Of a stretch of 64,000 nt of DNA, positions 1-64,000 are shown piece by piece (position 1 is the first letter of the stretch; each line of letters starts with the position of its first letter). A model generated the notes under the pieces. It did no database searches, was not told the DNA's origin, and worked only from the letters and a program-made list of their open reading frames with translations. The stretch spans positions 1 through 64,000 of the forward strand of contig NZ_JMCB01000007.1 in assembly GCF_000737315.1 (NCBI RefSeq). Reading direction: 5' to 3'. A program made the position numbers and the translations under genes. The stretch is from Hyalangium minutum. GTDB taxonomy: Bacteria > Myxococcota > Myxococcia > Myxococcales > Myxococcaceae.

Positions 1-104
1 CTCCTCGACGACGAGAGAGTGAAGCCAGGCGAACCAGGGGCTGATCGCGGAGACGAGGGCCAACGCCTGAGCCGTGACGCTGGCGACGAGGAGGGAGATC
101 AGCG

Positions 105-295
105 CCACCAGCCTGGTGCCTCCGCCGAGGGCAAACCTGACGAGGTTCCACGGCGTCTTTGCCCCAGGCGCGAAAGTGCGGCCATTTCTGCTCCCTCAAG
201 CGGGGGAGGAGCCGGGGATGGAGGAGGAGAGCCCCGCCTTTGGCGCGACGGTGGAGGAGCCGAGGAAGGAGCGCACACCCCGTTTGGACTGCTGC
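105..295 (+). pseudogene. IS91-family (Y2) transposase C-terminal remnant
   Basis: Translation SLVPPPRANLTRFHGVFAPGAKVRPFLLPQ...RKERTPRLD matches the recalled C-terminal motif of myxobacterial IS91-like transposases. It has no start, and the similarity stops abruptly before the monooxygenase. Confidence 0.7.
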
Positions 296-320
296 TGCCG
301 AGCTGATAGAGGCCCGAGGC

Positions 321-1913
321 ATGCACGAGAAGACCTCGCGAGAAGAGCGTGTCCCGGTGCTCATCGTCGGCGGCGGTTTGGTCGGGCTGTCGACGGCGCT
401 CTTCCTGGCGCATCGCGGGGTGAAGGCCCTCGTCCTCGAGAAGCACGAGGGCACCTCCATCCACCCCCGAGCCCGTGGATTCCACGAGCGCACCATCGAG
501 CTGTTCCGCTCCACGTGCGCGCGAGAGGAGATCGAGCGGGTAGGGGGCGTGCCTCCCGATCTGGGCGGTGGAGGCCAGTTGGTGGCGCTCACGCTCGCGG
601 GGCCCGTGTTGTCCTGGATGCCCGCGGCGCCGGGAGCACATCGGTCGGACCTGAGCCCGTGTCCGCACGTCTACCTGGGACAGGACAGGCTCGAGCCCAT
701 CCTGCTGCGAGCCGCGCGCGAGCAGCAGGCCGAGGTGCGCTTCCGCCACGAACTGAAGGCGTTCACCCAGGACGTGAAGGGAGTGACCGCTCAGGTCCTC
801 GATCGAGCGACGAGAGAGACGTACACGGTTCGCACCGACTACCTGGTGGCGGCGGATGGTGTGCGCAGCTCCGTTCGCGAGGCGCTCGGCATCGCGCAGC
901 GGGGGCGTGGCTCACTGGGGCACAACGTCTCCACCCTCTTTCACGCGGATCTGTCTCCCGTGCGAAGGGAACACCCGTTCGGCTTCGCGGTGCTGAAGCA
1001 CCCCGAGGCGGGCGGCGTCATGGTGGCCACGGACGTGAAGGACCGGTGGATTTACGCCACCCGGTTCGACGTTTCGCGAGAGACACCCGCGGACTTCACC
1101 GAGGAGCGCTGGACGCGTCTCATCCGCCTTGCCACGGGGCTGCCGGAGCTTGTCCCGACGCTCCTGGGCACGTTTCCGTGGGAGGCGGCGGAGCGGGTGG
1201 CGGAGCGCTTCTCCTCGGGCCGCGTGTTCCTGGCGGGGGATGCAGCGCACCAGATGCCGCCCACGGGAGGGCACGGCGCCAATACCGGCATCCAGGACGC
1301 GGCCAACCTGGCCTGGAAGCTCGCGGCCGTGCTGAAGGGACAGGCCGGGCCGTCGCTGCTGGAGACCTATGACTCCGAGCGCCGCCCGGTCGCCGCAGCG
1401 ACCGCGAACCAGGCCACCCTCCTCGCGCTGCGTCTCGAGAAGGGAGCCGCGATGCCGGAGGACGACGGGGCCGTCAGTGCCAGGGTGATCATCTTCGGCT
1501 ATCGCTATGGCTCCGATGAGCCGCTCCCTCGGATGTTGACCCTCAACGGTGAGCCCGGCACGCGCGCGCCGCACGTGTGGCTCTCGTCGGAGGAAGGCCC
1601 GGTGTCGACGATCGATCTGTTTGGCGGAGGCTTCGTCCTGCTGGCGGGGGACCGGAGCTGGCTCGATGCGAGCGAGGCCCTCTCGAAGCGCGCGGGGCTT
1701 CCGCTCCAGGCCCACCGTGTCGACGGCTGGCAGAGCACCTATGGCGTGGGAGCCTCGGGCGCCTCCCTGATCCGTCCCGATGGAATGGTGGCGGCGCGGT
1801 GGAGCGAGGCCTCGAGCGATGCGGAGCGTATGCTCTCCGCGGCGCTCGCGGCGGCTACCAGGACTCGTCAGGCCGCCCTCCCATCAGGTGTGCGGCAGGA
1901 GTCTGGGCGCTAG
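321..1913 (+). CDS. FAD-dependent monooxygenase (FAD_binding_3, PheA/RdmE-like aromatic hydroxylase)
   Basis: VLIVGGGLVGLS Rossmann motif, DG motif (LVAADGVRS) and GD motif (RVFLAGDAAHQMPPTGGHGANTGIQDAANLAWKL). ATG at 321 follows GAGG. Confidence 0.93.
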   Translation: MHEKTSREERVPVLIVGGGLVGLSTALFLAHRGVKALVLEKHEGTSIHPRARGFHERTIELFRSTCAREEIERVGGVPPDLGGGGQLVALTLAGPVLSWMPAAPGAHRSDLSPCPHVYLGQDRLEPILLRAAREQQAEVRFRHELKAFTQDVKGVTAQVLDRATRETYTVRTDYLVAADGVRSSVREALGIAQRGRGSLGHNVSTLFHADLSPVRREHPFGFAVLKHPEAGGVMVATDVKDRWIYATRFDVSRETPADFTEERWTRLIRLATGLPELVPTLLGTFPWEAAERVAERFSSGRVFLAGDAAHQMPPTGGHGANTGIQDAANLAWKLAAVLKGQAGPSLLETYDSERRPVAAATANQATLLALRLEKGAAMPEDDGAVSARVIIFGYRYGSDEPLPRMLTLNGEPGTRAPHVWLSSEEGPVSTIDLFGGGFVLLAGDRSWLDASEALSKRAGLPLQAHRVDGWQSTYGVGASGASLIRPDGMVAARWSEASSDAERMLSAALAAATRTRQAALPSGVRQESGR

Positions 1914-2863
1914 TCCCGCCGCCGCTCCACGCGCCGCTTGATGCGGCTGTAACCGCCCAGGCTGGGGCGCATGACGAAGTTCCAAAGCGTCGCCGTCCAC
2001 GATTGGTGCGCCAGGAGACCGTCGTAAAATTCCGGCGCCATCGCTCGTAGCTTCGGCAGGCGCGAGCCAGGAACGTAGGGGAAGTCGTGGTGCTCGTTGT
2101 GGTAGCCGACATTGAACGCGAGCACGTTGAGCGGCCCGTAGTACGAGTAGGTCTCTTGCCCTTCGCGGAAGACGTAGTGCTCCGAGATGTAGTGTCCGGC
2201 AATCGGATGGAGCCCCATGACGATCAGTGAACTGATCGGCAGATAGGCAAGCGCTTTGCCGCCCCAAAAATAGAACACGGCCACGTTGAACGCGACCTGC
2301 ACGAGGAGGTTCGCGATCTCGGAAGCCCCCGGCTTCTTGGGATCCACGAACAGCGGGCGGAGCGCGTAGGCAAAGCCTTGGCAAGCGAGCCAGAGCAGTT
2401 TGCTTGCGCGATGGCGCAGCAAGCGCGCCTCGAACTCCGTCGGTATATCCGTGTCGAGCCGCTCGTCACCCTGATGGCTGTGATGGCGCAGGTGGTAGTA
2501 GCGAAACGTTTCTGAGACCGGCACACCCACGGGCAGATTGATGAAGACGCCGAACACGCGATTGTGCCAGGGCTTGCGGAACGCGAGATTGTGAGAGAGC
2601 TCGTGAATGGCCAGGAGTAGCGCCTGGTTGATCACTCCGCCCACCGCATAGGCGACCAGAACAATCAGCCACCAGGGCGCGTCACGCAGCAGGAAGGCGA
2701 GCGAGAGTTGCAGCCCGACGAGCAGCGTGCAGACGTACTTCGTGCGCGAGCACGGGCCGTAGAGTTCCTTGATCTCGGGATGCGTGCGAAGCAGCTCGCG
2801 CCGCCGCGCGGCGTGCGGTTCGTCCTCGCTGGACCAGATGAAGCCATTGGACATGGCGCCCAC
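1910..2863 (-). CDS. Sphingolipid delta-4 desaturase / C4-hydroxylase, DEGS1/DES1-like
   Basis: N-terminal FIWSSEDEPHAARRRELL (Lipid_DES-type). His boxes HELSH, HLRHH and HNEHH. ETYSYYGPLNVLAFNVGYHNEHHDFP matches eukaryotic DEGS. Start is GTG 2863 or ATG 2854. Confidence 0.92.
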   Translation of the reverse strand: MGAMSNGFIWSSEDEPHAARRRELLRTHPEIKELYGPCSRTKYVCTLLVGLQLSLAFLLRDAPWWLIVLVAYAVGGVINQALLLAIHELSHNLAFRKPWHNRVFGVFINLPVGVPVSETFRYYHLRHHSHQGDERLDTDIPTEFEARLLRHRASKLLWLACQGFAYALRPLFVDPKKPGASEIANLLVQVAFNVAVFYFWGGKALAYLPISSLIVMGLHPIAGHYISEHYVFREGQETYSYYGPLNVLAFNVGYHNEHHDFPYVPGSRLPKLRAMAPEFYDGLLAHQSWTATLWNFVMRPSLGGYSRIKRRVERRRD

Positions 2864-2894
2864 GGTACCTCAGGACCCAAGGGGATGGGCAGTA

Positions 2895-3284
2895 TCAGTT
2901 CGCTGTACCCCGTCGTCGTGCCGGCCAATCAGGCGAGCCACGAGGTGCGGCCGACGCCGAAGCAGGGCCTGCGGGGAGCGTGAGAGAGGGCGCGGCGGGT
3001 AGCGAGGTGGTCCCGCCCCGCTCGTTGATGATGTCCTCTTCCGTCACCATGTTGGGCGGTAGCTGGTTCTCGCTCGTGGGCCCGAGAACGCCCCGGCTCA
3101 TGCTGGCCCCCGTCAGAGAGATCAGCACCTCGTCTAGCGCCTCCTTGGGCCCGTAGGGGGCTCCCAGCGCAGCAAGGCCCGCCCGCAGATCGGCCTCTAC
3201 TTCAGTCGCCGACTGATAGCGGAAGCACTCAAGGCCCACCGCCACCTGTGCGGCTCTTACGTGTTTCAAGAGTGGATGGGTCAC
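2895..3284 (-). CDS. Hypothetical protein or gene fragment
   Basis: 129-aa ORF with no recognisable motif, next to the att-like repeat. It may be a remnant or spurious. Confidence 0.3.
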   Translation of the reverse strand: MTHPLLKHVRAAQVAVGLECFRYQSATEVEADLRAGLAALGAPYGPKEALDEVLISLTGASMSRGVLGPTSENQLPPNMVTEEDIINERGGTTSLPAAPSLTLPAGPASASAAPRGSPDWPARRRGTAN

Positions 3285-3315
3285 GCCACGATTCAGATTG
3301 CTGGGCTTCTCGGGA

Positions 3316-3369
3316 TGGAGGCGGCGGGAATCGAACCCTCTGCGCGGAGCTTCTGGCGAGATCGATCCA
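3316..3369 (-). repeat. att-like repeat copy 1 (reverse complement resembles a tRNA/tmRNA T-arm and 3' end)
   Basis: TGGAGGCGGCGGGAATCGAACCC is the reverse complement of GGGTTCGATTCCCGCCGCCTCCA. The 54-bp segment aligns ungapped with 13293-13346 (9 mismatches, counted by hand). Confidence 0.7.
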
Positions 3370-3647
3370 GAGCGCCGCTTCCGTCATCCTCTTTGGACGG
3401 GCCACGAGGGGGACGCGCGGCTCGTGCCGGGGGAGCGGCAGAGGGCTACAGTCGGCCCGCGGCCTCCAGCACATCGGGGACCTGTTTGGCTTTGGCTCCG
3501 GCTTTGCCTGTCACCAGGGACCAGGACGAACACCGCCGCCCACTGCCGGATCGAACCCCATTCAGAAGTGTCGAAGAAATCACGATTTACAGCTATTGCT
3601 GGTGTTTGGACCGTGTTGGTGCATAAATTCGCCTGGAAAGGAAACTC

Positions 3648-5885
3648 ATGCACCTCCAGCGGGTTTCGTTCGCGGTCCTCGGGTTGAGCTTCTGTCTCCT
3701 GGCGGCGGGGTGTGACAGTGCCCCACCCGAGGTGCTCCCCGCCGTGGCTCCCGAGGAGGCGCTGCACTCCGAGCGTGGCGGCATCGGCACGTCCTCGCAG
3801 GCGCTGCTGTCCTCATCGCCGCGGACGATTGATCCCCGCCGCTCGCTGGCGGTGACGGATGAGAGCATCCTGGCGCAGTTCAGCTTCCAGAGCGTGATGC
3901 AGCAGTTGGTGACGCAGGCGGGGGTGGCCGGGGTGGACCGGATGACGCTCTTCCGCCAGCTGTGGGACACGCAGAACCCGGCGCCGGGGCTGAACCTGGG
4001 GCCCCACTGCGACGATGTGCGCGATGGCGCGCTGCAGCCGATCTTCAACGGCTATCCCATCGACTGCCCGCGCGCTGAAGGACTGGAGACGCAGATCGAT
4101 CCCTTCTCCAACCCCACGACGAATGCCCAGGCGTACATCCCCATCGGGCTGTTCAACCGCTTCGATCTGGCGCCTGCCAGCGGAGCCAACTGCGGCGAGT
4201 ACCGCATCGCCTTCGGGAAGCGGGGAGGCTTTGGCCGCAACCTCCTCATCTTCGAGGCGGTGCTGCCCAACCCGCACCCGGAACAGGGGCTGGAGGGGTG
4301 CCGCCCGGTGGTGGAGTTCTGGGCCGGCCTGTCGACGCCCACCCGCACCAGCGCGGACCGGGCCACGGCGCTGCGCAACTTCTACTTCACGGGCCTCGCC
4401 GGCTTCCTGCCCGTCATCCACCTGGACAATTACGGCAACCGCGCCACGGGAGCCACGGGGCAGCTGCGCACCAACCAGTTCATGGACTCCACGTGGAACC
4501 TGCGCGAGTTCAAGCTGAAGAAGACGTGTGGCACCTCTTGCACGCTGCGGTGGATGCCGGCCACGGACAAGACCAACCCGGCGGGCACGCTGTTCGATCC
4601 GGCCTCGCCGCACGCGCTGGCGGATGACTTCCGTGCCGCCTTCCTCGCCACGGAGGTGTCGCGGCTGGCCCTCAACGACATCAACCGTTTCAACATGGTC
4701 GTCGCCGACAAGTTCAACAGCGGCCAGAGCGAGGTGGAGTTCGGGGGTGACACGGACTACGACTCGATTTTCGGCGGCGCGAGCGCCTTCCGCACCAGCA
4801 TCCAGTCGAAGCTCACCAGCATCGGAAGCACGCTGACGCCCGACCACATTGTCCGCCGGGCCCAGGCGCTCTCGTGCGCCGGCTGCCACCAGCTCAGCAA
4901 TGGGCGGGATCTGGGCTTTCGCACCGGCTCGGGCAGCACCATTCCCTGGCCCAACTCGCTGGGCTTCACCCACGTGAGCGAGCAGCTGCGCGAGCCGAGC
5001 CCGGATGGGGGCAACCGCTTCGTCATCTCCCCGGCGCTCACCGACGTCTTCCTGCCGCACCGCAAGCAGGTCTTCGAGGACTTCCTCAACACCCTGTCGT
5101 ACACCTTCACGGGGGCGGTGGGCATCTCCGGCAGCGACATGGTGGGGCCCAACCGGCTGACGAAGGGCCCCTGCACGGGCCAGCCCTTCACCACCCCGGA
5201 TCCAGAAGGGGCGACGCTCGCGGTGACCAACAGCGAGCTGGGCACGGCGAGCTGGGACTGCGCGGAGCCCAACTTCTGGTTCGGCTCCAACCTCGGGCGG
5301 CCGCTGAGCCCCAACGCGGCCACGCAGGCGTTCACGTTCAAGCCGCCAGCGGGCTACACGTGTGACGGGTATGACTTGTACGGCCCTTACGCGAGCCACA
5401 CGTTCAGCAAGTCGGGCAACAACTGCACGCTGAGCATCACCCTGGGCACGCCGGGGGATTTGTTCCTGTGGTTCTACGTGAAGCCGACGCTGGCCTACAA
5501 AGTCAGTGGGGCGGTGGCGATCGACGGCTCGGATGCGATGGGGGCCAACCGGGTGACGCAGGGGCCGTGTGCGGGCAAGCCGTTCATCACGGGCTCGACG
5601 ACGCGGGTGAACAACGCGCAGTTGCTCAACTCGCGCTGGGACTGTGTCGAGCCGAGCTTCTGGTTCGGCGATGTGCTCGGGCAGCGTGTCTCGCTGAGCG
5701 CCACCAGCCAGTCCTTCACCTACACGCCGCCCGCGGGCTTTGCGTGCACGTGGTACGGGCTGTACGGGGACAAGACGGGCGAGAGCTTCACGCGCTCGGG
5801 CAACAACTGCACGCTGACGTTGCAGCCCAACGCGGCCGTCAAGCGCGGGGAGCTGTTCCTCTGGTTCTTCGTGCAGCCGCTGTAG
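3648..5885 (+). CDS. Secreted lipoprotein with a single CxxCH motif and two tandem C-terminal ~130-aa repeats
   Basis: Lipobox LAAGC and ALSCAGCHQ. The duplicated module shares GPCxGxPF, WDCxEPxFWFG, FxxSGNNCTL and G(D/E)LFLWF(Y/F)VxP. RBS GGAAAGGA precedes the ATG. Confidence 0.85.
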   Translation: MHLQRVSFAVLGLSFCLLAAGCDSAPPEVLPAVAPEEALHSERGGIGTSSQALLSSSPRTIDPRRSLAVTDESILAQFSFQSVMQQLVTQAGVAGVDRMTLFRQLWDTQNPAPGLNLGPHCDDVRDGALQPIFNGYPIDCPRAEGLETQIDPFSNPTTNAQAYIPIGLFNRFDLAPASGANCGEYRIAFGKRGGFGRNLLIFEAVLPNPHPEQGLEGCRPVVEFWAGLSTPTRTSADRATALRNFYFTGLAGFLPVIHLDNYGNRATGATGQLRTNQFMDSTWNLREFKLKKTCGTSCTLRWMPATDKTNPAGTLFDPASPHALADDFRAAFLATEVSRLALNDINRFNMVVADKFNSGQSEVEFGGDTDYDSIFGGASAFRTSIQSKLTSIGSTLTPDHIVRRAQALSCAGCHQLSNGRDLGFRTGSGSTIPWPNSLGFTHVSEQLREPSPDGGNRFVISPALTDVFLPHRKQVFEDFLNTLSYTFTGAVGISGSDMVGPNRLTKGPCTGQPFTTPDPEGATLAVTNSELGTASWDCAEPNFWFGSNLGRPLSPNAATQAFTFKPPAGYTCDGYDLYGPYASHTFSKSGNNCTLSITLGTPGDLFLWFYVKPTLAYKVSGAVAIDGSDAMGANRVTQGPCAGKPFITGSTTRVNNAQLLNSRWDCVEPSFWFGDVLGQRVSLSATSQSFTYTPPAGFACTWYGLYGDKTGESFTRSGNNCTLTLQPNAAVKRGELFLWFFVQPL

Positions 5886-5926
5886 CTGCTCGCGGGCCGG
5901 GTCGCGCCGCTTGGCAGCGGTGAGCA

Positions 5927-6802
5927 TCAGCTCTGGAGCCGAGCTGTAGCTGAACTGGGGCGCGGCGTGGTCCAGTGAGCCACTTCTATCTCGAAGCGCT
6001 TGGCCTTCAGCGTCAGCAACAGACGGTAGAGCCGGGGCGAGATGAGCAGTTGCTCCCTCGGCCGTAGCACGCCCTGCCAGGCCCCGATGAGTTGCCGTGT
6101 TCGCACCCAATCGCTCCCATCCTGCCCTTCCTGCTTCAACCACAACTCCGAGATGCGGTTGAGCCCAGCGACATGCTTTCGAGGGCACCGGTGCCGACCC
6201 TGCTGATCCAGGTTGAAGGGATCATCTCCCACGCGGGTGGGGGGAACGATGTCCACTGGCTTCGAGGTGACGACAAGCTGACGCCACTCCTCAGCCAGCT
6301 TCCCTGTCTTGTGCCTGACCGGCCGGTATTCCGCTCCGGTGATGCCGTGCTTGCGCAGAGCCTCGGTCAGCCGGGCCGAGACGACGATCTCTCCCGCAAT
6401 GGTGACAGCCAGATCCTTTTTCTTGGGGATGTGCGGCACATCCAAGTGGAGATCCGTCAATTGCGGTGCCCCTGCTCCGCAGTGAGGGCATGCCGCCGCA
6501 TCGTCGTACTTTGTCCCGCACATCTCGCCTGGCGGCTCGAACGTTGGGCGGATGATCAGTTGGAGTACCTCTGCGGTATCCAACTCCTTTCGCGTGTAGT
6601 GCCTGGAGATGTGTGAGTACGTGAAGAATGCTTTACCTTTCTTCAAGAACTCACGGTCAAGATCAGCAATGAACTTGACGCGAGGATCATCCATCGGAAG
6701 CACGATCTTCCGGACGCTGTCTCCCAACAGGGTCCCCAGCCCAGGCTCAAGGAACATGTCCGCATGGCCCGCAGGAACTCGAAATTCGATGGTCTCTCGC
6801 AT
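5927..6802 (-). CDS. Putative toxin immunity protein (Cys-motif type, CPHCG and CPRKH)
   Basis: Intact 291-aa ORF starting 5 nt after the stop of the broken toxin gene. It has paired Cys motifs and an EIVVSARL segment typical of myxobacterial immunity proteins. Confidence 0.65.
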   Translation of the reverse strand: MRETIEFRVPAGHADMFLEPGLGTLLGDSVRKIVLPMDDPRVKFIADLDREFLKKGKAFFTYSHISRHYTRKELDTAEVLQLIIRPTFEPPGEMCGTKYDDAAACPHCGAGAPQLTDLHLDVPHIPKKKDLAVTIAGEIVVSARLTEALRKHGITGAEYRPVRHKTGKLAEEWRQLVVTSKPVDIVPPTRVGDDPFNLDQQGRHRCPRKHVAGLNRISELWLKQEGQDGSDWVRTRQLIGAWQGVLRPREQLLISPRLYRLLLTLKAKRFEIEVAHWTTPRPSSATARLQS

Positions 6803-6807
6803 GGCTC

Positions 6808-7446
6808 TCAGGGGTTGATGCCAATGAGCTGAGGGATGGGGTATCGAGAGTAGACCTCAAAGAGGATCTGCTGGAGCCGCTCTGGGGGGGCTGGCCCTGG
6901 CCATACGGCCATTGCCTCCGGAACTCCTGGGTCATGGACTGGTGATAGGCGGACTGAAGCCGGTACGTCGCTCCTGCTCTCGGCCCTCCAAGGTACATGG
7001 GAATGAAGTGGTGCTATTGATACCCCTGGAGATTCGGGTAACGGGCTCTTGCATCTGCTACCGACTGGAAGTATCGCTCCCGCGCCTGTTGAACCAGGTG
7101 GTACTCCTCAGTTTGTCGCCGCCTCGCCGCAATCTCCTCTCGTGTGGGCCGAGGGTTGAGGAGTGGAGGTTGTGTACGTACGCCCAGCCCGCCACGGCCT
7201 CCCCTGCGTAGCGGACGGCGAGTCATCACCGGCTCCACTACGCCCTCCGATTTTCCCTCTACGAAGAGGACGTCCCACCCTGCTGCTTCCAAGGCCTCTT
7301 CGCCCCCAGGCTCCCACTCCAGCATTGCTACCGGCAGGAAGACGCTAGGAACTTTGCCGTGCTCCGCCCCAGGGGTATGGCGCACCAATACAGCCGTCCC
7401 AGGTGGGAGCCTCCCGGCAACCTCCTTCACCGGTGTCCCGACTTCT
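6808..7446 (-). pseudogene. C-terminal part of an HNH-like nuclease toxin, disrupted
   Basis: Reading through TAG 7014-7016 gives YQ*HHFIPMYLGG...SAYHQSMTQEFRRQWPYG. Correcting a one-base frameshift in the G7 run 6884-6890 gives ERLQQILFEVYSRYPIPQLIGINP*, with stop at 6808-6810. The 5' part is cut off by the IS66. Confidence 0.75.
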
Positions 7447-7516
7447 CGTATCAGTTCGCCGATCCCCGTAGAGGGCAGGCGGTCGAGCAGGGCTGCTGGC
7501 CAGGGGCGAGCGAGCG

Positions 7517-9034
7517 TCAGTCGTAGCCTTGAGGAAGAGTGACGGTGCCCGGATTCTCGATGGCGGCCCGGGCCGCGCGCAACAGGTAGTCGCCCGGATC
7601 CTCCCCGCGCAGCTTGGCCGTCTCGATGAGCGAGTAGAAGAGAGCAGCTACCTCGGTGCCGCGCTGGGACTTGCTGCCGTAGTGGTTCTTGCGGCCGAGC
7701 ACCACGTCTCGCATCTGGCGCTCCACGGGGTTGTTATCCAGCGGCACCCGCGGGTTGTGCAGGAAGACCGTCAGCCCGCTCCACAACTCCAGCATGTACT
7801 CCAGGGCCTTGCGAAAGGTGCTCTCGGGCAGCGCCTTCTGGGACAGGGCCCACGCTTTGATTTGCTCGATGAGGGGGGCCGACTGCTGCTGACGCACGGC
7901 GAGCCGATGGGCCAGCGCCTCCTGCTGTGCCGTCCCTTCCAGGGCATGCCAGTCCGGCAAGTCTTCTTCAAGGGCATACAGCTGACCGATGAGTTCCAGC
8001 ACGTGCGCGCAGGTCGGCTCGAATTTGAGCGCCTCCACGAATTTGCGCCGCACGTGCGCCCAACAGAACGCCAGAGTCGCAGGGGCCGGCCCGTCCGCGC
8101 CGGACTTCGTCGCCGTCTGGTAGGCCGCATACCCATCCACCAGCACGACGCCCTTGAAGTCTCCGAGGACCGTCTTGGCGGTGGCCCCCGAGCGGCTGGG
8201 CAGAATCCGGTGGTACACCGCGTCCGGGGAGGCCACCGTCCACGCGTACCACTTCTTGCCGGGGCCCTTGTCCAACAGGTACCACAGCGTCTCATCGGCG
8301 TGGATGAGCGGCGAGGTAAATACCTCGGCCAGCAGCGCCTCGTCGCTCTTGTTCAGGTGACGGGCCAACGCCTCTATCTGGTCCCACAGCGTCTGTCGCT
8401 CCACCACCAAGCCCTCACGCAGGAACATGCGCTGCTGGCGTGCCAGGGGCAGGTGAAAGGCATACTTCTGCAGGGCCACGTGGACGGCAAACTCCACCGA
8501 GTAGCGGCCTCCCTCCACCAGCCGAGGCGGGGCAGGCGCCGTCACCGGTGCGCACCCTTGAGGGCAGCGGTACTTCTGGCGGTGCAGCTTGCGCAGCACG
8601 AACTGGCGCTCCACCACGGTGACTTCTTCACTGTCCTCGGTCTGCCCCTTCCACTCGTGCAGCGCAGAGCCACACAGGCCACAGAGCTGGTCGGCCTCGT
8701 CCAACGGCAGCAGCACCTCTTGGACAGGCAGCTCGGGCTGAGCACGGGGACCATGGCCCTGGGGCTGCTGCGAGCTGTGCCCTGGCTCCCACGGAGGCGA
8801 CACCTTTCGCTTCTCGCTGGAGGCGCCGAACTGCTGCTGCTGCATCAGCGCCACCTGCTCTTGAAGCTTTTGCAGCTCGCGCTGCAGCAGCACCTGTGCC
8901 TCCTTGCCCTTGAGCCGCGCATTCTCCGCCACCAGCTCCTCCAGCCGCCGGTGCAGCCGCTCATTCTCGGCCTGCAGCAGCCGGGCGACCTGCTTGGCCG
9001 TGTCCAAGTCTGCTAATTCGTCTATCGGCACCAT
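7517..9034 (-). CDS. tnpC: IS66 transposase TnpC
   Basis: N-terminal coiled coil, zinc finger (CGLCG...CPQGC), IHADET, LVDGYAAY, CWAHVRRKF, DNNPVERQMR and SLIETAKL. Confidence 0.97.
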   Translation of the reverse strand: MVPIDELADLDTAKQVARLLQAENERLHRRLEELVAENARLKGKEAQVLLQRELQKLQEQVALMQQQQFGASSEKRKVSPPWEPGHSSQQPQGHGPRAQPELPVQEVLLPLDEADQLCGLCGSALHEWKGQTEDSEEVTVVERQFVLRKLHRQKYRCPQGCAPVTAPAPPRLVEGGRYSVEFAVHVALQKYAFHLPLARQQRMFLREGLVVERQTLWDQIEALARHLNKSDEALLAEVFTSPLIHADETLWYLLDKGPGKKWYAWTVASPDAVYHRILPSRSGATAKTVLGDFKGVVLVDGYAAYQTATKSGADGPAPATLAFCWAHVRRKFVEALKFEPTCAHVLELIGQLYALEEDLPDWHALEGTAQQEALAHRLAVRQQQSAPLIEQIKAWALSQKALPESTFRKALEYMLELWSGLTVFLHNPRVPLDNNPVERQMRDVVLGRKNHYGSKSQRGTEVAALFYSLIETAKLRGEDPGDYLLRAARAAIENPGTVTLPQGYD

Positions 9035-9049
9035 CCTACTCTACAGGTG

Positions 9050-9430
9050 CTACGGAGGGCTGCCCACCGCCAGGGTTTTTTCGTCGAACGCGGGAGGCGA
9101 CAGCTTCCAGCGCCCCGCCAGCTCGCAGCCCTCCAAAAACAGCGACAACTCGGCCACCGTCAGCTCCACCGAGGCGGCTCCTTTGTCCGGCCAGGGCCGG
9201 GCAAACCTCCCCTGGAACAGCCGCTTGGTCAGCAGCACCAGCCCCGTCCCATCGAAGTAGAGCACCTTGGCCCGGCGACGGCTTCTGCCCACGAACAGGA
9301 ACACGTCCCCCTTAAGCACCTGCCCTCCCAACTGCTGCTCCACCAGCGCGCTGAGCCCGTCAAACCCCTTGCGCATGTCCACCGGTGCTGCACACGCGAA
9401 CACCCGCACCGCTCGGGTGAGCGTCAGCAC
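9050..9430 (-). CDS. tnpB: IS66 accessory protein TnpB
   Basis: PVDMRKGFDGL...VFLFVGRSRRRAKVLYFDGTGLVLLTKRL. Confidence 0.96.
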   Translation of the reverse strand: MLTLTRAVRVFACAAPVDMRKGFDGLSALVEQQLGGQVLKGDVFLFVGRSRRRAKVLYFDGTGLVLLTKRLFQGRFARPWPDKGAASVELTVAELSLFLEGCELAGRWKLSPPAFDEKTLAVGSPP

Positions 9431-9843
9431 CCCAGTTTCCGCAGCAACTGTGCTGCGGCCTCCAGGCTCAACCCCTCCACCCGAAAGCCCCCGGGTGCCA
9501 CCACCGCCAACGGCCCGGCCTGCGCCACGGCGGCCTGCGCCACCGCCGGCCGTCCCGGCTTCTTCGGCTCGGACACCACCACGGGTACCAATCCCTGCGG
9601 CTCCGCACCCGCCTTGGCTCTCCGATGCGCCGCTGGCTTGCCCTTCCTCCAGGCTTGCAGCGTCGGCTTCGAGACTCCAAGCGCCGTGGCCGCTGCCTCA
9701 AACGTCCCGCCTGTCTCCAGCACATGCGCCACGTACCGCACCGCGAACGCTCTCAGCACCTCGGGGTAGGGCAACGAGCCTTTCTGCCTCCCGGCCCTCA
9801 GTCGCTCCACCTCTTGCCGGAACTGCTCCAACTCCTTCTCCAT
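9424..9843 (-). CDS. tnpA: IS66 accessory protein TnpA (HTH)
   Basis: HTH-like AAATALGVSKPTLQAWRK and C-terminal GFRVEGL. It overlaps tnpB, as is typical. Confidence 0.88.
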   Translation of the reverse strand: MEKELEQFRQEVERLRAGRQKGSLPYPEVLRAFAVRYVAHVLETGGTFEAAATALGVSKPTLQAWRKGKPAAHRRAKAGAEPQGLVPVVVSEPKKPGRPAVAQAAVAQAGPLAVVAPGGFRVEGLSLEAAAQLLRKLGC

Positions 9844-9967
9844 GGACTCCTCCTCGTCTGGAGCCCATGAGGTGTCACACCGGGGAGCACCTCGTCACGA
9901 CGGGGCACGGCGAACAGATACGTTTTACCGGCGCTGAGCCCGGTGCTTCCCGGGACTTTCACCGGGG

Positions 9968-10162
9968 CCACCGCTGGCCCACCGCTGGCCCCACCGCTGG
10001 TCGCGTCGACGCGGGCCTCGCAGTGAGCGTTACGGGCCTCCTGGCGCGTCCAGGCGGGCCAGACGGGCCACGTCGACGCGCGCCTCGTGGTGCGCGCTCC
10101 GGGCCTCCTGGCGCGTCCAGGCGCGCCAGACGCGGGCCAACGTCGGCGCGCGCCTCGTGGTG
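9968..10162. repeat. Short GC-rich tandem repeats and palindromes
   Basis: CCACCGCTGG(C) x3 at 9968-10000, 12-bp palindrome CGCGTCGACGCG at 10002-10013, and two ~60-bp degenerate copies at 10033-10092 and 10100-10162. Confidence 0.75.
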
Positions 10163-10195
10163 AGCATCCAGGCAGGCTGGACGCCGGCCACTTCG

Positions 10196-10643
10196 CGCGG
10201 TTCGCCGGTGCGAATCGTGAGGCGAACGCTCAGATCGTCGCCGGTCTCCAGGGCCTCGCGAAGCGTTGGGGCATCACGGCGGGTCAGCTTGCGATCGGGT
10301 GGGTGCTCGGCAAGCAGCCGCGGTTCGTGCCGACGCTGGGCATGCGCACGCTCCAGCAACTGGACGAAGCGCTCGCTGCGAAGCCGTTGACCGCGGAGCA
10401 CCTCGCCGAGGTCGAGGCGATCGCGCCGCGCGGTGCGATCGCGGGCACCCGCTACCCAGCCGCGCACATGGCCGCGCTCGATAGCGAGAAGCGCTAACCC
10501 TCTTCGAGAGAAGCACCGAACAAGAGCGTAAGTCGCGGCGTCCGCTCCTTCTTCGCTTCCCCATTCTCCGCTGCCTCAGGCGGTGGGCTCGCTTCTTGTG
10601 GCTCCGGCCCTGCATGGCCTCTATCCTGCCTATACGCGGCCTA
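10196..10643 (+). repeat. 448-bp direct repeat copy 1 (aldo/keto reductase 3' fragment plus downstream sequence)
   Basis: Appears identical to 12732-13179. It encodes RFAGANREANAQIVAGL...AALDSEKR*. Confidence 0.95.
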
Positions 10644-10693
10644 AGGTCCGCGACCGGTGCCTGGTCATCAACGAGTCGAGGGGGTTGGAAACA

Positions 10694-12487
10694 ATGAGAA
10701 TCGTCTATGTGTCTTCGTTGCTGGTGAGTATGTGCCTGATGGGATGCCTCGATTCCGAACTCGAGGCGCAGGCGCCGGGTCGGGAGCTCACGGAGAGCGA
10801 CCGCGATGCCGCTCGACACGGGCTCAAGGATGCCGTGAGGAGCGCGCACCTGGAGACCATCGACGTGGGTGGAATGACCGCTGGGCTCTCGGCTGGGCGC
10901 AAGGTGCAGCTCGCGCTACCCGGCGCGGGTCAGGCCGTGCTCGTGATTCAGAGCGTGCGAGAGCTGTTGCCCGGCGTCACGACCCTCTCGGGGCACCTCG
11001 CGGACGACGAGACCTCCGACTTCACGCTCTCTATCGAAGCCGGCAAGCTGGTGGGCTCGATCCGGCAAGGGAAGCACGCCTGGCTCGTGGAGCCGCACAC
11101 CCGCTCGGACCAGCACTTGATCCGGACGATCGATCGGACCCTGCTGCCCAAGGATGAGCCGGCCTTGGGGCAGCCGCGGCAGCTCTCGGAGGCGCCGAGG
11201 AGCATGGATCAGCCCTTGCGCACGTCATTGTCCACGGGCACGGGCAACGTGCGCGTGCTGTTCCTGCACGCGAACAACGTCACGAACGCGAGCGCCCAGG
11301 CCGCAAACATCGTCACGGCCTTCAACTACTCGCTGAGCCTCAGCGGGGTCGCGGGCAACAATTATCTCACGATCGCGGGTGTCCAGGAGGTCGCGGCCAA
11401 CTTCAACGGGCAAAGCAAGACGATGATCCTCGATGCGATGAGAAGTCGAGCCGCCCCGTTCACGGACATCAATGCCGCCATGGCCAACACCAACGCGAAC
11501 ATCGCCTTCTTGCTGGTGCAGGAGGATCCGACCGCATCGGGCGACGGTGACTTCGGACGGGTGGGTGGCGTGGCCCGCAAATTCGAACGGGACAACCCTT
11601 TCGCGCTCTCCACGGATGACTACTCGTTGGGCGACTTGACCGCCCTCCACGAGATCGGTCACGTATTCGGCGGCGACCACGAGGACACCGCGGGCAGCGC
11701 GCGACCCGTCGTCGCAGCCGATGGCACGTGGATGACGGTGATGGGCGGGTACGTCCAGTGCCCGTTCACGGGTCGTTCGGCCACGTGCGTGCGGCTGATT
11801 CGCTGGTCGAATCCCGACCCCACCCATACGTACCTGGGCCATCCGCTGGGGGTCGCCAATGAGCGCGACATGAAATCGCACCTCGAGAGCAGCATGCCAA
11901 CGGTCTCGGCCTGGACGTGGACGGTGCCGCCCTCTGCCACGTTTCACATCAACGGCCAGGTCAACGGGAGCCTCATACTGACTGCAAACACGCCATTCAC
12001 ACTCAGGTATACCTCTACCAACGCTGTGTCATGCGACCTGACGGCATACCGGAACGGCTCCGTCTGGTACTCCATTCCGAACTTCAACCCTTCGCACGAC
12101 TGGGGCACCGTCACAGGCCTGGAGCCCGGCAGCTATAGTTGGAACGTCGTGTGCCGTGACGCAGCAGGCTGGACCGCATCCGCGACCTCGCGCTTGACGA
12201 TTACGTGCGATCCGCGAGCCGGGACTCAGGGGCAGATGTGGATCACGGGTGGCGGTTATGGCCAATACGTCTATCATGGCGGTTGGTGCAGCGTTGGAAC
12301 CCAGTTACCGCCCATGTGTTGGGAGGGCACTTATTTCCATTATCAATATCTACTGAGTTCCTCCTGCGCGAGCGGCGGAAGCGGCGGCTCGTGCTATGAC
12401 AACGATGCTTGGTGGTGGGTGTCCTGTCAGTCGCTCGTCGACTGTGTCTACAGTTGCAGTGGACAGTGCGTGCAATCGAGTTGCTGA
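10694..12487 (+). CDS. M12B/reprolysin-like zinc metallopeptidase lipoprotein with Cys-rich C-terminal domain
   Basis: Lipobox LMGC, prodomain, HEIGHVFGGDH (HExxHxxGxxH) and Met-turn TVMGG. The C-terminal ~100 aa are rich in Cys, Trp, Tyr and Gly. Confidence 0.88.
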   Translation: MRIVYVSSLLVSMCLMGCLDSELEAQAPGRELTESDRDAARHGLKDAVRSAHLETIDVGGMTAGLSAGRKVQLALPGAGQAVLVIQSVRELLPGVTTLSGHLADDETSDFTLSIEAGKLVGSIRQGKHAWLVEPHTRSDQHLIRTIDRTLLPKDEPALGQPRQLSEAPRSMDQPLRTSLSTGTGNVRVLFLHANNVTNASAQAANIVTAFNYSLSLSGVAGNNYLTIAGVQEVAANFNGQSKTMILDAMRSRAAPFTDINAAMANTNANIAFLLVQEDPTASGDGDFGRVGGVARKFERDNPFALSTDDYSLGDLTALHEIGHVFGGDHEDTAGSARPVVAADGTWMTVMGGYVQCPFTGRSATCVRLIRWSNPDPTHTYLGHPLGVANERDMKSHLESSMPTVSAWTWTVPPSATFHINGQVNGSLILTANTPFTLRYTSTNAVSCDLTAYRNGSVWYSIPNFNPSHDWGTVTGLEPGSYSWNVVCRDAAGWTASATSRLTITCDPRAGTQGQMWITGGGYGQYVYHGGWCSVGTQLPPMCWEGTYFHYQYLLSSSCASGGSGGSCYDNDAWWWVSCQSLVDCVYSCSGQCVQSSC

Positions 12488-12658
12488 GCACAGCACCAGC
12501 CTCATCGACAAGGCGCCGGCCCCTCCGCTCCCGTCCGTCACCTCTCAACAGAGCTTCAGTCCTGCTGGAGGCGCTTACCGCTCTGGCAGGTCCGGAGCGC
12601 CAGGTCACCCGGCGCACCCCTCGGGTATGTCGTTTGAAAGCACCCACACGCTCCGTCG

Positions 12659-13033
12659 CTGTACGGCGTGTTGTCGCGCGGACTGCTCGCGGCCAACCCG
12701 ATTGGCGCCGACGACTCGCGCGCCCACATGCCGCGGTTCGCCGGTGCGAATCGTGAGGCGAACGCTCAGATCGTCGCCGGTCTCCAGGGCCTCGCGAAGC
12801 GTTGGGGCATCACGGCGGGTCAGCTTGCGATCGGGTGGGTGCTCGGCAAGCAGCCGCGGTTCGTGCCGACGCTGGGCATGCGCACGCTCCAGCAACTGGA
12901 CGAAGCGCTCGCTGCGAAGCCGTTGACCGCGGAGCACCTCGCCGAGGTCGAGGCGATCGCGCCGCGCGGTGCGATCGCGGGCACCCGCTACCCAGCCGCG
13001 CACATGGCCGCGCTCGATAGCGAGAAGCGCTAA
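12659..13033 (+). pseudogene. Aldo/keto reductase C-terminal fragment
   Basis: YGVLSRGLL...QLAIGWVL...PTLGMRTLQQLDEAL matches the AKR C-terminal half. The N-terminal half is missing. Confidence 0.8.
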
Positions 13034-13179
13034 CCCTCTTCGAGAGAAGCACCGAACAAGAGCGTAAGTCGCGGCGTCCGCTCCTTCTTCGCTTCCCCAT
13101 TCTCCGCTGCCTCAGGCGGTGGGCTCGCTTCTTGTGGCTCCGGCCCTGCATGGCCTCTATCCTGCCTATACGCGGCCTA
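12732..13179 (+). repeat. 448-bp direct repeat copy 2
   Basis: Same sequence as 10196-10643. Confidence 0.95.
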
Positions 13180-13292
13180 TACGCTCCGGTTTGGTCTTTT
13201 TTTGGTCCCAAAAACCGGATTTGGTCCCGAGAATGCAAGCGCAGCCCCCGTTCTCAGAGGGCGGCGCCTTGAAAGCGGCGGGTTGCTCGGCT

Positions 13293-13346
13293 TGGAAGCG
13301 GCGGCATTCGAACCCGCCGCTCCGAGCTTCTGGCGAAAGCGATCCA
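13293..13346 (-). repeat. att-like repeat copy 2
   Basis: TGGAAGCGGCGGCATTCGAACCC...GAGCTTCTGGCGAAAGCGATCCA, 45/54 identical to 3316-3369. It is preceded by TTGGTCCC motifs and overlaps a 10-bp inverted repeat (13275-13284 and 13311-13320). Confidence 0.7.
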
Positions 13347-13429
13347 TCGGTCGAACGCGGTTTCCGTTAAGACTTCCCAGCACGGCGCTCAGCGGGCCTG
13401 GCTTCCATCGGCCCGCGCAAGGGTTCTCG

Positions 13430-15040
13430 CTACTCGGGCAGCAGGCCCAGGGCATCCAATTGGGCGCAGCGCCCAGAGCGCCACGTCGTCTCCGTGGAGC
13501 CCGGTGACTCCCAGGTGAGGAACGAACCGTCCGGAGTGAAGGCGGGCCACGCTGGCTGGGTCGTCGGCACTCCTGTGCGCGCCAGCGAGCCCCAAGCGCC
13601 CTGCACCCGCGCGGACAGTTCCAGATCCACCTGGGTCGGCGTGGTTCCTACCTGCTCGAACCGCCCGAACAGGTAGAGGATATCGGTGCCATGGACGGCG
13701 CCCAGGGGGGCCAGGACTCCATTGGGGAGGGCGTGGGCGAAGCGGTAGAGGTACGCGGGAGCGGAGCCCGCGGTGGCACTCGCCGTGGCCAACTTGAGCG
13801 CGGGACAAGTGAACGAGACATCCGTCCCCAGCGCCGTCGCGGCCGCCACCTCGCCCACGACGGACGGCTGGTAGAGCGCGGTGAGCGGCTCCTTCCGCGC
13901 CGAGGCCCCTATGTAGTCGACGTAGCGGCCGAAGTCGCCCGCGTTGCCCACCACACCCAGGGCCGCCATCACGAAGCTCAGCTCGGCGTCATTGGCGCCC
14001 ACCACCATCGGCACGTCACCCGCGCCCGAGCGCACCTGAGCGAGCGGCCGTCCCGTCAGCACGACGCCGTCGACCACAGGCAGGATGGGAAGCAGGGGAA
14101 AGCCCATCTCGGACACCGGGGTGTAATGGGACTGGACCTCCAGCACTTGGGCGGTCGTCTTGCCGCGCAGACACGCTGCGATGTCCCCACGGGTACACCC
14201 CAGCCCCACCGCCGTCACGAGCCCCACGGAATAGGCGGACGGGAAAGCGCCCACGGCCTCTTCCCGGGCCAGCACCGGCCGATAGGTCCCTGACTGCACC
14301 GCGGCCCGCTGAAACAAGCCCTGCGCCAGGGGTGAGGCCAGCAGGGCGGCCATTGAGGCGCCGCCCGCGGACTCTCCGGCGATCATCACCCGGGCGGGGT
14401 CTCCTCCGAACGCGGCGATGTTGCGGCGCACCCACTGCAACGCGGCGATTTGATCCCTCAGTCCCCAGTTGCCCGTGCCCGTGTCCGGCGCGGTGAGCTG
14501 GGGGAGCGCGAGGAAGCCGAGCGCGCCCAGCCGGTAGTTCACCGACACCACGACCAGGTCCTCGCGGAGGGCGAGCTCCGCACCGTCGTACCAGCCCTCT
14601 CTCGAGGCTCCCTCGACGTAGCCGCCCCCGTGGATCCACACCAGGACGGCACGCGCCGGGCCCTGGGGATGTGCCCAGACATTGAGGGAGAGGCAGTCCT
14701 CGTCCTGGGGTGTCAGGTTCCGGTTCTGGGGACACGCGGGGCCGAACTCGGTGGCCTGTCTCGGGGTGGTCCAGGGCTGGGGGCGCACGGGCGGAGCCCA
14801 GCGCAGGGCGCCCGTGGGCGGAGCGGCGTAAGGGATGCCCTTGAACACGACCAGCTCGGACGCGAGGCTTCCGTGGACGGGACCCTCGTCGGTGGTCACG
14901 TCCACCCCAACGATGATCGAAGGAGGTGGATGGGGCTGCTCACCGGCATCCGGGCCCTGCGAGGAACCTCCGCCACATCCCCAGAGCCACATGGCCAGCG
15001 GAAGAACTCGTCGTGTCGTTGACCCGATTATTTCGCTCAT
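13430..15040 (-). CDS. Carboxylesterase type B (pNB-esterase-like) lipoprotein
   Basis: GIPYAAPP, EDCLSLNVW, WIHGGG, NYRLG, GLRDQ, nucleophile GESAGG and catalytic His in AVHGTD. Start ATG 15040 chosen from the signal peptide/lipobox LWGC. Confidence 0.93.
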   Translation of the reverse strand: MSEIIGSTTRRVLPLAMWLWGCGGGSSQGPDAGEQPHPPPSIIVGVDVTTDEGPVHGSLASELVVFKGIPYAAPPTGALRWAPPVRPQPWTTPRQATEFGPACPQNRNLTPQDEDCLSLNVWAHPQGPARAVLVWIHGGGYVEGASREGWYDGAELALREDLVVVSVNYRLGALGFLALPQLTAPDTGTGNWGLRDQIAALQWVRRNIAAFGGDPARVMIAGESAGGASMAALLASPLAQGLFQRAAVQSGTYRPVLAREEAVGAFPSAYSVGLVTAVGLGCTRGDIAACLRGKTTAQVLEVQSHYTPVSEMGFPLLPILPVVDGVVLTGRPLAQVRSGAGDVPMVVGANDAELSFVMAALGVVGNAGDFGRYVDYIGASARKEPLTALYQPSVVGEVAAATALGTDVSFTCPALKLATASATAGSAPAYLYRFAHALPNGVLAPLGAVHGTDILYLFGRFEQVGTTPTQVDLELSARVQGAWGSLARTGVPTTQPAWPAFTPDGSFLTWESPGSTETTWRSGRCAQLDALGLLPE

Positions 15041-15188
15041 TTTCTCTCTATCCCTGAAGCACGCGGAAAACGGTTGAACCCCACAAAATCCGGAAGTCGC
15101 AGTCCGGAGACCCCGAGGCCCGGGGTCTCCATCCCCCTGGCTCTGTCTGTCCCTCCTACCTCGCAGGTTGCCTGGAAAGGTGTGTCCC

Positions 15189-16511
15189 ATGAAACCCCTG
15201 AAGTCTCCTTCTCGCTCTTTCGTCCGGCCATCCCCCACCTCTGCCTCGAAGCTGGGTGGGCTTATGTTGAGCCTCTCCGCGCTGGCCAGCGGGTGCGGCC
15301 CCCTTCCCGAGACGTCCATGCCGCCGGAGAGCCCTTCCCAGGCGCAAGAGGAGCTTCGGCTCGCGGCCCCCGTGACCATCCACTCGGATAGCTACTACCA
15401 GGGCCTGTCCCAGACGCTGCAGGTCGGCTGGTACGACATCTGGGATCTGACCATTGGGAACGACACCCTCAGCTCGCTCCGGGTCCCCGCCGGTTACAAG
15501 GTCACGCTGTACTCGGACGCATACTTCGCTGGCGAGCAGCGGGTCTACACCCAGGACACGGGCTGGGTGGGGTTGGACTTCAACGACCTGACGTCCGGCG
15601 TCCGGGTGGAGCAGATCGGGTCTTCCTATGCACTGGCGCAGCGCTTCGCGCCGCGGCTGCGGTTCGACGGCTCCGGCCACGGCTACCCCATGGCGGCGCA
15701 GACGTTCTACGACACCATCGTCAAGACCGGGTCGTCCTCCCGCCTCGAGAACACCGACGCGTCGACGCTGGGCACGGGACAGATCCCCACGTACTACCAG
15801 GTGATCTCGTGCGGAGCGCAGGTGCGGATCAAGTACTGGTGGTTCTACGGCTACCAGGCGCCTTGCGACGGGACCAGTGGCTCGCACAACGGTGACTGGG
15901 AGAACGTCGTGGTGACGTTGAGCGAGGACCAGTCCAGGATCGCGGCCGTCACCTTCGCGATGCACGGCAAGTCGTACACGCGGCTGGCGAACCGGAACGG
16001 CTTCTCGCTGGAGGAGGGCACGCACCCCGTGGTGTACGTGGGGAAGAACTCCCACGCTGCGTTCTTCGAGCAGGGCGGCAGCAGCACCTCCTGCCTGGTC
16101 TGGGAGGAGTACCGCAACAACTCCACGGGACTGCACCTGAACAGCTGGTCCAACCTGGTGAGCCTCGATACCGAGGTGGACCCGTCGGACTGGATCGCCG
16201 CCGATCGACAGGGCGGCTTCGCGTGGGGACGCGACGGCGTCAGCACCCATCCGACGCAGAGCGGGCCGAACTGCTCGATGAAGGCGGCCGAGTGGTCGAA
16301 CGACGTCCCCACCTGGTGGCACAGCCAGTGCAAAACCGGCGACCGCGATGATGGCAGCAGCTGCCATGTCCAGTGCAGGCCGGGGTATACGGACATGGGC
16401 CTCACGTGCACGAACTGGTCGACCTGGAGCACCTACAACCAGACCCTCTACAGCTACGGCTACACGCTGCCGACCTCGAACGTCGGTCTCCTGACGAACG
16501 ACTACGACTGA
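15189..16511 (+). CDS. Lipoprotein: beta/gamma-crystallin domain plus NPP1/Vps62-like domain plus Cys-rich tail
   Basis: Lipobox ASGC. Crystallin motifs NDTLSSLRVPAGYKVTLY and FNDLTSGVRV. Second domain has FAPRLRF, YWWFYGYQ, HNGDWENVVV and HPVVYVGKNSHA. Confidence 0.75.
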   Translation: MKPLKSPSRSFVRPSPTSASKLGGLMLSLSALASGCGPLPETSMPPESPSQAQEELRLAAPVTIHSDSYYQGLSQTLQVGWYDIWDLTIGNDTLSSLRVPAGYKVTLYSDAYFAGEQRVYTQDTGWVGLDFNDLTSGVRVEQIGSSYALAQRFAPRLRFDGSGHGYPMAAQTFYDTIVKTGSSSRLENTDASTLGTGQIPTYYQVISCGAQVRIKYWWFYGYQAPCDGTSGSHNGDWENVVVTLSEDQSRIAAVTFAMHGKSYTRLANRNGFSLEEGTHPVVYVGKNSHAAFFEQGGSSTSCLVWEEYRNNSTGLHLNSWSNLVSLDTEVDPSDWIAADRQGGFAWGRDGVSTHPTQSGPNCSMKAAEWSNDVPTWWHSQCKTGDRDDGSSCHVQCRPGYTDMGLTCTNWSTWSTYNQTLYSYGYTLPTSNVGLLTNDYD

Positions 16512-16593
16512 CGCCGTACCGTCGTGAAGCCCAGGTCCACAGGCTGGGGAACGTCGATTCCCCAGCCGTACACAGAGCTCTGGGACGCGCGGC

Positions 16594-17178
16594 TCAGCGG
16601 CCCTTGAAGTTCTGGGCGACGAAGTCCCAGTTCACCAGCTTCTCCAGGAACGTCTCGATGTACTTGGGCCGGGCGTTGCGGAAGTCCACGTAATACGCGT
16701 GCTCCCACACATCGAGGGTCAACAGGGCCTTCTGTCCGTGCTTCATCGGCAGGTCCGCGTTGCCCGTCTTCGTCACGGCGAGCTTGTCCTTCTCCAGCAC
16801 CAGCCAGGCCCAGCCGGAGCCGAACTGCGTCGCGGCGGCGTTGGCGAACTGCTCGCGGAAGCGCTCGAACGAGCCGAAGTCCCGGACGATGGCCTCCGCC
16901 AGCTCTCCTGTGGGGCGCCCGCCCCCGTTCGGCTTCATGCAGTGCCAGTAGAACGTGTGGTTCCACACCTGGGCGGCGTTGTTGAAGACGGCCCCCTCGC
17001 TGCCGAGGATGACCTGCTCGAGCGTCTGGTGCGCCTCCGGCTTGCCCTCCAGCAGCTTGTTCAGGTTCGTCACGTATGCGGCGTGGTGCTTGCCGTGGTG
17101 GAACTCGAGCGTCTCCGCGCTGATGTGCGGGGCCAGGGCATCCTTCGCGTACGGCAGGTCGGGCAGGGTGAACGGCAT
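16594..17178 (-). CDS. sodB: Fe/Mn superoxide dismutase
   Basis: MPFTLPDLPY, HHGKHHAAYV, NNAAQVWNHTFYW, FGSGWAWL and DVWEHAYY. Confidence 0.97.
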   Translation of the reverse strand: MPFTLPDLPYAKDALAPHISAETLEFHHGKHHAAYVTNLNKLLEGKPEAHQTLEQVILGSEGAVFNNAAQVWNHTFYWHCMKPNGGGRPTGELAEAIVRDFGSFERFREQFANAAATQFGSGWAWLVLEKDKLAVTKTGNADLPMKHGQKALLTLDVWEHAYYVDFRNARPKYIETFLEKLVNWDFVAQNFKGR

Positions 17179-17447
17179 GGGGTGCGTCCTTTCGAGGTGA
17201 GAGGCCCTGCTTAAGGGAGCACCGCGCAACTGTCAGCCGATGGGCCAATCTGTTGGCATCGTGCCAACGCGTTGGCGGAGAGAGTGCCGCCGCGCGCGCA
17301 GCCGCCTCTCGCGGGCGCGGGAGGTTCGTGAGGGAGACGGCTGGCGGCAGAACGGACAACTGCCAGGTGGCCGTTATCGTTCGCAGGCTTTGTCTGCAGC
17401 AAATTCGCCGAGTCGGGATAGCAGCGGGCTCCCCAGGAGCCTGAGAT

Positions 17448-19575
17448 ATGATGCGGCAGCGGCCAGAGCGGATGCGGCAGACCCGGCAGGAGCACGGCGT
17501 GCGGAGAGGTGCCCGCGCGGATTCTCCAGAGGAGGCTGGGGCTGGAGGGGAGCACTCCCACGAATGGGCACGGCATGGCCGCCTGCGCTCCGCTGCGCTC
17601 GTGGGCCTGGCGTGTGTGCTCGGGCTGGGCACTGTGCTGTCGAGCTGCGAGCGGCCAGAGAAGGGCGGGGCGTCAGCATCGGAGAGGCAGCATCCTCCAG
17701 GCGTGTCTGCCCCCTTCGACGTCAGCGAGGTGATGCGACGGGTTCACTTTGCCTGGCGCCCGGAGGAGGGGGGCTTCTCCGCCGGCCACTCCACCTACGC
17801 GGCGCGTGCCAGCGGCAGTGGCGCGTGGACCTTCACCGGTTTCCATCAGTCGGCGGAGCTGGGGCAACTGCAGAGCGCTCCCCTGCGCATCGAGACGGGC
17901 TCCCTCGAGCGAGGTGGCCGCCTGCTGACGCCCCCCGGGAACGCCGGAGTCTCCGAGGATGGCAGCCTGTCCATCGCCCGTGGGGCTGTGGTGGAGCGGC
18001 TGCGCAATGGTGAGGAGGGAGTGCGGCAGAGCTGGACGTTCGCGCGGCGTCCCGGTGGGGCTGGGCCGCTGACCGTGCGGCTGAGGGTGGAGGGGCTGCC
18101 CTTCGTCGGCGAGACGGCCTTGGGTCTGCACTTCGCGGATGCGAGCGGCCTGGGCGTCCGCTACGGCGCGGCGACGTGGACCGATGCGAGGGGCTCGAGC
18201 ACACCCGTGAGGGTGCGGTACGAGGCAGGCCAGGTGCTGATGGAGGTGCCCGCGGAGGTGGTGGAGGCCGCGGCGTATCCGGATGTCGCCAGCGGTGGCC
18301 TTCGACGGCCAGAACTACCTGGTGGTGTGGCAGGACGGCCGGGGAAATGGAAACCGCATCTATGGGGCGCGCGTGACGACGACGGGCGTGGTGCTGGAGC
18401 CGGAGGGCATCCGGCTCAATGGGGGGGGAGGACTCGCAGACCGGGCCCACGCTCGCCTTCGATGGGCAGAACTATCTGGTGGCGTGGCAGGACTGGCGGG
18501 CCTCCTCGCACTCGGACATCTACGGGGCACGGGTGCTGCCGGATGGCACGGTGCTCGATCCAGGGGGATTCTCCGTCTCCAGCGCGCCCGGTGAGCAGCT
18601 CCTCCCCACGGTGGCCTACGACGGCGAGGACTTCGTGGTGGTGTGGCAAAACGCGCAAGGGTCGGGACCGAATGATCTCTACGGCGCGCGGGTCACGCTG
18701 GGGGCGGCTGTGCTCGATAATCCGGGCTTTGCCATCGCGCAGGACGCCAGCGACGAGCTTGCGCCAAGGCTGAGCGCTGGAGGCGCGGGCCGTCTGCTGC
18801 TCGTATACCAGCGCATGGAACTCCAGGCTCCGTATGGGACCCAACGTGTTCGCGCTCGGCTCCTGACGACCTCTGGCGAGCCTCCCGATGCAGGAGTTCC
18901 GGATGCAGGTGCGCCCGATGCGGGGATTCCGAATGGAGGATCCTCGGGTGGGGCTGATGCAGGCCCGCTCGATGCGGGTGCTCAGGATGCGGGCGCTCCG
19001 GACAGCGGAATGCGGGTGTGGTGGATGGTGGCACGCCGGACGGGGGTGGGTCCGATCCGGGCAATCCAGACGGGGGCGGCTCCGATCCGGGCACTCCAGA
19101 CGGGGGCGGCTCCGATCCGGGCACTCCAGACGGGGGCGGCTCCGATCCGGGCACTCCGGACGGGGGGGGCTCCGATCCAGGCACGCCAGACGGGGGTGGC
19201 TCCGATTCAGGCACGCCAGACGGGGGCGGCTCCGATCCAGGCACGCCGGACGCGGGAGGTACGGATGCAGGTGGGCCTGGAGAAGAAGGGTCGGACGCGG
19301 GAAGGCTGGATGCAGGAGGCGTGGATGCCGGCAGGCAGGACGGTGGAGATCCCGATCAGGAGCTTCCGGACGCGGGCTCACTCGATGCGAGCGTTCCGGA
19401 CCCGACCGATGGAGGTAGAACGGATGCGGGAATCCCGGATGCCGGCGGAATGGACCCGGAGGTCGAGGCACCCGGAAGTTGCGGCTGCACGGGAGGAGGC
19501 CCCTCGTCGAGCCTCTTCTACGCGGGGCTGCTGCTGGCGTTCGCGTGGAGGAGGCGAAGCCGCGTTGCCGGGTGA
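17448..19575 (+). pseudogene. Large MYXO-CTERM surface protein, internally deleted and frameshifted
   Basis: Coding signal switches frame 3-1-2-1 near 18280, at the G8 run 18421-18428, and near 19010. It retains [13 protein letters not shown]...IYGARV repeats, a PDGGGSDPGT stalk and the C-terminal GCGCTGG-TM-RRR sorting signal. Confidence 0.82.
19030..19260 (+). repeat. 30-bp tandem repeat encoding PDGGGSDPGT (about 7-8 units)
   Basis: Repeated GGCTCCGATCCGGGCACTCCAGACGGGGGC with minor variants. Confidence 0.92.
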
Positions 19576-19668
19576 GTCCGAAGGGGAGGAGAACCTGGCG
19601 GACAGCCCTACCGGTTGGGACTCCCCTGTCGTCCGTGTTGCCTGGGGCCTCGCTCGGCTTACAGATTG

Positions 19669-20415
19669 TTAGCGTCCACGGAGGTTGACAGGGTTCTGCA
19701 CGGAGTAGGTTTCCGGCAGCGGCGCTCCCCTCCATGGGAGCGCTGAGAGCCACGGAGTCACCTCCGCGAGTGGAGGCTCCCAGGTCAAGGCGCTCTCTGG
19801 TTTGAATTCAAACGCTTGCCCTGCAGTGAAGGCCCGTTGGATGGCGCGGTAGGTGCCACACGCTGGATGGTCCGCGCGGGCTGACCAGCCGAGGTCCACC
19901 TGTGCGGCGTACGAGACGTAGCGTTCATCTGGGTATGTGTATGAACGCGTTGTGTCGAAGTGCAAGCCGTATTTCTGGTAGAAGGGAAGAACTTTCTTGT
20001 GTGCGAAGCCATAGGCCTGCTTGGAGCCGAGGACACGGCAAGCCACCGCAGCTCCCAGGAAGACGAAGTCAGCAGCCCCGCTGTGAGCGACCTCCCGATC
20101 CACCCAGACGCCACAAAACTCTGCTGGGACATCCGCCAGTTGGCTGAGGATGAGCGCAGCCAGCAGAGGTTCCTGCACGCATCGCTCGATGGGCAAAGGC
20201 GTGAGCGCAGTGCGCAGGTGCACGCGGGTGCCGCCCACCATCACGCCATCCTCCCGGTAGGCGCCAACCGCAAAAACAGCTCCACGAGGCACCACCATCC
20301 ACGACGGCTCCGCCACGGACTCCACACCATAGGCAGCGTAGGCCCTGCGCTGGCCTGCCAGGTAACACCCAGCCTGCTCAGGGTTCTCACGCGTATCAAA
20401 GAGTCGAAGTTCCAT
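19669..20415 (-). CDS. GNAT-fold protein, LuxI/FeeM-like acyltransferase candidate
   Basis: Pattern MVGGTRVH...PLPIE...AEFCGVWVDREVAHSG...FYQKYG resembles a GNAT beta-4/acyl-donor-binding region. No precise family assignment was possible. Confidence 0.6.
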   Translation of the reverse strand: MELRLFDTRENPEQAGCYLAGQRRAYAAYGVESVAEPSWMVVPRGAVFAVGAYREDGVMVGGTRVHLRTALTPLPIERCVQEPLLAALILSQLADVPAEFCGVWVDREVAHSGAADFVFLGAAVACRVLGSKQAYGFAHKKVLPFYQKYGLHFDTTRSYTYPDERYVSYAAQVDLGWSARADHPACGTYRAIQRAFTAGQAFEFKPESALTWEPPLAEVTPWLSALPWRGAPLPETYSVQNPVNLRGR

Positions 20416-20992
20416 GCAGGCCCCCTGAGAGAACGGAGAAACGCCGCTCCCAGACTTGTTCCTTGTAGGGAATCCAGGCGGCCGCCATTCCTGACGGCAA
20501 CGCCACGGTGCCTGCCTTTATCAGCTCAATGGAAGCCCTCAAGAAAACATCATCGTCCCAGCTCTTGTTATCTTGAAATTGAATTGCCGTTTCAGGTTTC
20601 TAGCCAGTCAGGAATCCAGGACTCTGTCGGCTCGTAGACAGTACAGGAATTCAAAAGCCCTCCCATGACCAAGGAAAAAATTGAAAGTCCATAGCCCGGA
20701 CTTACCACCAGATGATCATCGATCGATGATATCGCGGCGGGTGAAGACGTTCGCCGCGTCGCTACGCGAACTTCATCGGCGACGCGACCTCGCTTTTGGC
20801 TTGCCGCCCGAACCGGCGCAGCGATGGACGTGCTGAACGCGTCACGGTGGAACACGGACCGCGGTGCCGTTTTGCGTCAGGGTTACCGAAGCGGCTGCGC
20901 GGAACAGCCTGGCGACTTTTTATGCATCATTGACTTACCTGCCGGCTCATTCACTTCGCTGGACCTACCTGGACCTCTGCGAAAGCGAAAAC

Positions 20993-23314
20993 ATGCCGAG
21001 CCTTCGAAGTCTCCCCTCTCTCGCCGCAGCCCTGCTGCTCTCCCTCGCAGCCTGCACTTCCGAGCCCACCGGTGAGCCTACCGGCTCTGTCCAATTCGCC
21101 GCCACCGCCCAGCAGGCGCTCTCCGCCAATGATGCCACCCGCGTCAAGGTAACCGTCTCCGCCACGGATATGAGCTCCCTCGTCGTCGAGCTGGCCAAGG
21201 TCAGCGGCGCCTGGGGCGGCATTATCGGCAACATCCCCGTGGGCTCCAACCGCACCTTCCTCGCCGAGGCCTTCGACTCGGCCGGCACCAAGATCTTCCA
21301 GGGCCAGACGTCGGGCGTGACCATCACCGCCAACCAGACCACCGCCGTGGCCATCACCCTCCAGGAGATTGTTCCCCCTCCTGCCTATGGCAACGAGGCA
21401 CCCCTCGTTGAGTCCGTCGTGGCTTCCGCCACCACTGTCCAGACAGGCGCCTCCATCACCCTGAGCTCGACGGTGCGTGATCCCAACACGGGGGACACCC
21501 TCACCCAGGCATGGACGGCCTCCAGCGGCTCCTTCTCCACCCCCACGGCCACGTCCACCTCGTGGACGGCGCCTTCCTCCACTGGAATTCAGACCCTCAC
21601 CCTGACCGTGACGGACTCCCAGGGGGCTGCCTCCTCCTTCTCCCTGTCTGTCAACGTCGTCTCTGGTGCCGCCACCGGTAGCGGGGCCGTCAACATCTCC
21701 TTCAACCTCTGGCCGGTGGTCTCCAAGGTCTCCCCCTCCCGCACCCGCCTCGACGCGGGACAGTCTGTCTCTGTGTCCGCCAACGCCTCGGATGCGAATG
21801 GAGATACCCTCTCCTACCAGTGGGCCACGAACGCGACGTGCCCCGGCACCTGGACGAATGCGACTTCCAGCGCCGCCTCCTTCGTCCCGTCCTCCGTTCC
21901 GTCCGCCGCGTGTAACAACTGCCAGCTCACCGTCACTGTTCAAGATGGCCGCGGGGGGCAGACCACGGGCTCGATCAACCTCTGCATTGCCGCCGCGTCC
22001 ACCGAGCGCTTCGTCCCCACCATCACCAACTTCTACCAGACCGCCAACACCACCTCCCCGGGACAGACCGTAACCTTTAGCGTCACCGCCCTGGACCCTC
22101 AGTCCAGCGCCCTGACGTTCGGTTGGAGTGCCAGTATCGGCTCGCTGGCCACGGCGCAGAACACCGCCAGCACCAGCCAGATCGTGTGGACGGCGCCTTC
22201 CTGCGCGGTGACGGGAGCTCCCCCCTCCGTCACGGCTGGCGCCACCAATACCTACGGCCTGACGGCCTCGAAGTCCTTCTCCGCCTCCGGCCTGCCAGCG
22301 TGCGCAACTGGCTGGGCGGGCGCAGGCACTCTGACCGCGGCCCGCCAGTACCACACCGCCACCTTGCTCTCCTCCGGCAAGGTGCTCGTCACGGGGGGCT
22401 CCGACAACCTCAATAGCTACCTCGCTTCCGCAGAGGTGTATGATCCAGCCACCCACTCCTGGTCCTCCGCAGGCACCATGGCCACGGCCCGCCGGAGCCA
22501 CACCGCCACCCTGCTCTCCTCCGGGAGAGTGCTCGTCACGGGGGGCTCCGGTAACAGCGGCCTCCTCCTCTCCGCGGAGGTGTACGACCCGGCCACCCAC
22601 TCCTGGTCCTCCGCAGGCACCATGGCCACGGCCCGCCAGTACCACACCGCCACGGCCCTGCTGCCCTCCGGCAAGGTGCTCATCTTGGGGGGCAGCGGCA
22701 GCAACGGCTACCTCGCCTCCGCGGAGGTGTACGACCCGGCTACCAACTCCTGGTCCTCCGCCAGCTCCATGACCACGGCCCGCTACCTACACACTGCCAC
22801 GGCCCTGCTCTCCTCCGGCAAGGTCCTCGTCACGGGGGGCCTCAATAGCAGCGGCACCATCGCCTCCCCGGAGGTGTACGACCCGGCCACCAACTCCTGG
22901 TCCTCCGCAGGCACCATGGCCTTGGCCCGCCGGCTCCACGCCGCCACCCTGCTTCACTCCGGCAAGGTGCTCGTCACGGGGGGGATCGGTGGCGCCCATC
23001 TCACCTCCGCGGAGGTGTACGACCCAGCCACCAACTCCTGGTCCTCCGCCGCGAGCATGCCCATCTACCGCGAGTCTCACACCGCCATCCAGCTCTCCTC
23101 CGGCAAGGTGCTCGTCGCAGGGGGCCACGACAGCATCAACTATCTCTCCTCCGCAGTGGTGTACGACCCGGCCACCAATGTCTGGTCCTCCGTCGGCGAC
23201 ATGCCCACGGCTCGCTACAACCACACCGCCGTCCTGCTCCTGTCGGGCAGGGTCCTCATCGCGGGGGGCGTCAATCCCAGCTACGTCCCCGCCGCGATGA
23301 TCTACACGCCCTGA
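20993..23314 (+). CDS. Kelch-repeat lipoprotein with N-terminal Ig/PKD-like domains
   Basis: Lipobox LAAC, Ser/Thr-rich Ig-like modules, and about seven repeats of RxxHTATLLxSGKVLVTGG...SAEVYDPATNSWSSAG. Confidence 0.92.
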   Translation: MPSLRSLPSLAAALLLSLAACTSEPTGEPTGSVQFAATAQQALSANDATRVKVTVSATDMSSLVVELAKVSGAWGGIIGNIPVGSNRTFLAEAFDSAGTKIFQGQTSGVTITANQTTAVAITLQEIVPPPAYGNEAPLVESVVASATTVQTGASITLSSTVRDPNTGDTLTQAWTASSGSFSTPTATSTSWTAPSSTGIQTLTLTVTDSQGAASSFSLSVNVVSGAATGSGAVNISFNLWPVVSKVSPSRTRLDAGQSVSVSANASDANGDTLSYQWATNATCPGTWTNATSSAASFVPSSVPSAACNNCQLTVTVQDGRGGQTTGSINLCIAAASTERFVPTITNFYQTANTTSPGQTVTFSVTALDPQSSALTFGWSASIGSLATAQNTASTSQIVWTAPSCAVTGAPPSVTAGATNTYGLTASKSFSASGLPACATGWAGAGTLTAARQYHTATLLSSGKVLVTGGSDNLNSYLASAEVYDPATHSWSSAGTMATARRSHTATLLSSGRVLVTGGSGNSGLLLSAEVYDPATHSWSSAGTMATARQYHTATALLPSGKVLILGGSGSNGYLASAEVYDPATNSWSSASSMTTARYLHTATALLSSGKVLVTGGLNSSGTIASPEVYDPATNSWSSAGTMALARRLHAATLLHSGKVLVTGGIGGAHLTSAEVYDPATNSWSSAASMPIYRESHTAIQLSSGKVLVAGGHDSINYLSSAVVYDPATNVWSSVGDMPTARYNHTAVLLLSGRVLIAGGVNPSYVPAAMIYTP

Positions 23315-23356
23315 GCGCACCTTCGCTCTGTAGACACGCACGGCGCTGAAGTGACG

Positions 23357-23390
23357 CGGCCCGCTCTCCTCACGGATGGCGGGCCGTTTT
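23357..23390 (+). terminator. Rho-independent terminator candidate after the Kelch gene
   Basis: CGGCCCGC...GCGGGCCG stem followed by TTTT. Confidence 0.6.
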
Positions 23391-23674
23391 GCGTCTGAGA
23401 CGTGGGAGCACCGGAGCGCTGAACCTGCCGTACCCTGGCTCACGATGGCACCCCACGCGAATCCCGGGCGCCAGCTGCAGGTCCAACGCCGAGGTGATGT
23501 CCGCTCTCGCCGTGGCCCTGTCCCCCCGCACGGTAGGCCGAGGCTCCCTCCATGAGCCGATCCGTCTCGGGCCCGTCATTCTCGACCGCCATGAGCGCCC
23601 CCGGATGAGTACCTGCGCGCCCGTGATACCGGTTAGGGTAGAACGGCCCAGCCAATCAATGAGCGGGGGGCTGG

Positions 23675-24385
23675 ATGCGTCCGACGCGGCAGGGCGGGAA
23701 GACGAAGAAAGCAGCGACAGCGAAGAAGACCACGGCGAAGAAGACCACGGCGAAGAAGGCCATTGCCAAGAAGGCCGCCGCGAAGAAGACGACCGCCAAG
23801 AAGGCCGCCGCGAAGGATGAGCTGCCGGTCCTGTCCTTCGCGAAGCAGGATGCGTGGTCGGAATGGCTCGCCAAGCACCATGCATCATCGCGTGGGGTGC
23901 GGCTGAAGTTCGCCAGGAAGGCATCCGGCATCCCTTCCATCACCTATCAGGAAGCGCTCGAGGTGGCGCTCATGTGGGGATGGATCGATGGCCAGGGGCA
24001 GAGGTTCAACGATACCTTCTGGCTCCAGAGGTACACCCCGCGCGGGCCCCGGAGCATCTGGTCCAAGATCAATCGCGAGCGGGCGCTGGCGCTCATCGCG
24101 TCGGGGAAGATGAAGCCGGCCGGGCTCGAGCAGGTCGAGCGCGCGAAGAAGGACGGACGCTGGGAGGCAGCCTACGACTCTCCGAGGAGCGCGACCGTGC
24201 CCGACGATCTGGCCGCGGCCCTCGCCGCCAACCCGCGCGCCGCCGAGTTCTTCGCCACGCTGGACGCGAGGAACCGCTACGCCGTGCTCTTCCGGACCCA
24301 CCACGCGAAGAAGGCGGAGACTCGCGCCCGGCGCATCGCGACCTTCGTCGAGATGCTCGCCCGGCACGAGAAGCTGCACCCCTGA
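23675..24385 (+). CDS. YdeI/OmpD-associated family protein with N-terminal Lys/Ala-rich histone-like tract
   Basis: EALEVALMWGWIDG, YTPRGPRSIWSKIN, GKMKPAGL, VPDDLAAALAANP and RARRI. The N-terminus has repeated AKKTT/AKKAA. Confidence 0.88.
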   Translation: MRPTRQGGKTKKAATAKKTTAKKTTAKKAIAKKAAAKKTTAKKAAAKDELPVLSFAKQDAWSEWLAKHHASSRGVRLKFARKASGIPSITYQEALEVALMWGWIDGQGQRFNDTFWLQRYTPRGPRSIWSKINRERALALIASGKMKPAGLEQVERAKKDGRWEAAYDSPRSATVPDDLAAALAANPRAAEFFATLDARNRYAVLFRTHHAKKAETRARRIATFVEMLARHEKLHP

Positions 24386-24464
24386 GGCACGGGAGCCCTA
24401 CGTCTGGTTCCGGCGCTTGTTCTGGCCCTATGGATGGGGCCAGCTGGAATGCTATCAGGGCGGT

Positions 24465-25259
24465 ATGAGACACCTCCCTGACCGGCACCGTGAGTTCCTC
24501 GCCACCGCGCTCGACGCGTGGAGGGCGCACTCTGGCATCCTGGGCGTCCTGGCGGGGGGCTCGTATTTGCGCCGGAGCATGGACGCGTTCTCCGACCTGG
24601 ACCTCGTGCTGGTGGTCTCGGAGGCGCTGCGGGCCACCATCGCCCAGGAGCGCCTCGGGCTCGCGCGGGCGGCGGGGCCCCTGCTGCAGGGCTTCACGGG
24701 GGAGCACGTCGGCGAGCCCCGGCTGCTCATCTGCCTCTATGGCCCGCCGCTGTTGCATGTCGACCTGAAGTTCCTCTCCGTCGCCGAGCTTGACGTGCGC
24801 ATCGAAGACCCGGAGGTGCTCTTCGAGCGGGGGGACGCTGTCACGCAGCGCCTGCGCTCGACGCGGGCGAGCGCCTTGGAGGCTCCGGCGCCCCAGTGGG
24901 TGGAGGACCGCTTCTGGGTGTGGATCCACTACGGCATCGACAAGGTGCGGCGAGGGGAGCTGTTCGAGTGCATGGATCTGCTGGCGTTCCTGCGGGCCCA
25001 GGCCCTGGCGCCGCTGATACAGCGCCTGGACGGTGGAGACTGGCGGGGAGTGCGGCGGCTCGAAGCCTCGCGCCATGCCCCGGCGCTCGCGCGAGTCTGT
25101 GCGCGCCATGATGCGCAGGAGTGCTTCCAGGCGCTGGCGGCCGCGGTCGAGGTCTACACCACGCTGAGAGGTGAGCTGGACGCGCCGCGAGCCCCCCAGC
25201 CCTCACCGGCGGAGCCCGCCGTCCGCGCCTACCTGGCAGAGGCCCGCGCAGGGAATTAG
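24465..25259 (+). CDS. Nucleotidyltransferase (aminoglycoside/lincosamide adenylyltransferase-like)
   Basis: Pol-beta-type motif LAGGSY...DAFSDLDLVLV, third Asp in HVDLKF, and a helical C-terminal domain (DRFWVWIHY...RGELFE). Confidence 0.78.
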   Translation: MRHLPDRHREFLATALDAWRAHSGILGVLAGGSYLRRSMDAFSDLDLVLVVSEALRATIAQERLGLARAAGPLLQGFTGEHVGEPRLLICLYGPPLLHVDLKFLSVAELDVRIEDPEVLFERGDAVTQRLRSTRASALEAPAPQWVEDRFWVWIHYGIDKVRRGELFECMDLLAFLRAQALAPLIQRLDGGDWRGVRRLEASRHAPALARVCARHDAQECFQALAAAVEVYTTLRGELDAPRAPQPSPAEPAVRAYLAEARAGN

Positions 25260-25498
25260 ATGAGCCGTACCAGCCCTACGGCGAGCCCCAGGCCCAACAG
25301 CGCGCCACCCGTGAGCAGCAGGAACCGCTTGCTGCTGTTGACGGGGAGTTCGGTTGGCTCCGGGCGAGGCCAGCTTCCTCGCCGCACCAACTCCTGCCAG
25401 CTGCGGATGTAGCGCACCCAGGCCAGGGCCGTGGAGGCAGCCCACTTGCGCCCCAGGCTCCAGCGCCTCCGTGGGCCGAGCACCCGCGCGAACTGCAC
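25256..25498 (-). CDS. Small hypothetical protein with C-terminal membrane helix
   Basis: 80 aa ending FLLLTGGALLGLGLAVGLVRLI. It fills the gap downstream of the LysR gene. Confidence 0.45.
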   Translation of the reverse strand: MQFARVLGPRRRWSLGRKWAASTALAWVRYIRSWQELVRRGSWPRPEPTELPVNSSKRFLLLTGGALLGLGLAVGLVRLI

Positions 25499-25527
25499 CT
25501 CATGGAGGGCTGCCCACGTCCCGACCG

Positions 25528-26496
25528 CTAACGCTTGGATCCGGCGGCCTTGCGTCCCCGGTCACTGACGGCTCGGGTTGCGTCGAACAGGCCGGCCAGG
25601 TCCTGGCGTTTGAACTCGCGCACGACGTAATCCACGAACACGCGAGTCTTCGCGGGGAGCTGCCGGTGCCCTGGGTAGTAGAGCGAGATCGGGCCGGCAT
25701 CGGCGTACCAGTCCGGCAGGAGCCGCACCAGCGTTCCCTCGCGCAGGTGGGGCAGCGCACTGAGCGTCGAGACGAGGGTGATGCCCAGGCCCATCAGGGC
25801 GCAGTGACAGAGGGAGCCGGGGTCATTGAGGATCATGCGTGGCTGCAGCTCGACGGCGACCTGCTCTCCCGCGCGGTTGCGCAGCGTCCTGGAATGGAGG
25901 CGTCCCGTCAGCGGAGAGCGCAGCAGGATGCCTTCGAGGCGCTGGAGGTCGGCGGGCTCCTGAGGTGGAGTGATTCGCGCCAGATAGGAGGGCGAGGCCA
26001 CGGCAATGATGTGCACCCGGGCGAGCTCGCGCGCGGCGAGTCCCGAGGCAAGGTCGAAGCCGCCGCCAATCGCGGCGTCGAAACCTCCCTTGATGAGATC
26101 CACCGGCTGGTTGTTGAAGTCCCAGTCCGGGACGATGCCGGGATAGCGGGCGAGGAAGTCGTGGAGCAGCGGCAGGAGGTAGCCGCTCCCGAGGACGGGC
26201 GCCATGCTGACCTTCAGCACTCCGGCCGGTTTCTCGGCGGCATGTGAAGCGTTGGCGATGGCGGCTTGGAGGGTGTCGAGACTGCCACTGACCTCGCGCA
26301 GGAATCGCTCGCCGGGCTCGGTGAGGGTGAGGGCGCGGGTGCTGCGCTGGAACAGACGCACGCCCAGCCGGGCCTCGAGCCGCGCGACGTTCTGGCTCAC
26401 GGCGGCAGGCGTCAAACCGAGCTTGCGAGCGGCGGCGGAGAAGCTCGAGGACTGAGCGCTGCGGACGAAGGACTCCAGGGTGACGAGGGTCTCCAT
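25528..26496 (-). CDS. LysR-family regulator (CrgA/DmlR-like)
   Basis: SFSAAARKLGLTPAAVSQNVARLEARLGVRLFQRSTR and C-terminal LPAKTRVFVDY. It is divergent from the isochorismatase gene. Confidence 0.95.
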   Translation of the reverse strand: METLVTLESFVRSAQSSSFSAAARKLGLTPAAVSQNVARLEARLGVRLFQRSTRALTLTEPGERFLREVSGSLDTLQAAIANASHAAEKPAGVLKVSMAPVLGSGYLLPLLHDFLARYPGIVPDWDFNNQPVDLIKGGFDAAIGGGFDLASGLAARELARVHIIAVASPSYLARITPPQEPADLQRLEGILLRSPLTGRLHSRTLRNRAGEQVAVELQPRMILNDPGSLCHCALMGLGITLVSTLSALPHLREGTLVRLLPDWYADAGPISLYYPGHRQLPAKTRVFVDYVVREFKRQDLAGLFDATRAVSDRGRKAAGSKR

Positions 26497-26635
26497 GCTT
26501 TAAACGTCCTGTTGAAAGTGATGCTGGAGACGGCCCTCTACTGCGAGGAGCGTCGGGCATCCATCATCGTCTCCAACAGCCCACGGGCGCGGACCGAGGT
26601 GTCCGTGCCCTTTCCTGCTGTCCTTGGAGAACACC

Positions 26636-27292
26636 ATGAGCCCTCCCCACAACCCGAAGACCGGCCTGGATGCGCTGCTGACGCCGGACAACTGCGTGTT
26701 GATCCTGATCGACCACCAGCCGTTCCAGTTTGCCGGCCTGCGCAGTCACGACACACAGACCATCATCAACAACGTGGTGGGGCTGGCCCGTGCCGCGAAG
26801 CTGTTCAAGGTGCCGACGCTGCTGACCACGGTGTTGGAGGAGCGCGGCGGTTACATCATCAAGCAGTTGCAGGACGTGTTTCCTGAGCAGAAGCCCATCA
26901 ACCGCACGTTCATCAACACGTGGGAGGACGCGCGGGTGGTGGAGTGGGTGAAGAAGACAGGGAAGAAGAAGATCGTCATGGCGGCGCTGTGGACGGAGAT
27001 CTGCCTGGCGTTCCCGGTGATTCACGCGCTGGGCGACGGGTACGAGGTCTACATCGTCACCGACTCCTCGGGAGGAGTGTCGGTGGAAGCGCACGAGGTG
27101 GCGATTCAGCGGATGGTGCAGGCGGGGGCGGTGCCGCTCACGACGGGGGTTTTCGCCTCGGAGCTACAGCGCGACTGGGCTCGGACGGCGACGGTGGAAG
27201 GCCTGGCCGAGCTGATCATCGACCACATGGGCTCGGTGGGCACCAGCTACGTGTGGGAGCAGCAGCTCCTCAACACGCCCCCGCCGAAGTGA
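26636..27292 (+). CDS. Isochorismatase-family hydrolase (YcaC-like)
   Basis: LILIDHQP, RTFINTWED, ALWTEICLAFP (catalytic Cys) and YIVTDSSGG. RBS GGAGA. Confidence 0.92.
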   Translation: MSPPHNPKTGLDALLTPDNCVLILIDHQPFQFAGLRSHDTQTIINNVVGLARAAKLFKVPTLLTTVLEERGGYIIKQLQDVFPEQKPINRTFINTWEDARVVEWVKKTGKKKIVMAALWTEICLAFPVIHALGDGYEVYIVTDSSGGVSVEAHEVAIQRMVQAGAVPLTTGVFASELQRDWARTATVEGLAELIIDHMGSVGTSYVWEQQLLNTPPPK

Positions 27293-27383
27293 GGTCGCTG
27301 CGGCAGGGGCGATTCTGGGCTCTTGCTGTGGAGGCAGGCTTAAGGGGCTTGGCGTCCGTGAGGGGAGCACGGGCATCCTTCCC

Positions 27384-28823
27384 TCACTGGAGCCCGGCCC
27401 TCCCACCCTCCGGGCTCCGGGCGTCCAGGATCACCTGGCCGTCCTTCATGACGAAGCGGACCTGCTTCAGCGCCCCGATGTCCTTCAATGGGTCGCCCTC
27501 CACCGCGAGCAGGTCCGCGAGCTTGTTCGCCTCGACGGAGCCGATCCGGTCCTGCATGCGGAGCAGCTCCGCCGCGTTCAGGGTGGCCGCGCGCAGCACG
27601 TCCACGGGCTTGACGCCCGCCTCGACGTAGGCGCTGAAGCCTTGCACGCTGGCCTGGCCTCGTGTCAGCCCGGGTATCGCGATGTACATGTCCGAGCCCG
27701 CCGCCAGCCGGACGCCCGCGGCCACCGCGCGCCGGATGCGGTCATTCGCCTTCGTGATGAGCTTCCTGCAGCGCTCCCGCATGCGGCGCTGGCGCTCCGC
27801 GTCGCCGAGCTTGGCGCCGAGGCTGTCGCACTGGTCGATCGGGCCCTCGGTGGGCACCAGGAAGATGCGTTTGCGCGCCATGGGCGCCAGCACATCATCC
27901 GGGAGCGAGTACCCGTGCTCGACGGAGTCGACGCCGGCCTCGACCGCGTTGCGGACGCTCTCATCGGTGGTGGTGTGTGCCGCCACCGGGCGCTTGCTGC
28001 GGTGGGCCTCCTCCACGATGACCTTCAGCTCCTCCACGGAGAGGAGGTTGTGGCCGTTGTCGACGATGACCTTGATGCAGTCCGCGCCGTCGGCGATCGC
28101 CTGCCGCACGGCACGCCGGGCCTCCTCGACGCCCGAGAGGGTGACGTACTCCTGCTCGATGAGGTCCTGAGCCGCGGGCTGGAGCGTGGCGAACTGCCCG
28201 CCGTGCGGCGCGAGCGCGCGCGTGCAGGCGGAGATGCGCGGGCCCCGCACCCAGCCACGCTGGATGGCGTTGCGCAGCGCCACGTCGCCATTGACCCCAG
28301 AGTTGCCGACGTCCCGCACGGTGGTGACGCCCGCCTCGAGCATCTCGAGGCCCAGCTTCACGCCCAGCAGCGCGCGATCGGCGGTGCTCTGCTGAACGAT
28401 GGTGGAGATCATCGCTCCGTCTCCGCTCTCCTCGTGAAGGTCCAGCAGCAGGTGCGAGTGCGCGTCGATCAGTCCGGGCATCAGGGTGACGTTGCCCAGG
28501 TCGATGACCCGAGTTCCCGCAGGAATGGCGAGGCCGGTGCCCACGGCCTGGAGGGTCGAGCCCTCGATGAGCACGACCGCATCCGGGAGGAGCTTGTCGC
28601 TCTTCCCATCGAAGAGCCTCGCGGCGCGCACGGCGATGCGCTGGGGCTCAGGAGCCGCGGCCCCTTGAGCCCACGACAAGCCAGGAATGCCGCAGAGCAC
28701 GACAGCGCCAACGATTGTCTTCAGGAGTTGCCAGGAGAGAGAGGTCAAAGTGTGGCTCCTTTGCGTGGCCTCATGGGAGAGCGGCTTGAGCAGGCGTGTA
28801 CCAGCCCTAAGCACTAGGTCCAA
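27384..28823 (-). CDS. Secreted amidohydrolase (Xaa-Pro dipeptidase-like, metal-dependent)
   Basis: MPGLIDAHSH, GVTTVRDVG, GADCIK, VAAH, SVEHG and AAGSD. A signal peptide ends in SWAQ. The true start is probably downstream of 28823. Confidence 0.9.
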   Translation of the reverse strand: MDLVLRAGTRLLKPLSHEATQRSHTLTSLSWQLLKTIVGAVVLCGIPGLSWAQGAAAPEPQRIAVRAARLFDGKSDKLLPDAVVLIEGSTLQAVGTGLAIPAGTRVIDLGNVTLMPGLIDAHSHLLLDLHEESGDGAMISTIVQQSTADRALLGVKLGLEMLEAGVTTVRDVGNSGVNGDVALRNAIQRGWVRGPRISACTRALAPHGGQFATLQPAAQDLIEQEYVTLSGVEEARRAVRQAIADGADCIKVIVDNGHNLLSVEELKVIVEEAHRSKRPVAAHTTTDESVRNAVEAGVDSVEHGYSLPDDVLAPMARKRIFLVPTEGPIDQCDSLGAKLGDAERQRRMRERCRKLITKANDRIRRAVAAGVRLAAGSDMYIAIPGLTRGQASVQGFSAYVEAGVKPVDVLRAATLNAAELLRMQDRIGSVEANKLADLLAVEGDPLKDIGALKQVRFVMKDGQVILDARSPEGGRAGLQ

Positions 28824-28907
28824 TATCCATGACCTGACACTTTGATTAGGTTCCTCGCTCGCGACAAATGGAACTTCGAGCGAGCCGCGCTCGAAGAAGA
28901 GGAGCCT

Positions 28908-30263
28908 ATGGCGACAAGCGCTGATTTGGACTTAGAGACTGCATACGAGATCGGCTGCGAGGGATACACATATCTCTATCCCATCGTGTTGATGGACGTG
29001 ACGCGCCGGCAGATGACGAACGTCAAGGAGATCGACCTCCCCACCTGGCGAAGCCCGGCCAACGTGTTCATGAATAACCCGACCTTCCCGGGGCCGGAAG
29101 ACCGCACCGTGGTGCGACCCAACTTCGACACGCTCTATTCGAGTGCGTGGCTCGATCTCGTGCGCGAGCCCATGGTCATCAAGGTCCCTGCGTCCGATGG
29201 GCGCTACTACCTCTTGCCCATGCTCGACATGTGGACGGACGTCCTCGCCAGCCCCGGCCCCCGCACGACGGGGACCGCAGCCCAGGAGTTCGTCATCGTC
29301 GGCCCGGGGTGGAGCGGGACGATCAACCCGGCCCTGAACCTGCAACGGATCGACGCGTCGACGCCGTATGTCTGGATCATCGGACGAACGCAGTGCAACG
29401 GTGAATCGGACTACGCCAGCGTGCACGAGTTCCAGAATGGCCTCCAGATCATCCCTTACTCCGCCTACGAGGCCGGGCAGCCGCCGCCGCCGCCCATCGG
29501 GTCAGACACCGATGACATCAGCCTCGAAGAGCCGTTGGTGATCGTAGAGAAGATGACGCCCGAGGCGTTCTTCGCCTATGGCGCGGACCTGATGCGCCAG
29601 AATCCAGCGCACTTCAATGACTACCCCATCCTCGCGCGTCTGGCGCGGGCAGGCTTCGTGGCGGGCCAGCCGTTCGACCTGAACGCAGCCCCTGCGGCGG
29701 TGCAAGACGCCTTCAGGAGAGCGGCCCCCGATGCCCTCGCCCGGATGAAGGAGAAGCAACTCACCCTCACGCCGCTGACGAATGGCTGGGTATACCCGAA
29801 CGAGATGATGGGGACCTACGGGACGAGCTACCTCCGCCGCGCGATCATTGCCCTGATCGGACTGGGAGCGAATCTCCCGGAGGACGCAATCTACCCGACC
29901 GCCTACGTGGATTCCATGAGCACCGCGCTGGACAGCGCCGAGCGTTACACGCTGCGCTTCGAGGCCAACAGCCTGCCACCGGTGAACGCCTTCTGGTCCG
30001 TGACGCTGTACGACGAGCAGGGATTCCAGGTCCCGAACGCCATCAACCGCTTCTCGCTGGGCACGCGAAACAACCTGGCCGAGTCCGATGGCTACGTGAC
30101 GTTGTACGTCGAGCGCTCCATGGACGAGGCCGATCCGAGGCGGTCGAACTGGCTGCCGGCACCACAGCAGGGCGTGTTCAACCTCACCCTGAGGCTGTAC
30201 TCGCCGAAGCAGGAGGCGATCAATGCAGATTGGCACCCGCCCGCGATCTCGCGAGCGACGTGA
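28908..30263 (+). CDS. DUF1254/DUF1214 domain protein
   Basis: VVRPNFDTLYSSAWLDL, RYYLLPMLDMWT, GLGANLPEDAIYP and PPVNAFWSVTLYD. RBS GAGGAG. Confidence 0.92.
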   Translation: MATSADLDLETAYEIGCEGYTYLYPIVLMDVTRRQMTNVKEIDLPTWRSPANVFMNNPTFPGPEDRTVVRPNFDTLYSSAWLDLVREPMVIKVPASDGRYYLLPMLDMWTDVLASPGPRTTGTAAQEFVIVGPGWSGTINPALNLQRIDASTPYVWIIGRTQCNGESDYASVHEFQNGLQIIPYSAYEAGQPPPPPIGSDTDDISLEEPLVIVEKMTPEAFFAYGADLMRQNPAHFNDYPILARLARAGFVAGQPFDLNAAPAAVQDAFRRAAPDALARMKEKQLTLTPLTNGWVYPNEMMGTYGTSYLRRAIIALIGLGANLPEDAIYPTAYVDSMSTALDSAERYTLRFEANSLPPVNAFWSVTLYDEQGFQVPNAINRFSLGTRNNLAESDGYVTLYVERSMDEADPRRSNWLPAPQQGVFNLTLRLYSPKQEAINADWHPPAISRAT

Positions 30264-30274
30264 CCACCACTGAC

Positions 30275-30526
30275 ATGCGCTCACCTGAGATTCCACATCG
30301 CCTGGGGTGGCTGAACTCCTGGTCTACCGCCACCGCGCAGGCCATCGGGTTCCCGACTCCTGCTTGCGACGCCGAGTTGCTCACGCGGGCGCGGCGCAAG
30401 CCGTCGGGCGGGTGAATCGTGCAGCTCACGGATACGCCGCTCGACCTCGACAACCCCGCCCACTTGGGCGCGCTGAGGCGGGGCTACGAGCGGTTCCCGG
30501 AGATCGGCGGGCGCGCGGCATCTTGA
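30275..30526 (+). pseudogene. DUF5953-family (myxobacterial immunity-like) C-terminal fragment
   Basis: SPEIPHRLGWLNSWS...IGFP...DAELLTRARR..GG*IVQLTDTPLDLDNPAHL...YERFPEIGGR. An internal TGA at 30413-30415 sits where Trp is expected, and the 5' region is missing. Confidence 0.8.
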
Positions 30527-30669
30527 CCGCGGATCCCATCGGGCTTCGCGCCCTGCGCTGCCGCTATGCCGCACTGCACTATCGGTTTCAGAGACTCACA
30601 CTCTTGGAATGCGCGAAAGAACCTGCTTGGGTAGAGACCTGAATCACCCCTCATGTTCCGGAGTGCACG

Positions 30670-32526
30670 ATGCGCGTATCGAGAGTCCCGGTAGAGATGC
30701 GGTGGCTGGTGGCGGCAGTGGCGGTGGTGACGGGCTGTGGTCCCGAGGAGTCCCTGGAGGAGCGGGAGGCGCCTTCGCTGGCCACCCAGCGCGCGGGGCT
30801 GACGCAGGTGACGAGCTTTGGCACCAACCCTGGCAACCTGAACATGTACAAGTATGTGCCGGCTGGGGTGCCCGCCAACGCGCCGCTGGTGGTGGCGCTG
30901 CACGGCTGTTCGCAGACCGCCACCGCCTACGAGGGCGCCGGGTGGAACAAGCTGGCGGACCTGAAGGGCTTCTACGTGCTCTACCCGGAGCAGAAGAGCG
31001 CCAACAACTCCTCCGGCTGCTTCAACTGGTTCGAGGTGGGGGACATTGCCCGCGGTCAGGGCGAGGCGCTGTCCATCAAGCAGATGGTGGACAAGATGAA
31101 GGCGGATCACTCCATCGACAGCTCGCGCGTGTTCATTACGGGCCTGTCCGCGGGCGCGGCGATGACCGGCGTGATGGCGGCCGCCTATCCGGACGTCTTC
31201 TCCGGAGCGGCCATCATGGCGGGCATCCCCTATAAGTGTGCCACGTCGATGACGGGCGGCTTCAGCTGTATGAGCCCGGGCACGGACAAGACGCCCGCCC
31301 AGTGGGGTGATTTGGTGCGCGGCGCCTACTCGGGCTACGCGGGGCCCTGGCCGAAGATCTCCATCTGGCACGGCACCTCGGACTTCACCGTGAAGACGAT
31401 GAACGCCACCGAGCAGATGGAGCAGTGGACGAACGTGCACGGCATCGACCAGACGGCGGACGTGAGCGAGACGGTGGCTGGCTTCCCCCACAAGGTCTAC
31501 AAGGACGGCGCGGGCGTGGCGCGCGTGGAGACGTACGAACTGACGGGCATGGGGCACGGCACGGCGGTGGATCCGCAGTTCTCCTTCCCCGGCTCGGCGG
31601 TGGGGTGTGGCACGGCGGGCTCGTACATCCTGGATGTGAACATCTGCTCCACGTGGTACGCGGCGAGCTTCTTCGGCCTGGCCTCGGGAGGCGGGGGAGG
31701 CGGGGACACCACGGCCCCCACCGTCAACGTGACGGCGCCGGCCAGCGGGGCCACCGTGAGCAGCACCGTGACGATCACCGCCAGTGCCTCGGATGCCGTG
31801 GGGGTGAGCCGGGTGGAGTTCTTCGTGGACGGCGCGCTGGTGGGCACCGACACGGCTTCGCCCTATTCCTTCGCGTGGAACTCGGCCTCGGTGGCCAATG
31901 GCAGCCACGCGCTGATGGCCAAGGCCTATGACGCCGCAGGCAACGTGGGCACCGACAATGACACCTCCGTGACGGTGAGCAACACGGGCGGGTCGACGAC
32001 CACGACGGTGACCTTCAACAGCATCTCCGCCGAGGATGGGTACGTGAAGGCCAACGCGGACGGCAGCTCGCCCGCACTGGGCACCTTGACCAGCTTGGCG
32101 GTGGGCCGCGGGACGGACGGCAAGCAGAACCGGACGCTGTTGTCCTTCGACACCTCCTCGCTGCCGGACACGGCGGTGGTGGTGCGGGCCTATGTGAAGG
32201 TGACGTGGTCCTCGGGCATGGGAGACCCCTGGAGCAACCCCGCGGGTAACACCCTGCTGGTGGACGTGAAGAACGGCACCTTTGGCGCGGCGGGCACGGA
32301 GACCACGGACTTCACGGCCGCGCCCACGGCGAGCGGCGTGGCGAGCATCGCGCAGTTCTCCACGGGCTCGAAGACGTCCTCGGACTTCAGCTCCGCGGGG
32401 CTGTCCTCGATCAACAGCACCGGCCGCACGCAGCTCAAGCTGCGCTTCTCGGTGGACCCGAGCACCACCCAGTACGCCTTCTTCACCGAGGGCGCGGGCG
32501 CCGTGCTGACGGTGGAGTACCAGTAG
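30670..32526 (+). CDS. Extracellular PHB depolymerase-family esterase lipoprotein with Ig-like and C-terminal binding domain
   Basis: FGTNPGNLNMY, LVVALHGC oxyanion motif, CFNWF, lipase box GLSAGA, WHGTSD and GMGHG. These are followed by a DTTAPTV Big-like domain. Confidence 0.9.
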   Translation: MRVSRVPVEMRWLVAAVAVVTGCGPEESLEEREAPSLATQRAGLTQVTSFGTNPGNLNMYKYVPAGVPANAPLVVALHGCSQTATAYEGAGWNKLADLKGFYVLYPEQKSANNSSGCFNWFEVGDIARGQGEALSIKQMVDKMKADHSIDSSRVFITGLSAGAAMTGVMAAAYPDVFSGAAIMAGIPYKCATSMTGGFSCMSPGTDKTPAQWGDLVRGAYSGYAGPWPKISIWHGTSDFTVKTMNATEQMEQWTNVHGIDQTADVSETVAGFPHKVYKDGAGVARVETYELTGMGHGTAVDPQFSFPGSAVGCGTAGSYILDVNICSTWYAASFFGLASGGGGGGDTTAPTVNVTAPASGATVSSTVTITASASDAVGVSRVEFFVDGALVGTDTASPYSFAWNSASVANGSHALMAKAYDAAGNVGTDNDTSVTVSNTGGSTTTTVTFNSISAEDGYVKANADGSSPALGTLTSLAVGRGTDGKQNRTLLSFDTSSLPDTAVVVRAYVKVTWSSGMGDPWSNPAGNTLLVDVKNGTFGAAGTETTDFTAAPTASGVASIAQFSTGSKTSSDFSSAGLSSINSTGRTQLKLRFSVDPSTTQYAFFTEGAGAVLTVEYQ

Positions 32527-32544
32527 CGTCCCGCGGAGAGCTGC

Positions 32545-34611
32545 TCAGATGTTGATGCGGGAGCTCACCGTCCCGATGTCCAGGCCCCACGCTGCGAAGT
32601 TCGCGGCGTGGGAGCGCAGCAGCTCCGCGAGCCTTGGGTGCACGTCACTCTCTTCGTTGGCCACGATGAAGCCGTAGTTGGTCTTGGACAACATCCAGGA
32701 GATCCACAGCATCTCGGTGGCTCGATCCGGGGCGGGAGCCACCTCGGCATCATCCTCGCCCACGAGGATGCCTTCCTTGCCCCAGCGGAGACCCAGGCAG
32801 GAGTACAGCACCTCGCCCGCGTCCTCCCACTGGAGGTTGTTGGCCCAGGCGTGCCGGAACGTGGCGAAGTAGATGACGTAGCGGCACAGCTGCTTGAGCG
32901 CCTCCAGCTCGCCGGGCTGGGGAACATCGGTCTGGGTCACCGGGCTGATGGCCTTCGGTGCCGGGTCGGCTGCCTTCTCGTCCAGGTTCATGCGCTCGGA
33001 GCGCACGAACCACGGGGCATCCTTTCCCGCGATCCGCGCCCGCAGATAGCGGCACACGAAGGCGGGCACCGAGTGAGCCACCAGCTCGTCCGAGAGGCGC
33101 CGCACCTCCAGCCAGTGGGCCTCCACCGCGCTGCCGTGCTCGGCGAAGAACGCGTCGATGTGCTCTCCCAGTAGCCGCCAGAACAGCTGCGCGGCGTGGC
33201 CGTAGCGGTGCCCCTCGCACACGGGCGCCGCGGGCGCGAAGCCCCGCCAGTCATAGCTGCCCAGCAGATGCTGGAGCCGCGTCTCCACGCCCCGCTCCGT
33301 CAACGCGCTGGCGCGGGTGATGTAGCCATGGGGTCCGACCAGGAAGCTGCTCGCGGAGTGGTTGATCAGCACCACTTCACGCAGGTGAGGCATGAGCAGC
33401 CAGCGCAGCGGGTTCCGCCGCAGGTTGCGGTGCGCGGCGATGGCGTACTGCTCGACGTTGAGGTGGCACTGCCCCAGGTGGTTGCCCAGCTCCGTGTCCA
33501 GCGTGGCGCTCACCCGCGCCATCCGCTTGGCGGCCTCCCACTGGGCGCCATCCGAGGGCGTGAAGGTCTGGCGCGTCACGGGTGAGTGGGCAGCCTTGGC
33601 TCCCATCTCCCGCAGCCCCAGGATGATGCGCATGGGCATCAAGCGCCCCTCCACCAGCCGCAGCCGCACGTCCACGTCCGGGAGACAGTGGATGCCGTCC
33701 TGCTCGTAGGCGTTCCAGGGGAAGTAGAGCCGGAAGGCGTGTGGATCGCCGGAGACTTCGGGATCCCGGTCCAGGATCGTCGAGAACATGCCGTTGAGCA
33801 GGCGCTCGCCGAAGTAGGCGTCACTGCGCGTGGAGCCCGGAGACTGCCGCTCCAGGCGCATGGTGGTGCTCTCAGGGTAGTCGGCCTGCACCTCCGCCAG
33901 GCTGGGCGCGTGCCCCAGGCGGACCCGGAGCAGGTGCTGCCGCTTCACGAGCTCGATGGGCGCCACGGCCTTGAGCATCGCCATCGAGCGCCCCGGGGCG
34001 TACGCCGTCGGGGGCGTGCCCTCCTCGGTGACGAGCAGCCGGGCCAGCGGCGCCGCTGGGTCGTATTCCCAGTAGGGCAGCCGCAGGGTGCCGAAGTCGT
34101 AGAAGAGTCCGCCGTGGTCGTCGGGGCCTCGCTCCGAGCCGATGCGCCGCCAGCTCTCCACCACCCGCCCATCCTTGCGGAAGGTGTGCTGGGGCTCGAA
34201 GAAGCGGAGCTCGAGATCCGGCAGATCGCCCATCCCTGCATCGGCGGGGTCGTAGCGGATCTCGAAGCGCCCCTCGCTGTCCGTGAAGCCCTCGCCCAGG
34301 TAGTCGTCGGGAGAGCCCGGGTCCCGGTCCCACAGCTCGATCTTGAGGTGGTGCAGCGGGAGGGGGCCTTGGGGACCGTCCTGCTCGAAGACGAGGCGGC
34401 CCACGGCGACGGCAGGCAAGGTCGCGGGATCCCGGACGGCCTGAGGACGGCGCACGCGTGGCGCCAGCTCGCGGCTGACGGCCATCCGTTCCTCGGGCGT
34501 CAGGCTCGTGTACCACCGGGTCAGCTCTTCGGGATCGAGGAGGTCTGGCTCGGCCTCTCGAGCCGCAAGGCCCAAGGAAGCGAGCAGGCGGCGGAATGCG
34601 GCAAGCACCAT
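32545..34611 (-). CDS. Lipoxygenase-like protein with N-terminal transthyretin-like domain
   Basis: Metal ligands HLGQCH and FRHAWAN, and C-terminal SRINI. The N-terminal KIELWDRD...DDYLGEGFTDSEGRF is a prealbumin-like motif. Confidence 0.85.
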   Translation of the reverse strand: MVLAAFRRLLASLGLAAREAEPDLLDPEELTRWYTSLTPEERMAVSRELAPRVRRPQAVRDPATLPAVAVGRLVFEQDGPQGPLPLHHLKIELWDRDPGSPDDYLGEGFTDSEGRFEIRYDPADAGMGDLPDLELRFFEPQHTFRKDGRVVESWRRIGSERGPDDHGGLFYDFGTLRLPYWEYDPAAPLARLLVTEEGTPPTAYAPGRSMAMLKAVAPIELVKRQHLLRVRLGHAPSLAEVQADYPESTTMRLERQSPGSTRSDAYFGERLLNGMFSTILDRDPEVSGDPHAFRLYFPWNAYEQDGIHCLPDVDVRLRLVEGRLMPMRIILGLREMGAKAAHSPVTRQTFTPSDGAQWEAAKRMARVSATLDTELGNHLGQCHLNVEQYAIAAHRNLRRNPLRWLLMPHLREVVLINHSASSFLVGPHGYITRASALTERGVETRLQHLLGSYDWRGFAPAAPVCEGHRYGHAAQLFWRLLGEHIDAFFAEHGSAVEAHWLEVRRLSDELVAHSVPAFVCRYLRARIAGKDAPWFVRSERMNLDEKAADPAPKAISPVTQTDVPQPGELEALKQLCRYVIYFATFRHAWANNLQWEDAGEVLYSCLGLRWGKEGILVGEDDAEVAPAPDRATEMLWISWMLSKTNYGFIVANEESDVHPRLAELLRSHAANFAAWGLDIGTVSSRINI

Positions 34612-34690
34612 GCTCGGGGGACCCTACCATGTCTTGCAGTGAACGTTCCCACCGACCTACCCTCACGCGCCGCAACATGCAGGGGGCTTC

Positions 34691-36718
34691 ATGACGGTCG
34701 AGTACACGCTCACGATTCGCACGGGCTCGCGGTTTGGCGCCGGGACGAACGCTGCGATCTCCGTGGCCTTGGTGGGCACGGAGGGCGAGAGCGAGCAGCA
34801 CACGTTGGACAAGCGGTTCCACAATGACTTCGAGGCGGGCGCGGAGGACGTCTACACGGTCAAGACCCGCGAGCTGGGCGAGCTGCTGCTGCTGCGGTTC
34901 ACCAACCCCGGAGGCGTCGCGGGCGATTGGCTCCTGGATCTGGTGCGCGTCACTGCGGGCGAGCGGAGTTGGTATTTTCCCTACCATCGGTGGATCCTGA
35001 GCGGCGCCTCGGCCGAGGTCCTCGAGGGCACGGCGCGGCTGCCGCAGCAGGTGCGCAACGAGCGGGCAGCGTCGGCGCGGCTCGAGCAACTGATGCACCG
35101 CCAGCGGATGTATGTCTGGCGCCCGGCCGAGGCGACCGCCGGCCTGCCTGGAGCGCTCGACATCAGCCAGGAGCGGCCGCTCCCGAAGGACGAGCTCTAC
35201 CGGGGCCTGACGGATGGCAGCTACGAGGTCGTCATCGCCAAGACGCTCGCGGCGATCAAGCTGAACCTGCCTGTGCTCACCAAGGCCTGGAACGGGCTGG
35301 TGGACATCTTCCACTTCTTCAAGAGCCTTGAGCTGCCGCAGCTGTCCCAGCGGTGGAAGGACGACTACGAGTTCGCTCGCCAGGCCGTGCAGGGGATCAG
35401 CCCCGTCCACATCCAGAGCATCACGGCGCTGCCGCAGGGACTCCGGCTGCCGGAGGGGGAGCTGCGCGGGGTGCTCTCGCCGGGCCACTCGCTGGAGCAG
35501 GCACTCGCGGCGAAGCGGATCTTCCTGCTCGACTTCGAGATCCTCGAAGGCATCCCCATGTTCCGGAAGGTGGACAAGGACGGGAGCGAGGAGCGGCGCT
35601 GGGCGCCGGCGGCCCGGTGCCTCCTGTACCTGGATGACACCCGCCAGCTCCGGCCCATCGCCATCCAGCTCGGCCGGGATCCGGAGAAGGACCCGGTGTT
35701 CACGCCCAACGACGCGGAGCACGACTGGCTGGCCGCGAAGATCTTCGTCCGCTGCAGCGAGGGGAACACGCACCAGATGGTGGGGCACGCGCTGCGGACC
35801 CACTTCGTGGCGGAGCCGTTCGTCATGGCGACGATGCGCAACCTCCCGGATCCGCACCCCGTCTACAAGCTGCTGCGCCGCCACTTCCGCTACACCCTGG
35901 CGATCAACGAGGGAGCGCGCAAAGGCCTGCTCGCCGAGGGCGGCGTGTTCGACGACTTCATCGCTACGGGCGGGCCCGACAAGGGCCACTTGGAGCTCGG
36001 CAAGAAGGGCTACCAGCGCTGGAAGCTGTCGGACAACAAGCCGCGGCCGGACTTCGAGCGCCGCGGCGTCCTGGATCCCGCCGTCCTCCCGTACTACCCC
36101 TACCGGGACGATGCGCTGCGGCTGTGGGACGCGATCGAGGAGTACGTGGGTGGTGTGCTCCATCACTTTTATCTGTCCAACGCGGACCTCGCGGCTGACA
36201 CGGAGCTGCAGGCGTGGTGGGCGGACCTCACCCAGCGGGGGCTGCCCGTCGAGAAGCTCCCGTGTGCGGAGCTGAAGCGGGTGGAGGACCTCGTGGACAT
36301 CCTGGCCACCGTCATCTTCACGGTGAGCGTCCAGCACGCCGCGGTGAACTACCTTCAGTACGAGCACTACGGCTTCGTGCCGAACGCGCCGCTGTGCATG
36401 CGTCAGGCGCCGCCCCAGGAGAAGGGGAAGCTGAAGGCGGAAGACATCATCGAGATGATTCCGAGCAAGTCCCAGACGCTCTGGCAGATCGCCATTGGCC
36501 GGGCGCTCTCCAGCTTCGGGGATGACGAGGAGTACCTGCTCCACGAGGGCGGGTGGCGCGAGGATTACTTCCAGGAGCCCGAGCTGGCCGTGATCCGCAA
36601 GCGGTTCCACGAGCGGCTGCGCGCCCAGCTCGCCGCGGTGAAGGAGCGCAACTCCCAGAGCGAGGTCCCCTACACCGTCCTCCAGGCCGATCGCATCCCC
36701 TGCGGCATCACCGTCTGA
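34691..36718 (+). CDS. Lipoxygenase with N-terminal PLAT domain
   Basis: PLAT motif (TIRTGSRFGAGT...GDWLL), WLAAK, HQMVGHALRTH, INEGAR, QHAAVN and C-terminal IPCGITV. Confidence 0.95.
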   Translation: MTVEYTLTIRTGSRFGAGTNAAISVALVGTEGESEQHTLDKRFHNDFEAGAEDVYTVKTRELGELLLLRFTNPGGVAGDWLLDLVRVTAGERSWYFPYHRWILSGASAEVLEGTARLPQQVRNERAASARLEQLMHRQRMYVWRPAEATAGLPGALDISQERPLPKDELYRGLTDGSYEVVIAKTLAAIKLNLPVLTKAWNGLVDIFHFFKSLELPQLSQRWKDDYEFARQAVQGISPVHIQSITALPQGLRLPEGELRGVLSPGHSLEQALAAKRIFLLDFEILEGIPMFRKVDKDGSEERRWAPAARCLLYLDDTRQLRPIAIQLGRDPEKDPVFTPNDAEHDWLAAKIFVRCSEGNTHQMVGHALRTHFVAEPFVMATMRNLPDPHPVYKLLRRHFRYTLAINEGARKGLLAEGGVFDDFIATGGPDKGHLELGKKGYQRWKLSDNKPRPDFERRGVLDPAVLPYYPYRDDALRLWDAIEEYVGGVLHHFYLSNADLAADTELQAWWADLTQRGLPVEKLPCAELKRVEDLVDILATVIFTVSVQHAAVNYLQYEHYGFVPNAPLCMRQAPPQEKGKLKAEDIIEMIPSKSQTLWQIAIGRALSSFGDDEEYLLHEGGWREDYFQEPELAVIRKRFHERLRAQLAAVKERNSQSEVPYTVLQADRIPCGITV

Positions 36719-36739
36719 GCCGCCTCGAAAGATCCTCCT

Positions 36740-38170
36740 TTGCCGAACCTGCTCTCCCGCGGCCTGTTCAACCTGTTCTTCGGTTCCAAGCGCAAGGCGT
36801 TCGAGAAGTTGCCGGGACCCACGCCCGGGGTGCTGGGCACCCTGGGGGATTTCATCGGCCCCAACCCCTGGGATGTGTGCGCGCGGTACGGCCGCGAGTA
36901 CGGGGGCGTCACGTTGATCTGGATGGGACCCAGCCCGGGGTTGGTGCTCAACGATCCGGCGGTCATCGAGGAGATTCTCCTCACCCGTCGGCTCGAGTTC
37001 GAGAAGGGAAACATCGGCACCCAGATCCGGCCCACCGTGGGGGACACGGTCTTCATCGCCAACCAGGGGGAGGACTGGTCCGCCAAGATCAAGGTGGAGC
37101 CCATGGCTCAGCCCTGGGCCGCGGCATGGCTGGCCGCCCTGGTGGGGCCGCTGCAGGCGGCGATCAACGAATCCGTGGACGCCCTGCTGAAGGAGCCATC
37201 GATCGATCTCACGCCCACGCTGCGCCGGCTGACCTTCGACGGCTTCGCGGTGGCGGCCATCGGCGAGAAGACCCCGGACTCGGTGTTCGAGGACTTCATG
37301 CTGTTGGCGAAGGGCGCGGATGCCCGGCTCCAAGCGAAGCTTCCCTTGCGGTTCGTCTCGTTCCCCGAGGGCTTCGAGGCCGCGAAGGAGCGCTTCTACG
37401 GCTACTTCACGGAGCGGGTCCGCCGGGCGCGTGCGGCTTTGAACCCGAGCGCGGTGGATCTGATGTCGTGGACGCTGCGCGAGATGCCCACGGTCAGTGA
37501 TGCGTGGCTCGGGCACATCCTGGGAACGCTCTTCTATGGAGGCGTCTTCTCGACCAGCACCACCCTGGTGGGCGCCTTCCACCAGCTCCAGAAGTATCCC
37601 GCCGCCGAGGAGCGGCTCGCGGCCGAGGCCGCCACGCTGGCCGGTGCTCCGCTGACCTTCGAGTGGCTGCGCGGCGCGCCCTGGAGCGAGGCCGTTGCGT
37701 ACGAGGTGCTGAGGATTCTACCGGCGGTCCGCATCTTCCTCCGCACTCCGGCGGCCGACACGGAGCTGGCTGGAGTGAAGCTGCCCGCGGGTTCGACGCT
37801 CATGGTCTCGAACCAGCACCTGCACCGGGATCCCTCGCACTGGAAGGACCCGGAGACCTTTGAGCCCTCCCGCTGGTTGAATGGAGGCACGGCCCGCGAT
37901 CCGGCCGGGAGCGGGTACTTCTTCCCGTTTGGCCGGGGCCCGCGTGAGTGCGTGGGCGCTCCCTTCGCGTTGTTGTTCCTGCAGACGGCGCTGGCCACGA
38001 TCGCCGCCCGTGTGAAGGTCCACGTCGACTCGACCGAGCCCTTCGAAGAGGGATTCTTCTTCGGCGTCGTCCTGCCAAAGGGCGTCACCGGCCGGTTGAT
38101 CGCACGCCCGTCTCAAGCAGCCTCCCTTCCCGGGAGCGTCCACCCCAGCGCCGCCGTGAAAACCGCATGA
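36740..38170 (+). CDS. Cytochrome P450 with atypical I-helix
   Basis: ExxR (YEVLR), PETF/PSRW and heme motif FPFGRGPRECVG. The I-helix reads GGVFSTS. TTG start lies 21 bp after the LOX gene. Confidence 0.92.
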   Translation: MPNLLSRGLFNLFFGSKRKAFEKLPGPTPGVLGTLGDFIGPNPWDVCARYGREYGGVTLIWMGPSPGLVLNDPAVIEEILLTRRLEFEKGNIGTQIRPTVGDTVFIANQGEDWSAKIKVEPMAQPWAAAWLAALVGPLQAAINESVDALLKEPSIDLTPTLRRLTFDGFAVAAIGEKTPDSVFEDFMLLAKGADARLQAKLPLRFVSFPEGFEAAKERFYGYFTERVRRARAALNPSAVDLMSWTLREMPTVSDAWLGHILGTLFYGGVFSTSTTLVGAFHQLQKYPAAEERLAAEAATLAGAPLTFEWLRGAPWSEAVAYEVLRILPAVRIFLRTPAADTELAGVKLPAGSTLMVSNQHLHRDPSHWKDPETFEPSRWLNGGTARDPAGSGYFFPFGRGPRECVGAPFALLFLQTALATIAARVKVHVDSTEPFEEGFFFGVVLPKGVTGRLIARPSQAASLPGSVHPSAAVKTA

Positions 38171-39027
38171 CCTTGTTCCGCAACCCTCGAGACCGCATCC
38201 CTGTCCTGCTGTTCGCGTGTGTCTTCGCGCTCGATCTGACAGTGTACTTCACGGCGCGCAGTGCGTGGCTCCCTGTCCTCTGGCTCGTCCTGTGGGCGAT
38301 CCCGAAGGGGTGGATCAGCGCGTGGAACCACCACCATCAGCACGTGCCCATGTTCCGCCACGCGTTGCCCAACCGCCTCCTGGATGTGGTGTTCGGGTTC
38401 CAGACAGGGGTGATTTCGCACGCGTGGTTCCTGCACCACGTGCTCGGCCACCACCGCAACTACCTGGACCAGGAGAAGGACGAGGCCCGCTGGAAGCGCA
38501 GCGATGGTTCCCCCATGGGGGAGCTGGAGTTCTCGGCCATCACGGCGCTGGTGGCCTATCCCCGGGCGTTCCGCGTGGGGCTGGAGCACCCGAAGGTGAT
38601 GCGCATCTTCCTGTCGATGGGGGCGCTCCAGGTGGCGCTGCTCGGCTTGCTGTTCTGGCACAACTGGTACAACGCGCTGTGGGTCTTCCTGCTGCCCATG
38701 GGCCTGTCGCTGTACCTGACGGTGTGGGCCACCTACTTCCACCACGTGGGGCTGGACACGACGGCGCACGCGAAGGCCTCGTTCAACATCCTGCACCGGG
38801 GCTACAACCTGATGACAGGCAACCTCGGCTACCACACCGCGCACCACGTGAAGCATGGCCTGCACTGGTCGCAGCTGCCGGAGCTGCACGCGCAGCTGGC
38901 GAAGGAGGTTCCTCCCACGCACTACCGTCAGCCGGGCATTCCGTTCGTGTGGTTCGGCGCGGAAGCCCAGGTGGAGGTGAGTCCCGAGGAGGCTCAGGGT
39001 GTCGGGCTCCTACGCGCGAGGAACTGA
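38167..39027 (+). CDS. Membrane fatty-acid desaturase
   Basis: His boxes NHHHQH, HHVLGHH and YHTAHH. ATGA overlap with the P450 stop. Confidence 0.9.
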   Translation: MTLFRNPRDRIPVLLFACVFALDLTVYFTARSAWLPVLWLVLWAIPKGWISAWNHHHQHVPMFRHALPNRLLDVVFGFQTGVISHAWFLHHVLGHHRNYLDQEKDEARWKRSDGSPMGELEFSAITALVAYPRAFRVGLEHPKVMRIFLSMGALQVALLGLLFWHNWYNALWVFLLPMGLSLYLTVWATYFHHVGLDTTAHAKASFNILHRGYNLMTGNLGYHTAHHVKHGLHWSQLPELHAQLAKEVPPTHYRQPGIPFVWFGAEAQVEVSPEEAQGVGLLRARN

Positions 39028-39057
39028 CCTTGGATTGAGCGCTGTCACCGTCTGCGG

Positions 39058-39795
39058 CTACTTCGCGTTCCGGGGCAGCGCCCACCCGTCCGTCAGGCTG
39101 TGCGGCCCGGAGACCTCTCGCGCCACACGCCGCTTCCGGGCGCGGAAGAGGTCCTCATAGAGCCGCAGGAAGATGTACGCGCCGAGCTCGAGCCCTTGTT
39201 CCACCTGGTACGCCGCGCGGGGATCCTTCGCGGCCAGTGGCTCGATGCACCGGTAGAACCCTTCCGCGTGGCTCTGATCGAGCAGCTCGTGGGTGGGGTA
39301 GTGCGTCAGCTCCTCGGCACGCAGCCACCCGCGCTCCACGATGGCGCGGCCGATTCGCGCCGAGATGCCCGAGAAGAGATCCTCGATGACACCGAGCATG
39401 GCGAGCGCCGTGGGCGTGTCGTCATGCGCGCAGACCCCCTGGAGCGTCGAGTTGAACGCGCGCACCTCGGGCCACTGCGCCCGTCGATCGATCTCGGTGA
39501 GGCTCATCCCCAGCCTCTCGAGCAGGGTGAGGAACGTGCGCTCGTGGCTGAGGGAGAGGTCCCCACCGCCGTGCTCATCGCGCACGTTGTCGAGCAGGCT
39601 CAACCGCTGCTCGGCCCGAGGCAGCCGTGCCGCGAGCACCGCCATCGGGCGGGAGAAGTAGACGACCGCGTGGAGGAACTGGATCTGCGTCTCGACAAAG
39701 TCCTCGCGCTCGAAGGAGCCATCGCTCAGGGCGCGCAGATAGGGACTCTCGAAGGGGGCCAGCCGCACCTTCAGTCTCTGGAGGGCGTCGCGCAT
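39058..39795 (-). CDS. Heme-oxygenase-like diiron oxidase (HDO; PqqC/CADD/TenA fold)
   Basis: All-helical protein with ETQIQF, DNVRDEHG...SHE, VIEDLF and THELLDQSH (HxxxDxxH). Confidence 0.82.
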   Translation of the reverse strand: MRDALQRLKVRLAPFESPYLRALSDGSFEREDFVETQIQFLHAVVYFSRPMAVLAARLPRAEQRLSLLDNVRDEHGGGDLSLSHERTFLTLLERLGMSLTEIDRRAQWPEVRAFNSTLQGVCAHDDTPTALAMLGVIEDLFSGISARIGRAIVERGWLRAEELTHYPTHELLDQSHAEGFYRCIEPLAAKDPRAAYQVEQGLELGAYIFLRLYEDLFRARKRRVAREVSGPHSLTDGWALPRNAK

Positions 39796-39798
39796 GCG

Positions 39799-40713
39799 TC
39801 AGATCTCGGAGGTGGGCATGTGCACCCACGTGACGGCGGCTGGCTGGAGCGAGAGCCGGAGCGAGTAGACCGTGCAGACCGCGCCTGGAGTGACTCCCTG
39901 AGAAGACAGCCAGGAGATGTGGTCGCCCAGGCGCTCGTCGATCGCGAAGCAGGCGCTGCCGGGGAGGCCGTGCCGGACGAGCTCTTCGCCGCACCGTCGC
40001 AGGTAGGCCCCCCACGAGGGCTGCCACGCTTCGGGACCCAGGGGCAGGTGGATGAGCGGCCAGGGCTGTCCCGAGGACACGAGCCGCAGATCCTTGCGTC
40101 CCGCCGTCGAGCAGAACCCCGGCTCGTCCACGTGCCCCGCTGGGCCCAGCACCGCCCCCGGCGAGCGAGGCGGAGGGGGCGCCTTGTCGAGCTCCAGCCG
40201 CGCCAGCGCCTCCGGTGAAGCGAAGTAGAGCTGCAGCCGGACGCCCGCATTGCTCATCTTGAACGGGTGCGCTCCTTGGGCCGTGCGCATCACGTCGCCG
40301 GTGGCTCCTCGCATCGCGGCTCCATAGAAGAGGCGCGTCTGCCGCAGGCCGCGATCGAGGATGACCCTGCCGAGCCCCGTCTGGATGAGCCGGCGCGAGA
40401 GCCCCTGGCCGCGCTCCTCGGCGGCCACCTTGAGATCGCACAGGTAAAGCGCGCGGAACTTCCGGCCGCTCACGAAGACATCCCGCATCACGCCCGCGAT
40501 GGAGCCAATGACTCGCTCGCCCCGGAGTGCCAGGAGGAACCGGGCCTCGCCCAGGCCCGAGAAGAATGGGTGGTACTCGGGACCATGGTCGATGAAGAAG
40601 TGATCCGCTCCGTCGCCGATGGGATAGAGGATCGACTTCTCCAGGCGCCGCAGCTCCGGCACGTAGGGAGCGATCCCGCTCGCGTCGGTGAGCACGAAGC
40701 GGACGCGGCTCAT
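39799..40713 (-). CDS. GNAT-fold acyltransferase
   Basis: LYLCDLKVAAEERGQGLSRRL motif A. Translationally coupled to both neighbours. Confidence 0.75.
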   Translation of the reverse strand: MSRVRFVLTDASGIAPYVPELRRLEKSILYPIGDGADHFFIDHGPEYHPFFSGLGEARFLLALRGERVIGSIAGVMRDVFVSGRKFRALYLCDLKVAAEERGQGLSRRLIQTGLGRVILDRGLRQTRLFYGAAMRGATGDVMRTAQGAHPFKMSNAGVRLQLYFASPEALARLELDKAPPPPRSPGAVLGPAGHVDEPGFCSTAGRKDLRLVSSGQPWPLIHLPLGPEAWQPSWGAYLRRCGEELVRHGLPGSACFAIDERLGDHISWLSSQGVTPGAVCTVYSLRLSLQPAAVTWVHMPTSEI

Positions 40714-41669
40714 GGAGGGCTGACCTTGGTGCCGATCTCGAAGCGCTCGTAGAAGAGACTGCGATCCCGATCCAGGAAGCCCTCGCTCAGCGCGTCATCG
40801 AACACGAATGCGGGCTCGAAGAAGCGGCGCAGCGTGCGCTGGTTGTTCAGCTGCCGGAGGAAGATGCGCGCCCCTGGCTTGGCCTCGTGCACCAGCCGCT
40901 CCGCCCAGGACGCGACGAGCGCGTCGCCCGACCAGTCGAAGATGTTCGAGAGGTGGATCAGCTCGAAGCGCCCGAGGTCCGGCACGTCGAGCAGCGAGCC
41001 CTCGATCAGGTTTACCGGGAGCGCTCGCCCCGCGTGGACGTAGGTCGGAGCATCCTCGGACCGGTAGCGCCCGAGCAGGACGTTCTGGAGGAAGGGGTTG
41101 CGAGCGCCATCGGTCCGCGAGAGCCCGCGCTCGAAGGCGCGCTGGAAGTAGCCGGGATAGGAGCCCCGCTCCGCATGCTGCGTGGCCGCCGGGCCGAACA
41201 TGGCGTGCAGGAAGTCGTCGACGAACGTGACGGCGAATGCCGCGGGCCAGTAGGGCGAGGCTCGCCAGCGCTGGAACAGAGAGCGGCGGGCCGAGAGCGG
41301 AGTGCCGGGTGCGAAGTAGGACTCGAGCTCCTCCTCCGTCAGCACGAACTCCAGCAGGAAGCCACGGAGGATGCGGAAGAGCCCCTCGAAGGCGCCGCAC
41401 TGGTTCAGCCCCTCGCGCGAGGAGTCCCCGACATTGAGCCGGTTCAGCTCGCCGCGCTCCACGGCCGCTGCCTTGTCCTGCAAGTGTGCGAGCTGGGCGG
41501 GGTTGGAGTCGAAGGCAAAGACTTCGAGCTGGGGGAACTCATGTTTCAGTGAGAGCGCGGTGCAGCCGCCCGAGGCCACCAGCAGCACGGAGTGGGCTCC
41601 GGTCGCGCGCACGAGCTGTGCCTCCAGCTCGGGATCCTCGCGGACGACCGCGAACTTGAGACGGCTCAA
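40710..41669 (-). CDS. DUF3419 / BtaA-like SAM-dependent transferase
   Basis: FAVVREDP, VLLVASGGCTAL, FDSNPAQL and LSNIFDW match the BtaA family signature. Confidence 0.82.
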   Translation of the reverse strand: MSRLKFAVVREDPELEAQLVRATGAHSVLLVASGGCTALSLKHEFPQLEVFAFDSNPAQLAHLQDKAAAVERGELNRLNVGDSSREGLNQCGAFEGLFRILRGFLLEFVLTEEELESYFAPGTPLSARRSLFQRWRASPYWPAAFAVTFVDDFLHAMFGPAATQHAERGSYPGYFQRAFERGLSRTDGARNPFLQNVLLGRYRSEDAPTYVHAGRALPVNLIEGSLLDVPDLGRFELIHLSNIFDWSGDALVASWAERLVHEAKPGARIFLRQLNNQRTLRRFFEPAFVFDDALSEGFLDRDRSLFYERFEIGTKVSPP

Positions 41670-41738
41670 CTTCCGTTCCTCCCACCGCAGTGAAGTGACG
41701 TCTCGCTATAACATGGGGGCCTCTGGGAGGGCTCCTCC

Positions 41739-42674
41739 ATGCGCGCCATTTCACTGCCGGCGGAAAAGCTGAATGAACTGCAGCGAATCGAGCACCGGCA
41801 CCTCGTGCGCCTGGTGGTGTTCGCCGCGCTCTACCTGGGGGCCGCCGCCGCGGTGACGGTGTTGGCGGAGCGGGTGACGGGGCCGCTCGGGTGGCTCGTG
41901 CGGGCGCCGCTCTATCTGCTCGCGGCGGCCTCGCTGCACGGCATCAGCCTCTTTACCCACGAAGGTGTACACGGGGCGCTCGCACGGCAGCTCGGATGGA
42001 ACCGGGCGCTCGGCGCGGTCTGCGCGTGGCCGGTGCTGCAGAACTTCTCCGCGTACAAGGTGCTGCACCTGCGGCACCACGCCGACCTGGGCGGTGGCCA
42101 TGATCCGGACCACTACACGAACTACACACCGCGCCCGTGGCTCGTCTTCTTGATGAACTGGGGACGCCTGCTGCTCGGCTATCCCGCGTACATCACGATG
42201 ATCCCCATTCTCGGGTGGCGGCAAGGCACGGCCTCGGACCGCAGGTGGATCGCCTTCGAAGTGGCTGCGGTCTTGGGGCTCGGGGTGCTGGTGGTGGCTT
42301 CGCCGCTGCCGCGCGGGGCGCTGCTCCACGGCTGGGTCATCCCGATGATCATCATCAACACCCTGGTGAACATCCGGGGCATGAGCCAGCACACGCTCCT
42401 GGCCGAGCCCGCTCACCCGATTCGGGGCAGCCGGACGATCCTCACCAACCCGGTGACGACCTTCTTCATGTGCAACGAGAACTACCACCTCGAGCACCAC
42501 CTCTTTCCCCGAGTGCCCTGGTACAACCTGCCGAGGCTCCACGCGCTGCTGAAGGACGAGCTCACCGCGCAGGGCGCTCCGTTCATCCCCTCGTACTTCG
42601 CCTTCGTGCGGCGGTGGGTGCTGCACTCGCTGGGCCGCCGGTCGCCGGAGCTGGACCTGTCCGCTCATGGCTGA
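41739..42674 (+). CDS. Membrane fatty-acid desaturase/hydroxylase
   Basis: His boxes HEGVH, HLRHH and NYHLEHH, plus PRVPWYNLPRLH. Confidence 0.92.
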   Translation: MRAISLPAEKLNELQRIEHRHLVRLVVFAALYLGAAAAVTVLAERVTGPLGWLVRAPLYLLAAASLHGISLFTHEGVHGALARQLGWNRALGAVCAWPVLQNFSAYKVLHLRHHADLGGGHDPDHYTNYTPRPWLVFLMNWGRLLLGYPAYITMIPILGWRQGTASDRRWIAFEVAAVLGLGVLVVASPLPRGALLHGWVIPMIIINTLVNIRGMSQHTLLAEPAHPIRGSRTILTNPVTTFFMCNENYHLEHHLFPRVPWYNLPRLHALLKDELTAQGAPFIPSYFAFVRRWVLHSLGRRSPELDLSAHG

Positions 42675-43551
42675 GGTGCCGAAGCTGTGGGCACACGAGG
42701 CCGCGCAAGGGCTCCTCACGCTGGGCCTCCTCGTGTGGCTCGGGGCGAGCGCAGGGCTGATGCATCCGGCGACGGGGATGATCGCGGGCGTGGCGATCTT
42801 TCAGGCCGTGGTGCTCGTGGCGCTCCGGAGCACTGCCTCGGTGCTCCTGCAGAAGGTGCGGCTCGCGAGCGCCTACGTCGTGGGCCTGGCGCTGTTCAGC
42901 ACGCCCCGGCTCGTAGTGCCCACGCTGGGTCTCTCTGTTCGTGACGAGCTGTTGCTCGGGCTGGATCGCACGCTGTGGGGAGAGACCCCCGCGGTGCTGC
43001 TCGCTCCCTTCGCGAGGCCCTGGCTCACCGAGCTCATGAGCACGTGCTACCTCTCGTATCACCTCTACTTCCATGGCGCGCTCGCCTACGCGCTGTGGCA
43101 GCCGCTGGAGAAGGGGAGACGGCTCTTCGAGTGGATGTTCACCGCCCTGCCACTGGGGATTGCCGGTTATCTGCTCGTGCCCGCCGAGGGACCGTTGAAG
43201 GCCCTGCAGGGGAGCTTCGGGACGCCCCTCTCGGGCGGTCCCATCACCACGCTCAATGATTGGGTGGTGCGGCACGGCAGCGCGGTCTACGACGTCTTCC
43301 CCAGCCTCCACGTGCTGATGACGTGCGTGCTCCTTGAGCACGATCGGCGAGAGCATCCGCGCCGCTTCCGGTGGATGCTCCCGGTGGCGGTGGGGCTCAT
43401 CGTGTCGACGGTGTATCTGCGCTACCACTACGCCGTCGATCTGGTGGCGGGCTTCGGGGTGTTCGTGGCCGTGCGGTACGGGTGGAGCTGGTCAGAAAGG
43501 CGCGCCGGACGCCTCAGCCCTTCTTGGCAGCGAGCACCGCGGGATCGATGA
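42667..43551 (+). CDS. PAP2-superfamily membrane protein, AUR1/IPC-synthase-like (PAP2_3)
   Basis: Multiple TM helices, YLSYH, PAEGP, FPSLHV and YLRYHYAVDL. It overlaps the desaturase stop. Confidence 0.85.
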   Translation: MAEVPKLWAHEAAQGLLTLGLLVWLGASAGLMHPATGMIAGVAIFQAVVLVALRSTASVLLQKVRLASAYVVGLALFSTPRLVVPTLGLSVRDELLLGLDRTLWGETPAVLLAPFARPWLTELMSTCYLSYHLYFHGALAYALWQPLEKGRRLFEWMFTALPLGIAGYLLVPAEGPLKALQGSFGTPLSGGPITTLNDWVVRHGSAVYDVFPSLHVLMTCVLLEHDRREHPRRFRWMLPVAVGLIVSTVYLRYHYAVDLVAGFGVFVAVRYGWSWSERRAGRLSPSWQRAPRDR

Positions 43552-44008
43552 GGAGGACGCCATCCTCATCGGCGAACAGCATGTCGCCGGGGTTGCAGCG
43601 CGTGCCGGCGATCTCCAGGGGGACGTTCACCTGGCCCTCGCCGTTCTTCAGGGAGCGACGTGGAGTGACCCCGAGCGCCCGGATTCCCAGGTCCAGCGTC
43701 TCGAGCACCGCGGTGTCGCGCACGCAGCCGAAGATGACCACGCCCGCCCAGCCGTGGCCGAGCGCCTGCTGGGCGAGCATGTCTCCCATCAGGGCGTAGC
43801 GCTGGCTGCCTCCGCCGTCGACCACCAGCACCCGGCCCTCGCCGAGCGTGCCCACCAGCTCCTTCACCCGCGAGTTGTCCTCGAAGCACTTGACCGTCAC
43901 CACGGGGCCCTGGAAGCGGCGCTTGCCGCCGAAGTTCCGGAAGAGGGGAGGCAGGACGCGGGCCTGTTCGCCGTACGCGTCCGAGAGATCGCAGGTGCTC
44001 TGCTCCAT
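43514..44008 (-). CDS. rraA: RraA-family protein (RNase E regulator / HMG aldolase fold)
   Basis: TCDLSD, FGGKRRFQGPVVTVKCFEDNS, VLVVDGGGS, GCVRD and ADEDG. Confidence 0.93.
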   Translation of the reverse strand: MEQSTCDLSDAYGEQARVLPPLFRNFGGKRRFQGPVVTVKCFEDNSRVKELVGTLGEGRVLVVDGGGSQRYALMGDMLAQQALGHGWAGVVIFGCVRDTAVLETLDLGIRALGVTPRRSLKNGEGQVNVPLEIAGTRCNPGDMLFADEDGVLLIDPAVLAAKKG

Positions 44009-44203
44009 GGGAGGCTCCTTCTGACGGCGGGTATGGCCCGAGAGCGGGCCTGTCTGAGGCTCGCGAGGCTGTATACCGCTCACGAGGGCCTGGCGGGCAA
44101 GCCTTGCTTACCCGCCTCCTCGCCGGACCTACGGACGCGCTAGGGGCCCTGCGGGATGACACGGGCGGCGGTGGTTCGCACCTTGGACCCGGAGGTGCCG
44201 AGC

Positions 44204-44530
44204 ATGGCGGACAGTCCTATCGAGAGGCAGCACCAGCGCGAGCGCGAGCAGGAGCGGCAGCGGCTGCGCGAGCAGGAAGAGAAGGACCTGGAGGTGGAGT
44301 CCCGGCGGGAGCCCCGTCCGCTGGAGGGCTTCGCGGGAGGGCACACCACGTGGACGGGCCAGCAGGACGACGAGGCCGCCGCGCGAGTGCACGCCCGAGA
44401 CGCCGAGGAGTCGTGGAAGGCCAGTGAGCGTCAGGCCCGCCTGGAGCCAGAGCCAGACCAGCGCGATCCCGACATCGACGAGCAGGCGCGCCTGCGCGGC
44501 GAGGAGCCCGTCTCCCATCGCGAGGAGTAG
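44204..44530 (+). CDS. Small acidic hypothetical protein
   Basis: RBS GGAGG. Highly charged 108-aa ORF with GC3-biased codons. Confidence 0.7.
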   Translation: MADSPIERQHQREREQERQRLREQEEKDLEVESRREPRPLEGFAGGHTTWTGQQDDEAAARVHARDAEESWKASERQARLEPEPDQRDPDIDEQARLRGEEPVSHREE

Positions 44531-44538
44531 CGTCGGGT

Positions 44539-45285
44539 TCAGGGCGCTCGCAGGAAGTACGCGAGCGTGATGAGGGCGGAGAGAATCGAGACGCCCATCC
44601 GGAGGCGCCGGGGGGCCCAATACCGGGCAGCCCGCGCTCCCAGATAGCCGCCCCACATGGCGGCGAACAGCAGGGCCAGTGTCTGGGGCCACCACACCTT
44701 GCCCGCGGCGATGAAGCACACCACGGCGACGGCATTCGTGGCGGCGACGAGGAGCGTCTTGGCCGGGTTCAAGGTGGTGAGCTCCGCGGGGCTGAGCAGG
44801 CTCCACACCGCCATCATCATGATGCCCACGGCCCCGCCGAAGTAGCCGCCGTACACCGCGAGCAGGAACTGAGCCATGAGCACCGGGCCTGCTCCGATGC
44901 GCCGAGTGCGCCGCAACACCTGGCCTGCGCGTGGACCGAATACGAACACCAGCGTCGCCAGCAGCAGCAGCCACGGGATGAACGCATTGAAGACGGAGAG
45001 GGGCGTGAGCAGCAGCAGCAGTGCGCCCACGAACCCACCGGCGAGGCTCACCCCCATCAAGGCGCGAAGGGAGACTCCACCCATGGCCGTGAGGTCAGCC
45101 CGGTAGGCCCACGTGCTGGCGAGGCTCCCGGGCAGCAGCGCGACCGTGCTGGAAGCATTCGCGGAGACCGAAGGCACGCCCACGAGCATGAGAGCGGGGA
45201 GGGTGACGAACGAGCCGCCTCCCGCGAGGGCGTTCATGGCACCCGCGAGGAAGCCTGCTCCGGCCAGAAGCATCCAGGTGTTCAT
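44539..45285 (-). CDS. Sulfite exporter TauE/SafE-family membrane protein
   Basis: AGAMNALAGGGSFVTLP and YGGYFGGAVG with multiple TM helices. Confidence 0.92.
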   Translation of the reverse strand: MNTWMLLAGAGFLAGAMNALAGGGSFVTLPALMLVGVPSVSANASSTVALLPGSLASTWAYRADLTAMGGVSLRALMGVSLAGGFVGALLLLLTPLSVFNAFIPWLLLLATLVFVFGPRAGQVLRRTRRIGAGPVLMAQFLLAVYGGYFGGAVGIMMMAVWSLLSPAELTTLNPAKTLLVAATNAVAVVCFIAAGKVWWPQTLALLFAAMWGGYLGARAARYWAPRRLRMGVSILSALITLAYFLRAP

Positions 45286-45387
45286 GCCACGAGCTTGCGA
45301 GCCGTCGAGGCCCCAGACAATGTGGCAGTGGCGAAGGTAGCCTTCGGATTCTCCGAAGGCAGAGCGGTGCGCCTTGCTCCGGGAGCC

Positions 45388-46302
45388 ATGATGCGCTTCG
45401 ACCTGACGGATCTGCGGCTGTTTCTCTGGGTGGCGGAAGCCGGGAGCATCACTCGAGGCGCGGAGCGGGCTCATCTGGCCTTGGCCTCTGCCAGCGCACG
45501 GCTCCGGGGAATGGAGGAAGAATTGAAGGTGCCGCTCCTGGAGCGGGAGCGGCGTGGGGTCCGCCTGACGGCGGCGGGACGGGCTCTGGTCCACCATGCG
45601 CAGGCCGTGCTGCAGCAGGTCGAACTCATGCGCGGCGAGCTCGCGAGCTTCGCGGGAGGGTTGAAGGGGCAGGTGCGTCTCTTGTCCAACACGGCGGCGA
45701 TGACCGAGTTCCTGCCCGAGAAGCTCAGCGCTTTCCTTGCCGTTCACCCAGAGGTGGATGTGGATCTGGAAGAGCGGCTCAGCTCCGAGATCATCCCCGC
45801 AGTGGCCGAGGGCCGGGCCGAGGTGGGGCTCGTCGCCGATACGGTGGACCTCGGAGGGCTCGAGACCTTTCTGCTCCAGCCGGATCGGTTGGTGCTCGTG
45901 ACGTCACGAGGCCATCCCCTCGCGGGGCGCCGCACGGTTGCCTTCGCCGAGGTGCTCGGAGAGCCTTTCATCGGGTTGGGGGAGGGGAGTGCGCTCCAGC
46001 AGTATCTGGCCTCACAGGCTGCCCGCCTGGGCCGCCGTCCCAAGTACCGGGTGCGGCTGCGCAGCTTTGACGCGGTCTGCCGGATGGTGGAGCGGGGCGT
46101 CGGCATCGGAGTGGTTCCCGAGACCGCGGCTCGCCGCTGTCAGCGCTCCAGGGCCCTTCGCAAGGTCGTCTTGAGCGACGCCTGGGCGGTGCGCCGCCTC
46201 TGCTTGTGCGTGCGCCGGTACCGCGAACTGTCGCCCCAGGCCCGGTTGCTCGTCGACGCACTTCGGTCAGACGAACGCACGTCCGGGCCCGGCACGAGAT
46301 GA
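45388..46302 (+). CDS. LysR-family regulator
   Basis: FDLTDLRLF...GSITRGAERAHLALASASARL. Divergent from the TauE gene. Confidence 0.95.
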   Translation: MMRFDLTDLRLFLWVAEAGSITRGAERAHLALASASARLRGMEEELKVPLLERERRGVRLTAAGRALVHHAQAVLQQVELMRGELASFAGGLKGQVRLLSNTAAMTEFLPEKLSAFLAVHPEVDVDLEERLSSEIIPAVAEGRAEVGLVADTVDLGGLETFLLQPDRLVLVTSRGHPLAGRRTVAFAEVLGEPFIGLGEGSALQQYLASQAARLGRRPKYRVRLRSFDAVCRMVERGVGIGVVPETAARRCQRSRALRKVVLSDAWAVRRLCLCVRRYRELSPQARLLVDALRSDERTSGPGTR

Positions 46303-46312
46303 CCGGTGGGCG

Positions 46313-46735
46313 CTACTTCTTCACCAGCTCGATGGGCTGGCCCTCCGGCACGTGCTTCATCGCCACCGAGTTCATGCAGTAGCGCAGCCCGGTGGGAGGC
46401 GGGCCATCCGGGAAGACGTGGCCGAGGTGGCCGTCACACCGGGCGCAGCGCACCTCGGTGCGGACCATCCCGTGCGAGCGATCCTGAATTTCGGCCACCG
46501 CGTCCGGGCCGATGGTCTGCGTGAAGGAGGGCCACCCGGTGCCGGACTCGAACTTCACGCCCGCTTTGAAGAGCGGGTTGCGGCAGCCGGCGCAGACGTA
46601 GGTTCCAGGATCCTTCGTGCCCAGGAAGCACCCCGTGCCCGGGTACTCCGTGCCGTGCTGGCGCAGCACATCGTACTCCTCAGGAGTGAGGCGCTTGCGC
46701 CACTCGGCATCGCTCAGGGTCAGCTTTTCCACCAT
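46313..46735 (-). CDS. msrB: Peptide-methionine (R)-S-oxide reductase
   Basis: [35 protein letters not shown] and RYCMNS. Confidence 0.97.
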
Positions 46736-46768
46736 GACGTGTGACTCCTCTTGGGACTCGGCTCCGAG

Positions 46769-48160
46769 TCAGTCGTGAGCCAGGTAGCGTACCGCGCCCG
46801 AGCCGAACATCTGCTCGGGAGCTTGCCGCTGCCCACGAGGTTCGTGCGCACTGGCCAACAGGGGCTTGCCTCCGGGACCCGGTGGGCCCGGCTCCACCAC
46901 GGCGAACCGCAGACCCACGGCCGTCTTGGCCAGGGCGATGATGGGCAGTCCCTTGGCCGCGGCCTCCAGCAGGGCCGGGCCATCCACCGCGCGCCACCCT
47001 CGCGAGGGCGCGGTCTCGTTCAGCCACTTCCACAGCTCCGTGGGCGTGCCAGGCCGGAAGTGGCCGGAGAAGCCCACGGCGAAGGCTCGCTCCAGCGTCG
47101 TGTGCTGCGAGTTCATGACGTCGAAGACGAAGAGGTGCCCGGACTCGCGTGGCTCTTGGGAGCGCGGCGCGTAGCGCGGGTTGACCGCCACGGCGTACGG
47201 GTTGATGACGTTCTGCGTGTGGATGACCGTGCGCTGGCCTGGGTAGCTCTGCACGGGGGCCCGGAGGCTCGCCTCGGGGTGGGTGATGGAGAGGCCCTCG
47301 GCGGGAGCGCGGCCGTCGTAGACGAGGTTCACGTCAGGGCTGTGAACTCGCTGCGGGCCTGTGGCCTCTCCGCTCAGAAGGACGCGAGGGTTGCTGCCCA
47401 GCGCGGGCCTCGGGCCCGTGGCCTGGGGCGCTGCGGCGGGAACTGGCGGGGCTGCATCCGGTGCAGCGGGCCGGATGGAGGGGAAGGGGGCTCGGGTGGT
47501 GCGGGACGAGCCCTTCCGCGTGAGGGCGAACTTGCGCTCTTTCTCGGCCTGCTCCGCCAGCTTGTGAAGGTGGCTGGCCTTCAACATTACCGAGGTGGAT
47601 TGCCCGGCTTTGCGAGGCACATCGGCTGGCGGCTCATCCGCGCGGGCCTCCGCTGGACGCTTCGGCGGGAGCGCGGCTCTGCCAGGGGAGCTCGTGCCGG
47701 CGCGGTCGCCCGCGGGCCGCTCGGCGAACTTCGTGACTGCGGGAACGGAGCGGGAGGCCTCACTCGCGGGAGCAGGAGCGGCACTGGATTTCGCTGCGGG
47801 CTGCGCGGGCGAAGCCGGAGGCGGGGCGCTGGCGGCGGCAGGCACGGCAGCCCGCGAGGCCTGGGTCCGTGAGGGCTCGGACGGTGGAGCCGCTGGCGGT
47901 GGCGCGCGTCCAGGGGCTTCACCCGCTTCGGGAACGAGGTCGGAGAAGCGGACCGGCTTCATGGGCACGGTGGGAGCGCTGTGGATCCCCCGCTCTCCGG
48001 TTCGGGGCGCCGGCCGCATGGGCACCGTCGAAGCGCTGGAGGAGCGCTTCTCTCCCACGTCCACGATGGGCATCTCGGGAACGGTGGGAGCGCTCTCCGG
48101 CGGAGGCTTGCCAGGAGGTCCACCCTTCGGACCACGGGAATGGGAGTTGTCCTGTGCCAC
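46769..48160 (-). CDS. Pro/Ala-rich protein with C-terminal degenerate papain-like (NlpC/P60-type) domain
   Basis: Long low-complexity N-terminus. The C-terminal NPRYAPR...LFVFDV...WL...GWR.V...YLAHD resembles myxobacterial NPRY..CNIFVWDV domains. Confidence 0.6.
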   Translation of the reverse strand: MAQDNSHSRGPKGGPPGKPPPESAPTVPEMPIVDVGEKRSSSASTVPMRPAPRTGERGIHSAPTVPMKPVRFSDLVPEAGEAPGRAPPPAAPPSEPSRTQASRAAVPAAASAPPPASPAQPAAKSSAAPAPASEASRSVPAVTKFAERPAGDRAGTSSPGRAALPPKRPAEARADEPPADVPRKAGQSTSVMLKASHLHKLAEQAEKERKFALTRKGSSRTTRAPFPSIRPAAPDAAPPVPAAAPQATGPRPALGSNPRVLLSGEATGPQRVHSPDVNLVYDGRAPAEGLSITHPEASLRAPVQSYPGQRTVIHTQNVINPYAVAVNPRYAPRSQEPRESGHLFVFDVMNSQHTTLERAFAVGFSGHFRPGTPTELWKWLNETAPSRGWRAVDGPALLEAAAKGLPIIALAKTAVGLRFAVVEPGPPGPGGKPLLASAHEPRGQRQAPEQMFGSGAVRYLAHD

Positions 48161-48251
48161 GGAGGGCTACCTCAAAGGCGGTGAGGGATGGCTGCACAGC
48201 CATCGTACCGCGACCGCCTCGCCCCGTCGTGCATGCGCGGGGCAGCGCGCG

Positions 48252-48629
48252 TCAGTGCATCAGGGACATCTCGGGCGGGCCGACGATCTGCTGCACCGTC
48301 ATCCGCACCTTGTCGAGATCCACGGGCTTGGAGATGTAGCCGGCGGCACCGACCAGCTCCGCCTCCCACTCGAAGCCGTAGCCCGAGATGATGATGATGG
48401 GGAGGTTGCGGGCACGCGGCATCTTCTTCAGCGCGTCCAGCAAGCCCCACCCGCTCATGACGGGCATCCGCAGGTCCAACAGCACCGCGGCGGGCATGTC
48501 ACCCTCCAACAGGTCCAGCGCCTCCCGGCCGTTGGAGGCCTGGACGGTGCGGTAACCCAATTCCTCGAGGGCATCGCAGATGAGCGTGCGGTGGCTCGCG
48601 TCGTCATCGACGACCAGGATGTGGGACAT
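48252..48629 (-). CDS. Single-domain response regulator
   Basis: ILVVDDD, LLDLRMPVMSG and ISKPVD. Confidence 0.95.
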   Translation of the reverse strand: MSHILVVDDDASHRTLICDALEELGYRTVQASNGREALDLLEGDMPAAVLLDLRMPVMSGWGLLDALKKMPRARNLPIIIISGYGFEWEAELVGAAGYISKPVDLDKVRMTVQQIVGPPEMSLMH

Positions 48630-48757
48630 GGTGAGGCCTCGGTAAGACAGTCAACGGGGGTGGGGTGATTCTATGGTGGCCAAGATGGGATCGATCTCTC
48701 CATAGCGGAAGTGGGGGATCCAATTTTCAACACCGGGTCCTCACAGGAATGATCTTT

Positions 48758-49705
48758 TCAGGGCGCGCCGGCCCCGAATAGACGCAGTGCGTTCTGACCG
48801 AGCAGCCCCGCCTCGGTCTCATCCCCCAGCTTCAGTCCCAGCAACTGCTTCAGCTCCCGGTCCCACGCGTAGGGCAGCTGGGGGAAGTCCGTCCCATAGA
48901 GGATGCGCTCGGGGCGCACATCCAAGGCACGGCGCGGCAAGGCGATGGGGAAGTAGTCCGCCATGGCCATGGTGGTGTCCAGCCAGAGGGTGTCGTAGCG
49001 CTCCAGCAGGCGCACGTAGCCGTCGAACTCGTCCGCCCCGAGGTGGGGCACGCAGAGCTTCAGCGTGGGGTGGTCCTGGAGCACGCGCTCCACCCGCTCT
49101 ACCGCACATAGCGCGTGGGCGTCACACTTGTAGTGCGGGCTCGAGGGCTCGCGTCCGGCGTGCATGACGAGCGGACGGCCCGCCTGGGCGCATGCGGCGT
49201 AGACTTCGTGCAGTGCGGGGGCGTCTGGAGCGAAGCACTGCACGTGGCAGTGCAGCTTCACGCCCGAGAGCCCCATCGCGAAGGCCTCGGCGAGGATGTC
49301 CGCCGCGCCCTCCTCGCCGGGCAGCACCGTGGCCAGCCCCATGACGCGCGGCTCGGTCTTCACCACCTCGGCCATGTACTGGTTGAGCATGCGCGCCATG
49401 CCCGGCTTGTGCGAGTAGGCCAGCGCCACCACCCGGCTCACTCCGCGCGACAGCAGGAAGGCCACCGCCTCGGGCGTGTGCAGCTTGTAGCGGATGGGCC
49501 AGCCGTACTGCTCGAACCAGCGCCAGATGGCCTCGACGACGCGGTCCGGGAAGAGGTGCACGTGCGCATCCACCACCGGCGGGAGCCCTGCGGGCAGCCT
49601 CAGCCCCTCCTCGTCATTCAGTGCGGGCATCGGCGGGCGGCCACGGCTGGGATCCAGCCACGAGGCCATTGCGCCAAGACACGTGGGAATGTCGTCAGGG
49701 GACAT
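48758..49705 (-). CDS. Amidohydrolase_2-family protein
   Basis: VDAHVH, GVKLH, MHAG, PHLG and LYGTDFP. The start may be 49669 or 49630. Confidence 0.9.
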   Translation of the reverse strand: MSPDDIPTCLGAMASWLDPSRGRPPMPALNDEEGLRLPAGLPPVVDAHVHLFPDRVVEAIWRWFEQYGWPIRYKLHTPEAVAFLLSRGVSRVVALAYSHKPGMARMLNQYMAEVVKTEPRVMGLATVLPGEEGAADILAEAFAMGLSGVKLHCHVQCFAPDAPALHEVYAACAQAGRPLVMHAGREPSSPHYKCDAHALCAVERVERVLQDHPTLKLCVPHLGADEFDGYVRLLERYDTLWLDTTMAMADYFPIALPRRALDVRPERILYGTDFPQLPYAWDRELKQLLGLKLGDETEAGLLGQNALRLFGAGAP

Positions 49706-49720
49706 AAGAGGAGTGGGCCA

Positions 49721-49954
49721 CTACTCCTTCTTTGGGCCCTGGGGACCGGGCTCCTGGTCCAGCCGCCGCAGGAAGTCCTGCTGCTGCCGGTAGCCCTGGC
49801 GCTCCAGGCGCTGGGCCTCGATGAGGTCCGCCACTTTCGAGCAGACCTGACCCAGCACCCGCAGCGAGTCCGCGAGGATCTTCTCCACCTGGTCCTGGGC
49901 ATCCGGCCGCTTGACGATTGTCGGATCGCGGCGGAACGGCAGTGGCAACTTCAT
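49721..49954 (-). CDS. Small hypothetical helical protein
   Basis: MKLPLPFRRDPTIVKRPDAQDQVEKILADSLRVLGQVC..., with strongly GC3-biased codons. Confidence 0.65.
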   Translation of the reverse strand: MKLPLPFRRDPTIVKRPDAQDQVEKILADSLRVLGQVCSKVADLIEAQRLERQGYRQQQDFLRRLDQEPGPQGPKKE

Positions 49955-50261
49955 CCAGGCCAATCTAGGGGAAGTGCCGCCGGGGCGCGACCGTCCTGCT
50001 GCACCGGAGCGGCACAGAGACCGCCTGATCGGCCGTCTGGACAATTGACGCGGTACGCTGCCATCAACAGGTTTACAGTCCGGCAAATTTACAAAATATG
50101 GAGTGTTGGGCTGTTGGATCTTGCAACAGTCCCCCTGTTTGCCGCCAACCCACGGAAATTCCAGGTGTTTGACGAATTTTCAAAGGGGGGATGACAGGAA
50201 GTTAATTCGTGTTTAGAGTTCTCCGCACCTGAAACCCACTCCACTTATGGGGGGCTGCGCG

Positions 50262-50531
50262 ATGGCTTACGACGGCGAGCTGGTAAAGATGGAAAATGGT
50301 CGCTGGGCGCGGTTCCAGCGGTGCCGGGTGCACCGGCCCGGCGTGGAAGACGCGGGCGAGACGATGCTGCTGATCGCGGTGGAGCTCGAGGACCGCTACC
50401 AGCGCATGCTGGAGACCGTGGCGGACTCGCTGGCCCAGTATCGTCGCCAGGGCATCCCCGTGCAGGTGCGCATGGATGAGACGCAGGGCGTGACGCTGCA
50501 GCCGGAGCTGTCCGAGGCGCTCGTTCACTGA
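50262..50531 (+). CDS. Conserved myxobacterial hypothetical protein
   Basis: MAYDGELVKMENGRWARFQRC...LLIAVELEDRYQ, followed by a terminator. Confidence 0.8.
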   Translation: MAYDGELVKMENGRWARFQRCRVHRPGVEDAGETMLLIAVELEDRYQRMLETVADSLAQYRRQGIPVQVRMDETQGVTLQPELSEALVH

Positions 50532-50588
50532 GGCTGACGGAGCGGCTCGCACCGCAGGGTGAGCCGCTGTTCACCGCTTAACAGCACC

Positions 50589-50628
50589 GAGGCCCCGCGC
50601 CGTTAACGGCACGGGGCCTCTGCTTTTT
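50589..50628 (+). terminator. Rho-independent terminator between convergent genes
   Basis: GAGGCCCCG(C)GCCG-TTAA-CGGC(A)CGGGGCCTC followed by TGCTTTTT. Confidence 0.8.
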
Positions 50629-50648
50629 ACGACGCGTTGCGGCTGATC

Positions 50649-52727
50649 TCAGTTGCCGTTCAGCCAGCGCTCATAGGCCTCGAAGCCGTACTCGCGGCCG
50701 AGGAAGTCCTTCACCAGCAGTGCGGCATCCTTGGCGCCACCAGGCTCGAGCACGGTGTGGCGGTAGCGCATGGCGGGCGCGGGGTTCATGAGGCCCTCGG
50801 CCTGGAAGGGCGTGAAGAGGTCCTTCGCGATCACCAGCGACCACATATAGGTGTAGTAGGCCGCCGAGTACCCATCGAGGTGGCCGAAGGACAGGTGGAA
50901 GTAGGTGTCCGAGGCGTACTTGAAGGGCGTGTACTTCTCCTGGAGCTGCTTCACCATGGCGGTGGTGTCCAGGCCCTTGGGGTCGCGGTTGTAGAGGCCC
51001 AGGCTGATGGACGCGTAGAACATCTGCTGGCGCACCCCGAGCCCCTTGCCGAACTCGTCCGCCTTCTTCATGCGGCCGATGAGGTCCGTGGGCAGAGGCT
51101 CGTTGGACTGGTAGTGCTTGGCGAACGTCTGGAGCGACTCCGGGGACCAGGCCCACTCCTCGAGCATCTGCGAGGGGGCCTCGACGAAGTCCATCTCGGT
51201 GCGGGTGCCGGAGATGCCCGCCCAGCGCGCGCGGCCGCCGAGGATGTGGTGCAGCAGGTGGCCGAACTCGTGGAAGAAGGTCTCCACGTCGGTGTGCTGC
51301 ATGAGCGCGGGCTCGGCGCCGGGCTTGGGGAAGTTGCACATCAGCACGCCCTCGGGGAGCGTCTTGCCGGCCCTGCCGCTGGCCAAATCCCACTGCGCCG
51401 CGTGCTTGTACTTGTTCTCGCGCGGGTGCATGTCCAGGAAGATGCGGCCCAGCAGCGTGGAGCCCTCGTAGATGTCATAGGTCTCGATGTCCGGGGACCA
51501 GACCTTCGCGTCCGCCACGCGCTTGTAGGTGATGCCGAACATGCGCGAGGTGATGTCCAGCACGCCGTCGCGCACGCGGGTGTACTCGAGGTAGGGGCGC
51601 ACGGCCTGCGAGTCGAAGTTGTACTGCTCGGCCTTCACCCGGTCCTCGAGGTACGGCTGGTCCCACGGGTTGACGACGGCGGCCTTCGGGTCGTCCTTGC
51701 GCTTGCGGGCCAGCAGCGTGTCGTAGTCGGCCTTGGCGCGGGCGCCGGAGACGGTCGTGATCTTCTCGATGAAGTCCGCGGCGGCCTTCTCCGTGCGGAT
51801 CATCTTGTCCTCGGTGGTGTAGGCGGCCCAGTTCGGGTAGCCCAGCAGCGTGGCCAGCTCGTAGCGCTTGGAGAGCATGCGCGACAGGGTGTCGAGGTTC
51901 TTCGGGTAGCCGCGCTGGCGGTAGACGCGCCAGAGGGCTTCGCGGGCCTTGGCGCTCTTGGCGTACGCCATGAACGGCGTGTAGTCCGGATAGTCCGTGG
52001 TGATGCGCACCTTGCCGTTGGCGCCGGGGGCGTGGGCGCGCACGTAGTCGTCAGGCAGGCCCGCGAGCTCCTTGGGATCCAGCTCCACGCTGCGCACGTC
52101 CTCGCGGATGTTCTTGCCGAACTCCTGGCCAATCTTGGTGAGCTCCTCCTTGAGTGCGAGCACCTGGGTGCGGGTGGCCTCGTCCTTGTCCACGCCGACA
52201 CGGCGGAAGTCGCGCAGCTGGTGGCTCACGTACTGCTTCGTGGCGCCGTCCTGCTGGCTCAAGTCCAAGCTGGACAGCACGTCATAGACGCCGCGATCCA
52301 GGCCGATCTCGGTGACGGCCTTCTCCACCTCGGTCTCGCACTCCTGGGAGACGGTGCGCATGGCCTCGTCCGGGTGCGAGTTGGTGGCGATGGCGGCGCG
52401 CCCGGCGGTGTTGGCGAGCAGGGCCACGGCCTCGTCGAAGATCTCCAGCGCCGCGACGGTCTCCCGAGGCGCCGGCAGCGCCTTGAAGCGGGCGATGGAG
52501 TCCCGGGCCTTCTGGATGTCCTGGCGGCAGGACGCCTGGAACTGAGGCGCAGTGCCCGTCAGATGGCGCGCCGCGTCTGGAACCAGGGCCGCAGGGCGGG
52601 GAGCCGCCGCGGCAGCCGGGGTGGGGGCCTCCTGGGAGGAGGCCTGGGAGTCAGGGGTGTTGGCGGTGGAACTGGCGCACCCTGCGAGCGCAGAGGCGGC
52701 CACGAGAGCAAGTGTGAGGCGACGCAC
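50649..52727 (-). CDS. M3-family (thimet oligopeptidase-like) metallopeptidase lipoprotein
   Basis: Lipobox LAGC, LDMHPRENKYKHAA, FHEFGHLLH, DFVEAPSQMLEEW and YYTYMWS. Confidence 0.95.
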   Translation of the reverse strand: MRRLTLALVAASALAGCASSTANTPDSQASSQEAPTPAAAAAPRPAALVPDAARHLTGTAPQFQASCRQDIQKARDSIARFKALPAPRETVAALEIFDEAVALLANTAGRAAIATNSHPDEAMRTVSQECETEVEKAVTEIGLDRGVYDVLSSLDLSQQDGATKQYVSHQLRDFRRVGVDKDEATRTQVLALKEELTKIGQEFGKNIREDVRSVELDPKELAGLPDDYVRAHAPGANGKVRITTDYPDYTPFMAYAKSAKAREALWRVYRQRGYPKNLDTLSRMLSKRYELATLLGYPNWAAYTTEDKMIRTEKAAADFIEKITTVSGARAKADYDTLLARKRKDDPKAAVVNPWDQPYLEDRVKAEQYNFDSQAVRPYLEYTRVRDGVLDITSRMFGITYKRVADAKVWSPDIETYDIYEGSTLLGRIFLDMHPRENKYKHAAQWDLASGRAGKTLPEGVLMCNFPKPGAEPALMQHTDVETFFHEFGHLLHHILGGRARWAGISGTRTEMDFVEAPSQMLEEWAWSPESLQTFAKHYQSNEPLPTDLIGRMKKADEFGKGLGVRQQMFYASISLGLYNRDPKGLDTTAMVKQLQEKYTPFKYASDTYFHLSFGHLDGYSAAYYTYMWSLVIAKDLFTPFQAEGLMNPAPAMRYRHTVLEPGGAKDAALLVKDFLGREYGFEAYERWLNGN

Positions 52728-52881
52728 GGGGTAGGTCCCTTCAGAGGATGGGGCGGCGGGTTTTAACCCAGGACGGGCCGAAACATTTCTTCACGGAACG
52801 GCAATAGCGGGCCAAAGGGGCCCGTATTGAATGGCGGCTACTGGATGGGCGCGGCCGGCGCCCTGGACAGGGGAGCCCTTC

Positions 52882-53481
52882 ATGGTGCTGGAGACGAGCC
52901 AGGAGATTGGACGCGAGCCCGTGGTGTTCGGCCACGCGCTGGAGACCTTGCTGGCCGAGGCGGAGGTGCTGGCGCCGCACACGCTGGACGAGTTCGCGCG
53001 GCTGGGCCTGTCTCCGCTGCACCAGCTGGAGGTGGCCTACCCAGTGGAGGTGTGGTCCGAGGCGCTGCGGATCCTCGTCCAGGCGCTCTCGGCGGATGTG
53101 GGCACGGCGGCGGCGGAGTTCCTGCTGGGCCAGCGCTACTCGGAGCGGTCCCTGAGCTCGCGAATCGGCTCGGCCATGAACGCGCATGCCAAGGTGGTGG
53201 GCCCGGAGCGGACGCTGATGCGCACGGCGCGCAACCTGCGCATGGTCAACAACTTCTTCGACGCCACCGTGCGCGAACTGCCGGGCGGCAGGGGCTGGGA
53301 GCTGGTGACGAAGCCGCTGGTGCAGTTCGCTCTGTCGAGCAAGCGCCTGATGGATCCTCCCCACTTCCTGCGGGGTGTGCTCAGCAAGGCTCTGGAGGCG
53401 GCCGGTGCCAAGGGCGTCCGCATGGAGCTGGTGGAGCACGACGAGGTGCTCGGCACCGCCACGTTCCACATCTTCTTCTGA
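52882..53481 (+). CDS. DUF2378 (TIGR02265) myxobacterial protein
   Basis: VVFGHALETLL...LEVAYPVEVW...LGQRY...VGPERTL...GVLSKALE. RBS GGGGAG. Confidence 0.78.
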   Translation: MVLETSQEIGREPVVFGHALETLLAEAEVLAPHTLDEFARLGLSPLHQLEVAYPVEVWSEALRILVQALSADVGTAAAEFLLGQRYSERSLSSRIGSAMNAHAKVVGPERTLMRTARNLRMVNNFFDATVRELPGGRGWELVTKPLVQFALSSKRLMDPPHFLRGVLSKALEAAGAKGVRMELVEHDEVLGTATFHIFF

Positions 53482-53493
53482 GCGTGAGGGGCC

Positions 53494-54276
53494 TCACGCC
53501 TTGAGCTGGAAGAAGCGCTCGGCGTTCTCGTTGGCCACGCGCCGGACGATGCGGTCGGAGAGGTTGGCCTTCGCCAGCAGGCGGGCCAGGCGCGCCAGCC
53601 CGAGTATGTCCCCGGCGCCATCTCCCGCATCCGAGTTGAGCACCAGCCGCTCGCTGCCGAGCTTCCGCACCAGCGCCACCGCGCGCTCGGCCTTGAGCGC
53701 CTCCGGGTGCAGCGTCAGCCCCGCCCAGTGTCCGCAGCCCAGGATGGCACTCACCGTGCGCCCCGTGGCGTGGTCCACCAGCACCCGTGTGGGCAGCACC
53801 CCCGAGGTGCGCAGCAGTGTGAGGATGCGCCGGGTGTGCCGCTCCTTGTCCTGCAGCGGTGTGTGCACCACCACCCGCAGCTTCAGCCGCCGCGCCAGCG
53901 CCAGCTGCTCCAGGAAGGCCTCCTCCTCCTCCTCGCCGCCCGCGTGCAGCCCCGTCTCTCCCAGCGCCACCACGCGCCCACCTTGGAAGTAGTCCGGCAG
54001 GCGCGAGAGCACCTCGGACAGCCCTCGCCGGGGGATGCAGCGCGGGTGCACCCCGAGCGCCGCATACGCCCGGATGCCCAGCTTCTCCAGCCGTGGCAGC
54101 TGCCGACCCACCAGGTCATCGAAGTGCGCCAGCAGCGACTTGGCCGTGGGCTCCGCGAAGTGGTGCGCCACCACCAGCGCCCGCTCCACCCCGAAGAAGC
54201 GCATGGACTCCAGGTCCTGATTGCTCAGGGCCTCCGGGTGCAGGTGCGCGTCGAAGAGGCTGGGAAGTTCTGGCAC
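53494..54276 (-). CDS. TatD-family hydrolase
   Basis: FDAHLH, LGVHPR, ALGETG, VVVHTP, LVDH and LNSD. Confidence 0.93.
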   Translation of the reverse strand: MPELPSLFDAHLHPEALSNQDLESMRFFGVERALVVAHHFAEPTAKSLLAHFDDLVGRQLPRLEKLGIRAYAALGVHPRCIPRRGLSEVLSRLPDYFQGGRVVALGETGLHAGGEEEEEAFLEQLALARRLKLRVVVHTPLQDKERHTRRILTLLRTSGVLPTRVLVDHATGRTVSAILGCGHWAGLTLHPEALKAERAVALVRKLGSERLVLNSDAGDGAGDILGLARLARLLAKANLSDRIVRRVANENAERFFQLKA

Positions 54277-54708
54277 GGGCGGCGTTCTCTCGGTGCTGAG
54301 GACCGAAACCTATAACCCGAGGACGACGCGCCGCCGTCGCTTTCCCAAAACTCATGGGCCCCGTAACGCTCGATACAGGGCACTTCCCCCATTGCCTCTT
54401 GTCCGCAGCCTCATTTCCTGGCTCTTTTCGCCCGCAGTTTTTCGGGGGGACCCGGTACGGAGTTTCACCATGGTCAGAGAATTTTACTTGTACGGGTGTA
54501 AGAATCCGCACAAGATGGAAAACGCCATGAGTCGCCAACCGGGGGTTCTGATGAGCACCACCGCGAAGCCCATGCAGCACCCACCTTCACCCTCCCAGGA
54601 GGTGAAGGTGTTCTACCGCCCACGGTTCGGGATCCGGGCCGAGAGTGGTGGGTTGTGTGTAGAGGTCAGCGCGCTTCCAGAGAAGGACAAGGGCGAGCCC
54701 CCTCGCGG

Positions 54709-54737
54709 TTGACGATCAGAAACGGGCTCCCTATTTC
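54709..54737 (+). promoter_or_regulatory. Sigma70-like promoter candidate for glmU
   Basis: TTGACG, 17-bp spacer, TATTTC. The ATG follows 8 nt later and there is no Shine-Dalgarno sequence. Confidence 0.4.
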
Positions 54738-54745
54738 TCCGCCGC

Positions 54746-56134
54746 ATGTCCTCTCCCTTAGCGGCGGTGGTGTTGTGTGCCGGCAAGGGCACCCGGATGA
54801 AGTCCGAGAAGGCCAAGGTCCTTCACGCCATTCTGGGCAGGCCCCTGTGTTTCTATCCTCTGAAGCGCGCGCTTGAGCTGGGCGCCTCTCCGCTGGTTCC
54901 GGTGGTGGGCCATCAGGCCGCCGAGGTGGAGAAGGCCATCCAGGCGCAGCTCCCCGCGGCCACGCTGCGCTTCGCGCTCCAGAAGGAGCAGCGCGGCACC
55001 GCGGATGCGGTGCGCTCGGCTGAGGGGGCGCTGAAGGACTTCTCGGGCCGCGTCCTCATCCTCTATGGAGATGTGCCGCTGCTGCGCCGTGAGACGCTGG
55101 AGGCGCTGGTGGCCGCGCACGAGAAGGGCAAGGCCACGCTCTCCATGGTCGCCACGGTGCTGGACGACCCCACGGGCTACGGCCGCGTCATCCGCGAGGG
55201 TGGCAAGGTGGTGCGCATCGTCGAGCACAAGGACGCCACCCCGGAGCAGCGTGCCGTGCGCGAGTGCAACGCGGGCATCTACCTGGTGGAGTCCTCGTTC
55301 CTCTGGAAGGCGCTGGCGGAGATCCAACCGCAGAACGCCCAGGGCGAGTACTACCTGACGGATCTGGTGGAGATGGCGGCGAAGCTGGGGCCCGTGGCCT
55401 CGGTGGAGGCGGACGCCACGGAGACGGCGGGTGTGAATGATCGCGTGGAGCTGGCGGCGCGCGCTCGCGTGCTGCAGCAGCGGATCAACGAGCGCCACAT
55501 GCGCGCGGGCGTCACCCTGGTGGACCCGCCCAGCACCTTCATCGAGGAGGACGTCACCATCGGCGCGGACACGGAGCTCGGTCCGCAGGTGATGCTAGCA
55601 GCCGGCTCCGTGGTCGGGCGCAACGTCACCATCGGGCAGGGGAGCGTGCTGACGGCCTCCTCGGTGGCGGACGGCACCACCATCAAGCCCTACTCGGTCT
55701 TCGAGGAGGCCAAGGTGGGCGAGCGCTGCATCATCGGCCCGTTCTCCCGCCTGCGCCCGGGCACCGAGCTGTCCGAGGAAGTGCACCTGGGCAACTTCGT
55801 GGAGACGAAGAAGGCCCGGATCGGCAAGGGCTCCAAGGCCAACCACCTGGCGTACCTGGGCGACGCGAAGATCGGCTCGGGCTGCAACGTGGGGGCCGGC
55901 ACCATCACCTGCAACTATGACGGAGTGAACAAGCACGTCACCGAGTTGGGCGATGGCGTCTTCATCGGCTCCGACACACAGTTGGTCGCGCCAGTGAGCG
56001 TGGGTGATGGCGCGTACGTCGGCGCGGGGACAACCGTGACGAAAAATGTACCGCCTGGGAGCCTCGCTGTGTCCAGGGTGCCTCAGGTGAACAAGGAGGG
56101 CTGGGTCGCGAAGAAGAAGGCTCGGCAGGGATAA
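54746..56134 (+). CDS. glmU: Bifunctional UDP-GlcNAc pyrophosphorylase / GlcN-1-P acetyltransferase
   Basis: [30 protein letters not shown], hexapeptide repeats, NFVETKK and TITCNYDG. Confidence 0.98.
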
Positions 56135-56293
56135 CTTCTTGATTTTCGGGCGGTTTCCGAGGGCCGCCCTGGCCACGCTACAATGGCGCGGCTCTTGCTC
56201 GGTAAGAAAACCGGAAGACGGCGAGACACAGTGGCTCGGGAGCCCGCGGAGCATCTCCGAGGAGCTCGGGTGAGTGAGAGAGGGGTCTGAAAC

Positions 56294-58129
<1,836 letters not shown>

Positions 58130-58167
58130 ACGGGTCGCCTGATAACAGCCGAAACCTGTAAATCGAC

Positions 58168-58210
58168 AAGCCCGGGTGCCTCCTCAGCGAGGTCCCGGGC
58201 TTTGTTGTTT
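58168..58210 (+). terminator. Terminator after glmS
   Basis: AAGCCCGGG...CCCGGGCTT stem followed by TGTTGTTT. Confidence 0.75.
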
Positions 58211-58271
58211 CAATTTTGTTGTTTCACCCAGAGCGTGACCCATTGGGTATTGCTAGCATGGGAAAAATACG

Positions 58272-58290
58272 TTACCTATAGAATAGGTAA
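58272..58290. promoter_or_regulatory. Perfect 8-3-8 palindrome (operator candidate)
   Basis: TTACCTAT-AGA-ATAGGTAA lies in an AT-rich segment and ends 26 bp before the ATG at 58317. Confidence 0.55.
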
Positions 58291-58316
58291 GTTCTCACCC
58301 ACCCCAGGTCCCTCTC

Positions 58317-60887
58317 ATGGAAGCTTCGGAACGCAATTCGACGGTGGACTCCATTCATCAGGAGGCCATTCAGCATGGGATCTACTTCCTCAATCCGGAT
58401 GACCAGGAGCTTCACGGCCGCACCTTCAAGCTGCAGGGCCAGGAGCTGCTGTCGTTCGCCTCGTGCTCGTACCTGGGACTGGAGCAGCACCCCCAGCTCG
58501 TCGAAGGCGTGATCCATGCGGCGAAGAAGTACGGGACCCAGTTCTCGGCCACGCGTGGCTTCGTCTCAGCGCCGCCGTACGGAGAGCTGGAGGCGCTCAT
58601 GTCTGAGCTGCTGGGGGGCTACGCGATCGTCTGTTCCTCCACCTCGCTGGGGCACCAGTCGGCGCTGGGCGTGCTCGCTACGGAGAAGGACGCGATCGTC
58701 CTGGATCACCAGGCCCACTACAGCATCCAGCAGGCCGTGCAGATCTGCCGCACCTCCGGTTGTCACGTGGAGATCGTGAAGCACGGCGAGCTGGAGCGCG
58801 CCCTGGAGGCCATCCAGCGGCTGGCGTCGATCCGCAAGACGGTCTGGTTCTGCGTGGACGGTGTCTACAGCATGTATGGCGACCTGGTGCCCATCGAGCT
58901 GCTGCGCGAGGCGCTGAAGATCGCTCCCAACGTGCGGCTCTACGTGGATGACGCGCACGGCATGAGCTGGGTGGGCAAGCACGGCCGGGGCAGCTTCCTC
59001 ACGCGGTTTGGCTTCAACGAGCGCGTTGTGCTGGCCACCTCGCTGAACAAGGCGTTCGCGGCCGGCGGCGGATGCCTGCTGTTCGCCACGGACAAGGAGC
59101 GCCAGTACGTCCGCAAGACGGGTGGCCCGCTGTTCTTCTCGGGCCCGTTGCAGCCTCCCATGCTCGGCGCGGCCATGGCCTCCGCGCGGCTCCACCTGTC
59201 ACAAGAGATCTACCAGCACCAGGAGATCCTCCAGGAGCGCATCCGACTGGCCAACCGGCTGATCCGTGAGGAGGGCCTGCCGCTGCTCGTGGAGAACGAG
59301 ACGCCCATCTTCTTCCTGCGTCTGGGCCTGCCCCGGCTCGGCTTCAAGGTGGCCCGGCGGATGATGGACGAGGGCATCTACGTGACGCCCTCCGTGTACC
59401 CCACCGTGCCCATGCGCCGCGGCGGCATCCGCTTGTCTCTCACCGCGTATCACACGAACGAAGATGTGGAGCAGGTCATCAAGCGGCTGGCCGTGCACAT
59501 CCCCACAGTGCTGGCGGAGGAGGGGCTCACGGTCGACAACCTGGATGACGAGTTCCGCCACGCGCTGCCGGGCAAGGGCCGGTTCGCCGCGCGCGCTCGG
59601 GCGCCACTCCAGGAGCTGATCCAGCGGCTCATCGTCGAGCAGGAGTCTCCTGAGACTGAGCTGGTGGCGACCGGCAAGCGGCCGCTGGAGTCCGCGGAGC
59701 ACCTCACCGTCGAGAAATACACCTCCATCTGGCAGGTGGATAAGGAGCTGTGGAACTCGATGCTGGGCACCGTCGGCTTCATCAGCTGGGACTCGCTGAT
59801 GATGCAGGAGCAGGTATTTACGGACGCCGCCGAGCCTGAGAACTGTTGGCAGTTCCTCTATGTGCTCGTCCGCGACCGAGCGGGCCGCGTCCTCGCCGCG
59901 GCGCCTTTCACGGTGGCGCTGTGCAAGGACGACATGCTCATGCGCGAAGAGGTCTCCCAGAAGGTGGAGGAGCGGCGCAAGGAGGATCCCTACTTCCTGT
60001 CCTCCAAGGCGCTGCTGCTGGGAACGCTCTTGTCCGAGGGCAACCACCTGTACCTGGACCGCTCGGGCCCCTGGCGCGCCGCGCTCACCCGGCTGCTGGA
60101 GGTGGCACGCGAGGAGTACGACAAGAACCGCTGCTCGGTGATGACGATGAGAGATCTCCCAGCGGACGACAACGAGATGGATCAGGAACTGCTCCACCAC
60201 GGGCTGGTGAAGGTGCCCATGTTGGACTCCCATGTGCTCAACATCACCTGGTGGACCGAGGAGGAGTACCTGGCCACCTTGACGAAGCGGAAGCGCGAGC
60301 ACCTGCGCGAGCGCATTGCTCAGTCCAAGTTCTACGAGCGGCGCGTGCACGGCGTGGGCGTGGGCGAGACACTCTCCGTGGAAGAGCTCGAGCACCTGCA
60401 CTCGCTGTATTTGAACGTGGCCAAGAAGGCCATGCGTCTCAACGTGTTTCACCTGCCGCTTCAACTGCTGGCCGCCATGCACGAGTCTCCGGCCTGGGAG
60501 CTCGTTACGCTCCGGCTGGATCCGGCTCACGGAGGCCCTGCCCATGGCCGCCCGGTCGCCTTCTACGCCGGTTACAAGCAGGACGCCCACTACGGCGCCT
60601 TCCTCTGTGGGGTTGATTATGACTACGTGTATCAGCACGGCGCGTACCGCCAGATGCTGTTTCAAATCATTCGCCGTGCCATGGAGCTGGGAACAAAAAC
60701 AGTTCACCTCGGAATGACCGCAAACCTGGAGAAACTCCGCTTCGGCACCGTGGCTCAGCGCACGTGTGTTTACATGCAGGCGAGAGATCACTTCAGCGGT
60801 GCGCTGCTGCGAGAGATCGCCGCCGAGGCCAGCCTGAGCAGCACCCACTCGCCTGCCAACAAGCCCGCTAACGCATCTCCCGGGTAG
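58317..60887 (+). CDS. Alpha-oxoamine synthase (PLP, class II) fused to a FemAB-like tandem GNAT domain
   Basis: FASCSYLGL, LDHQAHYSI, DGVYSMYGD, YVDDAHG, TSLNKAF (PLP Lys), YPTVP and IRLSLTAYH. The C-terminal ~400 aa have a FemAB/Acetyltransf_6-type pattern (EEYLATL, GRPVAF, GVDY, VHLG...EKLRFG). Confidence 0.9.
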   Translation: MEASERNSTVDSIHQEAIQHGIYFLNPDDQELHGRTFKLQGQELLSFASCSYLGLEQHPQLVEGVIHAAKKYGTQFSATRGFVSAPPYGELEALMSELLGGYAIVCSSTSLGHQSALGVLATEKDAIVLDHQAHYSIQQAVQICRTSGCHVEIVKHGELERALEAIQRLASIRKTVWFCVDGVYSMYGDLVPIELLREALKIAPNVRLYVDDAHGMSWVGKHGRGSFLTRFGFNERVVLATSLNKAFAAGGGCLLFATDKERQYVRKTGGPLFFSGPLQPPMLGAAMASARLHLSQEIYQHQEILQERIRLANRLIREEGLPLLVENETPIFFLRLGLPRLGFKVARRMMDEGIYVTPSVYPTVPMRRGGIRLSLTAYHTNEDVEQVIKRLAVHIPTVLAEEGLTVDNLDDEFRHALPGKGRFAARARAPLQELIQRLIVEQESPETELVATGKRPLESAEHLTVEKYTSIWQVDKELWNSMLGTVGFISWDSLMMQEQVFTDAAEPENCWQFLYVLVRDRAGRVLAAAPFTVALCKDDMLMREEVSQKVEERRKEDPYFLSSKALLLGTLLSEGNHLYLDRSGPWRAALTRLLEVAREEYDKNRCSVMTMRDLPADDNEMDQELLHHGLVKVPMLDSHVLNITWWTEEEYLATLTKRKREHLRERIAQSKFYERRVHGVGVGETLSVEELEHLHSLYLNVAKKAMRLNVFHLPLQLLAAMHESPAWELVTLRLDPAHGGPAHGRPVAFYAGYKQDAHYGAFLCGVDYDYVYQHGAYRQMLFQIIRRAMELGTKTVHLGMTANLEKLRFGTVAQRTCVYMQARDHFSGALLREIAAEASLSSTHSPANKPANASPG

Positions 60888-60941
60888 GGACGGTGGACAA
60901 TAGGCGTGCCCTGGGGCGTAGACTGCGGGGGTCACCCGTGC

Positions 60942-62954
<2,013 letters not shown>

Positions 62955-63019
62955 CGGCAGGGCGTAGCGCCTCTCGGTCCCGTGCTAGCTTCGCGCCCCC
63001 TTTGACCGTGGAGGCTCTC

Positions 63020-64000
63020 GTGCGTCGCTCGCCGTTGCTCGCTGCATTGGGTGTGATGGGGCTCGTCTGGCTGGGAGGCGCGAGCGGTTGCAGCTCGGGA
63101 GACTCGCCCACGCCGCAGCCTCCCGTGGAGCCTCCCCAGGCATCTGGAGAGAAGCTGGCGGGGCTCGAGGGGCCGGTGGAGGTCGTGGTGGATGACCGTG
63201 GGATGCCACACATCTATGCGTCGTCGCTGCATGACGCCGCGCTCGTGCAGGGCTACCTGATGGCGCGCGACCGGTTCCCGCAGATGGAGTTTCTCAAGCG
63301 GAATGTGACGGGGCGGCTGGCCGAGTTCCTCGGCTCGCTGTCCTCCACGTCGGTGGAGAATGACGTCAGCGCCCGGGTGATTGGCTTCAAGCGGGTGGCG
63401 GATCGCGTCTATGCGTCGCTGCCCGTGGGCTCTCCGGAGAAGGCCGCGCTGGATGGCTTCGCTGCGGGCGTCAACGTGTACCTCGGCGAGCTGCGCACCG
63501 GAAAGGCGAAGCTGTCTTCGGGCGCGGAGCTGCTCGGGTTCCTGCTGTCCAACCCCGCGGCGTTCACGGATTGGACGCCGCAGGACTCGGTCGCGATCGG
63601 GCGGTACCTGTCTTACTCGCTGTCGTACGAGGCGGAGCAGGATGTGGCGCTGACGAAGGCGCGCGGGGCTGCTGCTGCGGCGTTCCCGGCGGGCAACCCG
63701 CGCGCGGGTCTCTTCCGTGACTTCTGGTCGTTCGCCCCGTCGCGCGATGTGTTCACGCGCGAGGGCCAGTCGAACGGTGGGCCTGCTCCGAAGCGCAGCC
63801 TGAGCCAGACGCGGCTGCCGGACGTGGAGCTGCTCTCCCAGGCGCAGGGGTTCCTCGATGGGGCCCGGCGGCTGCGGGAGGTGTTCGGTGATGACAACCG
63901 TGGCTCGAACAACTGGGTGGTGTCCGGGGCGAAGACGGCCTCGGGAGCGCCGCTGCTGGCGAATGACCCGCACCTGTCGCTGCCGAGCCCTCCGCTCTTC
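63020..64000 (+). CDS. Penicillin acylase family (S45, Ntn hydrolase) lipoprotein, 3' truncated by the window edge
   Basis: Not in the ORF track. GGAGG precedes GTG 63020. It has lipobox ASGC, VDDRGMPHIYA, GYLMARDRFPQM, beta-subunit start GSNNWVV (Ser codon 63905-63907) and LANDPHL. Confidence 0.93.
   Translation, partial: MRRSPLLAALGVMGLVWLGGASGCSSGDSPTPQPPVEPPQASGEKLAGLEGPVEVVVDDRGMPHIYASSLHDAALVQGYLMARDRFPQMEFLKRNVTGRLAEFLGSLSSTSVENDVSARVIGFKRVADRVYASLPVGSPEKAALDGFAAGVNVYLGELRTGKAKLSSGAELLGFLLSNPAAFTDWTPQDSVAIGRYLSYSLSYEAEQDVALTKARGAAAAAFPAGNPRAGLFRDFWSFAPSRDVFTREGQSNGGPAPKRSLSQTRLPDVELLSQAQGFLDGARRLREVFGDDNRGSNNWVVSGAKTASGAPLLANDPHLSLPSPPLF

Follow-up and report, generated by a model that had tools for sequence, protein, structure and literature searches.

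Three adjacent genes, encoding a BtaA-like SAM-dependent protein of the DUF3419 family, a tandem-GNAT protein and a heme-oxygenase-like dimetal oxidase (HDO), form an uncharacterized cassette in the window, that is, the whole 64,000-nucleotide stretch of Hyalangium minutum DNA analysed here (Table 1). The parts are known by family and their combination is undescribed: full-text literature searches retrieved no paper describing the DUF3419/GNAT/HDO trio, in agreement with the original prediction, which knew of no characterized pathway containing it. We tentatively propose, with a probability of about 0.4, that the trio is one functional cassette that builds and tailors a SAM-derived head group on a hydrophobic acceptor in three steps.

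Table 1. Features of the cassette region, with positions in the window
Feature	Position	Strand	Size	Family or model
DUF3419 (BtaA-like) SAM-dependent enzyme	40710..41669	-	319 aa, TTG start	PF11899
Tandem-GNAT N-acyltransferase (predicted), N-myristoyltransferase-like fold	39799..40713	-	304 aa	Pfam GNAT, AF2/Foldseek
Heme-oxygenase-like dimetal oxidase (HDO)	39058..39795	-	245 aa	PF14518
Divergent intergenic region between the trio operon and the desaturase/PAP2_3 operon	41670..41738	.	69 bp	
Membrane fatty-acid-desaturase-family diiron enzyme	41739..42674	+	311 aa	PF00487
PAP2_3 family membrane phosphatase or phosphotransferase	42667..43551	+	294 aa	PF14378

Gene layout and conservation

Judged from the sequence, the trio is translationally coupled. 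The stop codon of the DUF3419 gene and the start codon of the GNAT gene share a 4-bp ATGA overlap (...CCATGAGC...), and a 3-bp gap separates the GNAT stop codon from the HDO start (...TGACGCATG...). The original prediction had described the same layout, with three minus-strand genes at 39058-41669, and the motifs it had named are present in the translations: REDP, ASGGC and NPAQL in the DUF3419 protein, CDLKV and RGQG in the GNAT protein, DEHG and HELLDQSH in the HDO. The TTG start codon of the DUF3419 gene lies 7 nt downstream of GGAGGA, and both the start and the Shine-Dalgarno box are kept in an alignment with five relatives. The GC3 values of all three open reading frames (0.87-0.90) are typical of real genes in a window with 67% GC. 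The translations contain no obvious membrane segments, and the proteins are predicted to be soluble.

Conservation was counted in 64 related genomic loci with enough flanking DNA. All three genes are present in 57 of them and only DUF3419 and GNAT in the other seven, while the GNAT gene is missing in none (0 of 64). The order DUF3419-GNAT-HDO was found in 55 loci, HDO-DUF3419-GNAT in five and DUF3419-HDO-GNAT in three. The trio is no chance neighbourhood, as it recurs in 57 of 64 loci and in three gene orders. Conservation was the test that the original prediction had set for itself, and the coupled unit is indeed kept together across phyla: the cassette occurs in Myxococcota, Planctomycetota, Gammaproteobacteria (including Kistimonas) and Rickettsiales. 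On a plasmid of Mycobacterium riyadhense the trio is directly followed by a gene for an MmpL exporter (PF03176, 6e-204). The DUF3419 gene of M. riyadhense lacks the invariant N-terminal segment KFAVVRED and may be decayed.

The families recurring around the anchor are five only, namely DUF3419, GNAT, HDO, the desaturase family and PAP2_3. The flanks of the cassette differ even among relatives with 78-87% amino-acid identity, and in most genomes there is no conserved exporter or membrane partner beside the trio. In Kistimonas an efflux pair of HlyD and MFS genes comes after the trio, and a Rickettsia endosymbiont has an MFS gene close by; the neighbours in these two have nothing in common beyond the efflux genes. 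The neighbours in the loci without an adjacent HDO are housekeeping genes, with no substitute oxidase. No functional names were found among the cluster members.

Several other candidates were considered and rejected. A lipoxygenase, a P450 and a second desaturase are absent from all 78 related loci, including the relatives at 78-87% identity, and the adjacent lipoxygenase and P450 genes have no connection with the cassette. Single-lineage synteny accounts for EF-Ts, which lies upstream in six Polyangiaceae loci, and for a tryptophan dioxygenase-like gene set in six Archangiaceae loci. P0435, P0446 and P0502, considered as possible fusion proteins, are not reliable as such and resemble frameshifted or chimeric gene calls. 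The GNAT protein MXAN_6704 of M. xanthus has a lipid-body and development phenotype (PMC4048283). It was rejected as an orthologue, since its neighbour MXAN_6705 is a PilT paralogue whereas the GNAT gene considered here is always flanked by DUF3419 or HDO genes.

The three proteins and their nearest relatives

The product of the DUF3419 gene is a predicted 3-amino-3-carboxypropyl transferase. It matches PF11899 (6.2e-22, 78.7 bits, cut-off 28.2) in two stretches that cover the domain, and hhalign pairs it over its full length (residues 5-311) with a canonical 400-aa DUF3419 protein at 98% probability. The two share the motifs xED, ASGGC/ASSGD, NPxQL, NP(F/Y)LQ, LS(N/D)IF and D(R/K)SxFY; the protein in the window is about 80 residues shorter, lacking the 45 N-terminal residues and a 25-residue insert. 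By sequence it is a distant, shortened member of its family. All 1203 homologues are unnamed or automatically named, and a PDB sequence search produced noise only (GroEL, E > 0.02).

To our knowledge, BtaA is the only characterized member of the DUF3419 family, and its acceptor is a lipid. The protein considered here shares with BtaA the Pfam family and the class I SAM fold. However, strong similarity to BtaA was not found: BtaA, the reference member of PF11899, is reported to match the model at P = 2e-106 (PMC6642084), compared with 6e-22 here, a comparison made through scores against the Pfam model. The partners differ as well, BtaA being paired with the methyltransferase BtaB and the DUF3419 protein in the cassette with a tandem GNAT and a diiron oxidase. 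The original prediction had noted the absence of a BtaB-like gene; none was found within approximately 15 kb of the trio (genes at 24.4-52.7 kb), and no methyltransferase family recurs in 76 related loci. These data make it very improbable that the gene encodes a true BtaA for ordinary betaine-lipid (DGTS) synthesis, with BtaB encoded at another genomic site and the adjoining GNAT and HDO genes unrelated to it. The JGI pipelines do label the homologues S-adenosylmethionine-diacylglycerol 3-amino-3-carboxypropyl transferase, as this explanation would have it, but the score lies far below that reported for BtaA, the protein is shorter than the canonical form, and the association with GNAT and HDO is conserved across phyla and in several gene orders.

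The AF2 model of the DUF3419 protein (pLDDT 93) has a class I Rossmann SAM fold with a helical insert of about 130 residues. Its Foldseek matches are weak and comprise SAM methyltransferases together with the aminocarboxypropyl/aminobutyrate transferases NAS and CntL; RsmH-like proteins, phosphoethanolamine N-methyltransferases and O-methyltransferases score similarly to the latter two. The modelled fold alone thus cannot separate methyl from aminocarboxypropyl transfer. One possibility is that the protein is an ordinary methyltransferase, or an enzyme with other SAM chemistry, and that the trio methylates, acylates and oxidizes an amine-bearing lipid or metabolite without any homoserine moiety. 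The canonical methyltransferase fold, the structural matches just listed, the weak Pfam matches to methyltransferase families and the distant position of the protein within DUF3419 are all consistent with this. It is nevertheless unlikely, as the homology to the canonical DUF3419 protein is end-to-end and covers all family motifs, and no methyltransferase family rises above its Pfam cut-off. Moreover, the simplest reason for so close a coupling to an N-acyltransferase would be that the DUF3419 enzyme creates a new primary amine, as the proposed aminocarboxypropyl transfer would do.

The Pfam matches of the GNAT protein, PF13527 (9.5e-07) and PF00583 (3e-05), are both confined to residues 51-117, and its acyl-CoA motif R101-G102-x-G104 (residues 101-104) lies in the N-terminal half. 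When its AF2 model (pLDDT 88) was compared with the PDB by Foldseek, the top 27 matches were all N-myristoyltransferases (best E 1.6e-9, TM 0.50-0.57), nearly equalled by 2wpx, another tandem GNAT. The first named matches among the BFVD structures are N-myristoyltransferases of giant viruses. The likeness of the model is on the level of the fold only (TM approximately 0.55, 11% identity): PDB sequence searches up to E = 10 retrieved no N-myristoyltransferase chain, and the Pfam search returned general GNAT families alone and no N-myristoyltransferase family.

The extreme C-terminus of the protein (...H-M-P-T-S-E-I-COOH) is conserved. It ends in SEI in 111 of 120 homologues and in [EDQHT][ILVMF] in 124 of 147 representatives at 50% clustering, the exceptions being nearly all fragments. 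N-myristoyltransferases use the C-terminal carboxylate as the catalytic base, and so does mycobacterial Eis; PF13527, the Pfam family of Eis, is also the best sequence match here. The near-invariant C-terminus may serve as such a base. The tandem-GNAT architecture, the acyl-CoA motif in the N-terminal half and the best matches in two structure libraries are points of resemblance to N-myristoyltransferases. The latter, however, are about 100 residues longer, and the protein considered here comes from a bacterium, where its gene shares an operon with those of metabolic enzymes. Its substrate is probably a small molecule or a lipid amine, rather than the N-terminal glycine of a protein. The original prediction that the GNAT protein may acylate an amino group has become more plausible with the near-invariant C-terminus and the N-myristoyltransferase-like tandem fold.

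The HDO belongs to PF14518 (Haem_oxygenas_2; 9e-23, 81.4 bits, cut-off 28.9). Enzymes of the heme-oxygenase-like diiron oxidase group are noted for unusual chemistry. In a profile search of the PDB the relatives of the HDO were CADD/CT610 (9e-10), BesC (3.7e-6) and HrmI (2.3e-5), with the ligand columns aligned. The predicted metal ligands E74, H84, E138, H169, D173 and H176 make up a complete set of three histidines and three carboxylates; they are invariant in 20 homologues save D173, which is nearly invariant. CADD, which is the 4-aminobenzoate synthase CT610, is likewise a member of PF14518, and all six of its ligand positions (E, H, E, H-x3-D-x2-H) align with those of the HDO. However, the HDO is far below the curated NCBIfam cut-offs for CADD (TIGR04305, 31.6 vs 200) and BesC (NF042919, 23.3 vs 500), and its family has invariant residues of its own and a basic C-terminal tail. 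This tail ends in GPHSLTDGW in the window; the family peptide is GPHSxA(D/E)GW, with many invariant arginines. Unlike CADD, BesC and HrmI, for which we know of no DUF3419 or GNAT partners, the HDO has both. Plasmids of Streptomyces carry a lone HDO with 40% identity and no DUF3419 or GNAT partners nearby, and thus the HDO clade extends beyond the cassette.

Another explanation takes a protein as the target of the trio or as the source of its product: the GNAT would acylate a protein N-terminus, the SAM enzyme would tag a side chain, and the substrate of the oxidase would be a protein residue or the oxidase itself. N-myristoyltransferases are protein-modifying enzymes, CADD, the closest solved relative of the HDO, reportedly uses its own residues as substrate, and the conserved C-terminal peptide with its invariant arginines could be seen in the same light. 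Still, this is quite improbable. The Mycobacterium copy and some of the myxobacterial ones lack the tail, and the HDO family has leucine in the column aligned with the CADD tyrosine that we take to be the reported sacrificed residue. No conserved candidate substrate gene adjoins the trio, the neighbouring proteins have no conserved N-terminal glycine, and the membrane-lipid enzyme partners and MmpL point elsewhere.

The divergent region and its membrane enzymes

The intergenic region presumably holds the promoters of both divergent operons. Its alignment with five relatives contains a conserved CATGTTATAGCG block and reveals a 38-bp deletion in this genome. The region has no match to the sigma-70 consensus and no riboswitch or other match in an Rfam search, and the two terminator-like matches equal the chance expectation.

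The first gene on the plus strand encodes a protein that matches PF00487 (9.6e-46, 157 bits), with the histidine boxes HEGVH, HLRHH and HLEHH conserved in 26 sequences. No specific NCBIfam equivalog reached its cut-off. The amino-acid (arginine) hydroxylase GntB gives the best match (1.4e-19), itself below cut-off, and the scores against the lipid desaturases DesA and DesB are far lower; thus a small polar substrate fits this protein as well as a lipid does. The second gene overlaps the first by 8 bp and is always beside it in related loci. Its product matches PF14378 (1.2e-16, 61.5 bits, cut-off 27); the motifs PSLH and RYHYxxD are conserved in 25 sequences, and the motif K-x6-RP is absent. 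PDB sequence searches with the two proteins yielded no matches.

This pair (41739-43551) accompanies the trio in 23 loci and four arrangements. The desaturase-family enzyme is an accessory partner of the trio, and the linked conserved unit in Myxococcaceae comprises five genes. The original prediction, in taking the trio as the unit, gave too little weight to the other two, although the range it suggested for expression, 39058-43551, covers all five.

The preference of the desaturase-family protein for GntB bears on the nature of the product. The same enzyme chemistry could lead not to a membrane lipid but to a small soluble amino-acid-derived metabolite or signal, such as an O- or N-substituted derivative of homoserine that is also N-acylated, or a compound resembling an oxyvinylglycine. 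The amino-acid moiety would then be the target of the desaturase-family enzyme, and PAP2_3 would remove a phosphate from a precursor. Most characterized HDOs act on free amino acids, and CADD, BesC and HrmI are the nearest solved relatives here. The apparent solubility of the trio proteins and the efflux genes near the Kistimonas and Rickettsia endosymbiont trios fit as well. We nevertheless consider a soluble product rather unlikely, since the sole characterized DUF3419 enzyme takes a lipid acceptor, C14 acyl-CoA is the donor for the proteins that best match the acyltransferase in structure, and each of the two accessory enzymes is an integral membrane protein from a lipid-modifying family. 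The MmpL gene directly after the Mycobacterium cassette also argues for a lipid, MmpL proteins being known mainly as lipid exporters.

Proposed pathway and product

The proposed synthesis of a SAM-derived head group on a hydrophobic acceptor would proceed as follows. Firstly, by analogy with its family, the DUF3419 enzyme would bind SAM in the class I Rossmann fold and, like BtaA, move the 3-amino-3-carboxypropyl group onto the hydroxyl of a lipid-like acceptor, most likely a diacylglycerol-type alcohol. Methylthioadenosine would be released, and a free alpha-amino group would remain. Secondly, as its fold, motif and gene coupling suggest, the tandem GNAT may bind acyl-CoA in its N-terminal half and N-acylate this amine, with the conserved C-terminal carboxylate (...SEI-COOH) as the base, as in N-myristoyltransferases. 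Finally, in the weakest part of the scheme, the CADD/BesC-like diiron oxidase might remodel the N-acyl amino-acid head group with O2, hydroxylating, desaturating or oxidatively decarboxylating it. As some genomes keep the first two genes only, the oxidase step is probably last and optional. In Myxococcaceae and some other lineages, the PAP2_3 and desaturase-family enzymes could provide the acceptor alcohol or make additional changes to the product, and in M. riyadhense the MmpL pump may export it.

It is possible, if doubtful, that the cassette makes lipids or lipophilic signals of a class not yet described, homoserine-type molecules that are derived from SAM and N-acylated. The enzymes of the cassette would be a BtaA-like transferase, the first bacterial N-myristoyltransferase-like enzyme using a C-terminal carboxylate, and an HDO with a new type of reaction; the cassette would be an ancestral trait of Myxococcota, and Rickettsiales symbionts, marine Gammaproteobacteria, Planctomycetota and a Mycobacterium plasmid would have gained it by horizontal transfer. 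We know of no homoserine-type lipids reported from Myxococcus. If this were true, a whole phylum of soil predators would make a class of lipids or signals that nobody has sought, as would some intracellular symbionts and the plasmid of a species closely related to the tuberculosis complex. For enzymology the candidate targets are a second functional type in DUF3419, a bacterial counterpart of N-myristoyltransferase and an uncharacterized clade of diiron oxidases, all in a cassette that is small, self-contained and easy to express.

A parallel is found in the pathways of the ornithine-lipid type, which involve the N-acyltransferase OlsB, hydroxylases and a methyltransferase. There, as in the proposed scheme, an amino-acid head group is N-acylated and then modified by oxidation or with SAM, and the resulting lipid contains no phosphorus. 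Pfam and NCBIfam searches matched no Ols-type family. The two routes differ in the enzyme families at each step and in the origin of the amino-acid unit, which is free in the former and would be derived from SAM in the latter.

Organization and conservation of the cassette

Three minus-strand open reading frames at 39058-41669 of the window encode a DUF3419 (BtaA-like) protein, a tandem-GNAT protein and a heme-oxygenase-like diiron oxidase. The original prediction described them as tightly coupled genes with recognizable motifs. This arrangement is read directly in the sequence, and every quoted motif was found in the translations. The stop codon of the DUF3419 gene overlaps the start codon of the GNAT gene (ATGA), and 3 bp separate the stop codon of the latter from the ATG of the oxidase gene. 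The TTG start of the DUF3419 gene lies 7 nt past GGAGGA; this start and its ribosome-binding site are kept in an alignment with five relatives. The GC3 of the three ORFs (0.87-0.90; the GC content of the window is 67%) indicates that all of them are real genes. The closest named relatives have 84-89% identity at the protein level.

A pair of genes encoding a fatty-acid-desaturase-family protein and a PAP2_3 protein is transcribed divergently from the trio and is divided from it by 69 bp. Compared with its counterparts in the five closest relatives, this intergenic region (41670-41738) is 38 bp shorter; it retains the CATGTTATAGCG block, and the promoter architecture may differ in the Hyalangium genome. 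The PAP2_3 gene and a convergent RraA-like gene overlap at their 3' ends by 38 bp (43514-43551).

Genes of the cassette and its surroundings in the window
Gene	Position	Strand or orientation	Features
Divergent lipoxygenase-like	32545-34611	-	partial LOX domain only, 3e-10
PLAT-lipoxygenase	34691-36718		
Cytochrome P450	36740-38170		
Second desaturase-family gene	38170-39027		
Diiron oxidase	39058-39795	-	245 aa; PF14518
Tandem GNAT	39799-40713	-	304 aa; GNAT-model matches confined to residues 51-117
DUF3419	40710-41669	-	319 aa; PF11899; TTG start
Fatty-acid-desaturase family	41739-42674	divergent from trio	member of recurring gene family
PAP2_3	42667-43551	divergent from trio	member of recurring gene family
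RraA-like	43514-44083	-	convergent with PAP2_3 gene

A profile built on the trio's DUF3419 protein was run against one genome per species and yielded 76 loci. They belong to many families of Myxococcota, two Planctomycetota, Kistimonas, an Oceanospirillales MAG and three Rickettsiales symbionts. Partner genes were called by tblastn and counted in the 64 loci whose flanking DNA was long enough. All three genes are present in 57 of these 64 loci and only the DUF3419 and GNAT genes in seven; no locus without the GNAT gene was found among the 64. The order DUF3419-GNAT-oxidase occurs in 55 loci, oxidase-DUF3419-GNAT in five, and DUF3419-oxidase-GNAT in three, all from Rickettsiales. The trio is a conserved unit that occurs in several gene orders. 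Clustering of all ORFs at the related loci produced just five real recurring families: the trio, the desaturase family and PAP2_3. Beyond the cassette, the surroundings vary, even among relatives with 78-87% identity. The cassette itself is real, widespread and uncharacterized; no description of the trio was found in the literature.

Properties of the three proteins

The DUF3419 protein matches PF11899 with 78.7 bits, above the Pfam cut-off. Its alignment with a canonical 400-aa DUF3419 protein runs from end to end and includes all family motifs, but 45 residues at the N-terminus and an insert of 25 residues are missing from the trio protein. Of this family only BtaA has been characterized; its match to the same Pfam model is much stronger (PMC6642084). 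The AlphaFold model (pLDDT 93) shows a Rossmann fold of the class I SAM type, into which a large helical segment is inserted. Structure comparison of this model revealed no close solved structure, and the weak matches are methyltransferases mixed with the aminocarboxypropyl/aminobutyrate transferases NAS and CntL. One possibility is that the protein transfers a methyl rather than an aminocarboxypropyl group, as the fold of the model is compatible with this reaction. The cassette differs from the BtaA/BtaB betaine-lipid pathway: the trio enzyme belongs to a short, distant DUF3419 subfamily and has different partners, and, in agreement with the initial observation, no BtaB-like gene lies near the trio in the window or recurs in related loci.

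The GNAT protein and its homologues are annotated throughout as "GNAT family N-acetyltransferase". Its predicted structure (pLDDT 88) is a tandem GNAT, and the best 27 matches in a PDB fold search are all N-myristoyltransferases, followed by a tandem GNAT from clavulanate biosynthesis. Among the named matches in a viral structure library, N-myristoyltransferases of giant viruses come first. Members of the family stop at exactly the same residue, and the ending H-L-x-T-S-E-I is almost invariant (111 of 120 homologues), being kept also in Kistimonas, Planctomycetota, Rickettsiales and Mycobacterium. An exhaustive profile search found a related ending in 124 of 147 representatives; the exceptions are nearly all fragments. 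The C-terminal carboxylate is the catalytic base in N-myristoyltransferases and likewise in Eis. The best sequence match is PF13527, the Pfam family of Eis, and sequence searches did not place the acyltransferase in the N-myristoyltransferase family. The likeness to the latter, as judged from the predicted structure, is one of fold and putative mechanism and not of sequence family. A link of the trio GNAT to MXAN_6704, a GNAT of M. xanthus with a lipid-body phenotype, was rejected because the neighbour of MXAN_6704 is a PilT paralogue.

The family profile of the oxidase, compared with PDB, retrieves CADD/CT610 (9e-10), and also BesC and HrmI. Residues E74, H84, E138, H169, D173 and H176 align with the six ligand positions of CADD. 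The protein scores far below the curated cut-offs of both the CADD and BesC families and by sequence is a member of neither; the likeness concerns fold and putative mechanism. Arginines are invariant at many positions of the oxidase family, whose basic tail ends in GPHSxA(D/E)GW. The complete tail, RARxRRxxRxVxGPHSxA(D/E)GW (window 39058-39150), is present even in Rickettsiales. The Mycobacterium copy is without it, as is a diverged myxobacterial subtype encoded upstream of DUF3419 (locus L007) or downstream of GNAT (L034, L039).

Candidate pathway and accessory enzymes

The desaturase/PAP2_3 pair accompanies the trio in 23 loci in four arrangements: upstream and divergent in Myxococcaceae, upstream on the same strand in a Planctomycetota MAG, and downstream, either on the same strand or convergent. 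The catalytic motifs of both proteins are intact. The PAP2_3 protein keeps the His/His/Asp motifs and lacks the K-x6-RP motif, which PAP2-superfamily phosphotransferases are likewise known to lack.

Judging from these families, it is plausible that the cassette encodes a head-group pathway of the SAM-aminocarboxypropyl kind in which the partners are new. Firstly, the DUF3419 enzyme would move the aminocarboxypropyl group from SAM to a lipid-like alcohol, possibly produced by PAP2_3, creating a new primary amine. Secondly, given the tight gene coupling, this amine may be N-acylated by the acyltransferase. Finally, the oxidase would carry out an O2-dependent tailoring reaction. This step probably comes last, since the oxidase is the sole component absent from seven otherwise intact loci. 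Acylation by the GNAT followed by oxidative remodelling had been suggested in the original prediction; the N-myristoyltransferase-like architecture and conserved C-terminus strengthen the acylation step, and the mechanism as a whole is plausible.

The two integral-membrane accessory enzymes, together with an MmpL gene adjoining one copy of the cassette, point towards a lipid or lipophilic product. A small amino-acid-like compound is the main alternative, for which there are three arguments: the desaturase-family enzyme has its best match in the arginine hydroxylase GntB, the closest characterized relatives of the oxidase use amino acids as substrates, and the proteins of the trio appear to be soluble.

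Unusual copies and neighbouring genes

In a search of a plasmid collection, plasmid NZ_OY970457.1 of Mycobacterium riyadhense (loci L079/L082, record 413165-418826) proved to carry genes for DUF3419 (26% identity), the oxidase (41% identity, E 4e-47) and the tandem GNAT (ending in NTAEI), followed by an MmpL transporter gene. The block of four genes is bordered by three tyrosine recombinases and PE/PPE genes. In this copy of DUF3419 the otherwise invariant KFAVVRED segment at the N-terminus is missing, and the gene may be decayed.

An assembly titled Comamonas sp. KCTC 72670 (BNCN01000001.1, locus L018) contains the trio with both accessory genes, with Myxococcus-like arrangement and identities (desaturase 67%, DUF3419 59%). 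This is unexpected in a betaproteobacterium, and either mislabelling of the assembly or contamination with myxobacterial DNA is possible. Plasmid NZ_CP011076.1 of Brevibacillus laterosporus (L080) contains an unannotated canonical 400-aa DUF3419 gene (PF11899, 7e-71) in a different cluster, with HMG-CoA reductase, UbiA prenyltransferase, a PEP-utilizing enzyme, an unrelated 342-aa GNAT and an AMP-binding enzyme. It is another uncharacterized context pairing DUF3419 with an acyltransferase. Streptomyces plasmids (e.g. NZ_CP108735.1, L081, record 46913-47611) encode lone oxidase homologues (40% identity) among transposase genes, without DUF3419 or GNAT partners.

Directly downstream of the Hyalangium oxidase gene and convergent with it lies a lipoxygenase/P450 island (32545-39027). 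Its genes were found in no related locus, including those of relatives at 78-87% identity, and it seems to be a separate set of oxylipin-type genes that is specific to the Hyalangium genome.

Follow-up and report, generated by a model that had tools for sequence, protein, structure and literature searches.

The window analyzed here is a stretch of 64,000 nucleotides from Hyalangium minutum. At positions 58317–60887, on the plus strand, it carries a complete ORF that begins with ATG and encodes a bifunctional protein of 856 amino acids followed by a stop codon. The start codon is backed by the N-terminal sequence MEASE, in which M1, E2, and S4 are invariant in 19 of 19 aligned homologues. The protein has three parts, an intact PLP-dependent alpha-oxoamine synthase (AOS), a disordered linker of ~40 residues, and a tandem GNAT of ~385 residues, and both halves are under strong conservation. 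The AOS domain, of PLP fold-type I, comprises residues 1–419 (58317–59573, plus strand) and is recognized by Pfam (PF00155), by NCBIfam models, and by a structural match to the enzyme Alb29. The linker, residues 420–457 (59574–59687, plus strand), has pLDDT values below 50 in the full-length AlphaFold2 (AF2) model and varies in both sequence and length, its alignment columns being gappy and unconserved. Lobe 1 of the Fem-like tandem GNAT spans residues 464–642 (59706–60242, plus strand), as judged from AF2 secondary structure and invariant columns; lobe 2 spans residues 648–840 (60258–60836, plus strand), as judged from a PF13480 match (E = 1.3e-8), invariant columns, and Foldseek. The reading frame, the quoted motifs, and the combination of an AOS with a double GNAT that the initial annotation described are all present, as seen by Pfam and AF2. 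The full-length model has a whole-chain pTM of 0.51, so that the geometry between the domains is not confident and no argument can be made for channeling. A tblastn search of the whole window found no paralogues of either half. An antisense ORF of 1,199 amino acids (59199–62798) overlaps the fusion gene; we take it to be the usual artefact of high-GC DNA.

The neighbors of the fusion gene in the window are glmU, glmS, a PAS hybrid kinase, and a penicillin amidase. A terminator-like hairpin with a T-run after glmS (58185–58217, plus strand), found by sequence scan, parts the glmU–glmS unit from the unit formed by the fusion gene and the kinase. The AT-rich leader or promoter region of the fusion gene follows (58218–58316, plus strand), in which a promoter scan found no consensus sigma-70 site and Rfam no element. 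Downstream, 19 nucleotides past the fusion stop codon, begins the gene for a soluble hybrid sensor kinase (60906–62954, plus strand) with the Pfam domain order PAS-PAS-HisKA-HATPase_c-receiver. No TM-like segment was found in this kinase. The interval that separates the two genes is free of terminator-like sites, and they are predicted to form one operon. The downstream penicillin amidase was considered as an acylase that might degrade the product, but it recurs only in the closest relative and is not part of the system. There are no bio or tdh genes among the neighbors, and no genes for CerR, ACP, or acyl-ACP synthetase within ~7.7 kb upstream and 3 kb downstream.

PF00155 matches residues 44–391 of the protein with an E value of 3.6e-29, and the TM-scores of the AOS domain against solved AOS enzymes range from 0.84 to 0.88. 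The motifs SCSYLG (residues 49–54), HYS (134–136), DDAHG (211–215), and SLNKAF (242–247) are invariant in 19 diverse full-length homologues; the first stands in place of the SNNYLG-type motif. The residues invariant in this set (H134, D211/D212, H214, T241/S242, K245, and R372) include the PLP-stacking His, the D-x-A-H element, the Schiff-base Lys (K245, codon 59049–59051), and the C-terminal carboxylate-binding Arg, a catalytic set that places the domain in the AOS family and upholds the earlier description of an intact PLP active site.

Within the AOS family, the domain scores far below the cutoffs of the characterized classes. On three NCBIfam equivalog models for serine palmitoyltransferase (Spt), it reaches 159, 118, and 82 bits against cutoffs of 640, 500, and 670, whereas a genuine Prevotella Spt scores 660 on the model with the cutoff of 640. 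It reaches 169 bits on the bioF equivalog (cutoff 426) and 148 and 128 bits on Kbl models (cutoffs 460 and 493); BioF and Kbl controls pass their own cutoffs at 451 and 727 bits. On the CqsA-type equivalog NF005526, the score is 80 bits (cutoff 428), and the PDB match to CqsA (E = 8e-9) is the weakest among the AOS classes. The top NCBIfam match is instead PRK07505 (NF005697), at 263 bits. In the tree, the AOS domains of the fusions group together as a single clade in 200 of 200 bootstraps, sister to Alb29 plus PRK07505 and apart from Spt (including a verified Spt), BioF, Kbl, and HemA; the separation from Spt was likewise recovered in all 200 bootstraps. By sequence, the fusion clade is a sister group of PRK07505 and not a member, as its scores lie below the 342-bit cutoff. 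The grouping with BioF or Kbl against which the initial annotation had wished to check its proposal is therefore not seen, and its suggestion of a possibly new substrate fits with the closest characterized relative, Alb29, using L-glutamate.

The second half of the protein is Fem-like, as had been suggested. The AF2 model of residues 455–856 shows two GNAT lobes (pLDDT 91.4, pTM 0.88), and its best Foldseek matches in the PDB are tandem GNATs, namely FemX (E = 2e-13) and Sba18/Sbb17, peptide synthases that depend on aminoacyl-tRNA (E = 1e-11, TM-score over the target 0.74), with FemA and the MprF synthase domain at E = 1e-9. Against FemX, modest TM-scores were obtained, at 0.52 over the query and 0.61 over the target. 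The acetyl-CoA-dependent tandem GNATs VipF (E = 5e-11) and a clavulanate-pathway protein (E = 3.5e-10) also match, as does NMT at a significant level, and in these model comparisons likeness of fold does not cleanly part users of aminoacyl-tRNA from acetyl-CoA tandem GNATs. Among sequence families, PF13480 (Acetyltransf_6) matches residues 679–802, and PF04339 (FemAB_like) matches residues 471–706 (E = 5.5e-5; 22.9–26.6 bits, gathering score 27); among 30 family members, the former matches 27 and the latter 11 at E ≤ 0.01. PF02388 (FemAB) does not match the window protein, no NCBIfam model matches the C-half at E ≤ 0.1, and a cross-phylum C-half profile found nothing significant among PDB sequences. 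The catalytic residues of Fem and MprF enzymes therefore could not be mapped by sequence; identity to FemX, Sba18/Sbb17, and MprF is 13–17%.

Conservation within the C-half is clear. In a cross-phylum alignment of 30 sequences, 16 residues do not vary among Myxococcota, Bacteroidota, Cyanobacteria, and Paenibacillus, with charged ones in both lobes: W479, E498, Y515, K537, D539, S547, E551, R554, G569, G575, and R612 in lobe 1, and N709, G765, Y777, R787, and K806 in lobe 2, which also carries the motif E-K-(R/K)-(R/K)-F-G. The CoA P-loop between beta4 and alpha3, Q/R-x-x-G-x-G/A, occurs in at most 3 of the 30 sequences at any aligned position, and the hallmark of classical acyl-CoA GNATs is thus missing; at the lobe 2 junction, its place is taken by an invariant Tyr and, after it, R/K and Q. 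With a median pI of 5.9 and a net charge of about −8, the C-half is acidic, a composition that gives no support for extensive tRNA binding. PF13480/COG3146 proteins of the argolaphos cluster have been proposed to be aminoacyl-tRNA-dependent peptide ligases.

The initial annotation regarded the fusion as unusual. A database search with the fusion protein returned 1,591 homologues, and fusion relatives occur in at least 587 species genomes of Myxococcota, Bacteroidota, Longimicrobia, Cyanobacteria, and Paenibacillus. The architecture is in fact common and already labeled “bifunctional” by NCBI, and by the number of homologues and genomes and the conservation of both halves it is present far beyond chance. 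A search of a word-indexed protein database with the C-half alone gave just 23 matches, mostly truncated fragments on short contigs; as a guide to stand-alone relatives this was uninformative and was replaced by exhaustive phmmer. The latter found 759 relatives of the C-half among 50%-identity cluster representatives, where the subfamily occurs almost only as the C-terminal ~390 residues of proteins of ~800–850 residues. Because the C-half subfamily is nearly always fused, the fusion is obligate, which argues for coupled chemistry. We found no characterization of the fusion architecture, of DUF7793, or of COG3146/DUF482 in the literature.

Genes for sensor kinases recur beside the fusion. Among 81 loci, 48 of the 55 kinase ORFs fall within 1.5 kb of it, and the density of kinases near the fusion is 2.9 and 1.8 per 10 kb versus 0.0–0.17 farther out, ~20-fold above background; these counts are approximate because the kinase HMMs were built from only five seeds, and the loci are not phylogenetically independent. 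When the 51 loci with full flanks are considered, a kinase lies within 1.5 kb in 32, a kinase or receiver in 37, and a kinase, receiver, or DUF7793 in 39; in 10 loci, a kinase gene in the same orientation follows the fusion directly. Gene order varies between loci, with at least five layouts that show the linkage, and kinases of both the HisKA and the HisKA_3 type take part; nearly all of the linked kinases are soluble proteins of the PAS type. The divergently oriented neighbor in many Bacteroidota is a complete pair of PAS kinase and LuxR-type response regulator, whereas in Myxococcia-type loci, including the window, the partner is a hybrid kinase that lacks a DNA-binding output and lies downstream of the synthase. 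The linkage depends on lineage, and the copies in Polyangia, cyanobacteria, and Paenibacillus are orphans. We also considered whether the linked kinases form one orthologous receptor family, but across phyla their sensor regions resemble one another no more than PAS domains do in general, and the argument from a co-evolving receptor was therefore dropped. No other biosynthetic gene is conserved beside the fusion; genes for CerR, bCerS, and ACP, which often but not always accompany Spt, are not conserved across the 81 loci, and none for reductases, acyl-ACP synthetase, lipid transport, cell wall functions, resistance, or export is conserved near the fusion. Adjacency cannot by itself tell a kinase that senses the product from one that regulates the gene. 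This recurrent linkage, which the initial annotation missed, is the most informative feature of the family.

We propose that the protein is a self-contained, two-step synthase of an N-acylated or N-aminoacylated amino-ketone that is tied to two-component signaling, a reading to which we assign a probability of roughly 40%. Its probable course is synthesis of an amino-ketone followed by modification of the amine. In the first step, the AOS domain would form a PLP–amino acid quinonoid and condense it with an acyl thioester in a decarboxylative Claisen reaction that yields an alpha-amino-ketone, as suggested by an active site that is intact and conserved. Membership of the family does not predict Ser, Gly, or Ala as the amino acid. 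In the second step, the flexibly tethered Fem-type tandem GNAT would acylate the freshly made free amine, transferring to it an acyl group or, from aminoacyl-tRNA, an aminoacyl group; we propose this step because the fusion is obligate and the fold is of the Fem type. As the donor, aminoacyl-tRNA is somewhat favored, tentatively, because FemX, Sba18, and MprF have the closest folds, the CoA P-loop is absent, and conserved residues line both lobes; an acyl group is rated only slightly lower. Condensation of an amino acid with an acyl thioester followed by N-acylation or aminoacylation on the same chain, which the initial annotation had put forward, remains the most economical mechanism. In a third step, to which gene context alone points, the product would be, or feed, a signal that the neighboring soluble PAS histidine kinase detects, or the kinase would control synthesis; this would be analogous in logic to CqsA/CqsS and LqsA/LqsS. 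Because the fusion so often lies beside a sensor kinase, a synthase of a signal or small metabolite is more likely than an enzyme of sphingolipid synthesis.

A more specific version of this proposal can be formulated. An N-aminoacyl-amino-ketone would be expected to cyclize spontaneously to a dihydropyrazinone or pyrazinone, and there is a chemical precedent in N-alanyl-aminoacetone, which cyclizes spontaneously to the autoinducer DPO. The fusion might then be the dedicated, single-polypeptide synthase of a new class of diffusible signal, with the AOS half supplying an alpha-amino-ketone and the Fem-like half adding an aminoacyl group from aminoacyl-tRNA, so that the N-aminoacyl-amino-ketone would close to a pyrazinone that is read by the adjacent soluble PAS kinase; we regard this version as a long shot. 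To our knowledge, there is no dedicated synthase for the pyrazinone chemotype of DPO and AI-3.

Several other readings must be weighed against the two-step synthase tied to signaling. The initial annotation raised the possibility of a single-chain Spt plus bacterial ceramide synthase, which would make ceramide or oxo-ceramide. Such an enzyme is conceivable because Spt belongs to the AOS enzymes, the bacterial ceramide synthase is GNAT-like by its published description, and both Bacteroidota and Myxococcota make sphingolipids. Yet the domain falls far short on all three Spt models, on one of which a genuine Spt passes, its clade is split from Spt in every bootstrap, it carries SCSYLG, there is neither a CoA loop in the C-half nor CerR or another ceramide-pathway gene nearby, and the linkage is to kinases rather than lipid genes; this proposal is disfavored and, in our judgment, very improbable. 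The GNAT could alternatively use acyl-CoA or acyl-ACP to N-acylate a long-chain amino-ketone base made by the AOS domain, so that the fusion would be a synthase of N-fatty-acyl amino-ketones or aminolipids whose product, resembling ceramide or of another aminolipid type, resides in the membrane and is not a signal. The significant fold matches to the acyl-CoA tandem GNATs NMT, VipF, and the clavulanate-pathway protein, and to MprF-type domains, which act on lipids, would suit such an enzyme, as would a C-half whose acidity is unlike that of a tRNA binder and a distribution that includes the lipid-rich, sphingolipid-containing Myxococcota and Bacteroidota. We consider it unlikely, since the CoA P-loop is missing throughout the family, genes for a reductase, ACP, acyl-ACP synthetase, or lipid transport are not conserved near the fusion, the genes that recur beside it encode cytoplasmic PAS kinases and are not envelope genes, no obvious membrane segment was noticed in the fusion protein, and L-Glu is the substrate of the nearest characterized AOS, which belongs to secondary metabolism.

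In another reading, the fusion makes a secondary metabolite, such as an antibiotic or a protease inhibitor of the peptidyl-ketone type, and the two-component system regulates its production without sensing it. A pair of PAS kinase and LuxR-type regulator beside a gene, as in Bacteroidota, is the textbook arrangement for control of its transcription; Alb29 and the argolaphos-cluster PF13480 proteins take part in making natural products; and the orphan copies show that the enzyme can work without a kinase. Against this, the Myxococcia-type hybrid kinase, without a DNA-binding output and predicted to be co-transcribed, fits a synthase–receptor pair better, and a resistance or export gene is not conserved near the fusion; we find this reading doubtful. 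Finally, the GNAT half might not perform a second step at all but be degenerate, regulatory, or scaffolding, or acylate some acceptor that has nothing to do with the AOS product, for instance a protein or a cell wall precursor. The low confidence in inter-domain orientation (pTM 0.51) would allow this, Pfam describes PF04339 in terms that suggest peptidoglycan, and the extra domain of the BioF2 fusion of Mycobacterium tuberculosis is likewise without an assigned role. But the 16 invariant residues across phyla, with charged ones in both lobes, form an active-site pattern, the C-half subfamily is found essentially only fused to the fusion AOS clade, and no cell wall genes are conserved near the fusion, making this quite improbable.

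AOS enzymes are known for the synthesis of biotin, heme, and sphingolipids and of the signals CAI-1 and LAI-1, and Fem-type GNATs for aminoacylation in the cell wall and of lipids and for a few antibiotics. Here, the two chemistries are joined in one large family that repeatedly lies beside cytoplasmic PAS sensor kinases, and it is the genomic linkage of the fusion to signaling genes that is new. Identifying the product would give a function to a generically annotated gene in hundreds of Bacteroidota, Myxococcota, Longimicrobia, and Cyanobacteria and could also illuminate the unexplained BioF2 fusion. It might reveal a new class of signal or a dedicated route to N-acyl or N-aminoacyl amino-ketones and pyrazinones; were the pyrazinone signal real, the locus would represent a previously unrecognized synthase–receptor module widespread in Bacteroidota and Myxococcota. 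For the window itself, a tempting but unsupported sphingolipid annotation is corrected.

Among known systems, the closest solved and characterized relative of the AOS domain is Alb29 of Streptomyces albogriseolus (PDB 8XHA, 8XHD, 8I7U, and 8XHK), which matches residues 34–387 by phmmer (8xha; E = 8e-43, 32% identity) with a TM-score of 0.86 over the target. The two share the unusual motifs S-x-S-Y-L-G-L, D-(D/E)-A-H-x-x-S, and T-S-L-N-K, and Alb29 groups with the fusion domains in 200 of 200 bootstraps, although the latter keep their own clade. Alb29, which condenses L-Glu with acyl-CoA, differs in being a stand-alone enzyme of ~400 residues without a GNAT half. The PRK07505 “hypothetical protein” subfamily lies in the same well-supported clade and is the best curated model for every fusion AOS domain tested, but the window protein and five other fusion domains (248–277 bits) remain below its cutoff, whereas a rhizobial member, encoded by a Sinorhizobium meliloti plasmid gene, scores 509; PRK07505 proteins have a single domain and are themselves uncharacterized. 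M. tuberculosis BioF2 (Rv0032), from its description, likewise combines an AOS domain with an extra one of ~350 residues. The latter is the InterPro “BioF2-like acetyltransferase,” which we take to be of the PF13480 type. The order is reversed in BioF2, with the extra domain N-terminal, and BioF2 is restricted to the M. tuberculosis complex. BioF2 fails to complement a bioF mutant and thus is not BioF.

For the second half, the comparison is to the aminoacyl-tRNA-dependent transferases of the Fem type (Weissella viridescens FemX, Sba18/Sbb17, and the aminoacyl-phosphatidylglycerol synthase domain of MprF), with which it has the tandem-GNAT fold in common (E = 2e-13 to 1e-9, TM-scores over the target 0.61–0.74). 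The acceptors of these transferases include free amines. The fusion C-half differs from them in its low identity, in giving no significant sequence match and no PF02388 hit, and in its acidity. At the level of gene organization, the nearest parallels are the alpha-hydroxyketone quorum-sensing systems CqsA/CqsS and LqsA/LqsS, in which an AOS synthase is encoded beside its receptor, CqsS being a hybrid sensor kinase. CqsA differs from the fusion in having no GNAT half and in class, as the low score on the CqsA-type equivalog attests, and the kinases linked to the fusion are soluble PAS proteins, unlike CqsS and LqsS, which reside in the membrane. AOS-family signal synthases beside a receptor or regulator include, besides CqsA, Lgs of Bacteroides fragilis (Lgs-TetR). 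The logic of a synthase beside a kinase, which is a likeness and not proof of membership, is seen here too.

The reading frame at 58317–60887 on the forward strand encodes an 856-residue protein in which the motifs named in the initial annotation are present exactly as described (SCSYLG, residues 49–54; HYS, 134–136; DDAHG, 211–215; SLNKAF, 242–247). Pfam places PF00155 at residues 44–391 (E = 3.6e-29), PF13480 (Acetyltransf_6) at 679–802 (E = 1.3e-8) and, slightly below its gathering score, PF04339 (FemAB_like) at 471–706 (E = 5.5e-5). Because the window has a G+C content of ~67%, long spurious frames are frequent in it; a 1,199-residue antisense frame (59199–62798, reverse strand) overlaps the fusion and kinase genes, and further long Arg/Ala-rich shadow frames occur across the window, all of which we take to be high-GC artefacts and not genes. 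Even in this high-GC setting the fusion frame is a true gene, with homologues that match at E = 0. The ATG start is credible, being the first start past a stop codon and opening a conserved N-terminus, MEASE: residues 1–5 (58317–58331) follow M-E-(A/T/V)-S-(E/D/Q), and M1, E2 and S4 are invariant in 19/19 Myxococcota homologues. Such invariance is unusual; Bacteroidota matches mostly begin only at residues 4–11. Between the glmS terminator and the start lies an AT-rich leader (TTGTTGTTTCAATTTTGTTGTTTCA..., 58208–58316), in which searches for a sigma-70 consensus site and an Rfam family found neither; it may be a regulator-binding region or a promoter of a non-sigma-70 type.

The fusion, initially described as unusual, is not: it has 1,591 homologues in a database search, and at least 587 genomes encode a relative when each species is represented by one genome. 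The best 120 of the 1,591 are nearly all full-length (~815–890 aa) with both domains, and several of them are already named bifunctional by NCBI. Among the matches listed, the closest genomes are Hyalangium/Myxococcaceae MAGs (82–86%), followed by other Myxococcota (40–53%), Longimicrobium (~47–50%), one Paenibacillus (39%), numerous Bacteroidota (33–39%) and Cyanobacteria (~36%); one Marinamargulisbacteria MAG also encodes a relative. When the C-terminal half alone was searched exhaustively with phmmer, 759 cluster representatives matched, of which 211 did so at E ≤ 1e-30. The top matches almost all fall at residues ~430–820 of ~800–850-residue proteins, so that this GNAT subfamily occurs essentially only behind this alpha-oxoamine synthase (AOS), as a fusion. 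Residues invariant across Myxococcota in the AOS half include H134, D211, D212, H214, T241, S242, K245 and R372, and 16 residues of the C-terminal half, distributed over both lobes, are invariant across all phyla. The fusion is real, conserved and widespread, a predicted bifunctional enzyme that combines known kinds, an AOS and a Fem-type GNAT. Longer family members of 910–1,429 aa (database homologues P0036, P0073, P0080 and P0188) could represent larger fusions or errors of gene calling; in one longer member an additional PF00221 (aromatic amino-acid lyase) match precedes the AOS.

It was initially proposed that the protein joins serine palmitoyltransferase (Spt) to a ceramide synthase, but this reading fails every test that could be run on it (equivalog scores, phylogeny, motif, neighbourhood and CoA loop). 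For the AOS half the best NCBIfam model, that of the uncharacterised subfamily PRK07505, gives 263 bits where the cutoff is 342, and all equivalog scores lie far under threshold (score/cutoff in bits: bioF, 169/426; three Spt models, 159/640, 118/500 and 82/670; two Kbl models, 148/460 and 128/493; HemA, 108/339; CqsA-type, 80/428). Control sequences drawn from annotated plasmids each pass their own model (Spt, 660/640; BioF, 451/426; Kbl, 727/493; HemA, 650/339; rhizobial PRK07505-type AOS, 509/342), and the AOS halves of five fusions from other lineages score 248–277 bits on PRK07505 and ≤186 on any other model. In a neighbour-joining tree (21 sequences, 406 trimmed columns, 200 bootstraps), one clade holds all fusion AOS domains (200/200), joins Alb29 and the PRK07505-type enzyme (200/200) and stands apart from BioF, Kbl, Spt and HemA. 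Alb29, a stand-alone AOS of Streptomyces albogriseolus, is the best solved relative (phmmer E = 8e-43, 32% identity; TM 0.86 in a comparison of structures) and shares the odd motifs S-x-S-Y-L-G-L and T-S-L-N-K. The domain is accordingly a bona fide AOS, probably active, and none of Spt, BioF, Kbl, HemA or CqsA. Alb29 was crystallised with L-glutamate, reported as its sole substrate amino acid. For the fusion, the one clue to the substrate is an acidic amino acid. A sister-clade PRK07505-type AOS on Sinorhizobium meliloti plasmid pEmeLPU88b (locus L084, 2132–8996) neighbours dgcN (N-acetyltransferase), a Glu/Leu/Phe/Val dehydrogenase, a GntR regulator and an aminotransferase; by analogy, this neighbourhood and the use of L-Glu by Alb29 hint that the wider clade acts on glutamate-like substrates.

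The initial expectation of a Fem-like second half fared better. A confident AlphaFold2 model of residues 455–856 (pLDDT 91.4, pTM 0.88) has two GNAT lobes, and Foldseek against the PDB ranks Weissella FemX first (E = 2e-13), followed by the aa-tRNA-dependent peptide synthases Sba18/Sbb17 (1e-11, TMt up to 0.74), the acetyl-CoA tandem GNATs VipF (5e-11) and that of the clavulanate pathway (3.5e-10), MprF aa-PG synthase domains and FemA (both ~1e-9) and N-myristoyltransferase (~1e-8). This ranking points to a Fem-like fold, with a small margin over acetyl-CoA tandem GNATs. The pyrophosphate loop Q/R-x-x-G-x-G/A is nowhere conserved in the C-terminal half (≤3/30 sequences at any position); in its place, the lobe-2 beta4–alpha3 junction has an invariant Tyr, then R/K and Q. 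Charged invariant residues occur in both lobes; many acetyl-CoA tandem GNATs show catalytic conservation in one lobe only. The missing loop and the charged residues lean toward a non-CoA donor, and the acidity of this half (median pI 5.9) lends no support to extensive tRNA binding. The family profile has no significant match among PDB sequences, so catalytic residues cannot be mapped. For PF13480/COG3146 proteins of the argolaphos cluster, a role as aa-tRNA peptide ligases has been proposed but not proven. For the present protein, we consider aa-tRNA a possible donor, at somewhat below even odds. In the full-length model (pTM 0.51) both domains are confident and residues 420–457 are disordered, which we read as a flexible tether. 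Published work defines the sphingolipid pathway by Spt, bCerS and CerR and does not count AOS homologues that fall outside the Spt clade among sphingolipid enzymes. The sphingolipid label should not be applied to the fusion.

In the window, glmU–glmS and a terminator-like hairpin precede the fusion, and a soluble hybrid kinase (PAS-PAS-HisKA-HATPase_c-receiver) begins 19 nt past it, with no terminator found in the gap. In 81 loci, whose ORFs were extracted, clustered by all-against-all BLAST and classed with small HMMs, the only neighbours that recur are two-component proteins, joined in Bacteroidota by DUF7793 (SpoIIAA/STAS-like). Of 55 kinase frames, 48 are no more than 1.5 kb from the fusion, kinase density per 10 kb being 2.9 at 0–0.5 kb, 1.8 at 0.5–1.5 kb and 0.0–0.17 farther out. 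Where at least 2.5 kb flanks each side (51 loci), a kinase lies within 1.5 kb in 32, a kinase or receiver protein in 37, and a kinase, receiver or DUF7793 in 39. The several distinct layouts include the fusion then a hybrid kinase; fusion, DUF7793 and hybrid kinase in that order; a LuxR-type regulator, HisKA_3 kinase and DUF7793 divergent from the fusion; and a kinase or receiver gene upstream. A same-strand kinase lies directly downstream in 10 loci. Linked kinases are nearly all soluble PAS proteins, and their sensor regions, compared across phyla, are not orthologous. The linkage is not universal: the copies of Polyangia (Minicystis and others), cyanobacteria and Paenibacillus are orphans with unrelated neighbours. 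No other conserved biosynthetic gene was found beside the fusion in the 81 loci, so the enzyme appears self-sufficient. The ~138-residue DUF7793 protein adjoins the fusion in 39/81 loci, usually between it and the PAS kinase (Bacteroidota loci L027, 7396–7812, reverse strand, and L053, 10423–10839, forward strand, are examples), and could be a ligand carrier or partner-switching component.

Directly after the hybrid kinase of the window, a penicillin-amidase/Ntn-hydrolase family gene (PF01804, E = 7e-55; 62990–64000, forward strand, continuing past the window end) has a lipoprotein-like N-terminus and an SNNW nucleophile motif; it is probably unrelated to the fusion, because L001, the closest relative locus, is the only one to share it, and L002 and more distant loci lack it. 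A myxobacterial DUF2378 protein (PF09536; 52831–53481, forward strand) lies 4.8 kb upstream, and a BLAST homologue stands 21–138 nt upstream of the fusion on the same strand in L016–L019 and L022, whose fusion genes form an Archangium-type clade (~41% identical). This protein is a possible partner specific to that lineage. The upstream housekeeping genes (50649–58129) are an M3 oligopeptidase and a TatD-like hydrolase on the reverse strand and glmU and glmS on the forward strand.

The most economical mechanism, all three steps of which we infer, is that the AOS half would make an alpha-amino-ketone, that the tethered Fem-like half would then transfer either an acyl group or the aminoacyl group of an aa-tRNA to the free amine of this ketone, and that the product would be connected to PAS-kinase signalling. 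We put the two-step logic of amino-ketone synthesis and N-acylation at roughly 60%; that the product is the kinase's ligand we rate as less likely than not. Were aa-tRNA the donor, ring closure of the N-aminoacyl-amino-ketone would give a pyrazinone, by the same chemistry that turns N-alanyl-aminoacetone into the autoinducer DPO; DPO is not known to have a dedicated synthase. On the strength of the kinase linkage, the fusion is a good candidate synthase of a signal or of a regulated metabolite. Mycobacterium tuberculosis BioF2 (Rv0032), which fails to complement a bioF mutant, is a known fusion analogue of reversed domain order and equally uncharacterised. For the proposed pairing of synthase and kinase, CqsA/CqsS and LqsA/LqsS offer parallels, as does Lgs, a recently described Bacteroides fragilis AOS that makes a TetR ligand.
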